Virus record (IMG/VR): IMGVR_UViG_2778261515_000017
Span: 1 to 9,631 of that record
Strand: one strand, 5' to 3'
DNA: 9,631 nt
Origin: a virus
Lineage: Duplodnaviria; Heunggongvirae; Uroviricota; Caudoviricetes
Shown: positions 1 through 9,631 of the stretch, piece after piece
Layout of the letters: each line of letters starts with the position of its first letter
Numbering within the stretch: position 1 is the first letter of the stretch
Program-made: the position numbers and the translations under genes
Notes under the pieces: model-generated
Told to the model about the DNA's origin: nothing
Seen by the model: the letters and a program-made list of their open reading frames with translations, nothing else
Databases searched by the model: none

Positions 1-1257
1 GTGCTTACCGATACAAAATTAAAAAACCTCAAGCCGCAGGACAAACTGTACAAAGTCTCCGATCGTGACGGGCTGTATGTAGCTGTGCTTACGTCAGGTA
101 CGGTCTCATTTCGCTATGACTACCGTATCAACGGTCGCCGCGAAACACTGGTAATCGGGCAGTATGGGCGTGACGGTATCAGCCTGGCAGAAGCGCGGGA
201 AGAACTGATTGCTGCAAAGAAGCTGCTTAAAGCAGGCCAGTCACCGGCTGCGGCTAAACGTGACGGTATCAAAAAGATTCGTGGTGCCGAGACGTTTGCG
301 GTACATACCGACAGTTATATGAAACACGTCATCCTGGCTGACAGTACCCGCGCAATGAAACAGGCGGTGATCGACCGTGACATACTTCCGGTTCTTGGCA
401 ACAAAATGATGGCTGAAATTACCACATCGATGGTTCGTGATTTATGTGACCGGATTGTCGAACGCGGTGGCCGGGCAACAGCAGTACAGGCCAGGGAGAT
501 CATCAGCAGCGTATACCGTCACGCCAATGACCGTGGTCATGGTTTGTTTAATCCTGCGGCTGACATTAAACCTTCGTCTATCGCCATATTTAAACCACGA
601 GAGCGAACACTGACACCAGAAGAAATTGGTCTGTTCTTCCGTATGCTGGATGCCATTGGTGCTATGGGCACTATGAAAATGGCTTTAAAGCTGGTGCTTA
701 TCACTATGGTTCGTAAAGGCGAATTCACCAATGCAACGTGGGATGAAATAGATTTTAAAAAATGGACATGGACAATTCCTTCAGACCGCATGAAGGGAAG
801 TCGGGCGCACGTTATTTACCTGCCTAAACAGGCACAGGATATATTAATCGGGTTGCAGATGTGCGCTGGTGGAAGTGAATATCTGGTTCCTGGTCGTTAC
901 AATTTCCGGAAGCCATTATCTAATGCCGCGCTGAACTCTCTGATCGACAGAACGGTGAAAATAATAAATGAAGATGGTGAGCATATTCAGGACTTCACTG
1001 TACATGATATGCGCCGTACAGCCAGTACGTTGTTGCATGAGGCTGGTTATCCTTCAGACTGGATTGAAAAGGCTCTGGCACATGAGCAGAAAGGTGTGCG
1101 CGCCGTATATAACAAAGCGGAATACGCCAGACAGCGCGCCTACATGTTGCAGCAGTGGGCAGATATGATTGATTCCTGGATTAACGGGGAGCATACGGAT
1201 CTGATTCCGTTCTCCCCGTCGAAGTTTGAGAGGTGGATGGAAGGCAGTAATAAATAA
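1..1257 (+). CDS. int: Phage tyrosine integrase (P4-type, DUF4102-like N-terminal arm-binding domain plus catalytic domain); GTG start at position 1, so the CDS may begin at or just upstream of the window edge
   Basis: 418-aa ORF. N-terminus MLTDTKLKNLKP...GLYVAV...FRYDYR matches the conserved start of P4-family integrases. C-terminal HDMRRTAS...LAHEQKGVRAVYNKAEY matches the catalytic H-x-x-R ... Y region of tyrosine recombinases. Identification is from motif memory, not a search. Confidence 0.85.
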   Translation: MLTDTKLKNLKPQDKLYKVSDRDGLYVAVLTSGTVSFRYDYRINGRRETLVIGQYGRDGISLAEAREELIAAKKLLKAGQSPAAAKRDGIKKIRGAETFAVHTDSYMKHVILADSTRAMKQAVIDRDILPVLGNKMMAEITTSMVRDLCDRIVERGGRATAVQAREIISSVYRHANDRGHGLFNPAADIKPSSIAIFKPRERTLTPEEIGLFFRMLDAIGAMGTMKMALKLVLITMVRKGEFTNATWDEIDFKKWTWTIPSDRMKGSRAHVIYLPKQAQDILIGLQMCAGGSEYLVPGRYNFRKPLSNAALNSLIDRTVKIINEDGEHIQDFTVHDMRRTASTLLHEAGYPSDWIEKALAHEQKGVRAVYNKAEYARQRAYMLQQWADMIDSWINGEHTDLIPFSPSKFERWMEGSNK

Positions 1258-1259
1258 TT

Positions 1260-1919
1260 CTATCCTTCCTGGACTTTGGTAAGCGTCAGATTTCCGCAGA
1301 ACACTGCGCCGGTGTCGATGTACATCTGGTTTGCATACACCAGTGGGTGATGTGCTGGCGTATGACCGAAGATGAACAAATCGGCACCGGTTATCTCCGA
1401 GACAATACCGTCCTGCGCGCCGCTAACCCGCTCACGATTCCATATCACCATTTCTTCCGGTACTGGCTTATCGAATGCGTATTCGTTGTGCGGGTAGTCT
1501 GCGTGGCAGATGACGACCTTCTTATTGCCGGTAACCAGTTCGATAATCATCGGGAGGTTGGTAATCTTTGGCAGAAGGTATTTGAGTTTCACATCCTGCT
1601 CAGAATCAAGTTGGTGCCACCATCCACCGCCGTTTGACATCCAATGTCCGAAACTTCCGCCGTTGACCAGTGCATCCAGCATCATCTGCTCATGGTTGCC
1701 ACGAACAGCTCGGAACCACGGCATAGTAATCAAATCCAGGCATTCGACGTTTTCAGCGCCGCGGTCAACAAGGTCACCAACGGAAATAAGCAAATCGCGC
1801 GCCGGGTCGAATGAAACTTTGTCGAGTTCGTTCATCAGCAGCGTGTAGCACCCATGCAGATCGCCGACGACGAAGATATTGCACCAGTCAGCGCCATTGA
1901 TGCGTTGATATAGGTTCAT
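1260..1919 (-). CDS. Ser/Thr protein phosphatase, lambda PPase (NinI)-like metallophosphoesterase
   Basis: Translation from the internal ATG ([26 protein letters not shown]...GDLVDRG...GNHE...FIFGHTP...) carries the calcineurin-like GDxHG/GDxxDRG/GNHE motifs and is near-collinear with lambda PPase as I recall it. SD GGGAG 8 nt upstream of the ATG at 1919. The 40-codon upstream extension of the track ORF overlaps the methylase gene and is rejected. Confidence 0.85.
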
Positions 1920-2566
1920 GCTACACGCTCCCGCCCCTGGTTGTCTGTTGGTGACAGCGGAGCATTGCTGAATGCATTTGTTAATCCGCCAATATCCAAC
2001 GCGTATCCAGGATGTAGTTGCACTGCCGGGTCTTCGCACTGATTACCCCAAACATCGAAGCCATGAGACGACTGGCGGGCGAACAGTTCAATGCGAGAAA
2101 CATCGCCTAACAATTGCACAAGTTTTTCACGAACGATATCTGGTTTTCTTGAATGCTCAAGCCGCGGTGCGGTAAATGACTGAACGATCCCTGCATTAAT
2201 GCGCGTAGGTAGTTTTCCCTTTACCGCAAACAGGCAATCTTCACTATTGGCGCGAGTCATGTGTCCCATACCCATAACCAGTTTATCTGGTTGTCGGCTA
2301 CCACATTTTATCCACGTGAAGCCCTTCATCGTCATCAGACGAAATCCCCAGGCTTCAACAACTTTTAGTGCTTCGAGTGGTTGTGTTGGCACCCACCACA
2401 TGGCCAACAGACAGTTTTCAGCGGTCAAATCCCACACAGGAAGGCGGCAGATATCCAGCACACTCATAACAGGATATTTAAAGCCGGCACCGCGATTACC
2501 ATCTGCGGCTTTGTCCCGGTATACCCAGGGTGGATCTGCATAGATTAGTGTGTATTTCTTAGTCAT
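1916..2566 (-). CDS. MT-A70-family N6-adenine DNA methyltransferase (DPPW motif)
   Basis: [14 protein letters not shown]...; the DPPW catalytic motif is characteristic of the MT-A70 family. ATG at 2566 preceded by a G-rich SD; the GTG at 2578 is an alternative start. Its TGA stop overlaps the phosphatase ATG (ATGA). Confidence 0.75.
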
Positions 2567-2858
2567 AAACCACCCCACAACATCCTATGCCGCTATAGTC
2601 GCCACGGCGAAGGCCGTTACCTTTTGTGATACATTGGTCCCTGCGAACCGCGATCCTTGCACGCTCAACATCACCAGAAGCAACATCCATACACTGAAGC
2701 CAAAGGTGAGCGGCAATGCGGAACTGCCCTTTTTTCTCTCTTTCAATCGCGCGTTTTTCGATCTCTATCGCCGCAGGAGTAACGGCGACAATCTTTGACG
2801 GACTGCGCATTGAAACCTTGTTCATGTGATATTTTTCAAGTCGGCTTAACTTTCTCAC
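2559..2858 (-). CDS. ANR-family-like small protein (putative small regulator); start ambiguous (GTG 2858 with SD GAGAGGG, or ATG 2825 without clear SD)
   Basis: 99-aa ORF. Central ...GQFRIAAHLWLQCMDVA... resembles the conserved core of small prophage proteins annotated as ANR family, from memory. Overlaps the methylase start by 8 nt. Confidence 0.45.
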   Translation of the reverse strand: MRKLSRLEKYHMNKVSMRSPSKIVAVTPAAIEIEKRAIEREKKGQFRIAAHLWLQCMDVASGDVERARIAVRRDQCITKGNGLRRGDYSGIGCCGVVYD

Positions 2859-2967
2859 TTAATCCAACCCTCTCTGAAAATTAATGCCAGCAGATAAAGC
2901 CATGCTGAAACAGAGGCCAGGAATAAGTACCATCCTGACCATTTGCTCCAGTGCCTTAGCAGCGCAC

Positions 2968-3216
2968 TCATGCAGCGTTGCTCACAGGACGATATACACG
3001 TTGCTGAACAGGAGGCTTTTTACCTTGGAACTCTGCCGGGCTTGCTGCCTGACGTTCATCAAGCCAACGCTCAACTTCGTCACGGTTCCATGCGCAGCGT
3101 TTGTCAGTGATATACCAGCGTTTAGGAAATTCCCCTGCGCGCTCCATACGGTCGATAGTGCTCCATGACAGTGGCACCACCGCCAGGAGTTCCTTCTTAC
3201 CTAATGCACCTTTCAT
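2968..3216 (-). CDS. AlpA-family HTH DNA-binding protein (MerR-like prophage regulator / candidate excisionase)
   Basis: 82 aa. LLAVVPLSWSTIDRMERAGEFPKRWYITDKRCAWNRDEVERWLDER fits the AlpA/Xis-type pattern (S-x-ST-I-x-R ... G-x-FP ... W ... EV-x-WL). SD GAGG 5 nt upstream of ATG 3216. Confidence 0.7.
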   Translation of the reverse strand: MKGALGKKELLAVVPLSWSTIDRMERAGEFPKRWYITDKRCAWNRDEVERWLDERQAASPAEFQGKKPPVQQRVYRPVSNAA

Positions 3217-3265
3217 AAATACCTCTCTTGGTTGCAGTGCGGCGCGCGTGGCGCCGCGGTGGTGG

Positions 3266-4207
3266 TTACATAGATGTTTCGTTTAATTCTTCCCGACGAA
3301 CGCTGTAAACGTCGGTGGCTTTTGCCAGCAGTTCGTCATCATCTGAAAGTTTTTGTGCAATGTATTTGTAAGCCTTATCCAGTTCGGAGACAGTGCTGTA
3401 ATTCATCGCTGCGCTGGTAAAGGCCATCAGCATTTCTTCTGGATCACGGCTATCCGCTTTACGCGTTTGCTCATCAGGCTTTTTCACTGTTTTAGCGTTG
3501 ATCAGACTATTAATTCCCGCAGCCGTAGTTGTTTGCGGAGTAATGTCTCGCTCAACGCGCGGTGCCGTTTCCTGTAATTCGTCAGGTGTATAGACGCCCA
3601 TGATTACGTCAGGACAGTGCAAGCGAGACCAGCGTTTTGTCGCAAGGTATGCGAGTTGTTGTTTCGGATCGCTGGCCCAAAGTGTGGAGTTTCTTACCTG
3701 TGCCTGAGACAGCATTAACTCGAGCACTCGAGGTTGATCCTCTCCCTTCATGGTTGCCCATACGCGAACACCGCAGCCTTCTTCGTCTTTTATAGTCCAG
3801 CCTGGTGCGATATACGGATTGCCGTTTTTGGATGTTTTCTCAACAAACTTACCGATCACGCGTTCCCACGGCCCGAACCACTCGTAGTTGATGCGATCTT
3901 TTGTTGGCGACATTGTTGAGATAACTGCGTTTACTAATTGGGCTTCATAACCTAGCGTGCCGTTCACAACATGGGTTTTCTGAGCCACGGCAAACGGGTT
4001 CATTCCCCACTGCGCAGCCTGCATTGCCACGGCCATGCAATCAGCTGGTTTCCCGGCGAGGTGCGCCGGTACCGTTACGCGGCTTTGCGCCATTACCTCG
4101 GCGAATTTCATCAGTTGGTTCAAGCCGTCTGGGCTGAAAATAGTTGCAGCAGTGCCAGCGATTGCTGTGTCTACTGGTGCGTTGATGTTTGCGATGTTGT
4201 TGCTCAT
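3266..4207 (-). CDS. recT: RecT/Redbeta-family single-strand annealing protein
   Basis: 313 aa. Shares an ERDITP segment with lambda Bet as I recall it, and sits immediately downstream of an exonuclease gene with a 4-nt ATGA start/stop overlap, the typical exo-SSAP pair. The family call has not been checked by search. Confidence 0.72.
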   Translation of the reverse strand: MSNNIANINAPVDTAIAGTAATIFSPDGLNQLMKFAEVMAQSRVTVPAHLAGKPADCMAVAMQAAQWGMNPFAVAQKTHVVNGTLGYEAQLVNAVISTMSPTKDRINYEWFGPWERVIGKFVEKTSKNGNPYIAPGWTIKDEEGCGVRVWATMKGEDQPRVLELMLSQAQVRNSTLWASDPKQQLAYLATKRWSRLHCPDVIMGVYTPDELQETAPRVERDITPQTTTAAGINSLINAKTVKKPDEQTRKADSRDPEEMLMAFTSAAMNYSTVSELDKAYKYIAQKLSDDDELLAKATDVYSVRREELNETSM

Positions 4208-5025
4208 ATGTACATATCCTGTTTACGTGCCCAGTCAGGGCGTTTAATAATTTCCACGCCACCCCATTCATCATTGATGCGGCATTCGTGATAGGTATTC
4301 AGATCCCGGCGGAACAGAGCGTGCCCGGTATCGACATCCTTCGCATCCAGCTCGAACACGCGTACCGGATACCGACCACAATCAATGCTTTCGCTCACGG
4401 CAAGAAAGAAAAAACCATGCGGCTGACCAGTAACCCTCATTGCGCCTTCACGGTACATTGCGTCCTGCACGTGGTAGCGGAATTCCTCGATGTGGCGAGC
4501 AAAACGATCCATATCTGCAACCTTTTTCACGTCGACGATTACGTTGTGCTCGTTCAGCCATTTGTCTGGACGAATTCGGCACAACTCACCCGTCTCTTCA
4601 TCGTTCCAGTACATTGATGCTTCGCAGTAACCAGGTGCTTCCAGCATCCAGCGTGCCGCCGGGTGAGCCATTGCGCTATCACGCATCAGCTCCAGTTTTC
4701 GCCACTGCTCTGCATCAAGTACCGAAATCCCCATATCCGCTACATCACGAATAAATGCCTCTTCGTCAGCTTTACCTTGTTTTGTCCGACGATCGAATTT
4801 CGGTGAAACGATGAAGCGTTTGTCAAACTCTCTAGGTTCCAGAAGCAGACAGTGCAGAGCAGTACCCATATCCAGTGCAGACTTCTTCTCTTCGTCTTCC
4901 GGAGCAGCCTTCACCCATTTCAGAAGGGCAGGGTTCTTAGCCACCATATCTAGCTGCGACTTACTCACGCCGTCACCGGCGTGGTAGTCCTCGTTGCTGA
5001 TATCGAAATAAATTCCCGGATTCAT
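4204..5025 (-). CDS. RecE-like PD-(D/E)XK exonuclease (nuclease domain only, DUF3799-like)
   Basis: 273 aa. N-terminal GIYFDISNEDYHAGDGVSKSQL resembles the start of the RecE catalytic domain. ...IRPDKW... and ...VIVDVKKV... fit D ... (D/E)xK nuclease motifs. SD GAGGG 7 nt upstream. ATGA overlaps with both neighbouring genes. Confidence 0.7.
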   Translation of the reverse strand: MNPGIYFDISNEDYHAGDGVSKSQLDMVAKNPALLKWVKAAPEDEEKKSALDMGTALHCLLLEPREFDKRFIVSPKFDRRTKQGKADEEAFIRDVADMGISVLDAEQWRKLELMRDSAMAHPAARWMLEAPGYCEASMYWNDEETGELCRIRPDKWLNEHNVIVDVKKVADMDRFARHIEEFRYHVQDAMYREGAMRVTGQPHGFFFLAVSESIDCGRYPVRVFELDAKDVDTGHALFRRDLNTYHECRINDEWGGVEIIKRPDWARKQDMYI

Positions 5026-5321
5026 GCCGCGTCCCTCTGCCCATCAATCTGATCAGCCAGATCCCAGCGGGCGATAATTGCCATTGCCTCGCGCCGGTAG
5101 GCATCCATTAGTTCTTCGAACTCAGGGCTGTCTTTAGCGGCCTCCAGTACTTCCTGGCGAACGCCTTTAACTGTTACAACGTCGAAAGTTGATGCCAGTT
5201 GATGAAGCCGGATACTCTCAATCAGTTCAACTTGTCGGTCATATAGCTGTTCTGACAGGCGGTAGTCCTTGTCGAATGCCAGCATGATTTTTTGAAGATT
5301 TTTCTGCTGATTAACGTTCAT
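5022..5321 (-). CDS. Hypothetical protein (99 aa), unknown function, second gene of the pL-type operon
   Basis: ORF with a strong SD (GGGAGG) 7 nt upstream of ATG 5321 (MNVNQQKNLQ...). Its stop overlaps the exonuclease start (ATGA). No recognisable motif. Confidence 0.55.
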   Translation of the reverse strand: MNVNQQKNLQKIMLAFDKDYRLSEQLYDRQVELIESIRLHQLASTFDVVTVKGVRQEVLEAAKDSPEFEELMDAYRREAMAIIARWDLADQIDGQRDAA

Positions 5322-5323
5322 TA

Positions 5324-5476
5324 TCAGCCCTCCCATATCTCGTTATCGTTGGCCACATCGCGAGCTTCTTTGCTGACGAAAGCCCACTTAATGCCTTCCT
5401 GTAAGGTGCGGAACTTCCAGCTCATGAATCCGCATGCAGTAACGCAGTACCAACCGTTGATGATTTTCCACTGCAT
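5324..5476 (-). CDS. Small ORF (50 aa, Trp/Cys-rich), first ORF downstream of the pL-type promoter; candidate Kil-like or small regulatory peptide
   Basis: ATG 5476 with SD GAGGT 8 nt upstream; translation MQWKIINGWYCVTACGFMSWKFRTLQEGIKWAFVSKEARDVANDNEIWEG. TGA stop lies 2 nt before the next ATG. Below the ORF-track length cutoff; supported only by SD and operon context. Confidence 0.35.
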   Translation of the reverse strand: MQWKIINGWYCVTACGFMSWKFRTLQEGIKWAFVSKEARDVANDNEIWEG

Positions 5477-5495
5477 AACTTGTTACCTCGGTCTG

Positions 5496-5572
5496 TTACC
5501 GTTGAGGTAATAATTATGCGTATATGGTTTGATGTCAATAGATATGAGTTAAAAAAATTACCCGTTAGGTAA
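5496..5572 (-). promoter_or_regulatory. pL-type promoter flanked by two operator palindromes (OL region)
   Basis: Operators TTACCGTTGAGGTAA (5496-5510) and TTACCCGTTAGGTAA (5558-5572), centres 62 bp apart. On the - strand, a perfect -35 TTGACA (complement of 5533-5538), 17-nt spacer, -10 AATTAT (complement of 5510-5515) whose last base is the first base of the downstream operator. Predicted TSS near 5503. Confidence 0.55.
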
Positions 5573-5582
5573 TCGAATAGGC

Positions 5583-5609
5583 AATAAAAAAGCCGCCATA
5601 AGGCGGCTT
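5583..5609 (-). terminator. Rho-independent terminator downstream of the repressor gene (tImm-like)
   Basis: 8-bp GC-rich stem AAGCCGCC/GGCGGCTT (5590-5597 with 5602-5609), 4-nt loop, followed on the - strand by a U-tract (complement of the A-run 5583-5589). No T-tract follows on the + strand, so it is unidirectional. Confidence 0.7.
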
Positions 5610-5629
5610 ACTTACTGAAAAATATGGTT

Positions 5630-6214
5630 TTATTGTTTGTTTTTTTCGTTCTGGTTGATGACAAATTCAATGTAACTTTCGATCTTTGCTTTCTCGGTTT
5701 CGGGTAACAATGCGTAGCGCGAGCGGTCATAGTTGATAGTCGCGGGGTCGTGCGGGTGAATCAGTAATTCATAGCCGTGACGCCCGAATGCGGATGCAAC
5801 ATTCTCCAGGGTGGAAATGGAAACGCTAACCTCATTGTTTAACAGGCGGCTGATTGTCACCTGGGCGACGCCGGATGCGCGGTGAAGTTTTCCCTGAGTT
5901 GAAAGGTCGCGGCTTTCGCTCATCCAGCGTTCCAGGTTGTGAGCCGCCAGCTGACCAATGTCGCTTGGGCCGACAGGCTGAAAACCTTCCTGAGAAAGCG
6001 AGCGATCGATATCAAGCCAGTTACGGGGTTTATTGGCGGCAGCTTCAATTTTTCGCGCAACCTGGTCGCCGATAACCTTCTTGCCAAGAGCCCAGCGGTT
6101 TACCAGATTTGCCTGAGTTCCAAGTTTTTCTGCCATCCGCGTCTGAACACCATTGAATTCACGGTCGATCAAGTCGTTGAGATTTTGCCTGCGGACGTCC
6201 TGGATACTTTTCAT
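5630..6214 (-). CDS. Prophage repressor at the cI position: dual-HTH protein (CII-like N-terminal HTH plus XRE-type HTH), with no LexA/S24 peptidase domain evident
   Basis: 194 aa. ...TRMAEKLGTQANLVNRWA... resembles the lambda CII HTH; ...GKLHRASGVAQVTISRLLNNEVSVSISTLENVASAFG... is XRE-like. Divergent from the Cro-like gene across an operator-rich region and followed by a strong terminator, which is the lambda immunity-region topology. Weak or absent SD, possibly leaderless like cI from pRM. Confidence 0.65.
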   Translation of the reverse strand: MKSIQDVRRQNLNDLIDREFNGVQTRMAEKLGTQANLVNRWALGKKVIGDQVARKIEAAANKPRNWLDIDRSLSQEGFQPVGPSDIGQLAAHNLERWMSESRDLSTQGKLHRASGVAQVTISRLLNNEVSVSISTLENVASAFGRHGYELLIHPHDPATINYDRSRYALLPETEKAKIESYIEFVINQNEKNKQ

Positions 6215-6269
6215 TTTCTGGAAAATCGCCTCATATATGAATCAGTAGATGATTCAATTTAAAGCAATA

Positions 6270-6343
6270 TTACCCAACAGGTAAATGCACCCCATAGGTA
6301 ACTATCCTTGATTTTTGTTACCTTATGGGTGAATATTTATTAT
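6270..6343. promoter_or_regulatory. Divergent OR-type operator region between the repressor and Cro-like genes, with a pR-type promoter
   Basis: Operators TTACCCAACAGGTAA (6270-6284), degenerate GCACCCCATAGGTAA (6287-6301) and TTACCTTATGGGTGA (6318-6332). Rightward promoter candidates: -35 TTGTTA (6315-6320), 17 nt, -10 TATTAT (6338-6343); or -35 TTGATT (6308-6313), 17 nt, -10 GAATAT (6331-6336). Either overlaps the 6318-6332 operator. No convincing leftward (pRM-type) hexamers found. Confidence 0.5.
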
Positions 6344-6368
6344 CTGAAATAAATATCAGGCAATAGCT

Positions 6369-6599
6369 ATGAGCGATAACGGACATTTCGATTTCAAAAA
6401 GCACTGGCTTGCACTTACTCCGGATGAGCGTGAAGCCTTCGCACAGGAAGCCGGAACGACGAGTCACTATATCCATACTCACTTAACAGGTAAGCGCAAA
6501 ATGCCAGGTAAAGTATTGATGAATGGGCTTTTTAAAGCCTGTAAAACAAGACAATGGCTGCGCTCAAAAGCAGAACTGGCATACTTCTTCTACTCATGA
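6369..6599 (+). CDS. Cro-like small HTH regulator (first gene of the rightward operon)
   Basis: 76 aa. HTH-like segment FAQEAGTTSHYIHTHLTGKRKMPGKVLMNGLFKAC. Divergent from the repressor gene; its promoter overlaps an operator palindrome. Confidence 0.55.
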   Translation: MSDNGHFDFKKHWLALTPDEREAFAQEAGTTSHYIHTHLTGKRKMPGKVLMNGLFKACKTRQWLRSKAELAYFFYS

Positions 6600-6620
6600 T
6601 ATCCAGCCACAACCCTCTGT

Positions 6621-6645
6621 AGACCGCCATCCGGCGGTCTTTTCA
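6621..6645 (+). terminator. Rho-independent terminator after the Cro-like gene (tR1-like)
   Basis: Stem AGACCGCC (6621-6628) / GGCGGTCT (6633-6640), loop ATCC, followed by TTTTC. Confidence 0.5.
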
Positions 6646-6749
6646 TATCTATTCGTACCTCAAAGGTAATAAAAAACCAAATATGGTTGATCTTTTTTTT
6701 GTGTCAGCACAAAATAACCGTAATCCCAATACTAATAACAGGGCTTACC

Positions 6750-6950
6750 ATGGAAATCATTACACGTATTGATGCCGCAAAGCGCGGACTTAAACGCTAC
6801 TACACCGGAAAACCATGTAAGCACGGACATGACAGTGAACGCTGGGTTTACAACGGACACTGTGTTGAGTGCACCATGGAATCAAACCGTCGCATCAGGG
6901 CAGAGATTAAGCAGATCATGATTAATTCCTCCCCACAACACTCAAGCTGA
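6750..6950 (+). CDS. Small Cys/His-rich putative zinc-binding protein (66 aa) at the cII position
   Basis: ATG 6750 with SD CAGGG; MEIITRIDAAKRGLKRYYTGKPCKHGHDSERWVYNGHCVEC... with a C-x-H-x-H ... C-x-x-C pattern. The track ORF starting at 6687 uses a TTG and is rejected as an N-terminal extension. Confidence 0.5.
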   Translation: MEIITRIDAAKRGLKRYYTGKPCKHGHDSERWVYNGHCVECTMESNRRIRAEIKQIMINSSPQHSS

Positions 6951-6965
6951 TAGCGGAGATTAATC

Positions 6966-7799
6966 ATGAGCAGACATGCAACAGATTGGGCCTGGGAGAC
7001 AGATCCAGGTAGCTCGTCATTAAAGCTCATACTGCTCTCGATGGCTGACAGAGCCGATGAATATAACCTCTGCTATCCCAGCATAGAACGCCTAGTTAAA
7101 GACACTTGCCTGAATAAAAAAACCGTACAGGCCGGGCTTATATCGCTCATGAAAATGGGGCTTATTTCAGATACCGGAGAGAGAAAGGGAGCGACGAAAA
7201 GAGTGCGGGTTTTCTCTCTTAATATAACCAAAAACGGGAACATTAAAGGCAACCGGGAAGGGGGTAACGATCCCAAAAACGGTAATGTTACCGAAAACGG
7301 GAATATACCCAAAAACGGGATGTTGAATGATCCCAAAAACGGGATGTTGAATGATCCCAAAAACGGGATCCAGAACCAGTCATATAACCAGTCATTTAAC
7401 CAAGAGAGGGAGAGCAGGACAAAAATCGGGGATTCCGTGCCCCATGACCCCGGCGCAAACAACGCCGTGATGAATAACTTTGTTCCTCCAGGTGGGCCAG
7501 GGCAATTAGGCAAATTTGTCATGCATGAACAATGGCAGCCATCAGATGACTTTCTTCGGAAAAGCTCATTGCAGGGAATCTACCTGGGCAGTCTGCCAAC
7601 GGCACAGGAACTTGCAGAGTTCAGAATTTACTGGATGGCTGAGGGTAAGGCATACCATCAGGCGCAGTGGGAGCAGAAGCTGGCAAGGCGCATCCAGTTC
7701 TGTAGACAGAAATCAGGTGAAGTCAGAAAGAGCCTTGACTGGCATAACACTGACTGGATAGATGAGGTGTGGGATGAAATCAACTCCAGAACTTCTTAA
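6966..7799 (+). CDS. Replication initiation protein (O-like): N-terminal winged HTH, central iteron-encoded repeat linker, C-terminal DnaT-like domain
   Basis: 277 aa. N-terminus LKLILLSMADRADEYNLCYPSIERLVKDTCLNKKTVQAGLISLMKMGLI is typical of phage replication-initiator HTH domains. The central NDPKNGML repeats are encoded by the DNA iterons. Immediately upstream of the P homolog. SD GGAG 7 nt upstream. Confidence 0.75.
   Translation: MSRHATDWAWETDPGSSSLKLILLSMADRADEYNLCYPSIERLVKDTCLNKKTVQAGLISLMKMGLISDTGERKGATKRVRVFSLNITKNGNIKGNREGGNDPKNGNVTENGNIPKNGMLNDPKNGMLNDPKNGIQNQSYNQSFNQERESRTKIGDSVPHDPGANNAVMNNFVPPGGPGQLGKFVMHEQWQPSDDFLRKSSLQGIYLGSLPTAQELAEFRIYWMAEGKAYHQAQWEQKLARRIQFCRQKSGEVRKSLDWHNTDWIDEVWDEINSRTS
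7228..7405. repeat. Origin-of-replication iterons inside the O-like gene, plus downstream short direct repeats
   Basis: Six copies of the core CC(A/G)AAAACGG at about 7229, 7273, 7291, 7308, 7332 and 7356. The last three are spaced exactly 24 bp apart and form the palindrome ATCCC-AAAAAC-GGGAT, resembling lambda ori iterons. Followed by AACCAGTCAT direct repeats at 7374-7383 and 7386-7395. Four GATC sites fall within 7269-7370. Confidence 0.65.
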
Positions 7800-8556
7800 T
7801 GAGTACTATCGCTTTCGTGGTGGGCATGACCACTCGACGGTGGTTGCTTCTGCTGACGATGAAAGGGCAAAGAAGGAGCAGGTTGCAAGAATTTTCAACG
7901 AAATGTTTGTCCAGTTGCAGGCTGCATTTCCAGGCAGCATCGCTGCTATCAGCGAACAGGGAAAGCTAAACGAATTTCGAAAACAATGGATGCTTGCGTT
8001 TCTGGAGAATGGGATCACTACAATGGAACAGGTTAACGCTGGTATGCGCCACGCCCGCGCCAGTGAATCTCCGTTCTGGCCGTCGCCTGGGCAATTCATC
8101 AAGTGGTGCAAAGACAGCAAGATGGTTCTTGGCGTCACCATTGACGATGTGATGGCGGAGTTTCATCGGTACAGCAAGGAAAAAAGTTTATATCCTGGTG
8201 GTCCAGAAAGATTCCCGTGGCGACATCCGGTTATGTACTGGGTTGTATGTGATACCCGCCGCGCAATGTATCAGCGCCAGCTTAGCGAGATTGAGGTTGA
8301 GAAACACGCGCGCAGGCTGCTCGATGATTGGGCGAAAAAGGTGGCTTCCGGACAGCAGATACCCGATCCGGTGATCAGCATACAGGCAAAGCCAGAACCC
8401 ATGAGTACGCCTCCGGACACAGGGAGAGACGTTTACCATCCACCAGGGCGAAGTTTCGGGTGCATGCCTAACGCCGCCACCCTGGGGGGAATAACACCGG
8501 CGCAGTGGCTGATGGAGGAATACAGGCGGGGAAAGGCGGCAGGATTTATCAAGTAA
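7774..8556 (+). CDS. P: Replication protein P homolog (DnaB helicase loader)
   Basis: Contains ...FLENGITTMEQVNAGMR...FWPSPGQF..., near-identical to the lambda P segment FRENGITTMEQVNAGMR...FLPSPGQF as I recall it. ATG 7774 with SD GAGG; 26-nt overlap with the end of the O-like gene. Confidence 0.85.
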   Translation: MKSTPELLNEYYRFRGGHDHSTVVASADDERAKKEQVARIFNEMFVQLQAAFPGSIAAISEQGKLNEFRKQWMLAFLENGITTMEQVNAGMRHARASESPFWPSPGQFIKWCKDSKMVLGVTIDDVMAEFHRYSKEKSLYPGGPERFPWRHPVMYWVVCDTRRAMYQRQLSEIEVEKHARRLLDDWAKKVASGQQIPDPVISIQAKPEPMSTPPDTGRDVYHPPGRSFGCMPNAATLGGITPAQWLMEEYRRGKAAGFIK

Positions 8557-8560
8557 TACC

Positions 8561-8581
8561 AGCGCGATAGCGCATTTTTTT
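8561..8581 (+). terminator. Weak terminator-like hairpin plus T-run just after the P stop codon
   Basis: Short stem AGCGC / GCGCA around loop GATA, then a T-run 8575-8581. The stem is only about 5 bp, so this is marginal. Confidence 0.3.
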
Positions 8582-8593
8582 ACGTCTCAATAA

Positions 8594-8670
8594 TTACCTA
8601 TTGGGTAATAAAATATTCTAAACTCTATTGATTTCGTGTCTTATGTGGTTTTTAATTACCTCAAGGGTAA
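8594..8670 (+). promoter_or_regulatory. Third operator-flanked promoter (P3) upstream of the DUF1064-like gene; same geometry as the pL-type cassette
   Basis: Operators TTACCTATTGGGTAA (8594-8608) and TTACCTCAAGGGTAA (8656-8670), centres 62 bp apart. -35 TTGATT (8628-8633), 17-nt spacer, -10 TTTAAT (8651-8656) ending on the first T of the downstream operator. Gap from upstream operator to -35 is 19 nt, as in the pL-type cassette. Confidence 0.5.
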
Positions 8671-8673
8671 ATC

Positions 8674-9021
8674 ATGAGAAAACAGATACAGGCTCTTGGT
8701 CGACTCAAAACAGGCCAGATGAACAAAACAGAATCTGCGTATTGCCAGCACCTTGAGCAGCGTAAACGCGCAGGGGAAATCGCCTGGTATCGATTCGAGG
8801 GTATCAAGCTGCGGTTAGCCGACAACACGTTCTATACGCCCGATTTTGCTGTGATGCTCGCCACCGGAGAGATGGAACTGCACGAAGTGAAAGGGGGATT
8901 CTGGACCGACGACGCCAGGGTGAAAACCAAAGTAGCCGCAGATCAGTATCCGTTCCGAATCATCGGGGTAACGGTTAAACCAAAGAAAGCAGGTGGTGGC
9001 TGGAACATCGAAGAATTCTGA
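8674..9021 (+). CDS. DUF1064-family phage protein (possible PD-(D/E)XK-like fold)
   Basis: 115 aa. ...NKTESAYCQHLEQRKRAGEIAWYRFEGIKLRL...YTPDF...ELHEVKG... matches the DUF1064 signature as I recall it. Its start codon lies 4 nt downstream of an operator palindrome. Confidence 0.6.
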   Translation: MRKQIQALGRLKTGQMNKTESAYCQHLEQRKRAGEIAWYRFEGIKLRLADNTFYTPDFAVMLATGEMELHEVKGGFWTDDARVKTKVAADQYPFRIIGVTVKPKKAGGGWNIEEF

Positions 9022-9082
9022 ATCGACGATCTTTTTAGTTATCAATGTAATCAATAAGTTATGTGGATAAGCGAGGGTAAAG

Positions 9083-9631
9083 ATGGAAAGTATGGCTGAA
9101 GGTACGATCAAAGATTTAGTGGCATCAGGACATGCGTTAGCTGACGACATGACAGGTGCACCATCCGTGCTTGTTCGCTGTTTGGCAACGCAACTGGAAG
9201 TACAACTGGTGCGTGCTAATGCGCTGGCCGAAGACCGCATCACCACCGAACACTGTCAGGCGCTGGCGCTGGAGAACGACACCGCGCGTCAGGTGCAGGT
9301 GTTTGAAGCCGCCTGTCAGTCGGGATGGGGCGGTAAACCGGAAGTACAGACCATTCGTCGTCTGGTGACCGAAAGTGAAGTGGCGGTGGCGGGGAACAGT
9401 AAATTCCGCTTCGTGGGGGCTGATGCCTTCTCGCCAGACGAACTGCGCACCGATTTGTTCAGCGATGACGGGGACGGTTATGTCGACCGCGTGGCGCTCG
9501 ATGCCGCCCTGCTGGAAAAACTCCAGGCTGTCGCTGAACACCTTCGGGAAGCCGAAGGCTGGGAATGGTGCGCCGGACGCATGGAGCCTGTCGGTGAGTG
9601 CCGTGAGGATGCCGGAACATACCGCTGTCTG
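9083..9631 (+). CDS. Unknown acidic protein, 3'-truncated by the window edge (at least 183 codons with no stop); GC-rich relative to the rest of the window
   Basis: ATG 9083 with SD GAGGG 5 nt upstream; the frame stays open to the window end. Translation MESMAEGTIKDLVASGHALADD... is protein-like, whereas the overlapping minus-strand track ORFs look like GC-driven artefacts. No recognisable family. Confidence 0.45.
   Translation, partial: MESMAEGTIKDLVASGHALADDMTGAPSVLVRCLATQLEVQLVRANALAEDRITTEHCQALALENDTARQVQVFEAACQSGWGGKPEVQTIRRLVTESEVAVAGNSKFRFVGADAFSPDELRTDLFSDDGDGYVDRVALDAALLEKLQAVAEHLREAEGWEWCAGRMEPVGECREDAGTYRCL

Follow-up and report, generated by a model that had tools for sequence, protein, structure and literature searches.

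Three genes at the promoter-distal end of a phage operon overlap one another, which raises the question of whether they also act together. The sequence-only reading of the window (the whole stretch of 9,631 nucleotides analysed here) had taken them, an ANR-like gene, a methylase gene and a phosphatase gene, for a plausible but unproven counter-defence or host-takeover module, their tight coupling suggesting stoichiometric co-expression. The explanation that we consider probable divides them differently: the tail of this phiV10-type operon is made up of a PerC–methylase pair and, behind it, an independent slot in which the last gene can be exchanged. There is no sign of the three genes working together.

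The locus and its operon

The window is a phiV10/epsilon15-like (Uetakevirus) temperate podophage, present as a prophage beside guaA in Escherichia coli. It is 100% identical to a stretch of E. coli chromosome that runs from guaA to the phage replication genes, and the Uetakevirus phages BP9 and PAS61 match it at 98%. The phosphatase, methylase and PerC-like genes are members of established families, the phage genus is known too, and RefSeq already carries these annotations, with PGAP labels in place in hundreds of genomes; one paper, PMC3573123, names phiV10 solely for an acetyltransferase. Rfam and tRNA scans of the window returned no RNA family and no tRNA, and a base-composition scan returned no compositional island (GC 0.45–0.53 over positions 1–4000). 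The features to which we refer are as follows.

1..1257, plus strand: P4-type tyrosine integrase (Pfam Arm-DNA-bind_3, Phage_int_M and Phage_integrase; PGAP), with guaA upstream
1241..1913, no strand: exchangeable 673-bp cassette, consisting of the phosphatase ORF after its ATG and the last int codons (blastn against phiV10)
1260..1919, minus strand: lambda-PPase-like (NinI-like) Ser/Thr phosphoprotein phosphatase, 219 aa, the last operon cistron (PHROG 246, NinI-like)
1916..2566, minus strand: MT-A70-family (beta-class) N6-adenine methyltransferase, 216 aa (Pfam MT-A70; DPPW at residues 11–14)
2559..2858, minus strand: PerC-family small protein, 99 aa from a GTG at 2858 (Pfam PerC; PHROG 868)
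2855..2971, minus strand: phiV10p35-like gene for a 38-aa membrane protein, annotated in phiV10 and PAS61 (PHROG 17484, E = 2.6e-27)
2968..3216, minus strand: AlpA-family protein (Pfam Phage_AlpA; PHROG 66, excisionase and transcriptional regulator), probably an excisionase or recombination directionality factor
3266..4207, minus strand: RecT, the operon cistron upstream of the AlpA-like gene
4204..5025, minus strand: RecE-C-terminal/DUF3799 exonuclease, an upstream operon cistron
5022..5336 and 5324..5476, minus strand: two small ORFs, upstream operon cistrons
5496..5609, minus strand: leftward early control region (candidate promoter, terminator and palindromes)

The cI-like gene has a candidate terminator at 5609–5590, and just past it, at 5538–5510, lies a promoter-like TTGACA-17-AATTAT; both calls are consensus matches. 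TTACC-N5-GGTAA palindromes stand on both sides of the promoter-like site (5558–5572 and 5496–5510) and are also present in the cI/cro intergenic region, the window holding seven copies against 0.14 expected. Consensus matching found no minus-strand terminator from 5510 to 1260, and a consensus scan ahead of the PerC-like gene found no sigma-70-like promoter of its own. The leftward early operon is probably under repressor control, and the placement of the three genes at its distal end by the sequence-only reading holds. The same reading had put them between the AlpA-like gene and the integrase. That location is right, except that the 38-aa membrane-protein gene intervenes between the AlpA-like and PerC-like genes, and the integrase has to be removed from the operon: it is encoded on the plus strand and is convergent with the leftward genes, its stop codon lying 2 nt from that of the phosphatase.

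The three ORFs run on the minus strand at the coordinates first given for them (phosphatase 1260–1919, methylase 1916–2566, PerC-like 2559–2858), and both overlaps can be read directly from the sequence. The phosphatase ATG (1919–1917) and the methylase TGA (1918–1916) share an ATGA, and the methylase ATG (2566–2564) and the PerC-like TAA (2561–2559) lie within the 8-nt overlap ATGACTAA. The genes are chained, as had been claimed; the stoichiometric three-gene unit drawn from that chain does not follow, because overlaps run through all nine cistrons of the operon. With the PerC-like start set at 2858, the junctions are, in order, −13, −4, −4, +49, −4, −4, −8 and −4. Stop/start coupling characterises the nine-cistron operon as a whole, these three genes being no exception.

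The PerC-like gene and the methylase

The small protein scores 30.3 bits against Pfam PerC (PF06069; cut-off 22.6) and 23.9 bits against NCBIfam ANR (NF033650; cut-off 32), and PGAP names it a PerC family regulator. Because the ANR score is below the cut-off, 'PerC family' is a better label than the original 'ANR-like'. Its N-terminus is conserved across homologues at 62–84% identity, with invariant Y10 and H11, in support of the GTG start at 2858; the PGAP start at 2810 is probably too short. A PDB sequence search with this protein gave no meaningful match, and a single-sequence homology search recovered close Uetakevirus relatives only.

The methylase matches Pfam MT-A70 (PF05063) at 79.1 bits against a cut-off of 23.9, over profile positions 1–172 of 172, and thus has the complete domain. 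Its DPPW (motif IV) is N-terminal and precedes the SAM-binding region, which is the beta-class motif order. The catalytic motif is intact: DPPW is invariant in the methylase alignment, as is a C-terminal RIELF.R block, and it aligns with the MTA1 and METTL3 structures. Enzymes of this MTA1/METTL3 type, which act as heteromers, are the closest solved structures.

Relatives reported to be GATC-specific are BZS1_p32 of Serratia phage BZS1, M.EfaBMDam of Tn1549 and M.EcoGV (PMC7556043; PMC6602927; PMC10810198). The window methylase is 40% identical to BZS1_p32, and its residues 1–187 are 82% identical to a Stx2-phage enzyme of the phiPA8/M.EcoGV type. By analogy with these relatives, it most likely makes N6-methyladenine at GATC in DNA, as Dam does. 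The phiPA8 enzyme, at 82% identity, is reported to show only weak in vitro activity on DNA and to prefer 16S rRNA once PNB-2 is bound (PMC10810198), and DNA GATC methylation is therefore contested within the subfamily. An enzyme of this specificity appears redundant, because E. coli already has Dam. Protection by methylation against restriction, as had been suggested for it, is plausible only as it would be for any phage Dam; the GATC specificity of the relatives is already that of the host itself. The window carries 37 GATC sites, against 37.6 expected from base composition and 48.9 from a Markov model, so that no avoidance of GATC is seen in it relative to base composition. Expressed after induction or infection, the methylase would keep fast-replicating phage DNA fully methylated; full methylation could shield that DNA from methylation-sensitive restriction at GATC and let Dam-dependent processes run as usual.

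The position of the PerC-like gene next to a methylase is not confined to the window. In the counts that follow, which are uncorrected for shared ancestry, a PerC-like gene precedes the methylase in the same orientation in 42 of 44 epsilon15-like loci, adjacent in 19 and separated from it by inserted genes in 23; many epsilon15-like phages have one to three small genes in between (DUF1317, a winged-HTH gene). Wherever a phiV10-like contig has a PerC-like gene (18 contigs), it adjoins the methylase gene, as it also does in locus L032. Six unrelated phage backgrounds, and BZS1 as well, have a PerC/ANR-like gene that adjoins the methylase gene or overlaps it; the BZS1 neighbour passes NCBIfam ANR at 50.9 bits. 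Every one of the PerC-like ORFs detected in 157 MT-A70 loci precedes its methylase, in the same orientation. The arrangement extends to a second methylase family: in SfV, ST64B, mEp460 and the CPS-53 prophage of K-12 (yfdN–yfdM), the PerC-domain gene overlaps with one for a PF05869 adenine methylase, unrelated to MT-A70, and in Enterobacter an MT-A70 enzyme occupies the position held elsewhere by the PF05869 methylase. Directly downstream of PerC, an adenine methylase is present at 16 of the 17 YfdN-type places sampled, the PerC profile search that gave these places being dominated by YfdN-type proteins and covering those contexts rather than Pch- and ANR-type ones.

This pairing suggests a PerC–methylase functional unit. 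A literature search for papers linking PerC to adenine methyltransferases found none, and we found no description of such a pair. In the mechanism that we propose, the PerC-like gene would be translationally coupled to the small beta-class MT-A70 methyltransferase, and its product, co-evolving with the methylase, would most likely serve as its regulator or partner rather than as a free-standing virulence regulator. The PerC-like protein may set the activity or the substrate of the methylase, as PNB-2 does for the phiPA8 enzyme; alternatively, it could control methylase expression, like the C proteins of restriction-modification systems, or read the methylation state. More generally, pairing with or controlling orphan Dam-like methylases of phages may be the dedicated function of PerC-domain proteins. 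The two genes would then form a mobile cassette, seen with stop/start overlap in Uetakeviruses, in SfV/ST64B/mEp460-like phages, in CPS-53 and in BZS1 and containing either an MT-A70 or a PF05869 enzyme; we offer this extension tentatively, as possible rather than probable.

The linkage could instead be inherited gene order and not function. Taken to its conclusion, this would make all three genes unrelated passengers (morons), with the PerC-like protein a stand-alone transcription factor of host or phage promoters, in the way that PerC/Pch act on ler, which merely lies beside a methylase. PerC, Pch and ANR proteins are indeed known as regulators that have no methylase partner (PMC5931665; Pfam and NCBIfam family descriptions), and most MT-A70 loci lack PerC: the gene is missing from 105 of the 113 outside the epsilon15-like lineage. 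What lies directly upstream of MT-A70 is also highly variable, PerC accounting for only 9 of 109 distinct neighbours, alongside DUF1317 (12), SpoVG (7), NinB (4) and several winged-HTH proteins. However, across at least three phage lineages PerC genes lie directly against adenine methylases that come from two unrelated Pfam families, usually with stop/start overlap, and the constant order and strand across the 157 loci also speaks against this alternative. We think it unlikely.

A second alternative keeps the pair and changes its substrate: the PerC-like protein and the methylase would form a 1:1 holoenzyme that mainly methylates 16S rRNA and so tunes translation and spontaneous induction. The model for it is the phiPA8 enzyme, nearly inactive alone, which prefers 16S rRNA once bound to PNB-2, the product of the gene immediately upstream (PMC10810198). 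The 82% identity of the catalytic subunit, the 8-nt overlap with an upstream gene, the heteromeric nature of the closest structures and the wide recurrence of PerC–methylase adjacency all fit such a holoenzyme. On the other hand, BLASTP aligns no part of the PerC-like protein with PNB-2, so that the window has no PNB-2 homologue upstream of its methylase, and past residue 187 the tails of the two methylases are unrelated, with the result that the C-terminal residues proposed to bind PNB-2 differ in the window enzyme. Relatives also methylate GATC DNA on their own: BZS1_p32 does so when cloned alone in a Dam− host, without its ANR-like neighbour (PMC7556043). Epsilon15-like phages, moreover, tolerate inserted genes between the two members of the pair. 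A 16S rRNA holoenzyme seems to us quite improbable here, and a DNA methylase with a PerC-like partner or regulator remains the preferred reading of the pair.

We also considered whether the C-terminal tail of the methylase co-varies with the type of upstream partner. Tyrion and epsilon15 rule this out: Tyrion has the same tail as the window, yet a winged-HTH gene lies directly upstream, and the epsilon15 methylase is without this tail, yet PerC is still in the operon.

The exchangeable slot next to the integrase

The phosphatase scores 58.8 bits against Pfam Metallophos; the three family assignments of the sequence-only reading hold (MT-A70 79.1, PerC 30.3 bits). It aligns with lambda PPase (NinI, 1G5B) over residues 1–217 with 67% identity and no gaps (E = 1e-99). 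All nine residues of the lambda-PPase catalytic set are present (D20, H22, D49, R53, R73, N75, H76, H139 and H186), as are the motifs GDxHG, GDxVDRG and GNHE, and every metal or phosphate ligand is conserved. The enzyme is predicted from these residues to be a catalytically intact, Mn-dependent phosphatase of the lambda-PPase type. It falls short of the NCBIfam PrpA/PrpB equivalogs (NF008516, 263.5 against 326; NF007425, 221.6 against 332). What it does not share with lambda PPase is the nin-region location, from the replication genes to Q: here the gene ends the leftward operon beside int. A lambda-PPase orthologue away from the nin region is unusual, as had been remarked.

Homology to phiV10 (blastn) stops at 1240 and resumes at 1914, so the conserved part includes the ATGA. 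In the slot, phiV10 has a 203-bp cassette whose DUF1382 gene (64 aa) uses this ATGA as its junction with the methylase gene; the junction therefore belongs to the slot and not to the phosphatase. Because the Shine-Dalgarno sequence and the ATGA sit in conserved methylase sequence, any ORF placed in the slot would be expressed. Among 513 E. coli genomes with both flanks, 143–146 have the phosphatase cassette (about 28%), and in about 70% of prophages that are otherwise 97–99% identical DUF1382 takes its place. Only two span classes occur in E. coli genomes, of about 1273 bp and about 803 bp, and an evenly spaced sample of records gave 17 with the phosphatase and 38 with DUF1382. The phosphatase allele, at ≥95% identity, always adjoins the integrase, and the nearest nin-region copy has only 79% DNA identity. 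At the slot position epsilon15 and Tyrion have other genes, the phosphatase being absent from both as it is from phiV10. A conserved methylase–phosphatase pairing in related prophages is thus not what we find, and the sequence-only reading had itself named such a lack of conservation as grounds against the module.

Several observations favour a single co-evolved, early counter-defence or host-takeover module of all three gene products, with coupling setting its stoichiometry: the overlaps are real, the early-operon position is plausible, both enzymes look intact from their catalytic residues, and some 145 E. coli genomes and two isolated phages preserve the arrangement at 98–100% identity. We nevertheless judge it very improbable, since the phosphatase is one of two slot alleles, other Uetakeviruses have other genes at that position, coupling is operon-wide, a phosphatase occurs near MT-A70 in the 157 loci from other genomes only in four phiV10-like contigs and one nin region (where the two genes are about 860 bp apart), and an anti-kinase role of NinI-type phosphatases is without literature support.

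We return, then, to a PerC–methylase pair followed by an independent slot, which holds a lambda-PPase-type phosphatase here and DUF1382 in most relatives. Sitting in a swappable last-gene slot, the phosphatase would therefore act independently of the methylase, although a slot with two alleles does not prove that the two enzymes never cooperate. Its targets are presumably host phosphoproteins. Dephosphorylation directed at a kinase-type defence, the role first proposed, found no backing: a search for literature on a biological or anti-defence role of NinI-type phage phosphatases returned nothing relevant. Lambda PPase is in use as a laboratory reagent, and we know of no biological role for it.

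The three-gene counter-defence proposal fails, and as first put the finding matters little. The slot itself is of more value, being a clean natural experiment in which near-isogenic prophages carry either the phosphatase or DUF1382 behind the same ribosome-binding site; comparing them could finally yield a phenotype for lambda PPase. The recurrent pairing of PerC with adenine methylases offers a way to investigate by experiment how PerC-family proteins function, and bears on the dispute about small MT-A70 enzymes: whether their substrate is DNA (GATC) or rRNA, and whether a partner is required.

Comparison with known systems

The closest counterpart is phiV10 p34–p33–p32, which has the same 8-nt overlap between PerC-like and MT-A70 genes, 97–100% identity, an ATGA-joined last gene and a convergent P4-type integrase; it differs in that this last gene encodes the 64-aa DUF1382 protein, whereas that of the window encodes the 219-aa phosphatase. 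PAS61 and BP9 have the identical phosphatase variant in the same operon.

For the methylase, the pair M.EcoPA8orf6770P–PNB-2 of the Stx2a prophage phiPA8 (Gong, Chakraborty & Koudelka 2023, PMC10810198) and M.EcoGV offer an 82% identical catalytic core with DPPW. The phiPA8 enzyme is likewise encoded near the integrase end of its prophage, with a small co-expressed gene immediately upstream. However, this partner, PNB-2, is predicted to be a winged-HTH protein (130 aa) and has no relationship to PerC; the C-terminal 27–29 or so residues proposed to bind it in the STEC form are different in the window methylase; and the phiPA8-type locus has no phosphatase downstream of the methylase. Of these enzymes, only that of phiPA8 has been assayed for rRNA methylation. 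BZS1_p32 and M.EfaBMDam of Tn1549 agree with the window methylase in family, size and N-terminal DPPW (PMC7556043), although identity is low, at about 40%. In BZS1, as in the window, the methylase gene directly follows an ANR/PerC-like gene and has the integrase downstream; BZS1 is, however, a myovirus with an unrelated genome.

In YfdN–YfdM (CPS-53), orf40–dam (SfV) and sb43–sb44 (ST64B), as in the window, a gene with a PerC domain directly precedes an adenine methylase gene and overlaps it. These systems differ in three respects: YfdN-type PerC proteins have an extra N-terminal winged-HTH-like domain, the pair is placed after the replication genes, and the methylase usually has an NPPY motif and belongs to PF05869 'Dam', a family unrelated to MT-A70. 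Finally, PerC and Pch turn on the LEE virulence island and ANR (Aar) proteins are anti-activators; these have in common with the window protein the PerC core A.ELE.KG.YR.AA..W..., which Pfam PerC recognises in the window protein and NCBIfam ANR recognises only weakly. Unlike them, the window gene has no linked virulence regulon and is a conserved gene of the Uetakevirus operon.

The leftward operon and its control

The region is identical (100%) to E. coli chromosomal sequence located just after guaA; with the Uetakevirus phages BP9 and PAS61 the match is 98%, and phiV10 matches everything except the phosphatase. The window thus covers the early region, on the integrase side, of a phiV10/epsilon15-like prophage.

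Features of the operon, its control region and the integrase (Pfam families in brackets). The phosphatase, methylase and PerC-like genes were placed by ORF listing and by reading of the sequence (positions 1000–3100).
1–1257, plus strand, integrase
1260–1919, minus strand, phosphatase, 219 aa (Metallophos)
1916–2566, minus strand, methylase, 216 aa (MT-A70)
2559–2858, minus strand, PerC-like small protein, GTG start at 2858 and end at 2559 (PerC)
5538–5510, promoter-like TTGACA-17-AATTAT, past the hairpin
5609–5590, terminator-like hairpin downstream of the cI-like gene
5630–6214, minus strand, cI-like repressor gene

The operon is composed of nine cistrons, in the order two small ORFs, a RecE-like exonuclease, RecT, an AlpA/Xis-like protein, a 38-aa membrane protein, the PerC-like protein, the methylase and the phosphatase, and no minus-strand terminator was found within this stretch. 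The successive junctions are −13, −4, −4, +49, −4, −4, −8 and −4 nt. The last two overlaps, taken by the sequence-only reading as the mark of a tightly coupled three-gene module, are present as described: the methylase ATG (2566–2564) overlaps the end of the upstream PerC-like gene (TAA, 2561–2559) by 8 nt (ATGACTAA), and the ATGA combines the phosphatase ATG (1919–1917) with the methylase TGA (1918–1916). However, overlaps run along all nine cistrons; translational coupling thus characterizes the operon as a whole and does not single out three genes. The integrase, convergent with these genes and with its stop codon 2 nt from that of the phosphatase, is outside the operon.

Two TTACC-N5-GGTAA palindromes (5496–5572) flank the promoter-like site, and the same palindrome occurs in the cI/cro intergenic region; besides 5496–5572, the window sites are at 6270–6332, 6655–6669 and 8594–8670 (7 observed in the window versus 0.14 expected). 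The palindromes at the promoter and in the cI/cro region support a leftward promoter under repressor control, and placing the three genes at the distal end of a "pL-like" operon is therefore fair. A further pair, at 8594 and 8656, is spaced like the pair around the leftward promoter (62 bp) and brackets a promoter-like TTGATT-17-TTTAAT just upstream of ORF 8674–9021 (115 aa), suggesting that a third promoter under repressor control lies downstream of the replication genes.

Other details of the prophage were noted. The exonuclease (DUF3799/RecE C-terminal-like, 4204–5025) and RecT (3266–4207) are separate genes here, with a 4-nt overlap, whereas the phiV10 RefSeq record has a single 1761-nt "RecE-RecT fusion" ORF and the PAS61 annotation has two pieces that are split differently. 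Within the DnaT/O-like replication gene (6966–7799), positions 7272–7402 hold tandem repeats (a 24-nt unit × 2.6, 100% identical, as well as 18-nt and 12-nt arrays) encoding the reiterated peptide NDPKNGML; as in lambda O, they probably represent iterons of the phage origin. Beyond the replication genes, the host genome that matches at 100% (L003, 17016–19613; window ~9215 onward) has a ParB-like pseudogene truncated at both its N and C termini and an ArdA antirestriction gene, and the prophage may be rearranged or mosaic past the right end of the window.

Association of PerC-like genes with adenine methylases

Pfam and NCBIfam searches agree with the families first assigned to the three genes. 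The methylase matches the full MT-A70 domain (79.1 bits). The small protein, first called ANR-like, scores 30.3 bits against PerC (gathering score 22.6) but only 23.9 bits against the NCBIfam ANR model (cut-off 32), so that "PerC family", also its PGAP name, is the better label. PGAP starts this gene at an ATG at 2810 (83 aa), whereas the GTG at 2858, whose overlap with the 38-aa gene's stop is 4 nt, gives 99 aa. The 16 additional N-terminal residues are conserved in homologues of 62–84% identity and the internal methionines are not; the 2858 start is therefore upheld, and the PGAP start is probably too short.

From the methylase side, we surveyed 157 MT-A70 loci, 44 epsilon15-like and 113 from other backgrounds. 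A same-strand PerC-like ORF lies upstream in 42/44 epsilon15-like loci, adjacent to the methylase in 19 and separated from it in 23 by one to three small genes (DUF1317, winged-HTH and others). In the other backgrounds, it abuts or overlaps the methylase in 6/113 loci, which share no other gene with the window, lies further upstream in two and is absent from 105. In Serratia phage BZS1, a bona fide ANR-family gene lies 2 nt upstream of the methylase. Overall, what lies immediately upstream varies: the 109 distinct neighbours include DUF1317 (12), PerC (9), SpoVG (7), NinB (4) and several winged-HTH proteins. In Enterobacter phage Tyrion, the gene directly upstream (gp30; L008, 1784–2011) encodes a 75-aa HTH_24/MarR-like winged-HTH protein reminiscent of PNB-2, the predicted winged-HTH partner of the phiPA8 methylase; the PerC-like gene is two genes further up.

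From the PerC side, yfdN, the only PerC homologue of E. coli K-12, overlaps the truncated methylase gene yfdM by 1 nt, and SfV, ST64B and mEp460 have this arrangement with intact genes. Their methylases belong to the unrelated PF05869 "Dam" family and have an NPPY motif in the middle of the protein; no similarity to the window methylase was detected. Six YfdN-type representatives were sampled, and an adenine methylase lies directly downstream in 16 of 17 genomic places (15 PF05869 and one MT-A70, in Enterobacter, at the same position). An Enterobacter prophage (L178, 2001–4206) encodes, in succession, a YfdN-type protein, an MT-A70 adenine methylase and a PF00145 cytosine-5 methylase, with a stop/start overlap at each junction; this is the SfV-type slot with two methylases. 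Some database proteins (P0151, P0152, P0164 and P0165) join a PerC domain to a PF05869 Dam or RusA domain in a single chain, which may reflect natural fusion or a frameshift artefact at the 1-nt overlap.

Thus, adenine methylases of two unrelated families have a PerC-domain gene directly upstream, and the arrangement is seen in at least three phage lineages, in counts uncorrected for shared ancestry. Such repetition speaks more for function than for gene order alone, and we found no paper mentioning the pattern. Against an obligate role of the PerC-like protein as a methylase subunit stand the activity of the BZS1 methylase, BZS1_p32, by itself, the absence of PerC from most MT-A70 loci, the tolerance of gene insertions between the two and the uncorrected ancestry. 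The link within the pair is suggested but unproven.

Likely activity of the methylase

The catalytic motif DPPW (motif IV, residues 11–14) is intact and, like a C-terminal RIELF.R block, invariant in an alignment of seven phage homologues. Among solved structures, the ciliate MTA1 complex and METTL3 come closest. BZS1_p32, 40% identical to the window methylase, on its own renders the DNA of a Dam− host MboI-resistant and DpnI-sensitive (PMC7556043); M.EfaBMDam of Tn1549 is GATC-specific (PMC7556043) and M.EcoGV of Stx phages is listed as such (PMC6602927). By contrast, Gong et al. report that the Stx2a-phage M.EcoPA8orf6770P is nearly inactive alone and that, with PNB-2, encoded immediately upstream, it forms a 1:1 complex preferring 16S rRNA (PMC10810198). 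Our Stx2-phage comparison locus carries the terminator given by these authors, identical in sequence, and differs from their mutagenic primer at one position. The methylase encoded there shares 82% identity with that of the window over residues 1–187, but the C-terminal tails are unrelated, and no similarity was found between the PNB-2 of this locus and the PerC-like protein. We lean towards GATC DNA methylation as the likelier activity of the window methylase. No GATC avoidance was seen in the window. For MT-A70 homologues at ~49% identity in Firmicutes, many of them Clostridia (L048–L062 and similar loci), the genes upstream are TrbL/VirB6-like and CD1107-like genes of conjugative elements; this setting is probably the Tn1549-type one of M.EfaBMDam.

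The phosphatase and the exchangeable slot

The phosphatase aligns gap-free with lambda PPase (1G5B) over residues 1–217 (E=1e-99; 67% identity to lambda's gene) and retains all metal-binding, phosphate-binding and general-acid residues; it should be an active enzyme. DNA homology to phiV10 ends at 1240, in the last int codons, and restarts at 1914, two bases before the ATGA. In place of the phosphatase, phiV10 contains a cassette of 203 bp for a 64-aa DUF1382 protein, likewise linked to the methylase by a 4-nt overlap; the ribosome-binding site and ATGA therefore belong to the slot and not to the phosphatase.

Queried with the two flanks alone, 513 E. coli genomes have both. A sample of 55 evenly spaced records shows two spans only, ~1273 bp (phosphatase, 17) and ~803 bp (DUF1382, 38), and independent counts place the phosphatase cassette in 143–146 of the 513 genomes (~28%); the methylase–phosphatase pairing, whose conservation in related prophages the proposed module called for, is thus not conserved. 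At ≥95% DNA identity, the phosphatase allele always adjoins the integrase, and the closest nin-region copies are only 79% identical. Among the 157 MT-A70 loci (genomes and viral contigs), a phosphatase lies near the methylase only in four phiV10-like contigs and, with the order NinB, methylase, then NinI ~860 bp further on, in one Ewingella nin region. One phiV10-like IMG/VR contig (L100, 2777–4307) retains the phosphatase cassette; the nearest ORF found upstream of its methylase is a p39-like small ORF ending ~75 nt before the start, and no PerC-like ORF was detected within 3 kb upstream.

With coupling operon-wide and the phosphatase a swappable cargo, the three-gene counter-defence module is not supported; its PerC-like/methylase link is the sole part to have gained support, and the link to the phosphatase falls away. 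The best reading of the region has three components: the ordinary tail of an early operon, a pair of PerC-like gene and Dam-like methylase whose link is suggested but unproven, and an exchangeable last-gene slot holding a lambda-PPase orthologue. These genes are already annotated in hundreds of genomes, so little is new. Two points of interest remain. One is the PerC–methylase association; the other is the natural swap between phosphatase and DUF1382, through which a phenotype for lambda PPase might be sought, at a position where epsilon15 and Tyrion carry yet other small genes.

Follow-up and report, generated by a model that had tools for sequence, protein, structure and literature searches.

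A conserved 50-residue gene behind the putative pL-type promoter of epsilon15/phiV10-type prophages

Directly behind a pL-type promoter on the minus strand of the 9,631-nucleotide stretch of viral DNA analyzed here (IMG/VR record IMGVR_UViG_2778261515_000017, positions 1 to 9,631; hereafter the window) lies a 50-amino-acid (50-aa) open reading frame (ORF) that is almost certainly a real, translated gene. It belongs to the family of epsilon15 gp37, and we use the name gp37 for the gene and its product throughout. The best reading overall is that gp37 is probably a gene of the leftward early operon that encodes a small binding protein of the immunity and early-control core. It is an already catalogued hypothetical gene of a well-sequenced phage genus, and what it does is the new question. 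For the window itself this is an ordinary finding, a correctly spotted gene already annotated as hypothetical, the interest of which would rise if the gene represented a new kind of early regulator. Prophages of the epsilon15/phiV10 type occur in about 1 in 10 complete E. coli genomes and are common also in Salmonella, Klebsiella, Enterobacter, and Citrobacter. Their lysis–lysogeny switch has been studied as a model distinct from that of lambda, and in it an antirepressor under SOS control disassembles the double-HTH repressor Rep. The gene that this switch would free first is gp37, which is conserved beyond the repressor itself, and establishing its function, whether as regulator, host-takeover factor, or toxin, would supply a missing piece of the switch model. 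If it proved to be a true host inhibitor, gp37 would further be a 50-residue tool.

The window corresponds to the integrase-to-replication part of an epsilon15/phiV10-type prophage (genus Uetakevirus). Along the minus strand, the gene for a double-HTH repressor is followed by a terminator, the promoter with its operators, gp37, a gene of 99 aa, and then genes for a PD-(D/E)XK exonuclease, RecT, AlpA, a PerC-like protein, and an MT-A70 methylase. The opposite flank of the repressor gene holds a divergent pR region, a 76-aa gene in the cro position, and DnaT-like and P-like replication genes. The features around gp37 on which the argument draws are the following.

5022 to 5321, minus strand: next operon gene, 99 aa, epsilon15 gp36 family, PHROG 856, function unknown; starts 2 nt past the gp37 stop
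5324 to 5476, minus strand: 50-aa protein-coding gene (gp37), epsilon15 gp37 / phiV10 p39 family, PHROG 898, RefSeq WP_001198620.1
5484 to 5488, minus strand: Shine-Dalgarno sequence GAGGT, 7 nt before the gp37 ATG, overlapping a GGTAA operator half-site at 5486-5482
5496 to 5511: O2, putative operator for the repressor; minus-strand sequence ATTACCTCAACGGTAA; overlaps both the -10 hexamer and the inferred transcription start
5510 to 5538, minus strand: pL-type sigma-70 promoter, -35 TTGACA at 5538-5533, 17-nt spacer, -10 AATTAT at 5515-5510
5558 to 5573: O1, putative operator for the repressor; minus-strand sequence ATTACCTAACGGGTAA; lies upstream of the -35 hexamer, 62 bp from O2
5590 to 5609, minus strand: intrinsic terminator of the rep transcript, with a stem of 8 bp (6 G-C pairs) and a T-run, separating rep from pL
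5630 to 6214, minus strand: double-HTH prophage repressor Rep, SPC32H/epsilon15 type, Pfam HTH_3, PHROG 8

The ORF runs on the minus strand from an ATG at 5476-5474 to a TGA at 5326-5324, and its 50-aa product is MQWKIINGWYCVTACGFMSWKFRTLQEGIKWAFVSKEARDVANDNEIWEG. The stop codon is followed by the two letters TA and then by the ATG (5321) of the gp36-family gene, so that the arrangement given in a preliminary description of this DNA (a 50-aa minus-strand ORF starting at 5476 behind a GAGGT Shine-Dalgarno sequence and stopping 2 nt ahead of the next ATG) can be read directly from the sequence. Because the window holds 116 ORFs of at least 30 aa, the existence of a 50-codon ORF is uninformative on its own, and the question has to be decided by comparison. 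Phage records, IMG/VR, genomes in GTDB, and assemblies together supplied about 180 gp37 loci, from which 64 distinct DNA versions of the gene were extracted.

The preliminary description had proposed that the frame be checked for conservation in related prophages, and it is conserved: all 64 distinct homologous DNA sequences keep it open at 48-50 aa, and dN/dS (Nei-Gojobori, 64 sequences) is 0.20 for the whole ORF, 0.045 for codons 1-25, and 0.40 from codon 26 to the end. Variable columns of the alignment number 15, 19, and 37 at the first, second, and third codon positions, respectively, and residues that do not vary in the protein are nonetheless encoded by varied synonymous codons (four each for T13, A14, and G8, and five for L25). 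Synonymous substitutions are by a wide margin the more numerous. Of the five alternative frames (two sense, three antisense), four have dN/dS above 1 and are broken by stop codons in most of their sequences; the fifth is an antisense frame considered at the end. The contrast between the two halves of the gene comes from the nonsynonymous sites, for which pN is 0.03 in codons 1-25 versus 0.23 in codons 26 to the end, with pS at 0.45 in both. Since the synonymous sites diverge equally in both halves, the conservation of the N-terminal part reflects selection on the peptide and not on an overlapping DNA or RNA element. Judged by these substitution patterns, the comparison shows the amino acid sequence of gp37 to be under strong purifying selection, residues 1-25 especially.

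The sequence upstream of gp37 has the anatomy of a regulated early promoter. The pL-type promoter matches the sigma-70 consensus at 10 of 12 positions and is the top sigma-70-like site in the entire window; TATTGAC and the -10 region are kept across relatives from E. coli, Salmonella, Klebsiella, and Enterobacter. It is reasonable to place the start of transcription near 5503, which would give a leader of about 27 nt. Although these leaders are otherwise divergent, GAGG is found 5-16 nt ahead of the gp37 ATG in 80 of 85 distinct contexts. The two full operators O1 and O2 form one 16-nt repeat family, with a TTACC-N6-GGTAA palindrome in all relatives aligned, and the GGTAA half-site that overlaps the Shine-Dalgarno sequence is visible in an inverted repeat (5480-5489 / 5504-5513). 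Equivalent sites are annotated as repressor binding sites in the epsilon15 record, and the rep terminator, which is conserved in the alignment of relatives, is annotated as such in phiV10. Two types of promoter region can be distinguished: the phiV10 type, to which the window belongs, has the leader of about 27 nt and two full operators, whereas in the epsilon15 and Klebsiella types the region is about 60 nt longer and includes a hairpin and one more full operator, the third.

The Rep protein of the window is identical to the repressors of phiV10 and ZX5, and overexpression of the ZX5 repressor (ORF21) abolished transcription of the lytic genes (PMC9782041). Given that the operators flank or overlap the promoter, these data suggest that the promoter is the analogue of pL under direct repressor control. 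The assignment of gp37 as the first gene after a pL-type promoter is borne out by this arrangement, in which it heads what would be a repressor-controlled leftward early operon with operators flanking and overlapping its promoter.

The ORF had been described as unannotated, which does not hold, because the gene is present in RefSeq (WP_001198620.1) and in phiV10, epsilon15, TL-2011b, and other phages, and has a full-length match in PHROG 898. The RefSeq entry, named “hypothetical protein,” is the coding sequence for this ORF in E. coli UMNK88; epsilon15 gp37 (NP_848245.1) and phiV10 p39 (YP_512294.1) carry the same name. The PHROG profile (“unknown function”) matches residues 1-50 over profile positions 1-50 of 50 with an E-value of 1.9e-38. 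The protein of the window is 100% identical to those of phiV10, TL-2011b, and ZX5 and 79% identical to epsilon15 gp37, and the exact 50-aa sequence occurs on at least 1,000 contigs, labeled hypothetical in every source. At the DNA level, E. coli UMNK88, in which the element adjoins guaA, matches the window at 100% identity over 701 bases surrounding the ORF, and the same stretch is found in 559 of 5,426 complete E. coli genomes (~10%); the integration site reported for ZX5 is the 3′ end of guaA (PMC9782041).

An exhaustive HMM search of 1.8 billion representatives limits the family (proteins of 41-93 aa) to prophages of Enterobacterales, in the genera Escherichia, Salmonella, Klebsiella, Enterobacter, Citrobacter, Kluyvera, Scandinavium, Raoultella, Hafnia, Serratia, and Erwinia. 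Neither this search nor a word-index search tied gp37 to any named family. Pfam (to an E-value of 10) and NCBIfam and PADLOC (to an E-value of 1) gave no match, no sequence relative was present among PDB chains, and a search of the accessible literature returned nothing on the protein.

The composition of gp37 points to a soluble 5.9-kDa protein without a membrane segment, too small to be an enzyme. Its GRAVY value is -0.29, no 19-residue window has a hydropathy above 0.57, and there is no signal peptide; a reading of gp37 as a membrane peptide was discarded on this hydropathy. The earlier characterization as Trp/Cys-rich is right for tryptophan (five of 50 residues) and not for cysteine, of which there are only two, C11 and C15. 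Both are substituted in the members from Hafnia and Serratia and in other distant homologues, which excludes an obligatory metal site or disulfide formed by this pair. Family-wide, M1 and T13 are invariant, and W3, G8, V12, G16, S19, K21, F22, W31, F33, and A38 are at least 90% conserved. The conserved positions are mostly core or turn residues (G8, G16, V12, F22, W31, F33), with K21 as the only conserved charged residue, and they therefore give little information on a binding surface.

An AlphaFold2 model built from 35 sequences places strands at residues 2-6, 9-14, and 18-22 and a helix at 25-49 (beta-beta-beta-alpha), with a pLDDT of 76; confidence is moderate, as the five models span pLDDT 53-76. 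A single-helix model obtained from 13 close sequences (pLDDT 61) was of low confidence, came from a shallow alignment, and was discarded. The fold is thus predicted to be a three-stranded antiparallel sheet packed on a C-terminal helix, with an aromatic sheet (W3, W9, W20) that appears to be nearly invariant. Foldseek returned weak and functionally mixed matches to this model, including AP2/integrase arm-binding domains, the HicB N-domain, dsRBD, HPF, and UPF0339/DUF2188; in PDB and BFVD none reached an E-value of 0.001, and sequence identities were 2-13%. The likeness to these three-strand-plus-helix modules (AP2, HicB-N, dsRBD, HPF, UPF0339/DUF2188) is too generic to establish membership or function, and the predicted topology names no partner.

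At 50 residues, gp37 is too small for catalysis and would act by binding through its nearly invariant aromatic sheet; that it is a non-enzymatic binding protein we regard as probable. Its action would most likely be stoichiometric. The invariant sheet may contact a partner equally invariant throughout the Enterobacterales and these phages, and the C-terminal tail would be the variable, exchangeable part. Two main types of tail are seen, an acidic one (...DVANDNEIW..) and one ending in ...KTEMDMGVSK. No co-variation was seen between tail type and Rep type, and tails have been exchanged between Rep types.

gp37 is closely associated with the repressor. Searches with gp37 and with Rep each returned 36 phage records, with equal counts per genus and identical accession lists. 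A Rep-like ORF is located upstream of gp37 in 176 of the 177 loci that have enough upstream DNA, the exception being a locus with a 70-aa insertion between the two. The synteny (first ORF after the repressor and operators, on the same strand) holds in epsilon15, phiV10, Tyrion, and Klebsiella and Enterobacter phages, and the position behind rep and pL is also kept in prophages of Serratia and Hafnia and in a distant metagenome contig (P0038), despite a different next gene. In epsilon15 and phiV10, as in the window, gp37 is placed between the operators and gp36. None of the relatives lacks Rep, gp37, gp39, gp40, or AlpA, and the exonuclease, RecT, and the replication genes are swapped among them. 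The gene that follows gp37 varies as well: its product has 89-104 aa in 54 distinct contexts and 300-355 aa in 30, and in one it is a 550-aa exonuclease fusion. Between the window and epsilon15, gp37 is 79% identical and Rep only 42%.

Since gp37 is never found apart from rep and pL, has neighbors that are swapped, and is conserved above the repressor, we place it in the core immunity/early-control module, where it would act in early regulation or as a commitment factor. It could target the transcription machinery, nascent RNA, or another component of the switch. The gene would be silent in the lysogen, and its product would be the first to appear on infection or once the antirepressor inactivates Rep; the leftward early operon that it heads would comprise gp37, gp36, the PD-(D/E)XK exonuclease, RecT, AlpA, and further genes. 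We favor a core regulatory role over that of a dispensable host-killing accessory gene. Taken by itself, a regulatory or switch-linked function is a tentative proposal with slightly less than an even chance of being correct, and a toxin or inhibitor acting on the host is possible but doubtful. The universal presence and fixed position of gp37 could simply reflect close physical linkage to the immunity region and not functional coupling.

The alternative that fares best, while still rather unlikely, is that gp37 is a host-directed takeover factor that inhibits a conserved host protein by binding it directly. The target might belong to cell division (FtsZ is the one for Kil, KilR, and DicB-like action), or it might be a protease, a nuclease, or a protein of host defence. 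A target conserved among hosts would fit the near-invariant N-terminal half of gp37 across phages of E. coli, Salmonella, Klebsiella, Enterobacter, and Citrobacter. Further, gp37 is a small protein of the early left operon encoded upstream of RecET-type genes, like kil of lambda and kilR of Rac. Kil and KilR are FtsZ-directed division inhibitors, and the products of kil (47 aa) and kilR (73 aa) share with gp37 their small size, a leftward early operon with recombination genes, and repression in the lysogen. They differ in that neither is promoter-proximal in lambda or Rac, both lie in the mosaic accessory part of the operon, and no similarity to gp37 is detectable. Accessory takeover genes are usually mosaic, whereas gp37 is universal and positionally fixed beside rep.

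Sequence comparison gives this alternative no help. Searches by hhalign and HMM against lambda Kil, cIII, N, Ral, Orf28, and Ea10 and against Rac KilR, YdaE, YdaF, YdaG, RacC, RcbA, and RalR were all negative, as were those of PADLOC, Pfam, and NCBIfam. For instance, lambda Kil scored an hhalign probability of 0.2% and 0.1 bits with the HMM, KilR gave no alignment even with filters off, and lambda cIII, the FtsH inhibitor, reached 0.6% over 3 columns. The conserved core of cIII is an amphipathic helix, whereas the conserved part of gp37 is a predicted beta-sheet. The suggestion that gp37 is a host-directed factor such as a Kil-like division inhibitor, or else a regulator, finds no support for its Kil-like part in these comparisons (hhalign probabilities below 1%, scores of about 0 bits), although a Kil-like role may nonetheless apply and the broader wording may hold. 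The preliminary description was a sound catch, with an interpretation by analogy that was put too confidently.

Closer in position to gp37 are YdaG (44 aa) and YdaF (51 aa, DUF1391) of Rac, uncharacterized small ORFs directly after racR in the leftward operon, which can be considered its positional analogues. With the gp37-family HMM, YdaF reaches 0.5 bits and YdaG -1.7 bits, and Pfam DUF1391 misses gp37, giving no evidence of homology. By eye, a K-x-F-K/R-T ... W motif can be seen in both YdaF and gp37 where strand 3 meets the helix.

One specific version of an early-control role, and an improbable one, is that gp37 does the work of lambda N from the equivalent position, letting transcription read through terminators or pause hairpins by an action on RNA polymerase or by using its aromatic sheet to bind nascent RNA in the manner of cold-shock proteins. 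It has the position in its favor: as with N, gp37 comes first behind a pL that the repressor controls and that follows the repressor gene with its terminator, and there is a terminator after the first pR gene too. Some 20 nt past the cro-position gene gp39 there is a GC-rich hairpin that has a T-tract (6621-6640); it is kept in 99 of 116 distinct contexts, with a stem sequence that varies among lineages, and a second GC-rich hairpin between recT and alpA (at about 3244-3262) is annotated in the epsilon15 record as a pausing stem-loop. The conservation of the hairpin after gp39 implies that these phages possess a tR1-like element, the read-through of which calls for an explanation.

However, the components by which N works are missing from gp37 and its leader. 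Residues 1-22 hold K4 and K21 and no arginine, leaving no arginine-rich motif; boxA-like sequences do not exceed chance (two one-mismatch matches versus 6.3 expected); the only motifs common to the pL and pR transcribed regions are the operator palindromes, with no pair resembling nutL and nutR; and the 5′ leader in the phiV10 type is just ~27 nt. N is a disordered protein of 107 aa, whereas gp37 has 50 aa and is predicted to be folded. No boxA or boxB accompanies gp37, the two proteins have no sequence relationship (hhalign probability 0.3%), and the fold matches of gp37 are not significant.

The core regulatory role that we favor may also take a more specific form, which we judge unlikely: gp37 would be the founder of a so far unrecognized class of early phage regulators, a folded 50-aa beta-3-alpha protein obligatorily tied to the SPC32H/epsilon15-type switch of double-HTH repressor and antirepressor, and would serve as a substitute for N or as a lytic lock-in. 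As an N substitute, it might dispense with nut sites and an arginine-rich motif and still promote read-through of the two conserved hairpins, the one past gp39 and the one ahead of alpA; as a lock-in, it might act on a component of the switch.

It is very improbable that the gp37 peptide is functionless, with the ORF serving only to load ribosomes (for Rho protection or translation coupling) or with its conservation due to an overlapping DNA or RNA element. The operators do lie directly upstream, and the gp37 stop is juxtaposed to the next start, which overlaps it by 4 nt or is a few nucleotides away (nearly all contexts have either the 4-nt overlap or a spacer of 2 nt). Against this, synonymous sites that diverge freely (pS 0.45) beside amino acids 1-25 that are nearly fixed (pN 0.03) are the opposite of what a nucleotide element or leader ORF should produce, the length of the ORF is steady at 48-50 aa, and no Rfam family matches anywhere in the window. 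Constraint at the nucleotide level, whether from an operator or an RNA, was rejected as the source of the N-terminal conservation on the equal pS of the two halves and the lack of an Rfam match.

Least probable of all, and rejected on its dN/dS and its unstable length and start, is that the true gene is an antisense ORF (5292-5510, plus strand, 72 aa) of which the 50-aa frame would be the shadow: it is open in 63 of the 64 sequences over the shared 132 nt with a dN/dS of 0.31, below 1, but this is twice the 0.16 that the sense frame gives there, and its length ranges from 36 to 135 aa among relatives, with no conserved start codon or end. Some appearance of constraint is to be expected of this frame, because its third codon positions coincide with those of the sense frame. 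Such a gene would moreover oppose pL and run into the promoter and operators, and nearly all the annotated records compared, RefSeq included, call the sense gene. One phage record, that of Tyrion, carries the antisense ORF (BI095_gp39) instead, so the expectation that ORF callers would miss a gene as short as gp37 is justified for some records, whereas most do call it.

Between the 50-aa gene and the gene at the gp36 position, 30 of the 85 distinct contexts, including loci of Serratia and Hafnia among others, carry an additional ORF of 300-355 aa (for example, 4150-5196 in the related locus L176 and 3249-4229 in L179), which shows that linkage of the 50-aa gene is to the repressor gene rep and the pL-type promoter, not to gp36. 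A Pfam scan of the inserted ORF of L176, the sole example scanned, gave no match, and for L179 none is on record. The features of the left operon considered here are the following.

Features of the left operon (window positions, strand)
5292-5510, plus: 72-aa shadow ORF antisense to the 50-aa gene; counterpart at 2905-3117 in the Enterobacter phage Tyrion locus
5022-5321, minus: 99-aa gene (PHROG 856), immediately 5' of the genes for the exonuclease and RecT
~3244-3262, minus: GC-rich hairpin GCGGCGC-CACGC-GCGCCGC between recT and alpA, without a T-tract
1260-1922, minus: calcineurin-like metallophosphatase gene between the integrase and MT-A70 methylase genes

The leader of the 50-aa gene differs among relatives, being ~60 nt longer in those of the epsilon15 and Klebsiella type than in the phiV10 type (alignment; related loci L002, L005, and L170-L174). 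In the longer form there is a small hairpin (e.g., CCCACC-ACC-GGGTGG), and the Shine-Dalgarno sequence directly follows a third full operator, whereas the window, which is of the phiV10 type, has only a half-site before the Shine-Dalgarno sequence. In the Tyrion record, the antisense shadow ORF is called as gene BI095_gp39 and the true 50-aa gene goes without annotation; BI095_gp39 is probably a mis-annotation.

Operator-like sequences also occur in the right control region.

Features of the right control region and replication genes (window positions)
6269-6284: full operator ATTACCCAACAGGTAA, the one full operator in the rep/pR divergent region (6268-6334)
6285-6302 and 6317-6334: 18-nt inverted pair in the same divergent region
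6621-6640, plus: GC-rich hairpin AGACCGCC-ATCC-GGCGGTCT, then TTTCATAT, 21 nt past the point where the 76-aa cro-position gene stops
6640-6671, plus: mirrored copy of parts of pL, immediately 3' of the putative terminator at 6621-6640
6966-7799, plus: DnaT-like replication gene with short internal DNA repeats at ~7280-7360

Additional half-sites (GGTAAC/GTTACC) in the inverted pair surround the -35 hexamer of pR. The mirrored copy joins TCATATCTATT, which matches 5537-5547, to the operator-like TACCTCAAAGGTAA, which matches O2 (5496-5514); it may serve as a fourth site for the repressor or as a second promoter region directed rightward, and through it the left and right control regions might be able to loop together. 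The hairpin preceding it resembles a tR1-type terminator placed in front of the replication genes. In 99 of 116 distinct contexts (the window and related loci) a hairpin is retained at this position behind the cro-position gene, with a stem sequence that varies from lineage to lineage. Within the DnaT-like gene, near-identical short repeats (TGGGATCATTCAACATCCCGTTTTTGGG, twice) encode a reiterated NDPKNGMLNDPKNG peptide, and these may be iteron-like elements inside an initiator gene.

Farther along the left operon, the 99-aa gene had no match in Pfam or NCBIfam. One Hafnia relative has at this position a non-homologous 94-aa gene with a precomputed Pfam flag, "GamL," that our own scan did not reproduce; the slot may be a home of nuclease-inhibitor-type genes. 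The equivalent of the recT-alpA hairpin is annotated in epsilon15 as a "transcriptional pausing" stem-loop. In E. coli UMNK88, a DUF1382 gene occupies the place of the metallophosphatase gene. The window therefore does not derive from UMNK88 itself, and the operon is mosaic at its integrase-methylase end.

Plasmid records (H93-H102) also contain homologues of the 50-aa gene. Some lie on circular E. coli "plasmids" of 41 kb, probably phage genomes in excised or episomal form; others lie on large conjugative Klebsiella plasmids, where they presumably sit in prophages inserted into those plasmids.

Follow-up and report, generated by a model that had tools for sequence, protein, structure and literature searches.

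We propose that the palindrome TTACC-N5-GGTAA is the operator of Rep, a 194-aa, non-cleavable, antirepressor-controlled prophage repressor, a reading to which we give a probability of roughly 85%. It is supported directly here by site statistics, conservation, geometry and homology. The window (the whole stretch of 9,631 nucleotides analysed) spans the early region of a 39.7-kb prophage of phiV10/epsilon15-like type (Uetakevirus), and an identical prophage carries a RefSeq annotation. Related genomes used for comparison were phiV10, Tyrion, SPC32H, Klebsiella BUCT711 and two enterobacterial prophages.

A scan of the window returned exactly five perfect matches, starting at 5496, 5558, 6270, 8594 and 8656 as the first-pass annotation had listed, and none was seen in 200 dinucleotide-preserving shuffles of the window. 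Both degenerate copies that it had also reported exist, one at 6318-6332 (TTACCTTATGGGTGA) with a single mismatch and the other at 6287-6301 (GCACCCCATAGGTAA) with two, and both positions are kept in five related genomes (alignment A7). A further one-mismatch intergenic site, absent from that annotation, lies at 6655-6669 (GTACCTCAAAGGTAA). Allowing up to two mismatches, the window holds 11 matches versus 2.7 expected; eight of these are the intergenic sites, and the two-mismatch matches within genes (1532, 4973 and 6479) are at chance level. The proposed intergenic placement agrees with both the open reading frame list and the RefSeq annotation of the identical prophage, and the suggested flank consensus (aTTACC...GGTAAt) is reflected in an A immediately 5' of the half-site in 59% of sites. 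The central base of the palindrome is A or T in 96%.

Counting the motif against its background, as had been suggested, gives 15 sites in the 39.7-kb prophage (nine perfect and six with one mismatch) versus five in 105 kb of host chromosome from the same strain, all with one mismatch and none perfect (Poisson P ~2e-9). Only 11% of the prophage is annotated as non-coding, yet it holds 13 of these 15 sites (binomial P ~3e-11); the remaining two precede the real terS start, and all 15 are non-coding. Spread over 11 intergenic regions, the palindrome is present at almost all promoter regions of the prophage. The distal sites at terS, portal, tailspike and holin come without a convincing sigma-70 promoter, and may be roadblocks or lie at activator-dependent promoters.

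phiV10 has 14 sites with at most one mismatch versus 0.78 expected, and an unbiased comparison of 5-mer palindromes, covering every gap from 0 to 11 bp, puts TTACC-N5-GGTAA at the top in seven genomes, namely this prophage and its six relatives; the palindrome is common to the whole phage genus. In phylogenetic footprinting (alignments A2, A3, A7 and A8) no variation is seen in the half-sites or in the -35 and -10 elements, while the central N5 and flanks vary. The recognition segment of Rep, NLVNRW, is likewise invariant among the window protein, Tyrion and SPC32H. The palindrome had been said to define the immunity specificity of this phage; since the same core ranks top in six relatives, it defines no phage-specific immunity.

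The rep gene (5630..6214, minus strand) is followed by an intrinsic terminator (5590..5609, minus strand) found by the terminator scan and annotated in phiV10. Its product is a full-length homologue of SPC32H Rep (42% identity) matching PDB 5D50 (E = 4e-42) and 5D4Z, with an N-terminal HTH domain, a middle HTH_3-like dimerisation domain and a C-terminal domain for tetramerisation and Ant binding; Pfam gave HTH-type matches only and no S24 peptidase domain. Rep is 100% identical to ZX5 ORF21 and phiV10 p40, and overexpression of ZX5 ORF21 abolished free phage and lowered holin and endolysin mRNA by about 99.97-99.99%. The characterised Rep homologue is a tetramer (dimer of dimers) on palindromic DNA sites, with each pair of DNA-binding domains coming from different dimers, and Ant breaks this tetramer (PMC9638917). 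The Rep C-terminal domain has a p53-like tetramerisation fold, and the same fold drives a ~75-bp loop by pLS20 Rco (PMC9986798). The original description of the sites as operators of a dimeric HTH repressor therefore stands as regards an HTH repressor operator set, but not as regards the dimer, because the characterised homologue binds as a tetramer.

The TTACC half-site, moreover, goes with the Rep-type N-terminal domain, and does so even in CI proteins of Pseudomonas phages. At the loci compared (L094-L103), the N-terminal domain is 39-41% identical to that of Rep, and the cI proteins are ~245 aa long with a C-terminal half that is unlike Rep's and, judged by inspection, apparently of S24 type. 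The top palindrome at these loci is TTACC-N4-GGTAA in 10/10, with two copies upstream of cI and a third downstream in 8/10. Together with the full-length SPC32H Rep match and repression by the identical ZX5 protein, this bears out the earlier nomination of the 194-aa protein as candidate binder.

We consider it unlikely that the 76-aa Cro-like protein is the main or an additional user of the palindrome as an operator, whether it shares the sites with Rep or is their only ligand. The Cro-like gene (6369..6599, plus strand), first of the PR unit, encodes a protein that matches the phage transcriptional-repressor family phrog_35 and is 75% identical to SPC32H_042; a conserved operator is therefore compatible with Cro as binder, and because the protein is conserved genus-wide, conservation within the genus cannot separate Rep from Cro. 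Lambda-type Cro proteins use the same operators as CI. However, the half-site follows the Rep-type N-terminal domain, and the small cro-like neighbour at the one Pseudomonas locus checked is unrelated to the Cro-like protein of the prophage. Sites at int, terS, portal, ant and holin better fit a lysogenic silencer than an early lytic repressor, and CCWWWWWWGG, 7 bp from Rep operators inside promoters, offers a separate candidate site for a second regulator.

Inside the window the sites occupy four operator-bearing regions with, by sequence reading, about five promoters: PL, a candidate PRM, PR, a post-cro promoter and one upstream of the DUF1064 gene. Three regulated promoters, as first counted, is thus an undercount, all the more with 11 regions in the prophage. 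The putative leftward early promoter PL (5510..5538, minus strand) combines a -35 TTGACA (5538-5533) and a -10 AATTAT (5515-5510) across a 17-bp spacer; it scores 10/12 in the promoter scan, and CTATTGAC and ATTAT are invariant in A2. Nineteen bp separate the PL -35 from the perfect operator OL-up (5558..5572) upstream of it; 62 bp from OL-up, start to start, lies the perfect operator OL-down (5496..5510, TTACCGTTGAGGTAA), with half-sites invariant in six genomes (A2). OL-down and the PL -10 have their last base in common, so OL-down covers the -10 end and the start site.

The same arrangement surrounds P3, the putative promoter upstream of the DUF1064 gene. A weak terminator (8563..8582, plus strand; GCGC-GATA-GCGC then T7) follows the lambda-P-like gene; it is below the five-pair threshold of the scan, is invariant in A3 and is annotated as putative in phiV10. 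P3 (8628..8656, plus strand) has a -35 TTGATT (8628-8633), a 17-bp spacer and a -10 TTTAAT (8651-8656), with CTATTGA and AAT invariant in A3. The perfect operator O3-up (8594..8608) stops 19 bp short of the -35. With its start 62 bp from that of O3-up, the perfect operator O3-down (8656..8670) shares one base with the end of the -10, and 3 bp separate it from the ATG at 8674. The DUF1064 gene (8674..9021, plus strand; Holliday-junction-resolvase-like by Pfam and phrog_190) is the first of the P3 transcription unit.

PL and P3 are thus built on one common skeleton, and start-to-start spacing is 62 bp in 113 of 145 distinct neighbouring operator pairs. Mean column identity between paired operators is only 56-71%, yet half-sites and spacing are fixed, which argues for selection. 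The recurrent spacing suggests that one tetramer clamps or loops each promoter: most likely, a single Rep tetramer would hold both operators, 62 bp (~six helical turns) apart, and bend or loop the promoter DNA between them, shutting out RNA polymerase. A 62-bp loop is energetically costly, which counts against looping, and each pair may instead carry two tetramers, or Rep bound without a loop. Very improbable is the idea that the palindrome serves a host factor, forms a hairpin in RNA, is a target of restriction or methylation, or is what remains of a promoter cassette that was duplicated. A motif found in phages of four host genera might in principle be recognised by a conserved enterobacterial factor, but no perfect site occurs in the 105 kb of host DNA. 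The 5-bp stem and 5-nt loop could fold in RNA, but the variants GTACC...GGTAA, TTACC...GGTGA and TCACC...GGTAA break pairing without compensation, which speaks against such a stem. Restriction targets would be expected to be depleted rather than promoter-enriched. The shared skeleton of PL and P3 could reflect duplication, but the diverged sequence between fixed half-sites speaks for selection and sites occur at many non-homologous intergenic regions.

Between rep and the cro-like gene three operators are found, spaced by 17 and 31 bp. OR1 (6270..6284) is perfect; OR2 (6287..6301), 17 bp from OR1, has two mismatches (GCACC left half) and is perfect in SPC32H and BUCT711; OR3 (6318..6332) has one mismatch (GGTGA) and is imperfect in all six genomes of A7. 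The putative rightward promoter PR (6308..6337, plus strand) has its -35 TTGATT (6308-6313) in the invariant block TTGATTTTT (A7) and its -10 around 6331-6337 (GAATAT or AATATT), with OR3 between the two elements. An alternative PR proposed by the scan, TTGTTA/TATTAT, was set aside as it is not conserved in SPC32H or BUCT711. Direct sequence reading also gives a candidate rep promoter, PRM (6256..6284, minus strand), partly conserved in A7, with a -35 TTACCT (6284-6279) inside OR1, a 17-bp spacer and a -10 TAAATT (6261-6256). From OR3 in the PR spacer and OR1 on the probable rep promoter we infer repression of PR and autoregulation of rep. The strongest OR site, OR1, overlaps the candidate rep promoter, the reverse of the affinity order in lambda; this would mean tight autorepression of rep, unless PRM has been wrongly assigned.

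Beyond the cro-like gene, an intrinsic terminator (6621..6640, plus strand; terminator scan, annotated in phiV10) precedes the one-mismatch operator at 6655..6669, which lies before the next gene and is kept in relatives with its outer base weakened (A8). A candidate promoter for the 66-aa gene and the replication genes (6687..6719, plus strand) has a -35 TTGATC (6687-6692), a 17-bp spacer and a -10 CAAAAT (6710-6715), its GGTTGATCTTTTTT and AAAAT blocks being invariant in A8, and a lone half-site TAACC (6715-6719) occupies the place of the PL/P3 downstream operator. The second palindrome, CCWWWWWWGG (repeat families D5 and I1), is conserved and a candidate site of a second regulator; copies lie in the PL spacer 7 bp from OL-down (5518..5527, GCGTATATGG) and, each 7 bp from a Rep operator, at 6677-6686 (CCAAATATGG) and 8639-8648 (TCTTATGTGG).

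With Rep as the binder, and taking tetramer binding and Ant action from the literature on its homologue, each 15-bp palindrome would be bound by one pair of N-terminal HTH domains, the tetramer offering two such pairs. Nearly all the remaining boundaries between transcription units of the prophage have single or paired sites as well, which suggests that Rep would silence each unit directly, without a lambda-style antitermination cascade. Induction, by homology, would begin when the SOS response takes LexA off the ant promoter, and the Ant then made would dismantle the Rep tetramer. The prophage encodes, outside the window, an Ant homologue 88% identical to SPC32H Ant; as in SPC32H, a perfect LexA box precedes the start codon of ant by 22 bp. 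It also encodes a BRO-N fusion protein with an Ant-like C-terminus, in which it differs from SPC32H.

The non-cleavable, antirepressor-controlled Rep family was reportedly first described in Salmonella phage SPC32H (Uetakevirus), whose Rep-Ant lysogeny switch is said to have been worked out by Kim & Ryu in 2013 and Kim et al. in 2016 (PDB 5D4Z, 5D50). The two phages share full-length Rep homology, gene order, closely similar Ant, the LexA box distance to ant and TTACC-N5-GGTAA at orthologous positions, 62-bp pairs included. They differ in the sequence of Rep, with an overall identity of only 42%, in OR2, which is degenerate here and perfect in SPC32H, and in a third PL-region site (33528) that SPC32H has. 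As in lambda, divergent repressor and cro genes flank three operators, a separate leftward promoter has its own operators, and palindromic operators pair with HTH domains. Unlike CI, however, Rep lacks an S24 autocleavage domain and induction would be by antirepressor; prophage operators bracket promoters at 62 bp whereas those of lambda lie adjacent, they occur also at many late and accessory units, and units are separated by terminators, each then followed by its own operator-bearing region. The annotated product names of the prophage include neither an N nor a Q homologue.

In the P1 C1 regulon and the stoperators of mycobacteriophage L5 gp71, one repressor acts at many genome-wide sites in direct silencing, and P1 immunity includes an antirepressor. 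The likeness lies in a single prophage repressor with dispersed sites that would silence many units directly. Unlike the palindromic, intergenic prophage sites, those of P1 and L5 are asymmetric, and the L5 stoperators work inside transcribed regions and in a single orientation; the repressor families appear unrelated, Pfam giving only HTH-type matches for Rep. Also comparable in architecture are pLS20 Rco, with an N-terminal HTH and a C-terminal tetramerisation domain of the fold common to Rep (PMC9986798), and pCF10 PrgX, cited as a looping tetramer (PMC9638917), in both of which two operator regions tens of bp apart (~75 bp for Rco) enclose a promoter. Here the spacing is 62 bp, Rep has an extra middle dimerisation domain, and looping by Rep is a proposal from the geometry. 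The prophage Rep is a further member of the known SPC32H-type Rep family.

Across the window, identity to phiV10 and its relatives (genus Uetakevirus, epsilon15-like podophages) is 97–98%, and identity to a prophage adjoining guaA in E. coli rl0044 (L004, 39.7 kb), where the window corresponds to positions 2001–11631, is 99.9%. Its gene content comprises a P4-type integrase, a leftward block (phosphatase, methyltransferase, AlpA-like gene, RecT and PD-(D/E)XK nuclease), the 194-aa repressor (Rep; 5630–6214, minus strand), the divergent 76-aa cro-like gene (6369–6599, plus strand), a 66-aa gene, DnaT-like and lambda-P-like replication genes and a DUF1064 gene. The DnaT-like gene harbours tandem repeats at 7220–7402 (2.6 perfect copies of CCCAAAAACGGGATGTTGAATGAT together with 18-bp and 12-bp arrays), which look like origin iterons inside an initiator gene, as in lambda O. 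The region 3' of the DUF1064 gene (window 9083–9631; L004 11215–13812) is unlike phiV10, with a ParB-like pseudogene and an ArdA antirestriction gene replacing the phiV10 eae-like block.

The first-pass annotation had described TTACC-N5-GGTAA as an exclusively intergenic repressor operator with five perfect and two degenerate copies. A pattern search recovered exactly five perfect sites in the window at the claimed positions (starts 5496, 5558, 6270, 8594 and 8656), far beyond chance, as none occurred in 200 dinucleotide-preserving shuffles. Both degenerate copies were found once mismatches were allowed (6318 with one, 6287 with two), and all good sites are non-coding according to the ORF list and the RefSeq annotation of the same prophage; three further two-mismatch matches lie inside genes, a number at chance level. 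A one-mismatch operator that had been overlooked (GTACCTCAAAGGTAA, 6655–6669) follows the cro terminator and precedes the 66-aa gene, with a promoter-like TTGATC-17-CAAAAT downstream, and is kept in relatives with a weakened outer base. Between rep and the cro-like gene, OR1, OR2 and OR3 start at 6270, 6287 and 6318, giving spacings of 17 and 31 bp. The symmetrised operator logo is aTTACC-wwWww-GGTAAt, its middle base being A or T in 96% of sites.

At up to one mismatch, L004 carries 15 operator sites, compared with no perfect and five one-mismatch sites in 105 kb of sampled host chromosome, the background count that had been proposed as a check. The DNA annotated as non-coding, 11% of the prophage, contains 13 of the 15, and the other two fall within the first 80 nt of annotated terS. 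Because homologous TerS proteins begin at residue 28 of the annotation, both of these sites lie upstream of the real start codon. The annotated start is probably 27 codons too far upstream (L004 15039–15120; phiV10 41–122): the homologues start at MPAEPK (ATG at L004 15120), and the annotated extension contains a terminator-like hairpin and two operators 18 bp apart. The sites occupy 11 regions: upstream of int; at the leftward early promoter PL; between rep and cro; downstream of the cro terminator; upstream of the DUF1064 gene (promoter P3); upstream of terS; upstream of the portal operon; downstream and upstream of a BRO-N antirepressor gene; between ant, the antirepressor gene, and the tailspike gene; and upstream of the holin gene. 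The earlier count of three regulated promoters was therefore too low, because only 9.6 kb had been viewed. phiV10 behaves likewise, having 14 sites where 0.78 would be expected. Several operator regions are preceded by a terminator, located behind rep, cro or the P-like gene, or ahead of terS, a layout that fits with each unit having its own Rep-controlled start.

The region upstream of int holds a one-mismatch site (TTACCTTAAAGGTAT, L004 1944–1958), 56 bp upstream of window position 1 and 42 bp upstream of int, whose GGTAT mismatch is identical in phiV10, SPC32H (a Salmonella phage with a characterised Rep/Ant switch), Tyrion, BUCT711 and a Pseudocitrobacter prophage. Lying near the attachment region, this site might serve Int or Xis instead of Rep. 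We also observed a 9-mer, AACCCTCTG or its complement CAGAGGGTT, at about six intergenic positions in L004 (for example window 6609–6617) and nowhere in coding DNA of the prophage; some copies lie in terminator-like hairpins, for example beside attL.

When every 5-mer palindrome with a gap of 0–11 bp was scanned without bias, TTACC-N5-GGTAA ranked first in seven genomes: L004, phiV10, Enterobacter phage Tyrion (Rep 78% identical), the Pseudocitrobacter and Pseudescherichia prophages (Rep ~60%), Klebsiella phage BUCT711 (45%) and SPC32H (42%). The SPC32H copies are at PL, OR, P3, terS, portal and ant/tailspike, that is, at orthologous promoters. Alignments of the PL, P3, rep-cro and post-cro regions (five or six genomes each) show invariant half-sites, -35 and -10 elements, with the central five bases and flanks variable. 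Every genome has an imperfect copy at OR3, at the post-cro position and upstream of int, and OR2 is imperfect in the phiV10 clade only, a pattern that suggests tuned affinities. The motif had also been proposed to define the immunity specificity of this phage. A core common to Rep proteins just 42% identical cannot do so alone, which leaves cross-immunity among these phages, or a specificity that resides elsewhere (for example in Ant–Rep pairing), as the alternatives to consider.

Residues 1–190 of the 194-aa protein match the SPC32H repressor (PDB 5D50 chain A; phmmer, E = 4e-42) and residues 89–190 match 5D4Z (phmmer), the C-terminal half aligning to the Rep MDD and CAD domains. Pfam detects two HTH-type regions in the protein, HTH_3 and YdaS-like, and no Peptidase_S24 autocleavage domain. 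The domain order is that of the SPC32H type, with an N-terminal HTH, a middle dimerisation and a C-terminal tetramerisation/Ant-binding domain, and without RecA-dependent autocleavage. According to secondary sources, SPC32H Rep binds DNA through its N-terminal domain, dimerises through the middle one and tetramerises through the C-terminal one, which is also the domain bound by Ant; on palindromic sites it is a tetramer whose DNA-binding pairs are drawn from different dimers, and Ant breaks this tetramer (PMC9638917; PMC9986798). The suggestion of a dimeric repressor is thus not upheld, as the characterised homologue is a tetramer on DNA (PMC9638917). ORF21 of phage ZX5 is identical to the 194-aa protein; overexpressing it left no free phage and lowered holin and endolysin mRNA by 99.97–99.99% (PMC9782041).

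Both Rep and the Cro-like protein could in principle read the operators. Conservation alone cannot tell them apart, because within the genus it extends to both the N-terminal domain of Rep and the Cro-like protein; the Rep segment NLVNRW is invariant in the window protein, Tyrion and SPC32H. A genome contig scan with a single protein gave two loci, and a first viral contig scan gave 80, all with an identical N-terminal domain. Ten diverged loci (L094–L103) came from a viral contig search with an alignment led by a Pseudomonas phage CI. Their cI proteins are ~245 aa, with an N-terminal domain 39–41% identical to that of Rep and a C-terminal half that, by inspection, looks like the S24 autocleavage type. 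TTACC-N4-GGTAA is the top palindrome in 10 of the 10, with two copies just upstream of cI and a third downstream in eight, and at the one locus checked the small gene adjoining cI is unrelated to the Cro-like protein of this prophage. The TTACC half-site therefore tracks the Rep-type N-terminal domain through two C-terminal architectures, the strongest indication in this analysis that the primary ligand would be Rep rather than Cro. The original repressor–operator interpretation was right in kind. A PseuP_224 locus (L010) has TTACC-N4-GGTAA at 3922, 3961 and 4823, with the half-site unchanged and one base less in the spacer, and a Moraxella phage Mcat9 locus has no clear palindrome.

PL and P3 share a common skeleton, in which an upstream operator is followed by 19 bp, a -35 (TTGACA at PL, TTGATT at P3), 17 bp and a -10 whose final T doubles as the opening T of the downstream operator. 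Each pair (5496 and 5558 at PL; 8594 and 8656 at P3) is 62 bp apart start to start, or ~5.9 helical turns. Taken together, the Rep-type loci fetched gave 145 distinct neighbouring site pairs; their sequences are related, so the counts are not independent. Of these pairs, 113 are spaced at 62 bp (the PL and P3 pairs), three at 61, two at 63 and one at 64; a further 14 are at 48 bp (OR1–OR3), four at 18 bp (the terS pair), two at 17 bp (OR1–OR2), and six at other spacings of 30–90 bp, one each. The DNA between paired operators has diverged with the spacing unchanged. The post-cro promoter is a reduced skeleton in which the one-mismatch operator lies 17 bp (versus 19 at PL and P3) from TTGATC, followed by 17 bp, CAAAAT and only a half-site, 60 bp from the operator; a leftward candidate there (CTGACA-16-CATATT) was rejected as not conserved. 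In the rep-cro region, the -35 of the rightward promoter PR lies within the invariant TTGATTTTT and OR3 occupies the spacer; the PR proposed by the promoter scan (TTGTTA-17-TATTAT) is not conserved, whereas TTGATTTTT is invariant, and was set aside. OR1 plausibly overlaps a candidate rep promoter, TTACCT-17-TAAATT, on the minus strand.

A second palindrome is of the CCWWWWWWGG type, with CCATATATGG as its best form and frequent extension to AACCATATATGGTT; it recurs in operator-bearing intergenic regions: window 5518–5527, 6677–6686 and 8639–8648, L004 37182–37191 and 39458–39467, and Tyrion (L006) 26454, 34217, 35387 and 37310. The window copies each lie exactly 7 bp from a Rep operator, two within the PL and P3 spacers and one abutting the post-cro -35. 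Statistics are modest, with three perfect copies in Tyrion and four at up to one mismatch against 1.2 expected; positions are orthologous between genomes. It may be where a second regulator binds, the Cro-like protein being one candidate.

What, then, do the operators do? An RNA hairpin is rejected, as site variants lack compensating changes, as is a restriction or methylation target, the motif being enriched at promoters rather than depleted; a host transcription factor is unlikely given the count in 105 kb of host DNA. Two DNA-binding pairs per tetramer, together with promoter-bracketing operators on the same helical face, point to one tetramer on both, which would bend or loop the promoter DNA between them. 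The rival arrangements are two tetramers per promoter, instead of one bracketing tetramer, and long-range bridges among PL, OR and P3. PMC9986798 describes the Rep repression mechanism as not well characterised, and notes that the Rep C-terminal domain shares its fold with the tetramerisation domain driving a 75-bp loop in pLS20 Rco and has the p53-like tetramerisation fold for which a looping role is proposed. In a bolder joint reading, a single Rep tetramer would micro-loop the -35/spacer of each early lytic promoter via the 62-bp pair, Rep would also directly silence ~10 terminator-insulated units across the prophage, replacing an antitermination cascade, and a second regulator, possibly the Cro-like protein, would read CCWWWWWWGG exactly 7 bp from the operators inside the promoters. 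We consider this combination less likely than not, at a probability of roughly three in ten.

Outside the window, an 85-aa ORF (L004 36805–37062) shares 88% identity with SPC32H Ant. The ant ATG has a perfect LexA box (CTGTATAAATATACAG, L004 37084–37099) 22 bp upstream of it, the same distance as in SPC32H, and the ant promoter is predicted to be under host LexA control, as in the SPC32H-type switch. A second antirepressor-type gene encodes a BRO-N protein (L004 35779–36489) whose C-terminus also matches the Ant family (phrog_450), and both antirepressor genes are flanked by Rep operators. By all features testable here, the system belongs to the SPC32H Rep/Ant family.

Prophages of the phiV10 type are common in E. 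coli, with the window matched at ≥80% coverage in 345 of 5426 complete genomes, and phiV10 itself has been engineered as an O157 reporter phage. The operator map shows which promoters are silent in the lysogen and how to engineer them, and the conserved 62-bp bracket is a concrete, testable DNA-level prediction for looping; the bracketing and the second palindrome most deserve further work. The phiV10 record annotates terminators and no operators, and the ZX5 paper defines no operators. A literature text search, with the primary SPC32H and epsilon15 papers outside its reach, returned no relevant description of these operators; the genome-wide map or the 62-bp bracket may have been described earlier.

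Compared with known systems, Rep works like lambda CI at OR, with three adjacent operators between divergent repressor and cro genes, although lambda CI has an S24 autocleavage domain and Rep, by Pfam, does not. In the dispersal of its operators (15 sites in 11 intergenic regions of L004) the system resembles P1 C1 and L5 gp71, but unlike theirs its sites are palindromic and intergenic. P1 C1 in particular has an asymmetric operator, whereas here the operators are symmetric palindromes and the repressor is of the Rep family, with HTH-type Pfam matches only.

Follow-up and report, generated by a model that had tools for sequence, protein, structure and literature searches.

How does a prophage respond to DNA damage when the repressor that silences it carries nothing resembling the self-cleavage module of LexA? 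The question is raised by an open reading frame within a 9,631-nt stretch of viral DNA, hereafter called the window. The window matches E. coli rl0044 (NZ_CP121356.1) with 99.9% identity and forms the left arm of a prophage of approximately 39 kb located between guaA and yfgI in that strain. At least 80% of the window is contained in 345 of 5,426 complete genomes. An earlier sequence-only reading had placed an immunity repressor with two helix-turn-helix (HTH) domains at the cI position. The surroundings of the reading frame are as follows.

5630..6214, minus strand: rep, ATG start, 194 aa, read here as an immunity repressor of the SPC32H Rep type with no cleavage domain
6369..6599, plus strand: cro-like gene, 76 aa, divergent from rep, matching phrog_35 'transcriptional repressor' (E = 9.5e-13)
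5590..5609, minus strand: intrinsic terminator-like hairpin downstream of rep, with an 8-bp stem containing six GC pairs, followed by a T run
6621-6640: terminator after the cro-like gene

Since rep is divergent from the cro-like gene, it occupies the cI position as had been claimed. The phiV10 record has a terminator annotated at the position equivalent to the rep hairpin, and the DNA of the rep region is 98.9% identical to phage phiV10. Rep shares 100% identity with phiV10 gp40, with the ORF21 repressor of vB_EcoP_ZX5, and with the proteins of roughly twelve further E. coli Uetakevirus records. The annotation of gp40 describes 'two helix-turn-helix motifs ... similar to putative repressor epsilon15p38', and the RefSeq label of the gene is 'helix-turn-helix domain-containing protein'. 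In the ZX5 study, free phage was abolished when ORF21 was overexpressed, and transcripts of the holin and endolysin genes fell by over 99.9%. The same study reported a rise in the titre of ZX5, from 1e7 to 1e9 PFU/mL, upon treatment with mitomycin C; with a Rep identical to the one described here, this response indicates SOS inducibility despite a repressor without a cleavage domain. The 5630..6214 reading frame very probably encodes Rep, the lysogeny repressor of a phiV10/epsilon15-like prophage (genus Uetakevirus) that resides beside guaA in E. coli and is SOS-induced via a LexA-controlled antirepressor, Ant.

Rep may be considered in terms of three regions, all on the minus strand.

5999..6214, minus strand: Rep residues 1-72, N-terminal Cro/YdaS-like HTH and predicted operator reader (YdaS_toxin match, residues 21-61)
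5750..5965, minus strand: Rep residues 84-155, XRE-type HTH fold, the counterpart of the middle dimerisation domain (MDD) of SPC32H Rep (Pfam HTH_3; 5d4z match)
5633..5749, minus strand: Rep residues 156-194, C-terminal arm, the counterpart of the SPC32H Rep CAD, associated with tetramerisation and Ant binding (51% identity, residues 156-190)

Both of the HTH domains that had been proposed were recovered by profile searches. Residues 106-147 match Pfam HTH_3 (E = 1.2e-9, 38.5 bits against a cut-off of 23) and HTH_26 (9.6e-6), and residues 21-61 match a YdaS_toxin/Cro-type HTH (E = 3.1e-4) with 21 bits, under the cut-off of 30. The description of the first HTH as CII-like did not hold. A BLASTP comparison with lambda CII gave E = 1.9 with the alignment confined to the ...RW helix, and there is no Phage_CII match in Pfam. 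Membership in the lambda CII family was rejected on both counts, and the 'CII-like' label is a resemblance of motif only. The names HigA, TreR, and RstR were also rejected for Rep, all of the NCBIfam matches being far under their cut-offs. An hhalign comparison of sub-alignments for the N-terminal and middle domains placed the two HTHs in register, but with only 16% probability and 15% identity for a putative internal duplication.

The two HTH domains differ in character. The N-terminal domain has the highest conservation among the domains (0.80 column majority) and a net charge of +5, while the middle XRE-like domain is slightly acidic with a net charge of -1. In an alignment of 35 Rep homologues, N36, R40, and W41 from the NLVNRW stretch of the putative N-terminal recognition helix are invariant, as are Q118 and R123 from the putative recognition helix of the middle HTH. 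The C-terminal arm has three invariant residues (Y162, L170, and F184), and I160, D163, R164, and P171 are nearly so.

An AlphaFold2 model of the Rep monomer, a check that the sequence-only reading had proposed for the 194-aa protein, was built on this 35-sequence alignment. The model is all-helical (mean pLDDT = 75.8), with a five-helix bundle as the middle domain and low confidence for the C-terminal arm (pLDDT = 50–72). When the model was searched against the PDB with Foldseek, 5d50 and 5d4z were the best matches and only XRE-family HTH proteins followed. No S24/LexA C-terminal fold was present among the best 50 matches, Pfam returned no Peptidase_S24 match to Rep at E<=1, and neither an Ala-Gly nor a Cys-Gly dipeptide occurs anywhere in the 194 residues. 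The absence of an autocleavage module that had been noted for this protein is thus confirmed, and membership among the LexA/CI-type S24 repressors was rejected. At the level of sequence and modeled fold, Rep is shown to carry no S24 module and would be unable to cleave itself.

A relative of known structure is the repressor of Salmonella phage SPC32H. In a phmmer search of the PDB, Rep residues 1-190 matched residues 2-197 of 5d50_A, 'Repressor' (E = 4e-42), and a BLASTP alignment of the two proteins gave 42% identity over 196 columns, or 98% of the protein (E = 2e-53). Rep also matches 5D4Z, a C-terminal fragment (92-198) of SPC32H Rep solved without Ant. Identity is uneven along the chain: the N-terminal domain (53%) and the C-terminal arm (51%) are better kept than the middle domain (31%). 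At the level of the monomer model, the helices and domain boundaries of the two repressors agree. Judged by its sequence, Rep belongs to the Rep family of SPC32H and epsilon15, and all of the features that define this family at sequence level were found. The crystal structure 5D50 is of SPC32H Rep in complex with the antirepressor Ant. As summarized in the literature, SPC32H Rep binds DNA as a tetramer, which a tetrameric Ant takes apart into dimers, and secondary sources describe the inactivation of SPC32H Rep as proceeding through Ant and not through cleavage. PMC9986798 ascribes to SPC32H Rep an N-terminal part that binds DNA, a dimerisation domain in the middle, and a C-terminal domain for tetramerisation and Ant binding.

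On this reading, a lysogen whose repressor is unable to cleave itself would have to be induced through an antirepressor. Such a protein had been anticipated outside of the window, in which no LexA box had been seen, and both statements agree with the present results. The window contains no exact LexA box (CTGT-N8-ACAG), and its four one-mismatch sites compare with 3.1 expected by chance. A tblastn search of the window identified no Ant-like coding sequence (best E = 5.3). The rest of the prophage, where a search for a LexA-controlled antirepressor had been advised, contains one.

L002 38256..38513, minus strand: ant, unannotated, 85 aa, matching 5D50 chain E 'Anti-repressor protein' (E = 5.5e-47)

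The ant gene is approximately 29 kb from rep, within the source prophage and outside of the window. A LexA box, CTGTATATTTATACAG, is located 37 nt upstream of the ant ATG (wider context: TACTGTATATTTATACAGTT) and is one of three exact CTGT-N8-ACAG matches in 49 kb. Compared to the 20-bp LexA consensus, TACTGTATATATATACAGTA, the ant box differs at two positions. The box at -37 is exact in six of the seven phages compared, phiV10, ZX5, SPC32H, epsilon15, and Tyrion among them, and the ant gene of Klebsiella phage BUCT711 has a LexA box with one mismatch. Homologues of Rep were identified in 36 enterobacterial phage records, and 35 of these also have an Ant homologue. The SPC32H Ant is described as an 86-aa protein whose gene is LexA-repressed, and reviews that cite Kim & Ryu 2013 present LexA-controlled antirepressors as the common induction route of Salmonella prophages. 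By analogy with SPC32H, the LexA-controlled Ant, and not self-cleavage, is most likely what inactivates Rep upon DNA damage.

A further module that resembles P1 immI was observed immediately downstream of ant (L002 37230-38260), again outside of the window. It begins with a promoter-like element, and a Rep-type operator (L002 38210-38224) overlaps this element. In Rfam, the module matches isrK with 66 bits (gathering score 50) and C4 antisense RNA with 66 bits (gathering score 45), and the c4-a1b1 targets reach 40.9 bits, below the gathering score of 46.7; within the window, an Rfam scan returned no family at its gathering score. A 236-aa BRO-N protein is encoded after the RNA matches, and its C-terminal 77 residues (155-231) match SPC32H Ant (E = 2.2e-13). 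The arrangement resembles that of P1/P7 immI, and the module suggests a second, RNA-gated antirepressor in the source prophage.

It could be argued from this module that induction proceeds mainly via the BRO-N/Ant-like protein under control of the C4 antisense RNA, leaving the small LexA-controlled Ant as an accessory. The Ant-like C-terminus and the C4 and isrK matches above gathering score just upstream both fit such a role. In addition, when the BRO-N protein of ZX5 (ORF4) was overexpressed, the titre of the prophage fell from 1e9 to 1e6 and the level of rep mRNA dropped by 75%; it is this protein that the ZX5 study calls the 'anti-repressor', with no mention of LexA, SPC32H, or a small Ant. 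However, the BRO-N gene is absent from SPC32H and epsilon15, the Ant-like part is split over two reading frames in phiV10, and no exact LexA box is nearby, whereas across the genus both the small ant gene and the LexA box in front of it have been kept. Main induction through the BRO-N protein is therefore improbable. It is conceivable, though on balance we would not expect it, that the two proteins act in succession. In this tentative scheme, phiV10-like E. coli prophages would run an undescribed two-tier antirepression in which the LexA-gated Ant serves as the trigger and the BRO-N/Ant-like protein as a subsequent lock-in. The latter, with a Rep operator over its promoter and the isrK and C4 matches in its leader, would be made only after Rep is released.

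With induction most likely assigned to the small Ant, the sites at which Rep would act can be considered. The palindrome TTACC-N5-GGTAA occurs seven times in the window against 0.14 expected. Operators and associated promoters are arranged as follows.

5496..5572: strong leftward early promoter (TTGACA 5538..5533, 17-nt spacer, AATTAT 5515..5510) with operators 5496-5510 and 5558-5572
8594..8670: second operator pair (8594-8608 and 8656-8670) around a promoter-like TTGATT-17-TTTAAT, upstream of a DUF1064 gene
6270..6343: rep/cro intergenic operators 6270-6284, 6287-6301 (degenerate), and 6318-6332
6315-6343: rightward promoter TTGTTA-17-TATTAT, overlapped by operator 6318-6332
6655..6669: single operator-like site with one mismatch, past the cro terminator

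The members of the pairs 5496/5558 and 8594/8656 are each exactly 62 bp apart. Both pairs have the same layout, namely an operator, approximately 20 bp, a -35 element, a 17-nt spacer, and a -10 element that abuts the second operator. The TTGATT-17-TTTAAT promoter of the second pair was read by eye and was not called by the automatic scan. At the leftward promoter, the spacing is 62 bp in phiV10, SPC32H, Tyrion, and epsilon15, and 63 bp in BUCT711. The second pair, which lies after the replication genes, is spaced by 62 bp in all six phages compared. The spacing of the pairs has been kept in six phages although their Rep proteins range from 42 to 100% identity and the central 5 bp of the operators have diverged. 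Between rep and cro, the operators are spaced by 17 + 31 bp in the window, close to the 17 + 30 bp of the triplets that SPC32H and epsilon15 carry there, and the overall layout recurs in phiV10, Tyrion, and BUCT711 too. The single site at 6655-6669 has an equal relative position in phiV10 and Tyrion.

The RefSeq record of epsilon15 annotates 17-bp ATTACC-N5-GGTAAT sites as protein_bind 'repressor'. The TTACC/GGTAA half-sites are identical among phages with Rep proteins that are only 42% identical, and the invariance of N36, R40, and W41 agrees with an invariant half-site. One candidate determinant of immunity specificity is the 5-bp operator center, which is rich in A/T in the Salmonella phages and mixed here. 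Two operator-like sites were observed beyond the window. The first, TTACCTTAAAGGTAT, has one mismatch and is located 57 bp upstream of int (L002 3395-3409), immediately to the left of the window; phiV10 and SPC32H have it as well, and Rep might control int. The second (L002 38590-38604) is a Rep-type operator in the divergent region between ant and the tailspike gene, 54 bp from the LexA box. It is found at approximately -91 from the ant start in seven of seven phages (-89 or -97 in two of them) and is annotated as repressor-binding in the epsilon15 record. Rep may thus co-regulate the ant or the tailspike promoter.

From these data, a mechanism can be proposed. The basic N-terminal HTH would read palindromic operators of 15-17 bp, (A)TTACC-N5-GGTAA(T), as suggested by the joint conservation of N36/R40/W41 and the half-site and by what the epsilon15 record annotates. 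As in the SPC32H homologue, the middle XRE-like domain would dimerise Rep and the C-terminal arm would tetramerise it. A single tetramer with two pairs of N-terminal domains could then sit on the two operators of a pair at once, along a single face of the DNA, given that 62 bp corresponds to about six helical turns. Such a tetramer would clamp the early promoters across the -35 and -10 elements and shut them. Upon DNA damage, cleavage of LexA would derepress ant, approximately 29 kb away in the prophage, if its regulation follows that of SPC32H. Ant would bind the C-terminal part of Rep as in SPC32H and convert the tetramer to dimers, and with the DNA released the lytic program would start.

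The sequence-only reading had instead suggested that the two HTHs of the repressor could bridge operator pairs. The 62-bp spacing to which it referred is real, conserved in six phages, and plausibly bridged, but tetramerisation would provide the bridge and not the second HTH. If both HTHs of one chain bound DNA, the 62-bp pairs could be spanned without any oligomerisation. The middle domain does score well as an XRE HTH (E = 1.2e-9), Q118 and R123 in its putative recognition helix are invariant, and the conserved pairs themselves would suit a repressor of this kind. Against these points, all operator sites share one palindromic consensus with no second motif seen, so a single reader suffices. 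The middle domain of the SPC32H homologue is described in PMC9986798 as dimerising and the N-terminus as DNA-binding. Among the folded domains, the middle one also shows the lowest identity between the two Rep proteins (31%), yet their half-sites are identical. Direct reading by both HTHs is thus distinctly unlikely. Given that the middle domain is the MDD counterpart and is slightly acidic (net charge -1; N-terminal domain +5), the bridging is better explained by a tetramer, whose four N-terminal domains would contact the DNA, and by this analogy Rep tetramerisation is the more likely means of spanning 62 bp. The middle domain could still keep some DNA contact within a promoter clamp of this type.

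That the reading frame instead encodes an antitoxin of the HigA/VapI kind or some general regulator of the XRE type can hardly be entertained: apart from a weak NCBIfam HigA match (E = 1.2e-3, far under cut-off) and a BP9 phage record that annotates the protein as 'antidote protein VapI', there is no adjacent toxin gene, the frame is divergent from a cro-like gene with operators around it, homology to a crystallized phage repressor is full-length, and the ZX5 overexpression phenotype fits a repressor.

Several other features of the window were noted, some of which set this prophage apart from phiV10. A Ser/Thr protein phosphatase is encoded at 1260-2039 (minus strand) where phiV10 has a DUF1382 gene, and separate genes for RecT and a PD-(D/E)XK nuclease are present at 3266-5025 (minus strand) compared to the single fused RecE-RecT reading frame annotated in phiV10. 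Within the replication-initiator gene (6966..7799), tandem peptide repeats are encoded at 7290-7370 (NDPKNGMLNDPKNG...); this suggests iteron-like DNA repeats in an O-like gene, possibly a replication origin. At the right end of the window (approximately 9240-9631; L002 12666-15263), homology to phiV10 ends and a plasmid-like segment begins with a ParB/RepB pseudogene, followed by ardA outside of the window. This segment accounts for thousands of plasmid matches and is a mosaic insert in the early-right region of the prophage.

The protein, its role as a repressor, its two HTH motifs, and the mechanism in congeneric phages are already known from public records and the literature. As the mechanism has been established for SPC32H, nothing new in principle is added to phage biology. 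The gain is one of annotation: what RefSeq calls a 'helix-turn-helix domain-containing protein' is, in all likelihood, the immunity repressor in a type of prophage that is common in E. coli, and the SOS sensor of that prophage is predicted to be an unannotated 85-aa ant gene with a LexA box. For E. coli phages, no statement was found that assigns the small LexA-boxed gene as Ant. The 'anti-repressor' of the ZX5 paper is the BRO-N protein with an Ant-like C-terminus and not an Ant of the SPC32H type.

Among known systems, lambda CI, LexA, and P22 C2 provide the greatest contrast. They too have an N-terminal HTH at the cI position and act cooperatively on multiple operators. Rep differs in lacking the S24 fold, the Ala-Gly site, and the context of a Ser/Lys dyad, and by analogy with SPC32H it would oligomerise through an XRE-like dimer domain and a C-terminal arm. 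The Rco/Rap system of the Bacillus plasmid pLS20 (TetDloop), as described in PMC9986798, combines an N-terminal DNA-binding domain and a C-terminal tetramerisation module with DNA looping and relief by an anti-repressor. Rco has no middle dimerisation domain, and its fold link to SPC32H Rep is one known from the literature only.

SPC32H Ant is reportedly distinct in structure from the antirepressors of sipho- and myoviruses. The repressors of Gifsy-1, Gifsy-3, and Fels-2, and the Tum system of coliphage 186, share the logic by which a LexA-repressed antirepressor inactivates a non-cleavable repressor (Lemire et al. 2011; Shearwin et al. 1998). No Gifsy or 186 repressor appeared among the matches of the searches made here, and the likeness is one of logic. 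The comparison with Gifsy-type prophages that had been drawn for this locus therefore stands for the LexA/antirepressor logic as an analogy and not as family membership, while by homology the closest relative is the Rep-Ant pair of SPC32H/epsilon15.

Within that family, phiV10 gp40 and ZX5 ORF21 are without any difference from the Rep of the window, although the accessory genes of these phages differ with respect to the Ser/Thr phosphatase, the separate RecT and nuclease genes, and the plasmid-like ParB/ArdA insert. The major repressor of epsilon15, gp38, is 42% identical to Rep, holds an equal position, and is itself linked to 5d50_A by HHpred in RefSeq; the phage has another host and its operator centers are A/T-rich. 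SPC32H (PDB 5D50, 5D4Z; Kim & Ryu 2013; Kim et al. 2016) is likewise a Uetakevirus with Rep and Ant at equal gene positions. Compared to SPC32H, the middle domain of Rep has diverged, the operator centers (5 bp) lack the A/T-richness, and the E. coli prophage adds the BRO-N protein with its Ant-like C-terminus behind C4/isrK-like RNAs. The two prophages share the operator half-sites, the 62-bp pairs, an Ant that is 88% identical with a LexA box likewise at -37, and a matching three-part Rep layout, for which the oligomerisation roles, like the stability and Ant binding of the E. coli orthologue, are predicted by homology.

Follow-up and report, generated by a model that had tools for sequence, protein, structure and literature searches.

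The early rightward genes of phage lambda are arranged in the order pR-cro-nutR-tR1-cII-O-P, and the terminator tR1 is Rho-dependent. The lambda type is further marked by an arginine-rich N as the product of the first pL gene and by delayed-early genes that lack a promoter of their own downstream of the terminator. In the put type of HK022, a two-stem-loop RNA is located between promoter and terminator. Phage P1 has a C1 repressor with many operators scattered over its genome. The Rep/Ant switch of the Salmonella phage SPC32H (PDB 5D50/5D4Z) is reportedly described by Kim & Ryu (2013) and Kim et al. (2016).

The nearest described relatives of the locus discussed here are phiV10 and epsilon15. 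According to the GenBank record of phiV10, its genus, Uetakevirus, comprises the epsilon15-like temperate podoviruses. In the Salmonella phage epsilon15 (AY150271.2), as in phiV10 and in our DNA, the half-sites of the repressor read ATTACC...GGTAAT, and the genes follow each other as repressor, Cro-like, Zn-ribbon and replication genes. The epsilon15 record annotates repressor sites before the terminase gene, gp3, the tailspike gene and a post-replication gene, and also OL; they match sites in phiV10. After gp39, the Cro-like gene, it annotates neither site nor promoter, whereas both are predicted in our DNA. In phiV10 (DQ126339.2) the element equivalent to the terminator treated below is already annotated as 'putative rho-independent terminator' (33078-33100). 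The ZX5 paper predicts four promoters and presents the region after the Cro-like gene without detail. In the full texts that were accessible, no mapping of transcription starts or transcripts was found for these phages. Already known are the terminator annotation, the dispersed operators of epsilon15 and structures of the repressor family. What appears to be new is modest and may already be contained in Kropinski 2007 or the Kim papers: an operator with a promoter right behind the terminator and the reading of pL, p2 and p3 as one repeated module.

We here analyse a stretch of 9,631 nucleotides, called the window. Between 5300 and 7000 it shares 98.9% identity with Escherichia phage phiV10 (DQ126339.2) and agrees fully (100%) with E. 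coli strain rl0044; related copies of this region were found in 562 out of 5426 complete E. coli genomes (~10%). Judged by such matches, the window belongs to a phiV10/epsilon15-type (Uetakevirus) podovirus prophage of E. coli and not to a lambdoid phage. Its gene order looks lambdoid: P4-type integrase, leftward early operon (exonuclease, RecT, AlpA-like and PerC-like genes plus a methylase), repressor, Cro-like, Zn-ribbon, DnaT/O-like, lambda-P-like and DUF1064 (Table 1). Like lambda, it has a repressor gene, a divergent Cro-like gene, a terminator and replication genes including a P homologue. Unlike lambda, it has no N, no boxA/boxB, only 21 non-coding nucleotides between the Cro-like stop codon and the terminator hairpin, an intrinsic instead of a Rho-dependent terminator, and a predicted repressible promoter behind it. 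With P1 it shares that one repressor apparently controls many transcription units directly. The proteins and operators of the two phages are, however, unrelated, and the units of the window are bounded by terminators 14-19 nt before the upstream operator.

Table 1. Features of the window, and sites of the second palindrome in two related genomes
Feature	Position	Strand	Description
pL module	5496-5609	-	repressor-gene terminator 5609-5590; operator 5572-5558; TTGACA 5538-5533; AATTAT 5515-5510; operator 5510-5496
Gene of repressor Rep	5630-6214	-	194 aa, two HTH domains; Pfam HTH_3; match to PDB 5D50
Operators at pR	6270-6284; 6287-6301; 6318-6332		first two upstream of pR, third overlaps pR
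pR	6315-6343	+	TTGTTA, 17 nt, TATTAT; weight-matrix rank 2 in the window
Cro-like HTH gene	6369-6599	+	ORF, 76 aa; PHROG 35 'transcriptional repressor', E = 9.5e-13; equals phiV10p41
Putative intrinsic terminator	6621-6648	+	8-bp stem, tetraloop, then UUUCAUAU; would close the pR/Cro-like unit
Predicted operator O(up) of p2	6655-6669		GTACCTCAAAGGTAA; one mismatch to TTACC-N5-GGTAA
Second palindrome	6675-6688		AACCAAATATGGTT; overlaps the p2 -35 by two bases
Predicted promoter p2	6687-6715	+	-35 TTGATC 6687-6692, 17 nt, -10 CAAAAT 6710-6715; Zn-ribbon/O-like/P-like operon
Degenerate downstream operator of p2	6715-6729		TAACCGTAATCCCAA; four mismatches; abuts the -10
Zn-ribbon gene	6750-6950	+	66 aa; PHROG 1081; equals phiV10p42; heads the predicted p2 unit
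DnaT/O-like gene	6966-7799	+	ORF and family searches
Lambda-P-like gene	7762-8556	+	Pfam lambda-P, E = 4e-53
p3 module	8561-8670	+	weak terminator 8561-8581; operator 8594-8608; TTGATT 8628-8633; TTTAAT 8651-8656; operator 8656-8670
DUF1064 gene	8674-9021	+	downstream of the p3 module
Degenerate AACCATATATGGTT copies	5516-5529; 8637-8650		
AACCATATATGGTT sites in phiV10	3305; 20539; 20918; 24736; 33132		
AACCATATATGGTT sites in epsilon15	2985; 19937; 24748; 33749		

The terminator behind the Cro-like gene and the predicted promoter p2

The Cro-like gene is the sole gene of the pR transcription unit. The hairpin that follows it (6621-6640) consists of AGACCGCC, the loop ATCC and GGCGGTCT; 6 of its 8 bp are GC, and TTTCATATCT comes next. 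This is the G+C-rich hairpin directly before a U-tract that is expected of an intrinsic terminator. The U-tract is short: the tail after the stem reads UUUCAUAUCU, with four U ahead of the first C. The hairpin energy of the element is -14.5 kcal/mol. Its 65-nt context folds with -15.3 kcal/mol (z = -3.5), and none of 200 shuffles was equally stable. An earlier note on this DNA had proposed a plausible intrinsic terminator (6621-6645) between the Cro-like and the Zn-ribbon/O/P genes; the fold and the phiV10 annotation bear it out. The d-score of d'Aubenton-Carafa ranges from 6.6 to 16.8 with the assumed end of the stem, as compared to 25.3 for the terminator of the repressor gene. By these values the terminator would be of only moderate strength.

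The stem is kept among relatives. In all 48 distinct phiV10-type versions from viral contigs it is identical or has a G.U-compatible change (GGCCGCC, GACCGTC), and the loop is free to vary, with six variants. Likewise, the hairpin is retained in 78 of 78 distinct viral-contig versions of the p2 type, which differ in their loops and whose stem changes are solely G.U-compatible. Two distant versions (L109 and L119) have one stem pair changed from A-U to G-C and six U, i.e., a stronger terminator. The homologous hairpin of the epsilon15 and Klebsiella clades stands without a U-tract (d about -30 to -39), yet conservation of the promoter block is complete. In these clades transcription from pR must pass the hairpin. 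Since the hairpin is kept in all 78 versions, with variation only in its loops and at G.U-compatible stem positions, it may double as an mRNA 3'-end or stability element.

According to the earlier note, no operator-bearing promoter follows the terminator. This cannot be upheld. A predicted operator with a single mismatch begins 14 nt past the terminator stem, and 17 nt beyond its end stands the -35 of a predicted promoter, p2 (TTGATC-17-CAAAAT). Transcription would be expected to start near 6722, 28 nt ahead of the Zn-ribbon ATG. In a scan with a frequency-weighted matrix, based on frequencies from published compilations, p2 scored 10.43 and ranked third among the 95,960 -35/-10 configurations of the window, after pL and pR. 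In the phiV10 genome it is within the top 25 promoters of the same matrix; nine of these 25 lie at most 120 nt from an operator, a zone that makes up 6.6% of the genome. A plain consensus scan missed p2 because its threshold was at least 9/12; p2 matches the consensus in 8/12 positions only, A2 and T6 of the -10 included.

The p2 block was compared in 11 relatives: phiV10-like E. coli phages, ZX5, the Enterobacter phages Tyrion and BUCT554, two Klebsiella phages, epsilon15, SPC32H, and prophages of Citrobacter, Erwinia dacicola and Superficieibacter. Invariant are GGTAAT, CC..AT..GGTTGAT and AAAAT. The 16/17-nt spacer, the leader and the segment preceding the hairpin vary. Hexamers 16-18 bp apart that are conserved over a variable spacer are what is expected of a sigma-70 promoter. 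In ZX5, TL-2011b and HEMP4 the homology to the window stops at ~6692, between the -35 and the spacer of p2. These three have a different replication module, yet CAAAAT is found 16 nt after TTGATC. The break looks like a mosaic joint at the promoter; a break at p2 (compare L002 3893) is also seen in other phages.

When viral contigs were scanned for the pattern, 119 matches were obtained, 91 of which (78 distinct) represent the p2 locus; most of the others are a coding motif of unrelated phages. Since the pattern itself contained TTGAT and GGTAAT, their constancy in this set is not evidence. The hexamer xAAAAT was outside the pattern: (C/G/A)AAAAT occurs 16-18 nt from the -35 in every one of the 78 distinct versions, and L109 and L119 have TATAAT at the equivalent place. 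The conserved block from the operator to the -35 is palindromic, so some of the conservation could serve another protein, not RNA polymerase.

Two promoter-like sequences on the minus strand were discarded. CTGACA 6707-6702 / CATATT 6685-6680 (rank 38, antisense to the Cro-like gene) was rejected, as its -35 sits in the variable p2 spacer and lacks conservation among relatives. The pL core (palindrome, TTTTAT, operator) recurs on the minus strand, but this copy has no -35 (AAAAAG) and was set aside.

We consider the following course of events likely. The hairpin and its U-tract would end a one-gene unit that extends from pR to the Cro-like gene, and it would not have to be overcome. Transcription of the replication operon (Zn-ribbon, DnaT/O-like and P-like genes) would start at p2, a sigma-70 promoter with a site for the prophage repressor upstream (6655-6669) and a decayed second site abutting its -10. 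Upon removal of the repressor, all early units would be switched on in parallel, without N/nut, put or a Q-type cascade. Very probably, then, the replication genes have a conserved, repressor-controlled promoter of their own, and a lambda-style antiterminator is not needed for that reason. The earlier note had left the choice between an unrecognised promoter in 6646-6749, a leaky terminator and RNA-based or other antitermination. The first has materialised as the conserved predicted p2, a dedicated promoter downstream of the terminator such as would undo the puzzle; partial leakiness is likely; and for the third nothing was found, nor did an N-like protein or a nut site emerge from the searches described below.

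Leakage could, of course, be more than an accessory. In that case read-through from pR would be the main source of replication-gene mRNA, with p2 as a minor one. The four U before the first C, the d-score of 6.6-16.8 against 25.3, and the epsilon15 and Klebsiella hairpins, where read-through is required, speak in its favour. What it leaves unexplained is the presence of TTGATC, a 16/17-nt spacer and xAAAAT in every relative, even in those with a swapped replication module, and of an operator that follows the terminator in a layout like that of pL and p3. As the main route, leakage appears unlikely to us. The two views are compatible, and some read-through is likely to occur besides initiation at p2.

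Operators, the repressor and a second palindrome

The operator motif was defined as TTACC-N5-GGTAA, the palindrome that flanks pL and pR. If up to two mismatches are allowed, the window contains 11 matches, where 2.7 are expected and every shuffle had fewer than 11. Operators start at 5496 and 5558 (flanking pL), at 6270, 6287 and 6318, at 6655, and at 8594 and 8656, the last two forming a perfect pair. The three at 6270-6318 overlie pR and, likely, the promoter of the repressor gene. The site at 6655-6669 matches the palindrome and is found at the same place in relatives. Its right half, GGTAAT, is invariant in the 11 relatives. The left half, imperfect in the window (GTACC) and still less regular in some of the relatives (AGTCC, AACTC), keeps CC and is otherwise variable; nnACC is present in 69 of 103 distinct viral-contig pattern matches. 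The epsilon15 copy (ACACCTTTCTGGTAA) has two mismatches and goes with the hairpin that lacks a U-tract. The downstream operator, decayed in the window, is nearly intact in BUCT554 (TTACCGTAATAGTAA, one mismatch), where it likewise abuts the -10.

The repressor of the window is a full-length homologue of the SPC32H Rep (PDB 5D50; E = 4e-42, residues 1-190) and, by its sequence, distinct from lambda-type cI. Between this repressor and the one of the epsilon15 type, an identity of only about 42% is reported (PMC9782041). For SPC32H, which has the same conserved p2 block, Rep is reported to bind DNA in tetrameric form (PMC9638917). Both at pL and at p3, the two operators are 62 bp apart, which would fit a tetrameric repressor that holds two sites at once. 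Rep would be expected to bind the predicted operator 6655-6669, too.

When pL (minus strand, 5612-5488), p2 (6618-6738) and p3 (8558-8678) are aligned, one common layout emerges: a terminator hairpin with a T-run, an operator, 17-19 nt, TTGAnn, 17 nt, a -10 and a second operator, the first T of which is the last T of the -10. By this alignment, the three are copies of one module. The terminator of the p3 module is annotated in the GenBank record of phiV10.

The same repressor sites are spread over the whole phiV10 genome. Perfect operators number 8, with 0.02 expected, and 14 have at most one mismatch, with 1.2 expected. They are found before the terminase gene, p06, the antirepressor gene and int, at p24/tail-fibre and oac/lysis, and at OL, OR, p2 and p3. 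All are intergenic except a pair at 87-119, which falls within the terminase gene as annotated, at its 5' end; the start of this gene, annotated at 41, is probably called too early, the true one probably being at about 120. From these scattered intergenic operators the phage appears to run separately repressed, terminator-bounded transcription units. In view of the common layout at pL, p2 and p3 and the operators at most other units, Rep most likely shuts off each unit directly.

Between the operator and the -35 of p2 lies a second palindrome. Its motif, AACCATATATGGTT, has 8 matches with up to three mismatches, as compared to 1.8 expected. The sites are 20-53 nt away from Rep operators and occupy matching places in phiV10 and epsilon15; in phiV10 they occur at p2 and four other places. 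In three promoters that lack a -35, AACCATATATGGTT is followed after exactly 7 nt by TATAAT, TAATAA or TAATAG. A second regulator might bind here, perhaps the Cro-like protein, which is well conserved (75-83% identity in epsilon15 and Tyrion). A sequence-based comparison of a profile of this protein with the PDB found no relative. That the one-gene pR unit encodes a second global regulator binding AACCATATATGGTT, and not a Cro of the lambda type, is a tentative idea that we hold to be rather doubtful. If it were true, the terminator would separate a regulator gene from its targets, and the middle and late genes would be timed by a diffusible activator or repressor at many terminator-bounded promoters, which would functionally replace N/Q antitermination.

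A tetrameric Rep as reported for SPC32H (PMC9638917) implies that distant sites could cooperate. The operator 6655-6669 might accordingly be an auxiliary one, a looping partner of OR or a roadblock, and 6670-6715 might bind another regulator without being a promoter. The recurrence of the palindrome AACCAAATATGGTT beside operators of phiV10 and epsilon15 would agree with that. Such an assignment does not account for a -10-like hexamer at a fixed distance from TTGAT over variable spacers, for TATAAT in L109 and L119, or for a weight-matrix score that is the third best of the window; moreover, if p2 did not exist, it would not be evident how the clade with a good terminator expresses its replication genes. 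We regard it as very improbable and keep to p2 as a promoter.

Searches for antitermination

The absence of an N-like antiterminator and of nut sites, as claimed in the earlier note, was confirmed, and so was that of an arginine-rich motif in the first pL ORFs of 50 and 99 aa. The pL products (50 aa and 99/104 aa) have no antiterminator match in Pfam, PHROG or NCBIfam and no arginine-rich stretch; the first pL gene is thus not an arginine-rich N as in the lambda type. Family searches detected no N or Q family among the early proteins of the window and 25 small or unknown proteins of phiV10. The arginine-rich stretches of the window are confined to out-of-frame ORFs that lie within the genes for RecT and the exonuclease. 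On both strands, no boxA (CGCTCTTA-like, at most one mismatch) followed by a boxB hairpin with a GNRNA-type loop was detected; the window contains four hairpins with GNRNA loops, all away from boxA-like matches.

The suggestion of RNA-based antitermination with put-like stem-loops in the pR transcript found no support. The transcript 6350-6620 is no more structured than its shuffles (z = +0.47), and a two-stem-loop RNA like that of HK022 was not seen between promoter and terminator. Rfam, searched with permissive thresholds over the whole window, gave chance-level matches only, all below gathering scores and most of them on the terminator of the repressor gene; as Rfam may lack a put model, this is a weak test for put. 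That a protein other than N/Q or an RNA element of another kind carries pR through the terminator is hardly credible: early proteins without known function do exist (the 50-aa and 99-aa pL products and the Zn-ribbon protein), but no antiterminator family, no nut site and no Rfam match above chance was found, no more than 21 non-coding nucleotides stand before the hairpin, the pR transcript folds no better than its shuffles, and with p2 such a mechanism would be superfluous.

The replication genes differ from lambda-type delayed-early genes in that a promoter of their own, p2, is predicted behind the terminator (6687-6715). A terminator before replication genes need not imply hidden antitermination if the next unit has its own repressible promoter. 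An unannotated, predicted operator-promoter pair is hereby added to the regulatory map of a prophage family that about 10% of the complete E. coli genomes carry. It may be of use in annotating and engineering phiV10-type phages; a new principle it is not.

Neighbouring genes and further sites in phiV10

If the ends of the phiV10 sequence are joined (39000-39104 to 1-125), the region before the terminase gene presents a terminator, the operators 87-101 and 105-119, and then the probable start codon. No convincing sigma-70 promoter was found between this terminator and the terminase start. Before the antirepressor gene of phiV10, an operator is at the centre of a 41-nt perfect palindrome (20484-20524; GGAGTGCTTATAT-TTACCGCAAAGGTAA-ATATAAGCACTCC). 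The -10 of a strong predicted promoter (TTGCAA-17-TATATT) directly adjoins this operator.

The DnaT/O-like gene contains tandem repeats (7272-7402), made up of CCCAAAAACGG-containing units of 18 and 24 nt and then a 12-nt repeat. The 24-mer is present in 2.6 perfect copies. The repeats also encode the repeated peptide NGMLNDPK and resemble the origin iterons inside lambda O.

RecT (313 aa) and the exonuclease (273 aa) are separate genes with a 4-nt overlap in the window and in ZX5. The same span is annotated as a single RecE-RecT fusion in phiV10 (window 3266-5025, as compared to L001 3966-5726), which is either a real fusion or due to a frameshift in one of the records. Beside the integrase gene, the window has a 259-aa ORF (1260-2039, minus strand) that looks metallophosphatase-like by eye. 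At this position phiV10 has a small DUF1382 gene, another module swap.

When searched against genome contigs, the Cro-like protein matched 6 loci. A contig of Corallococcus exercitus (L005, 408 nt, coverage 0.75) encodes a Cro-like protein 99% identical to that of the window and has the same terminator behind the gene; the contig almost certainly represents a contamination of the myxobacterial assembly.

Follow-up and report, generated by a model that had tools for sequence, protein, structure and literature searches.

A lambda-style candidate replication origin within the HTH_36-DnaT initiator gene of a phiV10-like temperate phage

The replication origin of phage lambda, oriλ, lies within gene O and consists of four 18-bp iterons and a 38-bp AT-rich tract (PMC3349717, PMC7466680). 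In oriλ, as in the six-iteron origins of the Stx phages 933W and P27, the linker-coding part of the initiator gene holds four to six iterons with dyad symmetry, spaced about 20–24 bp apart, and the number of iterons differs between relatives together with the length of the protein (PMC7466680, PMC3349717). Plasmid iteron origins (RepA of pPS10 and pSC101, RepE of F, π of R6K) and oriR of P1 are also built as direct arrays of initiator sites, with a spacing of about two helical turns, a variable number of copies and a winged-helix DNA-binding domain in the initiator; these arrays lie outside the initiator gene and are usually accompanied by DnaA boxes and by 13-mers within an AT-rich tract. At P1 oriR, the iterons are combined with GATC-containing repeats that need Dam methylation. 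A third point of comparison is E. coli DnaT (primosomal protein I), which acts in PriA-dependent replication restart, carries neither a sequence-specific winged-helix domain nor iterons, and is encoded next to the helicase loader (dnaT-dnaC).

The DNA analyzed here (the window, that is, the whole stretch of 9,631 nucleotides) represents the early region of a temperate phage of the phiV10 type. As in lambda, a pR-like promoter, a cro-like gene and a terminator precede the initiator gene in this order, and a gene for a P-family loader follows it immediately:

5630–6214, minus strand: divergent repressor gene
6315–6640, plus strand: rightward early transcription unit, reading toward the candidate origin
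6315–6343, plus strand: pR-like promoter, from a consensus scan
6369–6599, plus strand: cro-like gene (phrog_35 transcriptional repressor, E 9.5e-13)
6621–6640, plus strand: tR1-like terminator; phiV10 has a terminator annotated at the equivalent place
6966–7799, plus strand: replication initiator gene, 277 aa (Pfam HTH_36 and DnaT; PHROG phrog_1032)
7762–8556, plus strand: lambda-P-like helicase loader gene (Pfam Phage_lambda_P PF06992, E 4.2e-53; PHROG phrog_109 'P-like helicase loader', E 2.3e-87)

The loader gene overlaps the end of the initiator gene including its stop codon, and translation may in fact begin at the ATG at 7774. We consider it likely, from the sequence comparisons given below, that positions 7225–7402 inside the initiator gene constitute the vegetative (theta-type) replication origin of this phage, laid out on the lambda plan and served by an initiator of a different family. 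Judged by its layout, it is very probably an ordinary lambda-style origin, which would leave the understanding of phage replication unchanged and would show the lambda plan at work in a second family of initiators. The searchable literature contains no description of this origin, and no experiment on it or on any relative of the HTH_36 type.

Six cores of the form CC(A/G)AAAACGG were located on the plus strand between 7228 and 7366, in agreement with the number given in the earlier note. Their starts (7228, 7273, 7291, 7309, 7333 and 7357) are separated by 45, 18, 18, 24 and 24 bp. By chance, 0.06 cores would be expected in the whole window, and none of 200 shuffles reached six. Tandem Repeats Finder returned a 24-bp array at 7308–7369 (100% matches, score 124) and an 18-bp array at 7272–7320; together with the 12-bp array described below, these are the three highest-scoring arrays of the whole window. 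The iterons are as follows:

7225–7240, plus strand: iteron 1, TAACCAAAAACGGGAA, an outlier 45 bp upstream of iteron 2
7270–7285, plus strand: iteron 2, ATCCCAAAAACGGTAA, ATCCC-N6-GGTAA; the left arm carries the GATC at 7269
7288–7303, plus strand: iteron 3, TTACCGAAAACGGGAA
7306–7321, plus strand: iteron 4, TACCCAAAAACGGGAT, first unit of the 24-bp array; TACCC-N6-GGGAT, in which only the CCC/GGG arms are symmetric
7330–7345, plus strand: iteron 5, ATCCCAAAAACGGGAT, a perfect palindrome (5+5) whose left arm overlaps the GATC at 7329
7354–7369, plus strand: iteron 6, ATCCCAAAAACGGGAT, a perfect palindrome

The consensus of the six is (A)TCCC-AAAAAC-GGGA(T). Two of the dyads are perfect (5+5), one is restricted to 3+3 (CCC/GGG) and three are imperfect. 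Three perfect ATCCC-N6-GGGAT palindromes had been announced, of which only iterons 5 and 6 fit the description; the third, at 7306–7321, has TACCC as its left arm. With its flanks, iteron 6 reads GATCCC-N6-GGGATC (7353–7370), a 6+6 symmetry with GATC on both arms. The array begins at aa 88, immediately behind the final strand of the winged helix in the model, and encodes the linker (aa 88–145 of the 277 residues) between the HTH_36 and DnaT domains. Among 80 close relatives the number of iterons ranges from 4 to 9, and the differences are always in-frame steps of 18 or 24 bp. Iteron 1 is kept in 77 of them, the other three having CCAAAAAAGG. At the position of iteron 2 all 80 read GAACCCGAAAACGG, and the form found in the window looks like a conversion from the left half of iteron 5/6.

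Two further elements of the gene are relevant to where the duplex might open:

7374–7402, plus strand: second repeat, AACCAGTCATAT / AACCAGTCATTT / AACCA(AGAG), period 12, 2.4 copies, Tandem Repeats Finder score 51
7209–7248, plus strand: least stable in-gene 40-mer, GTTTTCTCTCTTAATATAACC..., at the left edge of the array (z 2.3 in the nearest-neighbor stability profile)

The 12-bp repeat adjoins the last iteron on its right, and its 2.4 copies of AACCAGTCATAT bear out the statement that direct repeats follow the cores. Compared with the window, phiV10 has one extra copy. Vibrio phage Her carries an 11-mer, GAACCAGTCAT, twice with a period of 13, read in two frames, while Bcep176 and EBPR podovirus 1 have GGAACAG-type repeats at the equivalent place; a second short-period repeat stands directly after the iterons in all nine phages of the HTH_36 type delimited below. 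This conserved 12–13-bp repeat occupies the position of the AT-rich tract of lambda, and at 7374–7402 it is a candidate region for unwinding or helicase loading. An AT-rich unwinding element on the right flank is weakly supported: positions 7367–7406 are 58% A+T with a z of 1.6 in the nearest-neighbor profile, which is only moderately low duplex stability, against a z of 3.4 for the lambda tract in the same profile. The 40-mer at 7209–7248 is an alternative candidate unwinding site. No DnaA box was found within 1.6 kb of the array, and the window matched no RNA family of Rfam.

The initiator comprises an N-terminal winged-helix region (about aa 1–87), the linker and a DnaT-like C-terminal domain (aa 184–250). 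Pfam assigned HTH_36 to aa 18–67 (E 2.2e-10) and DnaT to aa 184–250 (E 4.3e-14), and the best PHROG description was 'replication initiation protein' (phrog_1032, E 1.6e-100). DnaT chains of the PDB (4OU6, 6AEP, 9ZBT) matched aa 180–255 through their C-terminal ssDNA-binding domain (E 3e-19). The AlphaFold2 model of aa 1–95 has a winged-helix topology (pLDDT 85.5), and confidence drops where the linker starts (mean pLDDT 49 for residues 91–95). Searching the PDB for folds similar to the N-terminal model gave winged-helix regulators of a generic kind (MarR, Fur, PerR), none better than E 3e-3, and no Rep or other initiator match. Direct homology to lambda O was rejected: Phage_rep_O (PF04492) did not match the initiator at E 0.01 or better, in contrast to E 5.7e-36 for lambda O itself, BLASTP between the two proteins gave no significant alignment (17 residues at E 0.075 being the best), and a profile of six sequences compared with lambda O by hhalign reached a non-significant probability of 3.6%. 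The N-terminal regions of the two initiators both match the PHROG profiles 678 and 345; because this link is indirect only, we did not place the protein in the O family. The label 'O-like' used in the earlier note thus describes its position in the genome, which is that of lambda O, and not its domains, which are HTH_36 and DnaT instead of Phage_rep_O.

Homologues were searched for CCCAAAAACGGG with at most two mismatches. We grouped as HTH_36-type those phages whose initiator gene encodes an N-terminal HTH_36 domain, followed by at least three CCCAAAAACGGG-type copies and then by a short-period GAAC(C)AG repeat; at the thresholds used, copy counts per phage ranged from 2 to 6. The nine members are the phage of the window, GF-2, EPP-1, PPompW, Her, AP22, Ab105-2phi, Bcep176 and EBPR podovirus 1, so that phages of Edwardsiella, Vibrio, Acinetobacter and Burkholderia and a sludge metagenome phage have the N-terminal domain in common. 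In nine out of nine, the CCCAAAAACGGG-type repeats lie at aa 88–152. Their C-terminal domains vary, being DnaT-like, lambda-O-like or, as far as scanned, neither, and so do their partner genes (P, a DnaB-like helicase, others). Conversely, TL-2011b and SPN1S, which have the DnaT C-terminal domain of the window and a different N-terminal domain, carry no such motifs. Depending on the homologue, CCCAAAAACGGG is translated as PKNG, TQKR or DPKT, and in EBPR podovirus 1 it is found in three frames inside one gene. A protein homologue search with aa 1–90 yielded for the most part fragments, truncated or frameshifted, whose ends lie within the array, and these too show alternative frames. Since the repeats are read in all three frames, it is the DNA that is conserved and not the peptide. 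Moreover, the outer arms co-vary symmetrically by lineage (ATCCC/GGGAT, ACACCC/GGGTGT, GTCCC/GGGAC), the pattern that would be expected of a site for a symmetric dimer. At the level of sequence comparison, these data show that the repeats are constrained as DNA and go together with the N-terminal domain across distant phages, and that the DNA-binding domain and its presumed binding sites move as one module, combined with different helicase-loading partners. An HTH_36 domain followed by CCCAAAAACGGG repeats would serve as an annotation signature of the origin in many phages of Gamma- and Betaproteobacteria that still lack annotation.

Set against oriλ, the window shares the location in the linker-coding part of the initiator gene, an iteron number that varies among relatives, similar half-sites (ATCCCTC-AAAAC-GAGGGAT in lambda, ATCCC-AAAAAC-GGGAT here) and an A-tract in each repeat with the top strand A-rich. 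The window iteron resembles ATCCCTCAAAACGAGGGAT of lambda, and its spacing of 18–24 bp is close to the 20–24 bp of lambda. Iteron 1 of lambda starts at O codon 117, which is where the part of O weakly paired by hhalign with aa 41–85 of the window protein ends. Unlike in lambda, the TCCC/GGGA blocks are 3 bp closer, the arms contain GATC, the N-terminal domain is HTH_36 and not Phage_rep_O, the C-terminal domain is DnaT-like and not that of lambda O, and a 12-bp repeat, present two to three times, appears to take the place of a strongly AT-rich tract. The reading as a lambdoid-style origin embedded in the initiator gene is supported in that the array sits in the linker, the lambda-P gene is next to it and the motif travels with the N-terminal domain, but to call it the classic lambdoid origin claims too much, as the initiator is of another Pfam family and the iterons appear to have no strongly AT-rich tract beside them. 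In comparison with the plasmid systems, the array is inside the initiator gene and has no neighboring DnaA box, its GATC sites are in the iterons and not in separate 7-mers as at P1 oriR, and the Rep proteins showed no sequence or specific fold match to the window initiator. With DnaT, the initiator gene has in common a neighboring helicase loader gene; here the DnaT-like domain is fused to a putative origin-binding module.

Based on these similarities, dimers of the N-terminal winged helix would bind the six iterons and form a nucleoprotein complex resembling the O-some, which would destabilize a neighboring stretch, be it the AACCAGTCAT repeats of period 12 on the right or the weakly paired left edge. 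The DnaT-like domain may then recruit the lambda-P-like loader with host DnaB, and rightward transcription from the pR-like promoter would cross the origin as it does in lambda. Initiator binding, the start of unwinding, the contact with P and origin activity are what we infer.

Among the alternatives, the one that survives best, unlikely as it is, would add a layer to origin function without replacing the origin: the methylation state of GATC in the iteron arms would govern initiator binding or sequestration by SeqA, as at oriC and P1 oriR. The four GATC sites in about 100 bp from which this idea started do exist (7269, 7329, 7353 and 7367, within 102 bp), and three of them overlap the AT of the ATCCC/GGGAT arm, so that methylation would modify the sequence that the initiator presumably recognizes. 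Their 24- and 14-bp spacings fit the range of SeqA, which is known to bridge GATC pairs at such distances, and Edwardsiella GF-2 has this same GATCCC unit three times. However, the tenfold excess claimed for the cluster, although arithmetically right (about 0.4 sites expected per 100 bp), is not significant: the whole window has 37 GATC against 38.9 expected, and a scan statistic with 37 randomly placed sites gives a P of about 0.17 for at least four within 98 bp anywhere in the window. Nor are the sites independent: 7329 and 7353 correspond to the same base of an exactly duplicated 24-mer; among the close relatives, the count runs from 2 to 6 and tracks the number of 24-bp units. The GATC at 7269 is absent from all 80 of these relatives, which have AATGAACCCG there. 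The G that precedes ATCCC is not free to vary because an Asp codon begins with it. Furthermore, the Acinetobacter, Burkholderia and EBPR relatives have arrays free of GATC, oriλ likewise contains none, and the array of Vibrio phage Her, whose host is expected to be Dam-positive, has a single peripheral one. On the scan statistic, the dependence between repeats and the relatives, over-representation of GATC was rejected as an independent signal. Most probably, GATC is just how the outer arm of the iteron is spelled in E. coli and Edwardsiella GF-2 (G-ATCCC) and not a regulatory device in its own right, and the cluster is a by-product of the repeats. The suggestion that Dam modulates initiator binding gained no positive support and remains limited to the E. 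coli and GF-2 lineage.

The MT-A70 enzyme of the phage, encoded at 1916–2578 and about 83% identical to Stx-phage enzymes, may be read either way: one relative, M.EcoGV, methylates GATC when overproduced, which would favor control by methylation, whereas the relatives in Stx phages are reported to be mainly 16S rRNA methyltransferases, a preference seen in complex with PNB-2, which speaks against it (PMC10810198). It is conceivable, and in our estimate doubtful, that in the E. coli/GF-2 branch the respelling of the arm as GATCCC made each 24-bp unit add a Dam site, that methylation gates firing through hemimethylation and SeqA or through methyl-sensitive initiator binding, that MT-A70 could reset the origin independently of host Dam, and that the copy number of 4–9 tunes the gate.

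Less probable still is that the iterons are initiator sites with a mainly regulatory role (titration or handcuffing as a means of copy control or autoregulation, or the exclusion of related phages) and that unwinding proceeds from the AT-rich intergenic stretch 6645–6750. The least stable duplex within 700 bp does lie there (6645–6684, z 2.7), and in lambda cloned iterons alone block replication of phages that share the replication type (PMC3349717). However, the composition of this stretch is explained by the terminator and promoter-like sequences that it contains, positions 6600–6960 are devoid of repeats or dyads of the iteron type, and the short-period repeat that directly follows the iterons in the nine phages is the layout of an origin and not of an operator. 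Hardly credible at all is the view that the repeats matter only in the protein, as a low-complexity linker prone to slippage (NDPKNGML repeats), without any role as DNA and with the origin elsewhere: the region indeed encodes a linker and not a folded domain, as the drop in AlphaFold2 confidence indicates, and its copy number varies freely and always in frame, but one 12-mer is kept in three frames as unrelated peptides, dyad symmetry and lineage-specific co-variation would make no sense for a peptide, and synonymous positions vary less in the array than in the folded domains. Among the close relatives, variability at third codon positions was 0.12 for the array, compared with 0.24–0.27 for the two parts that encode domains and 0.40 for the spacer outside the repeats; for the 12-mers it was 0.00, third positions being invariant among 51 variants. 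Homogenization between copies, rather than selection, could be a partial cause of the low variation inside the repeats.

The lambda-style reading provides a concrete candidate origin for phages and prophages of the phiV10 type, which are in use as O157 reporter and typing phages. A scan of viral contigs for related loci recovered near-identical relatives only. The initiator gene was found in 536 of 5,426 complete E. coli genomes (about 10%).

The 9.6-kb window corresponds, at about 96-97% identity, to the early region of phiV10, an Escherichia phage, and of related phages (genus Uetakevirus, ε15-like temperate podoviruses). The genes follow the order integrase, MT-A70 methylase, RecE/RecT-like, repressor, pR-like promoter, cro-like, terminator, small ORF, initiator, lambda-P-like and DUF1064. 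Among complete E. coli genomes, 536 of 5,426 contain the initiator gene, and strain rl0044 matches it at 100%; the gene's only NCBI label is 'DnaT-like ssDNA-binding domain-containing protein'.

Features of the window
1916-2578, minus strand: MT-A70 methylase gene
5630-6214, minus strand: repressor gene
6315-6343: pR-like promoter
6369-6599: cro-like gene
6621-6640: terminator
6966-7799: initiator gene
7762-8556: lambda-P-like gene

The repeat array inside the initiator gene is very probably the replication origin of this phage; no paper describing a phiV10-type array as an origin was found in the searchable literature. Six CC(A/G)AAAACGG cores, as the earlier note had counted, start at 7228, 7273, 7291, 7309, 7333 and 7357, with 0.06 per window expected by chance. 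Tandem Repeats Finder detected a perfect 24-bp array at 7308-7369 (score 124), an 18-bp array at 7272-7320 and, corresponding to the direct repeats reported after the iterons, a 12-bp array at 7374-7402 (AACCAGTCATAT, 2.4 copies); these outscored every other tandem array of the window. Three perfect palindromes had been claimed: ATCCC-N6-GGGAT was found at 7330 and 7354, but the third copy, at 7306, reads TACCC-N6-GGGAT. The iteron copy at 7270 reads ATCCC-N6-GGTAA. A seventh exact core, CCAAAAACGG, lies isolated on the minus strand in the RecE/RecT-like gene (3822-3831), 3.4 kb from the array; it may be due to chance, at the same expectation of 0.06, or be a stray initiator site.

The comparison with close relatives (seven GenBank phages and 80 IMG/VR contigs) gave 44 distinct array variants of 4 to 9 iterons, separated solely by in-frame steps, each of 18 or 24 bp; phiV10 carries a third 12-mer. 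Variability at third codon positions was computed on 51 distinct same-length variants.

Third-codon-position variability
Iteron array: 0.12
12-mers: 0.00
Two domain-coding parts: 0.24-0.27
Spacer between iterons 1 and 2: 0.40

In one related record (L006; CP025713, YDC107_2), single-base indels at 580-848 break the initiator frame, mostly at A/G runs in or beside iterons, and numerous database proteins, including P0001-P0005 and P0022, are truncated or frameshifted inside the array. The most likely cause is faulty sequencing or assembly of the repeats, and such frame breaks are a trap for gene callers.

Distant relatives, found by tblastn with the initiator, share its N-terminal half only. They belong to Edwardsiella phages GF-2 and EPP-1, E. 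coli PPompW, Vibrio Her, Acinetobacter AP22 and Ab105-2phi, Burkholderia Bcep176 and, from a sludge metagenome, EBPR podovirus 1. In all of them CCCAAAAACGGG-type repeats lie at aa 88-152; at the mismatch threshold used, the motif is almost absent elsewhere in their 3-kb loci, with a few single two-mismatch exceptions. It is translated as PKNG, TQKR or DPKT according to frame, and a single gene of EBPR podovirus 1 has it in frames 0, 1, 0 and 2. A short-period GAAC(C)AG-type repeat comes after the array in all these relatives; in Her the 11-mer GAACCAGTCAT is repeated at period 13 in two frames. The outer arms are lineage-specific yet symmetric (ATCCC/GGGAT, ACACCC/GGGTGT, GTCCC/GGGAC). Since the motif accompanies the N-terminal domain across relatives, the DNA-binding domain and the repeats make up one module, as would be expected for an initiator with its own origin.

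In GF-2 (record L008, 1501-2343), the HTH_36-type N-terminal domain and CCCAAAATTGGG iterons are joined, directly past the array, to a lambda-O-type C-terminal domain (phrog_277, phrog_2357), and the P gene is next; this initiator is a natural chimera. In AP22 and Ab105-2phi, a DnaB-like helicase gene lies downstream. The motif was absent from TL-2011b and SPN1S, which share the DnaT-like C-terminal domain and have a different N-terminal domain, and other short repeats take its place. Their linkers carry GTAACGC...GTAACGC...GCGTTAC (TL-2011b, record L013, about 1320-1360) and GTCCGC...GCGGAC...GCGGAC (SPN1S, record L014, about 1470-1510), candidate origins with a second type of specificity.

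The earlier reading as a classic lambdoid origin holds for the in-gene lambda plan, which is well supported through comparison with relatives, but not for the initiator family: on the sequence evidence, the origin would be of the ordinary lambda plan, built on a different family. The gene had been called O-like, yet Pfam did not assign Phage_rep_O to its product, while lambda O scores 5.7e-36. The Pfam domains assigned are HTH_36 (aa 18-67) and, at aa 184-250, the DnaT DNA-binding domain; the C-terminal domain matched solved DnaT structures (E 3e-19). The AlphaFold2 model of aa 1-95 (pLDDT 85.5) predicts a winged helix with four helices (3-11, 17-28, 40-47, 51-63) and two strands (67-72, 81-85); in the PDB its fold matched, with weak E-values, dimeric regulators of the winged-helix class, among them MarR, Fur and PerR. 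The array starts at aa 88, immediately past the wing.

In lambda, ATCCCTCAAAACGAGGGAT-like iterons are spaced at 20-24 bp, with a 38-bp AT-rich tract after them (PMC3349717, PMC7466680). The window iterons share the TCCC, AAAAC and GGGA blocks, but have their arms 3 bp nearer to each other. In lambda O, the segment paired by hhalign, not significantly, with window aa 41-85 ends at codon 117, where lambda iteron 1 begins. PHROG profiles 678 and 345 are matched by the N-terminal regions of both initiators, whereas direct comparison gave no significant similarity; a remote common ancestry of these regions is therefore plausible, although unproven. The clearest contrast with lambda is that the window lacks a strong AT-rich tract (duplex stability z 1.6 at the right flank and 2.3 at the left edge, against 3.4 for the lambda tract). 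No DnaA boxes were found near the array, and no Rfam family matched.

The initiator tail SLDWHNTDW (aa 256-264, window about 7731-7757) belongs to a set of similar C-terminal tails: LDWHNTDWI in the initiator, LDLTNTDWI at the end of lambda O, VDLTNTDWI in GF-2 and LDWNNTDWI in TL-2011b. The C-terminal domain bodies are otherwise unrelated. A P-like gene lies downstream in lambda, GF-2 and the window, and the TL-2011b neighbour matches the window P-gene start; the tail may be a P-contact motif or reflect a gene-overlap constraint. A mosaic joint lies within the initiator gene (about 7700-7820). The phiV10-type identity ends at about 7690-7711 and 7730-7819 matches TL-2011b, ZX5 and HEMP4 at 92%, so that the initiator 3′ end and the P gene start were exchanged as one piece.

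The four clustered GATC sites, proposed as a possible Dam control, were confirmed at 7269, 7329, 7353 and 7367. However, their statistics are weak: the whole window holds 37 against 38.9 expected, and with 37 sites placed at random at least four fall within 98 bp somewhere with a probability of about 0.17. Two of the four are one position of an exact duplication, and the G of GATC opens an Asp codon. Among close relatives the count is 2-6 per array, tracking the number of 24-bp units, and the site at 7269 is private to the window, all others having AATGAACCCG there. The AP22, Ab105-2phi, Bcep176 and EBPR podovirus 1 arrays contain no GATC, nor does oriλ; it occurs once in Her (at the edge), once in EPP-1 and three times in GF-2, in a GATCCC unit identical to that of the window. 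From this spread, GATC is one lineage's spelling of the iteron arm. Because the methylated A and the T fall within the arm, an effect of methylation on initiator binding is possible in that lineage; nothing was found in its favour, and the GATC angle contributes little.

More than 100 Stx2a-converting phages encode, beside their integrase gene, enzymes with about 83% identity to the phage methylase. One published Stx-phage enzyme of the MT-A70 family, when complexed with its small partner protein PNB-2, is mainly a 16S rRNA methyltransferase that prefers this substrate over DNA, and its close relative M.EcoGV methylated GATC only on overproduction (PMC10810198). A small gene beside the window methylase (2559-2858) is PerC-like in phiV10.

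Two large records also contain a phiV10-like temperate early region: phage BP9 (L002; PP488543, 138 kb, classified as Vequintavirus) and PH444 (L007; PP350014, 115 kb, UNVERIFIED). Both are probably chimeric assemblies of lytic phage and host prophage DNA.

What the first reader, a model, noticed from the sequence alone, without database searches (positions are those of the whole stretch)
8561..9631. Third repressor-controlled promoter is a geometric copy of the pL-type cassette and drives DUF1064 plus an unknown gene
The region upstream of 8674 repeats the pL architecture exactly: two operators with centres 62 bp apart, -35 TTGA-type hexamer 19 nt after the upstream operator, and a -10 whose last T is the first base of the downstream operator. 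The sequences align (TCTATTGA ... TTACCTCAAGGGTAA versus TCTATTGA ... TTACCTCAACGGTAA on the - strand at pL). In lambda the post-P (nin) genes are reached by N-dependent readthrough from pR. Here they appear to have their own immunity-controlled promoter, preceded by a possible terminator. That would make the downstream genes an independently derepressed module; its cargo includes an uncharacterised gene.
Basis: partly seen in the sequence, partly recalled or inferred. Interest (0 to 1): 0.65.

Follow-up and report, generated by a model that had tools for sequence, protein, structure and literature searches.

The report
Repressor-gated promoter cassette before resolvase operon
The operator pair ahead of the DUF1064 gene is real and is a conserved copy of the leftward early promoter cassette, but it sits in an epsilon15/phiV10-type prophage whose repressor has sites before nearly every operon, so it is one ordinary, partly annotated member of a dispersed repressor regulon.

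Summary
Two perfect TTACC-N5-GGTAA operators lie at 8594-8608 and 8656-8670, with centres 62 bp apart. TTGATT starts 19 nt after the first operator. TTTAAT ends on the first T of the second. The whole unit aligns without gaps to pL on the minus strand.

The window is an epsilon15/phiV10-type (Uetakevirus) prophage at guaA, not a lambda-like N/Q phage. Its repressor is a homologue of the SPC32H Rep protein, a tetramer with no protease domain that is inactivated by an antirepressor.

The cassette keeps identical spacing in every relative examined, with Rep identity from 42 to 100%. It always precedes DUF1064 or a RuvC-type resolvase. DUF1064 here carries a T7 endonuclease I-like PD..ExK motif. 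The epsilon15 GenBank record already marks the upstream operator as a repressor site. The same motif also precedes the terminase, portal, tailspike, lysis and int genes, and a further unit lies at 6655.

P3 is therefore one of about nine control regions, not "the third". Promoter activity remains inferred: the -10 lacks the -11 A, and the upstream hairpin has only a 4-bp stem. The "unknown gene" is a chimera with a conjugative-plasmid ParB-like gene fragment.

Two unexplained extras emerged: hypervariable centres in the distal operators, and a second dyad motif.

The parts
8562..8581 (+). Weak hairpin GCGC-GATA-GCGC, then A, then T7, just after the stop codon of the P-like gene (8554-8556). 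Putative leaky intrinsic terminator that insulates P3.
   Evidence: Folds at about -7.4 kcal/mol. Below the terminator scan's 5-pair rule. The stem and T7 are invariant while the loop varies across lineages. The phiV10 record annotates the orthologous site as a putative rho-independent terminator. It aligns with the rep terminator ahead of pL.
8594..8608 (.). Distal operator (O-up), TTACCTATTGGGTAA, about -69 to -55 relative to the inferred start site.
   Evidence: Perfect motif. The orthologous site in epsilon15 is annotated 'protein_bind: repressor'. Half-sites are invariant in 64 sequences sampled independently of the motif. The centre is hypervariable.
8609..8627 (+). 19-nt A/T-rich stretch between O-up and the -35 (TAAAATATTCTAAACTCTA). 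Possible UP-element position.
   Evidence: The length is invariant at 19 nt in 78/78 P3 cassettes, and 52/54 in pL. Mostly conserved. UP-element function is an inference.
8628..8633 (+). -35 hexamer TTGATT, within the conserved CTATTGA shared with pL.
   Evidence: TTGA is invariant in all lineages.
8643..8650 (+). ATGTGGTT, the right half of a dyad-like element AACCATAT.ATGGTT centred at about -19.5 in the spacer. Function unknown.
   Evidence: Conserved in P3 across lineages. The inverted half sits at the same position in pL, 5516-5529. It recurs near operators before the portal, tailspike and lysis genes. Inverted repeat I1.
8651..8656 (+). Putative -10 TTTAAT, 17-nt spacer, last T shared with O-down. 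5/6 to consensus but T instead of A at -11.
   Evidence: Not called by the scan because of the -11 A rule. Same register as pL AATTAT. Other lineages have TTAAAT/TAAATT, TATATT or CAGTAT here.
8656..8670 (.). Proximal operator (O-down), TTACCTCAAGGGTAA, overlapping the -10, the inferred start (about 8663) and the Shine-Dalgarno.
   Evidence: Perfect motif. 63/64 are perfect in the motif-independent sample. The centre is purine-rich and less variable than the O-up centre.
8664..8668 (+). Shine-Dalgarno-like AGGGT inside O-down, 5-6 nt before the ATG at 8674.
   Evidence: Read directly from the sequence. The ATG lies 3 nt after O-down in 60/78 cassettes.
8674..9021 (+). DUF1064 protein (115 aa): PD-(D/E)XK nuclease, probably a T7 endonuclease I-like Holliday junction resolvase.
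   Evidence: Pfam PF06356, 26.2 bits. PHROG 190 'Holliday junction resolvase', E 1e-43. Weak profile match to T7 endonuclease I over the YTPDF..E.KG.W motif, E 0.4. E20, P56, D57, E71 and K73 are invariant. A RuvC gene replaces it at the same position in other lineages.
9083..9631 (+). Chimeric ORF, open to the end of the window. A phage-derived N-terminus is fused from about 9219 to an interior part of a conjugative-plasmid ParB/RepB/Spo0J-family gene.
   Evidence: No Pfam hit. PHROG 492 covers residues 3-51 and PHROG 7783 covers 45-181. Bases 9219-9631 are 99.3-99.5% identical to more than 5000 plasmid records. It is a 588-aa ORF in strain rl0044, flagged by PGAP as an incomplete pseudogene and followed by ardA.
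5496..5572 (-). Paralogous pL cassette: O-up 5572-5558, -35 TTGACA 5538-5533, -10 AATTAT 5515-5510, O-down 5510-5496. The rep terminator (5609-5590) precedes it.
5630..6214 (-). Repressor (194 aa), homologue of Salmonella phage SPC32H Rep. No S24 peptidase domain.
   Evidence: PDB 5d50, E 4e-42 over residues 1-190. Pfam shows HTH families only. 100% identical to the phiV10 repressor.
6621..6715 (+). A further unit of the same design: terminator 6621-6640, operator GTACCTCAAAGGTAA 6655-6669, -35 TTGATC 6687-6692, -10 CAAAAT 6710-6715, ahead of the small gene at 6750 and the replication genes.
   Evidence: In SPN1S, epsilon15 and BUCT554 the -10 again ends on the T of a TTACC half-site.

Best explanation
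P3 (8562-8673) is a Rep-gated early promoter cassette and a paralogue of pL. It starts the distal early-right operon of an epsilon15/phiV10-type prophage. That operon opens with a junction-resolving nuclease (DUF1064, or RuvC in sister lineages). It continues through a variable set of accessory genes, here a plasmid-derived ParB-like fragment and, in the matching strain, ardA. In that matching strain (rl0044) and in phiV10 it ends with a small protein of a family labelled transcriptional regulator (PHROG 536), just before the packaging genes. Proposed mechanism, step by step. (a) Shown: two perfect immunity-type operators lie 62 bp apart (about 5.9 helical turns, so on the same face). They bracket a TTGATT-17-TTTAAT core. 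The proximal operator covers the -10, the start site and the Shine-Dalgarno. (b) Inferred: in the lysogen one Rep tetramer, which per the SPC32H literature carries two DNA-binding pairs formed in trans, bridges both operators. It occludes RNA polymerase at O-down and possibly the UP-element position at O-up. (c) Inferred from the SPC32H system: DNA damage removes LexA from the ant promoter, Ant dismantles Rep tetramers, and P3 fires together with pL, pR and the other operator-bearing promoters, with no cascade needed to reach these genes. (d) Inferred: the conserved GCGC-N4-GCGC-A-T7 hairpin lowers read-through from the replication operon, so P3 sets most of the expression. With only a 4-bp stem it is probably leaky.
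For: Geometry and statistics. Conservation in samples chosen without the motif: all 7 phages picked by Rep similarity (42-100% identity) carry the hairpin, both perfect operators, CTATTGA and the -10 register. 63 of 64 unique phiV10-type sequences picked by DUF1064 homology have both operators perfect, with an invariant -35, -10 and hairpin amid variable neighbouring bases. Spacing is invariant: gap 47 nt and -35 offset 19 nt in 78/78 P3 cassettes and 52/54 pL cassettes. The cassette stays constant while the replication genes upstream and the nuclease downstream are exchanged. In a divergent lineage P3 and pL share the same -10, CAGTAT, in this register. The repressor is a full-length homologue of SPC32H Rep. 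Rep is reported to bind DNA as a tetramer with trans-paired DNA-binding domains, one tetramer sufficing for repression, and to be dismantled by Ant (PMC9638917; PMC9986798). The epsilon15 GenBank record annotates the orthologous upstream operator as a repressor site. Overexpressing the identical repressor of phage ZX5 cut holin transcripts by 99.97% (PMC9782041; identity). A LexA-box-like CTGTATAAATACACAG sits beside the small divergent gene next to the tailspike gene in phiV10.
Against: There is no transcript or binding data for this site. I could not read the two primary SPC32H papers or the epsilon15 genome paper, so Rep binding to TTACC-N5-GGTAA rests on operator position and on database annotation. 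The core promoter is unremarkable: 9/12 to consensus, T at -11 in the 17-nt register, and not called by the consensus scan, which finds as many sites in shuffled sequence (5 found against 5.8 expected). An inferred start at about 8663 leaves only an 11-nt leader with the Shine-Dalgarno at its 5' end. The hairpin is too short to count as a terminator by usual criteria, so DUF1064 may also be expressed by read-through. A 62-bp loop is tight, and bridging by one tetramer is conjecture. A second conserved dyad in the spacer suggests another factor acts here.
Confidence: 0.65

Rival explanations
1. The operators are real Rep sites, but P3 is not a promoter. Rep bound at the pair, together with the weak hairpin, acts as a roadblock or insulator. 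It stops residual transcription from the replication operon entering the accessory genes in the lysogen, or it serves as an auxiliary site for long-range contacts with OL and OR. After induction DUF1064 is expressed by read-through.
For: The -10 is poor (no -11 A) and the scan does not call it. The hairpin is too weak to terminate fully. The very short leader is awkward for a P3 transcript. The tetramerisation domain of SPC32H Rep was classed with domains that induce DNA looping in other regulators.
Against: CTATTGA and the hexamer ending on the operator's first T are conserved in the same register as in pL across all lineages. The pL copy is called by the promoter scan at 10/12. In one lineage P3 and pL share the identical -10, CAGTAT. 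A roadblock would not need a fixed 19-nt distance to a TTGA motif.
Confidence: 0.15
2. P3 is an active promoter, but its main regulator is not Rep alone. The TTACC-N5-GGTAA sites and/or the AACCATAT.ATGGTT dyad in the spacer are bound by the Cro-like protein (6369-6599) or another phage or host factor. P3 would then be a delayed or activator-dependent promoter rather than one that is simply derepressed.
For: The second dyad is conserved at about -19.5 in both pL and P3. It recurs near operators at the portal, tailspike, lysis and tR-region promoters, and none of the ATRTGGTT hits in the window falls in the OR region. The weak -10 fits a need for activation. The Cro-like protein matches a family labelled transcriptional repressor (PHROG 35).
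Against: Enrichment of the second motif is modest (7 found against 2.6 expected in phiV10), and its position relative to the putative -10 differs between promoters. Nothing links it to any protein.
Confidence: 0.15
3. P3 is a non-functional relic of a duplication of the pL region, or a chance resemblance.
For: It is clearly paralogous to pL, so a duplication did happen at some point.
Against: It is retained with exact spacing and perfect half-sites in lineages whose Rep proteins are only 42% identical, and in 63/64 close relatives, while adjacent bases vary freely. The chance expectation of perfect sites is about 0.03 per genome.
Confidence: 0.03

Closest known systems
Annotated repressor-binding sites of Salmonella phage epsilon15 (GenBank AY150271.2 / NC_004775.2), in particular 35906-35922
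   Same: This is the orthologous position: between the replication gene and the junction resolvase. It has the same 17-bp ATTACC-N5-GGTAAT site. The record also marks such sites at OL and before the terminase, portal and tailspike genes.
   Different: Only the upstream operator is annotated there. The downstream operator (35969-35983), the promoter hexamers, the 62-bp pairing and the paralogy with pL are not annotated. The gene downstream is RuvC rather than DUF1064. No sites are annotated in the phiV10, SPC32H or E. coli records.
Rep-Ant lysis-lysogeny switch of Salmonella phage SPC32H (PDB 5D4Z, 5D50)
   Same: The window's repressor aligns over its full length (E 4e-42). SPC32H has the same genome layout and the same P3 cassette sequence type. 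Rep is described as a tetramer that is disassembled by Ant.
   Different: The proteins are only about 42% identical. According to PMC9986798 the structural mechanism of repression by Rep has not been extensively characterised. I found no description of this promoter in the text I could read.
Lambda pL/OL and the N-dependent nin region
   Same: Operators overlap an early promoter. The genes after the replication genes include a junction resolvase (Rap and RusA in lambdoid phages; own knowledge).
   Different: The repressor shows no S24 protease domain in Pfam. The operators are 62 bp apart and flank the promoter, rather than forming a tandem array. Expression is proposed to start at a dedicated promoter, not by antiterminated read-through.
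Dispersed-operator phage repressors: P1 C1, N15/PY54 CB, mycobacteriophage L5 gp71 (own knowledge; PY54 switch paper PMC4488713 listed, L1 repressor paper PMC1934351 abstract)
   Same: One immunity repressor has operators at many operons around the genome, so several lytic units are repressed directly.
   Different: No sequence relationship was tested. P1 and L5 operators are asymmetric, and L5 'stoperators' block elongation. Here the sites are palindromes, and at pL and P3 they form a fixed pair around the promoter.
T7 endonuclease I (PDB 1M0D, 1FZR), for the DUF1064 product
   Same: Shares the catalytic PD..E.K segment YTPDF..E.KG.W..D.R.K. PHROG 190 is labelled Holliday junction resolvase.
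   Different: The match is weak (E 0.4). The structure model had low confidence (pLDDT 58.6), so the fold was not verified.

Membership tests
Operator of the epsilon15/SPC32H-type Rep repressor | A Rep homologue is encoded in the same element | tested here: met
   5630-6214(-) matches PDB 5d50 Rep, E 4e-42, residues 1-190. It is 100% identical to the phiV10 repressor.
Operator of the epsilon15/SPC32H-type Rep repressor | Same sequence motif as the sites flanking the repressor gene (OL, OR) | tested here: met
   TTACC-N5-GGTAA is perfect at 5496, 5558, 6270, 8594 and 8656, with 1-2 mismatches at 6287 and 6318.
Operator of the epsilon15/SPC32H-type Rep repressor | Conserved at the orthologous position in relatives, independently of how they were found | tested here: met
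   7/7 phages chosen by Rep similarity. 63/64 sequences chosen by DUF1064 homology.
Operator of the epsilon15/SPC32H-type Rep repressor | Physical binding by Rep (EMSA, footprint, ChIP) | not testable with these tools
   The primary papers are not held. Only the GenBank annotation of epsilon15 supports it.
Sigma-70 promoter | -35 and -10 hexamers close to consensus with a 16-18 nt spacer, including A at -11 and T at -7 | tested here: inconclusive
   TTGATT (4/6), 17 nt, TTTAAT (5/6), with T at -11. Not reported by the scan, whose hit count equals that of shuffles. Sister lineages have TAATT-type variants (TAAATT, TATATT) or CAGTAT with A at -11.
Sigma-70 promoter | Mapped transcription start | not testable with these tools
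   No transcript data are available.
Intrinsic (rho-independent) terminator | G+C-rich stem of at least 5 pairs followed by a U-tract | tested here: not met
   The stem has 4 G-C pairs and folds at about -7.4 kcal/mol. U7 is present. The scan does not call it. The stem never varies, so covariation says nothing.
Lambda-type CI / N-antitermination early control | LexA-like self-cleaving repressor (S24 peptidase domain) | tested here: not met
   Only HTH families are found in the repressor. It is homologous to the Ant-controlled Rep.
DUF1064 / PD-(D/E)XK junction-resolving nuclease | Pfam PF06356 above the gathering score | tested here: met
   26.2 bits against 24.7.
DUF1064 / PD-(D/E)XK junction-resolving nuclease | Catalytic E..PD..(D/E)xK residues conserved | tested here: met
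   E20, P56, D57, E71 and K73 are invariant in 22 sequences. They align with the T7 endonuclease I motif.
DUF1064 / PD-(D/E)XK junction-resolving nuclease | Restriction-endonuclease-like fold | tested here: inconclusive
   The AlphaFold model has mean pLDDT 58.6. No fold search was run on it.

The most novel reading that the evidence does not exclude
Uetakevirus genomes are wired as a series of paralogous 'terminator - distal operator - promoter - proximal operator' cassettes (pL, the unit at 6621-6715, and P3), plus single-operator late promoters. Each paired cassette is clamped by one Rep tetramer bridging two palindromes exactly 62 bp apart. One antirepressor pulse would then open all lytic operons at once, with no antitermination or activator cascade. 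The distal operators would be under diversifying pressure: 26 centre alleles in 64 near-identical phages, the most variable spot in 3.5 kb. A second dyad at -19.5 would mark an undescribed co-regulator.
Probability: 0.3. Interest if true: 0.5.

Novelty: new member of a known kind. Interest (0 to 1): 0.3.

Why it matters
If P3 works as proposed, the junction resolvase, the accessory genes and the last small putative regulator of epsilon15/phiV10-type prophages are switched on directly by loss of Rep. The accessory genes here include plasmid-derived material and, in the matching strain, the antirestriction gene ardA. These prophages are common in E. coli: 250 of 5426 complete genomes hold at least 80% of the 5300-9631 stretch. 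This gives a simple, testable picture of how a lambda-unlike temperate podovirus coordinates induction. It also provides a compact two-operator cassette for studying how the tetrameric Rep represses, which PMC9986798 says has not been extensively characterised. It does not change any general concept, because repressors with dispersed operators are well known.

Tried and rejected
(1) Literature. The SPC32H J Virol 2013 and PNAS 2016 papers and the epsilon15 genome paper are not held. The ZX5 paper, on a phage with the identical repressor, predicts four promoters but describes no operators. The SPC32H GenBank record has no regulatory features.

(2) Covariation between repressor type and operator sequence could not be used as a test. 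Rep proteins only 42% identical keep the same TTACC/GGTAA half-sites, and the segment NLVNRW, which I take to be the recognition helix, is also the same.

(3) Covariation in the hairpin: the stem never varies, so it is uninformative.

(4) A minus-strand promoter-like site at 8642-8615 (AAGACA-16-TAGAAT) was rejected. It is not conserved outside the phiV10 type.

(5) Known RNA families: nothing relevant appears in Rfam even at E <= 1.

(6) The DUF1064 structure prediction gave low confidence (pLDDT 58.6), so no fold search was run. Sequence motifs, PHROGs and a PDB profile search were used instead.

(7) The apparent complementarity of the O-up centre TATTG with CAATA upstream does not hold in relatives and was treated as chance.

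(8) A DnaA-box reading of the TGTGG(T/A)T motif was rejected. Only the copy at 9061-9069 (TGTGGATAA) matches the consensus.

(9) The conservation statistics from the pattern scan are circular for the half-sites. They were therefore repeated on samples chosen by protein homology.
Full report
WHAT THE WINDOW IS. The window is the left and central part of an epsilon15/phiV10-type (genus Uetakevirus) prophage integrated next to guaA in E. coli. It is 99.8% identical to strain rl0044, and its repressor is 100% identical to that of phage phiV10. The gene order is as follows:
- int at 1-1257.
- A leftward operon with a phosphatase, a methyltransferase, PerC-like and AlpA-like genes, RecT and an exonuclease.
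- The repressor at 5630-6214(-).
- A Cro-like gene at 6369-6599.
- A small gene at 6750-6950.
- A DnaT/O-like gene at 6966-7799.
- A lambda-P-like gene at 7762-8556.
- DUF1064 at 8674-9021.
- An ORF that runs off the window from 9083.

The repressor contains only HTH domains. It aligns end to end with the Rep protein of Salmonella phage SPC32H (PDB 5d50, E 4e-42). According to papers I could read, Rep is a tetramer whose DNA-binding pairs form between different dimers. One tetramer is said to suffice for repression, and the antirepressor Ant takes it apart (PMC9638917; PMC9986798). So this is not a lambda-type CI system. I did not search for N or Q homologues.

CHECK OF THE OBSERVATION.
- Perfect TTACC-N5-GGTAA sites lie at 8594-8608 and 8656-8670, and at 5558-5572 and 5496-5510. 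Both pairs have centres 62 bp apart.
- The motif is far above chance. With up to 2 mismatches there are 11 hits against 2.7 expected in the window. Perfect sites number 8 in phiV10 and 11 in epsilon15, against about 0.03 expected per genome.
- TTGATT (8628-8633) starts 19 nt after O-up. TTTAAT (8651-8656) shares its last T with O-down. pL has TTGACA, a 17-nt spacer and AATTAT in the same register on the minus strand.
- The two cassettes align without gaps from the hairpin and T-run to the proximal operator. Outside the operator half-sites 48 of 94 columns match, against 26.9 +/- 4.2 in shuffles, and no shuffle out of 20,000 reaches 48. pL is the best non-self match to P3 anywhere in the window.
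- The paralogy includes the element in front. At pL this is the strong rep terminator (-18 kcal/mol). At P3 it is a short GCGC-GATA-GCGC hairpin followed by A and T7, at about -7.4 kcal/mol.

COMPARATIVE EVIDENCE. I picked phages by repressor similarity rather than by the motif: phiV10 (100%), Tyrion (78%), BUCT554 (75%), BUCT711 (45%), and epsilon15 and SPN1S (42%). In all of them the gap between the last replication gene and the next gene holds the same unit. That unit is GCGC-N4-GCGC-A-T7, a perfect operator, (C/G)TATTGA, a hexamer ending on the first T of a second perfect operator, and then an ATG 3-5 nt later.

A pattern scan of viral contigs found the paired-operator unit in at least 120 stretches of DNA, mostly on contigs of about 40 kb. 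Many of those contigs carry two copies about 3 kb apart, which are pL and P3. Among 78 P3-type units the gap is 47 nt and the -35 offset is 19 nt in every case. For pL the figure is 52 of 54.

That scan required perfect half-sites, so I repeated the test on 64 unique sequences found through DUF1064 homology. In 63 of them both operators are perfect, and one has a single mismatch. The hairpin, T7, -35 and -10 do not vary, while nearby bases do.

The replication genes upstream differ between lineages (O plus P, a single initiator, or a methylase plus initiator). The gene downstream is DUF1064 in 59 cases, a RuvC-type resolvase in 19, and rarely something else. The cassette is thus a constant unit between exchangeable modules.

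NOT THE THIRD BUT ONE OF MANY. The same operator sits right after the cro terminator (6655-6669). It is followed by TTGATC-17-CAAAAT, whose last T in SPN1S, epsilon15 and BUCT554 again begins a TTACC half-site. In phiV10 and epsilon15 the motif also lies immediately before the terminase, portal-operon, tailspike, lysis and int genes, at syntenic positions. The epsilon15 GenBank record already labels several of these as repressor-binding sites, including the upstream operator of the P3 orthologue at 35906-35922. Overexpressing the identical repressor of phage ZX5 reduced holin transcripts by 99.97% (PMC9782041). That fits control of late genes, whether direct or indirect.

HOW IT MOST LIKELY WORKS. 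These parts are shown: a conserved operator pair with fixed spacing brackets a conserved -35/-10 pair, and the proximal operator covers the -10, the expected start (about 8663) and the Shine-Dalgarno (AGGGT, 8664-8668).

These parts are inferred. In the lysogen a Rep tetramer binds both operators. The 62-bp distance is about 5.9 helical turns, which puts them on the same face, and the invariant 19-nt distance from O-up to the -35 is not something RNA polymerase needs. Binding would block RNA polymerase. When LexA is inactivated, Ant is made and dismantles Rep, and P3 fires together with the other operator-bearing promoters. The short hairpin and T7 reduce, but probably do not abolish, read-through from the replication operon.

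A LexA-box-like CTGTATAAATACACAG lies beside the small divergent gene next to the phiV10 tailspike gene. This is the kind of arrangement described for the ant gene of SPC32H (own knowledge of the Kim & Ryu 2013 abstract).

WEAK POINTS. No transcript or binding data exist for this site. The core promoter is 9/12 to consensus with T at -11 and is not called by the consensus scan, which in any case finds no more sites than in shuffled sequence. Sister lineages have better hexamers (TAAATT, TATATT, CAGTAT). The leader would be only about 11 nt. The hairpin has only 4 pairs. Bridging over 62 bp by one tetramer is conjecture.

THE CARGO. DUF1064 passes the Pfam threshold and matches PHROG 190, 'Holliday junction resolvase', at E 1e-43. 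It has invariant E20, P56-D57 and E71-x-K73. A profile of it picks up T7 endonuclease I across the catalytic YTPDF..E.KG.W segment, but weakly, at E 0.4. A RuvC gene takes its place in other lineages. It is therefore very probably a junction-resolving nuclease. The structure model was too poor to confirm the fold.

The ORF at 9083 is a chimera. Residues 3-51 match a phage family. From about 9219 the DNA is 99.3-99.5% identical to the interior of a ParB/RepB/Spo0J-family gene found on thousands of conjugative plasmids. In strain rl0044 it is a 588-aa ORF that PGAP flags as an incomplete pseudogene, and it is followed by ardA. The operon there ends with a PHROG 536 'transcriptional regulator' just before a terminator, operators and the terminase gene.

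UNEXPLAINED SIDE OBSERVATIONS.
(i) In an alignment of 64 phiV10-type sequences, the 5-nt centre of P3 O-up has 26 alleles. This is the maximum for any 5-column window in 3.5 kb (mean 2.3, 99th percentile 7). The highest single-column entropy is at 8601. The distal flank and the centre of pL O-up come next. The repressor gene, the OR sites and the proximal operators are much less variable.
(ii) A dyad-like element, AACCATAT.ATGGTT, sits at about -19.5 in both pL (left half conserved) and P3 (right half conserved). It recurs near the operators of the unit at 6655 and of the portal, tailspike and lysis promoters.

VERDICT. The cassette is a real, conserved regulatory unit, most likely a Rep-gated promoter (confidence about 0.65). 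It is a regular feature of a known phage group, partly annotated in epsilon15, and of a known kind: one immunity repressor acting at many operons. Interest is modest. The hypervariable distal operators and the second dyad are the parts most worth a follow-up.

Noticed in passing
window 8599-8603, 8585-8593, 5563-5567, 5573-5581: The centres and promoter-distal flanks of the two distal operators are the most variable spots in 3.5 kb among 64 near-identical phages. The P3 O-up centre has 26 alleles, against a mean of 2.3 per 5-column window. Half-sites, promoter hexamers and the repressor gene are almost invariant. No explanation.
   Followed up: partly
window 8638-8650, 5516-5529, 6675-6688; phiV10 3305-3318, 20918-20931, 24736-24749: A second motif, ATRTGGTT (dyad AACCATAT.ATGGTT), lies about 30-45 nt from a Rep operator in every lytic promoter region except OR. 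It is centred at about -19.5 in both pL and P3. It may be a site for a second regulator. Enrichment is modest: 7 found against 2.6 expected in phiV10.
   Followed up: partly
window 6621-6715: There is another unit of the same design between cro and the replication genes: terminator, operator GTACCTCAAAGGTAA, TTGATC-17-CAAAAT. In this phage the proximal operator has degenerated. In BUCT554 it is 1 mismatch from the motif.
   Followed up: partly
window 9083-9631 (junction about 9219); L002 11784-14513: This is a chimeric ORF. A phage N-terminus is fused to an interior piece of a conjugative-plasmid ParB/RepB/Spo0J gene (99.3-99.5% identical to more than 5000 plasmid records). In strain rl0044 it is followed by the antirestriction gene ardA. 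The prophage has recently picked up conjugative-plasmid DNA.
   Followed up: partly
window 8674-9021 versus L004 1616-2080 and L007 1336-1800: DUF1064 and a RuvC-type resolvase occupy the same slot behind the same cassette in different lineages (59 against 19 cassettes). DUF1064 carries a T7 endonuclease I-like YTPDF..E.K motif. The 'domain of unknown function' is probably a junction resolvase.
   Followed up: partly
window 7220-7402: Arrays of CCCAAAAACGGGA-type repeats (periods 18 and 24, up to 100% identical copies) and AACCAGTCATAT repeats lie inside the O-like replication gene. They are probably origin iterons, as in lambda O. They also produce spurious terminator-like hits on the minus strand.
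   Followed up: partly
phiV10 (L009) 20800-20830 and 20497-20511; epsilon15 (L008) about 19845-19865: A LexA-box-like CTGTATAAATACACAG lies between the small divergent gene (PhiV10p24, epsilon15 gp19) and the tailspike gene. This may be the ant promoter. A perfect Rep operator in phiV10 sits in the loop of a 12-bp inverted repeat, GAGTGCTTATAT..ATATAAGCACTC.
   Followed up: no
L002 15786-15818; phiV10 87-119: Two adjacent operators lie inside the annotated 5' end of the terminase small-subunit CDS. The real start is probably the ATGATGCC immediately after them, so the annotated start looks too far upstream.
   Followed up: no
window 9061-9069: TGTGGATAA, a perfect DnaA-box consensus on the complementary strand, lies in the gap between DUF1064 and the next ORF. 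About 0.07 such matches are expected by chance in the window. Significance unknown.
   Followed up: no

Follow-up and report, generated by a model that had tools for sequence, protein, structure and literature searches.

An open reading frame in a phiV10/epsilon15-type prophage that joins a phage eae-like gene to the plasmid leading-region gene herB

Main finding

The stretch of DNA analysed here (9,631 nt, called the window) ends inside an open reading frame that starts with the ATG at 9083 and runs on the + strand for 183 codons without a stop to the last base. Judged from its alignments, this frame is an in-frame hybrid of two known genes, eae'::'herB(delta 1-~185), in which the beginning of a phage eae-like gene is joined to an internal part of herB, a gene of the leading region of conjugative plasmids. 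We consider it likely that the hybrid is a recent and probably non-functional passenger remnant of the capture of plasmid leading-region DNA by the phage, and that ardA, which is carried further downstream in the nearest relatives, was the likely selected cargo.

Prophage setting

By gene content, the window represents a prophage left arm of the phiV10/epsilon15 type (Uetakevirus-like). From the integrase to the early-right arm the genes are integrase, metallophosphoesterase, MT-A70 methylase, PerC-like, AlpA-like, RecT, PD-(D/E)XK, repressor, DnaT-like, P and DUF1064. Phage phiV10 has this order too, and so do the guaA-adjacent prophages of E. coli ETEC4085 and ETEC1749. The gene directly upstream of the hybrid frame matches Pfam DUF1064, as the sequence-only reading of this DNA had proposed; it has the position of phiV10p45 and is one of the early-right genes of the phiV10 type. 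An 'eae-like' gene follows DUF1064 in phiV10 and in native prophages, for example that of KFu019, and this gene is in turn followed by a variable set of ead/Ea22, DUF551 and NinX genes up to the small terminase. The features discussed in this paper are collected in Table 1.

Two copies of an 18-nt element, TAATTACC-N5-GGGTAA, were seen at 8591-8608 and 8653-8670, 62 nt apart. Both occupy the AT-rich gap that separates gene P from DUF1064, with 4 nt between the end of the second copy and the DUF1064 ATG, and each copy holds the palindrome TTACC-N5-GGTAA. These repeats may be a binding site for a regulator. The sole promoter-like match in the same gap is on the minus strand.

The other end of the window also varies among related prophages. 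Positions 1241-1913 have no match in the prophages of ETEC4085 or ETEC1749, where a DUF1382 gene is found instead, and from this comparison the region appears to be a second variable accessory slot. PerC-like regulators carried by prophages of pig ETEC-related strains may have an effect on host virulence regulation.

Table 1. Positions of the features of the window that are discussed in the text
Feature	Position	Strand	Basis or remark
Integrase	1-1257		
Calcineurin-like metallophosphoesterase, 259 aa	1260-2039	-	Pfam Metallophos E=2e-15; adjoins integrase
MT-A70 family methyltransferase	1916-2578	-	early-left arm
PerC-family transcriptional activator homologue	2559-2858	-	early-left arm
Repressor	5630-6214	-	
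DUF1064 gene, 115 aa	8674-9021	+	Pfam DUF1064 E=1.1e-5; PHROG 190 'Holliday junction resolvase' E=1e-43
Minus-strand ORF, 143 aa	8815-9246	-	overlaps chimeric ORF
Shine-Dalgarno GAGGG	9073-9077	+	5 nt before ATG 9083; read from sequence
Phage-derived 5' part, eae-like codons 1-49, GC 49%	9083-9229	+	KFu019 100%; P0087; PHROG 492 aa 3-51
Minus-strand ORF, 134 aa	9137-9541	-	overlaps chimeric ORF
Recombination junction, 18 nt common to both parents, 17/18 identical	9219-9236	+	ATGCGCTGGC[C/A]GAAGACC
Plasmid-derived D2 tail, HerB residues 191-235, helices after HTH recognition helix	9237-9370	+	BLASTP p1658/97 99%, F 88%
Plasmid-derived first half of D3, HerB residues 238-322, cut by window end	9377-9631	+	BLASTP; PHROG 7783

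Two parents and their junction

The first part of the frame is of phage origin. Window positions 8560-9236 are 100% identical to the prophage of E. coli KFu019, and residues 1-51 of the frame are the N-terminus of the native 213-aa eae-like protein P0087; homology with eae-like proteins ends at aa 51. The 43 nt 5' of the ATG are the same in phiV10, ETEC4085 and ETEC1749, and the GAGGG within them reads as the phage eae-like gene's own signal for translation start.

The remaining part is of plasmid origin. Positions 9219-9631 showed 99.3-99.5% identity to codons 185-322 of the leading-region gene yfjB/yubM (herB), which is annotated as 'ParB/RepB/Spo0J family partition protein' and which at least 5,000 PLSDB plasmids carry, for the most part conjugative ones of IncF/IncI. 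With BLASTP, aa 46-183 align with residues 185-322 of the protein of plasmid p1658/97, which has 652 aa (137/138 identical, no gaps, E = 5e-99), so that window residue n is HerB residue n+139; YfjB of the F plasmid aligned at 88% identity with the same numbering, also without gaps. The sequence-only reading had found no family for this protein and called for BLASTP. That search returned a known homolog, the plasmid protein, for codons 46-183, and codons 1-51 proved to be the phage eae-like N-terminus.

The two-part nature of the frame was revealed by PHROGs and not by Pfam. The match to phrog_492 covers aa 3-51 and that to phrog_7783 covers aa 45-181 (profile positions 151-288 of 634), whereas Pfam gave no match on the window fragment and none on the 588-aa chimera of the relatives described below.

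The window, KFu019, p1658/97, an IncI-gamma plasmid and F were aligned base by base at the junction. In both parents the shared 18-mer is read in the same frame, as ALAED. Phage-specific bases end at 9229 and plasmid-specific ones begin at 9237; the crossover falls within 9230-9236. The 24-mer which marks this type of junction is AATGCGCTGGCCGAAGACCGCATC. Read from this alignment, the join between eae and herB is a short-homology crossover, and the fusion is in frame because the microhomology itself is co-phased in both parents.

Relatives with the same junction

Among 5,426 complete E. coli genomes, three cover at least 80% of positions 8560-9631 and only two have the junction of the window. 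These are ETEC4085 (Belgium, pig) and rl0044 (Switzerland, pig), both complete chromosomes. The two encode one and the same chimeric ORF of 588 aa, made up of eae 1-45, HerB 185-652 and the C-terminal 75 aa of a leading-region protein that has 198 aa. The first reading was right that the ORF is cut by the window edge. A deletion took the herB stop codon, psiB, psiA and the start of the gene for the 198-aa protein, and an intact ardA comes after the chimeric ORF. The herB region is annotated by PGAP as a pseudogene missing N- and C-termini.

In both chromosomes a plasmid block of ~3.4 kb stands in place of ~3.2 kb of native accessory genes. IncI-gamma plasmids of the same pig ETEC collection have collinear leading regions that are 98-99% identical to it. 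In the IncI-complex leading region of the ETEC1731 plasmid (CP122819.1) the order is ssb - DUF905 - parB-like - psiB - psiA - orf198 - ssi - ardA, and regions of this type agree with the block of ETEC4085 and rl0044 at that level with an identical ArdA. They differ in that the prophages have herB only from ~codon 185, psiB and psiA deleted, orf198 truncated and fused, and the block placed in a phage operon; only its first 413 nt are visible in the window.

The window is identical to rl0044 over 6,027 nt (3560-9586, 100%), and all 10 differences fall in 9587-9628. Over its last 45 nt the window has the herB allele that is common on plasmids; in rl0044 and ETEC4085 a divergent patch of ~330 nt starts here. 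Because the window and its relatives differ there, the herB segment would have swapped sequence with plasmid copies after the capture, and we take this as sequence evidence that herB copies on the prophage and on plasmids have undergone gene conversion with each other. For the same reason the downstream structure of the window, including the last HerB domain (D4) and ardA, is deduced from the relatives and not seen in the window's own genome. The strain rl0044 also has an IncI-type plasmid (NZ_CP121357.1), whose ardA segment at 38641-40482 is 99.9% identical to the prophage copy; this plasmid is a plausible donor, or a plausible partner in a continuing exchange.

The ~460-nt spacer before ardA (ETEC4085, locus L001 14291-14752) is predicted to form a long hairpin as single-stranded DNA, with z values of -3.5 (+) and -4.5 (-). 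The folding is consistent with a single-strand promoter of the ssi/Frpo type carried into the phage with ardA.

A different left junction between eae and herB is found in the ETEC1749 prophage. It has an 8-nt microhomology, lies ~14 codons further upstream in herB and is out of frame. Only ~134 herB codons are kept there, deleted into the C-terminus of psiA, and the right junction is also different. The ETEC1749 prophage still encodes the identical ArdA (WP_000117622.1) and an intact 198-aa protein. Overlaps of 6-30 nt between the segments that meet were found at every junction and internal deletion (ETEC1749 locus L002 8521-9224; ETEC4085 locus L001 14048-14064), which is typical of illegitimate or short-homology recombination.

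Outside these chromosomes the arrangement is rare. Exact 42-mer, 30-mer and 24-mer scans for the continuation of the window or for other carriers of the junction gave zero matches in IMG/VR, and also zero in the GTDB species-representative genomes and JGI metagenomes. When a set of 5.8 billion proteins was queried with the 183-aa fragment and the 588-aa relative, no chimera was among the matches, which were normal HerB (652/682 aa), HerB fragments and normal eae-like proteins. Two HerB loci in IMG/VR are ordinary plasmid-type ssb-herB-psiB regions. The ardA block had no megablast match in 50,697 phage records, and the junction was likewise absent there; HerB itself was found in INPHARED by tblastn only in two distant (25-27%) unannotated faecal contigs. 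The HerB preprint lists no more than three cyanophage homologues (PMC13370423).

The plasmid parent and what the product has lost

In p1658/97, an IncI-gamma plasmid and F alike, the plasmid gene has ssb/DUF905 on one side and psiB on the other, and one member of the family is named YubM in UniRef. The F gene yfjB was characterised in a July 2026 preprint and renamed HerB (Virolle et al. 2026; PMC13370423); 'ParB2' is another name for the protein. The p1658/97 protein (652 aa, 71.48 kDa) equals the published HerB in length and mass, and has G91, R94, A97, M128, E130, R168, R172 and K175 at the published positions. From these sequence comparisons we identify the plasmid parent as HerB (YfjB/YubM).

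HerB is described as a zygotically induced, CTP-binding, ParB-like protein of the leading region of F and related IncF/IncI plasmids that becomes associated with the host chromosome, reprograms transcription and makes plasmid acquisition less costly (PMC13370423). It consists of D1 (1-136, CTP binding), D2 (137-235, HTH), D3 (238-417) and D4 (418-652, dimerisation core) (PMC13370423). Mutations of R168/R172/K175, R94 or E130 reduce or abolish HerB foci, for which all domains are required according to the authors' conclusion, and D3D4 and D4 constructs give only a diffuse nucleoid-confined signal (PMC13370423).

In the chimera, homology with HerB begins at residue 185-191. D1 is absent, including Box II (G91-A97 with R94) and Box III (with E130). 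The HTH residues R168, R172 and K175 are upstream of the junction and are absent too, and the remnant of D2 is residues ~186-235. The Pfam results agree with this: ParB_N (38-131) and HTH_ParB (136-222) are found on the full plasmid protein, and neither was detected in the window ORF or in the 588-aa relative. Residues 238-322 of D3 are in the window at 99% identity, and D3 is complete in ETEC4085 and rl0044. D4 lies beyond the window and is present to residue 652 in these near-identical prophages. No sequence match was found in the PDB copy that was searched; the HerB entries cited in PMC13370423 are evidently not in that copy.

Because D1 and the HTH residues R168/R172/K175 are missing, the chimera would be unable to act as the CTP-dependent DNA clamp of HerB. 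It would at most be a D4-mediated dimer with non-specific affinity for the nucleoid.

Comparison with known systems

HerB of F and IncI plasmids is the nearest known protein for the larger part of the frame: the gapless match reaches 99% with p1658/97 and the IncI-gamma plasmid and, in the relatives, runs to the last HerB residue, 652. The chimera differs from HerB in that residues 1-~185 are gone and a foreign N-terminus of 45-50 aa is present instead; in the relatives the herB stop codon is also missing and 75 aa of another protein are added. The surroundings differ as well. HerB is encoded on plasmids between ssb/DUF905 and psiB, behind the ssi/Frpo promoter, whereas the chimera is in the early operon of a prophage behind DUF1064.

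The eae-like/Ea22-like proteins of lambdoid and epsilon15/phiV10-type phages (phiV10p46, P0087) are encoded in the same slot directly after DUF1064. P0087 has the same SD, ATG and residues 1-51, and PHROG 492 covers this N-terminal module. In contrast to these proteins, everything past residue ~51 of the chimera has been swapped for plasmid sequence.

Proposed origin and possible function

We propose that recombination took place between a temperate phage of the phiV10/epsilon15-like kind (Uetakevirus type) and the leading region of an IncI/IncF-type conjugative plasmid. The left crossover would have used the 18-nt ALAED microhomology and joined the phage SD, the ATG and ~50 eae codons to herB from ~186-191. 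The captured block would have displaced the eae/ead accessory genes, and its right end, in the two nearest relatives, lies past an intact ardA. Whenever the early-right genes are transcribed, translation of the hybrid would begin at the native eae start, and the hybrid product would keep the D2 tail, D3 and, in the relatives, D4.

The ETEC1749 prophage, which lost the frame and most of herB and kept an identical ArdA, argues for the passenger status of the hybrid and suggests that ardA would be the payload. Over 413 nt, and leaving the junction overlap aside, the window departs from the closest plasmid alleles by only 2 substitutions (9391 and 9577), which are both third-position changes. The capture is so recent that the intact frame is no evidence of selection, and the frame was for this reason rejected as a test of selection. 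The herB part is probably not under selection.

Several points run counter to the passenger reading. In ETEC4085 and rl0044 the frame is open for 588 codons across three joined segments, behind the native SD and ATG. The same junction is present in three sequences of pig isolates from two countries as well as in the window. By analogy with the D3D4 constructs of HerB, the nucleoid association of which was reported (PMC13370423), the product may have some residual or new activity.

It is unlikely, in our estimation, that the truncated HerB is functional, either as a D3-D4 dimer that binds the nucleoid and alters host physiology while the phage develops, or as a dominant-negative 'poison subunit' which forms heterodimers through D4 with the HerB of incoming plasmids and hinders them in becoming established. 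The in-frame, intact ORF of 588 aa with a native translation start would agree with such a function, as would D4 being the dimerisation core and the D3D4 constructs staying nucleoid-associated (PMC13370423). Heterodimers of HerB and the chimera are plausible because the D4 of the relatives is ~97-99% identical to that of plasmid alleles. The parB-like gene of IncI plasmids was also reported to alter transfer host-specifically (bioRxiv 10.1101/2022.07.06.498992). On the other side, ETEC1749 destroyed the frame and most of the gene but kept ardA, and the capture is too recent for an open frame to signal selection. The early-right operon is normally repressed in a lysogen and a consensus scan detected no promoter of the gene's own, so the chimera would rarely meet an incoming plasmid. 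That searches of IMG/VR, the GTDB species representatives, JGI metagenomes and the large protein set turned up no chimera also speaks against function. Less probable still is that the phage has domesticated HerB D3-D4, so that it poisons the HerB of incoming F/I-type plasmids or acts on the nucleoid for the benefit of the phage.

The leading region with the parB-like gene is deletion-prone in IncI plasmids (Benz et al. preprint, bioRxiv 10.1101/2022.07.06.498992); the term 'ParB-like' is absent from the published version of that work (PMC10104558).

Composition and other explanations

The 183-aa fragment has a pI of 4.48, with 33 D+E and 17 K+R, in agreement with the acidic protein first described. 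In 60-nt steps the GC content is 55-67% from ~9203 onward. Divided at the junction, the frame has 49% GC and 38% GC3 at 9083-9218, where the GC is that of the whole window (also 49%), and 62% GC and 66% GC3 at 9219-9631. The step from 49% to 62% GC coincides with the recombination junction. The raised GC which had been ascribed to the gene as a whole is right from 9203 on but not for its first part, and the comparison of GC and GC3 puts the step inside the ORF, not at its start.

This GC content had led to the proposal of a horizontally acquired moron. The GC-rich DNA is indeed foreign to the prophage backbone, but it is an internal gene fragment fused to a resident phage gene. GC above the phage backbone and a fragment without a Pfam match are what an independently acquired moron with a novel acidic protein of an unrecognised family would give; with foreign DNA that starts ~136 nt inside the ORF, 99% identity to the internal part of a very common plasmid gene, and a start codon and SD that belong to the phage eae-like gene, this explanation is hardly credible. 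The sequence-only reading had named a short protein with a clear known homolog as something that would refute it. The homolog is clear (HerB), but the ORF of the relatives is long, with 588 aa. The foreign DNA is not a gene inserted whole between two phage genes with a promoter and terminator of its own, as the internal fragment begins inside a phage ORF. Within 8300-9631 no + strand promoter-like site and no terminator-like site were found by consensus scan, which is a weak test.

Mis-joining of plasmid and prophage reads during assembly is just as improbable. In its favour, the plasmid-like sequence runs to the window end, and many strains have herB as a multi-copy repeat. However, the same junction is present in the finished chromosomes of ETEC4085 and rl0044, with phage DNA flanking the plasmid block on both sides, and the window is 100% identical to rl0044 over the 6,027 nt to 9586.

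That the two minus-strand ORFs are the true genes can practically be dismissed: both are open and longer than 130 aa, but 15 of the 19 nucleotide differences between the window and the 94.7%-identical ETEC1749 allele are at third codon positions of the + frame (binomial P = 6e-5), equivalent to position 1 of the minus ORF, and the + frame is an annotated, conserved plasmid gene. Expression from the minus strand, which had been raised as a possibility, thus finds no support in these differences, and the two ORFs look like by-products of high GC. The gapless alignment with the plasmid protein from aa 46 onward (99%, E = 5e-99) and the bias to codon position 3 indicate that the + frame is real coding sequence and not a chance ORF; its 183 open codons and its good SD (GAGGG) were correctly read at first.

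Significance

The hybrid is a rare arrangement of known genes and does not represent a novel gene family. It gives a clean and datable case in which a temperate phage took up DNA of a plasmid leading region through microhomology-mediated recombination, and in near-identical relatives the captured block includes the anti-restriction gene ardA. It also shows that a phage accessory slot can hold a gene fragment which looks like one of the 'orphan GC-rich ORFs'. If the truncated HerB were active after all, which has a low probability, it would be a case of phage-plasmid antagonism through a newly described host-reprogramming protein, and if the chimera did poison HerB, the prophage would hinder the establishment of F/I-type plasmids.
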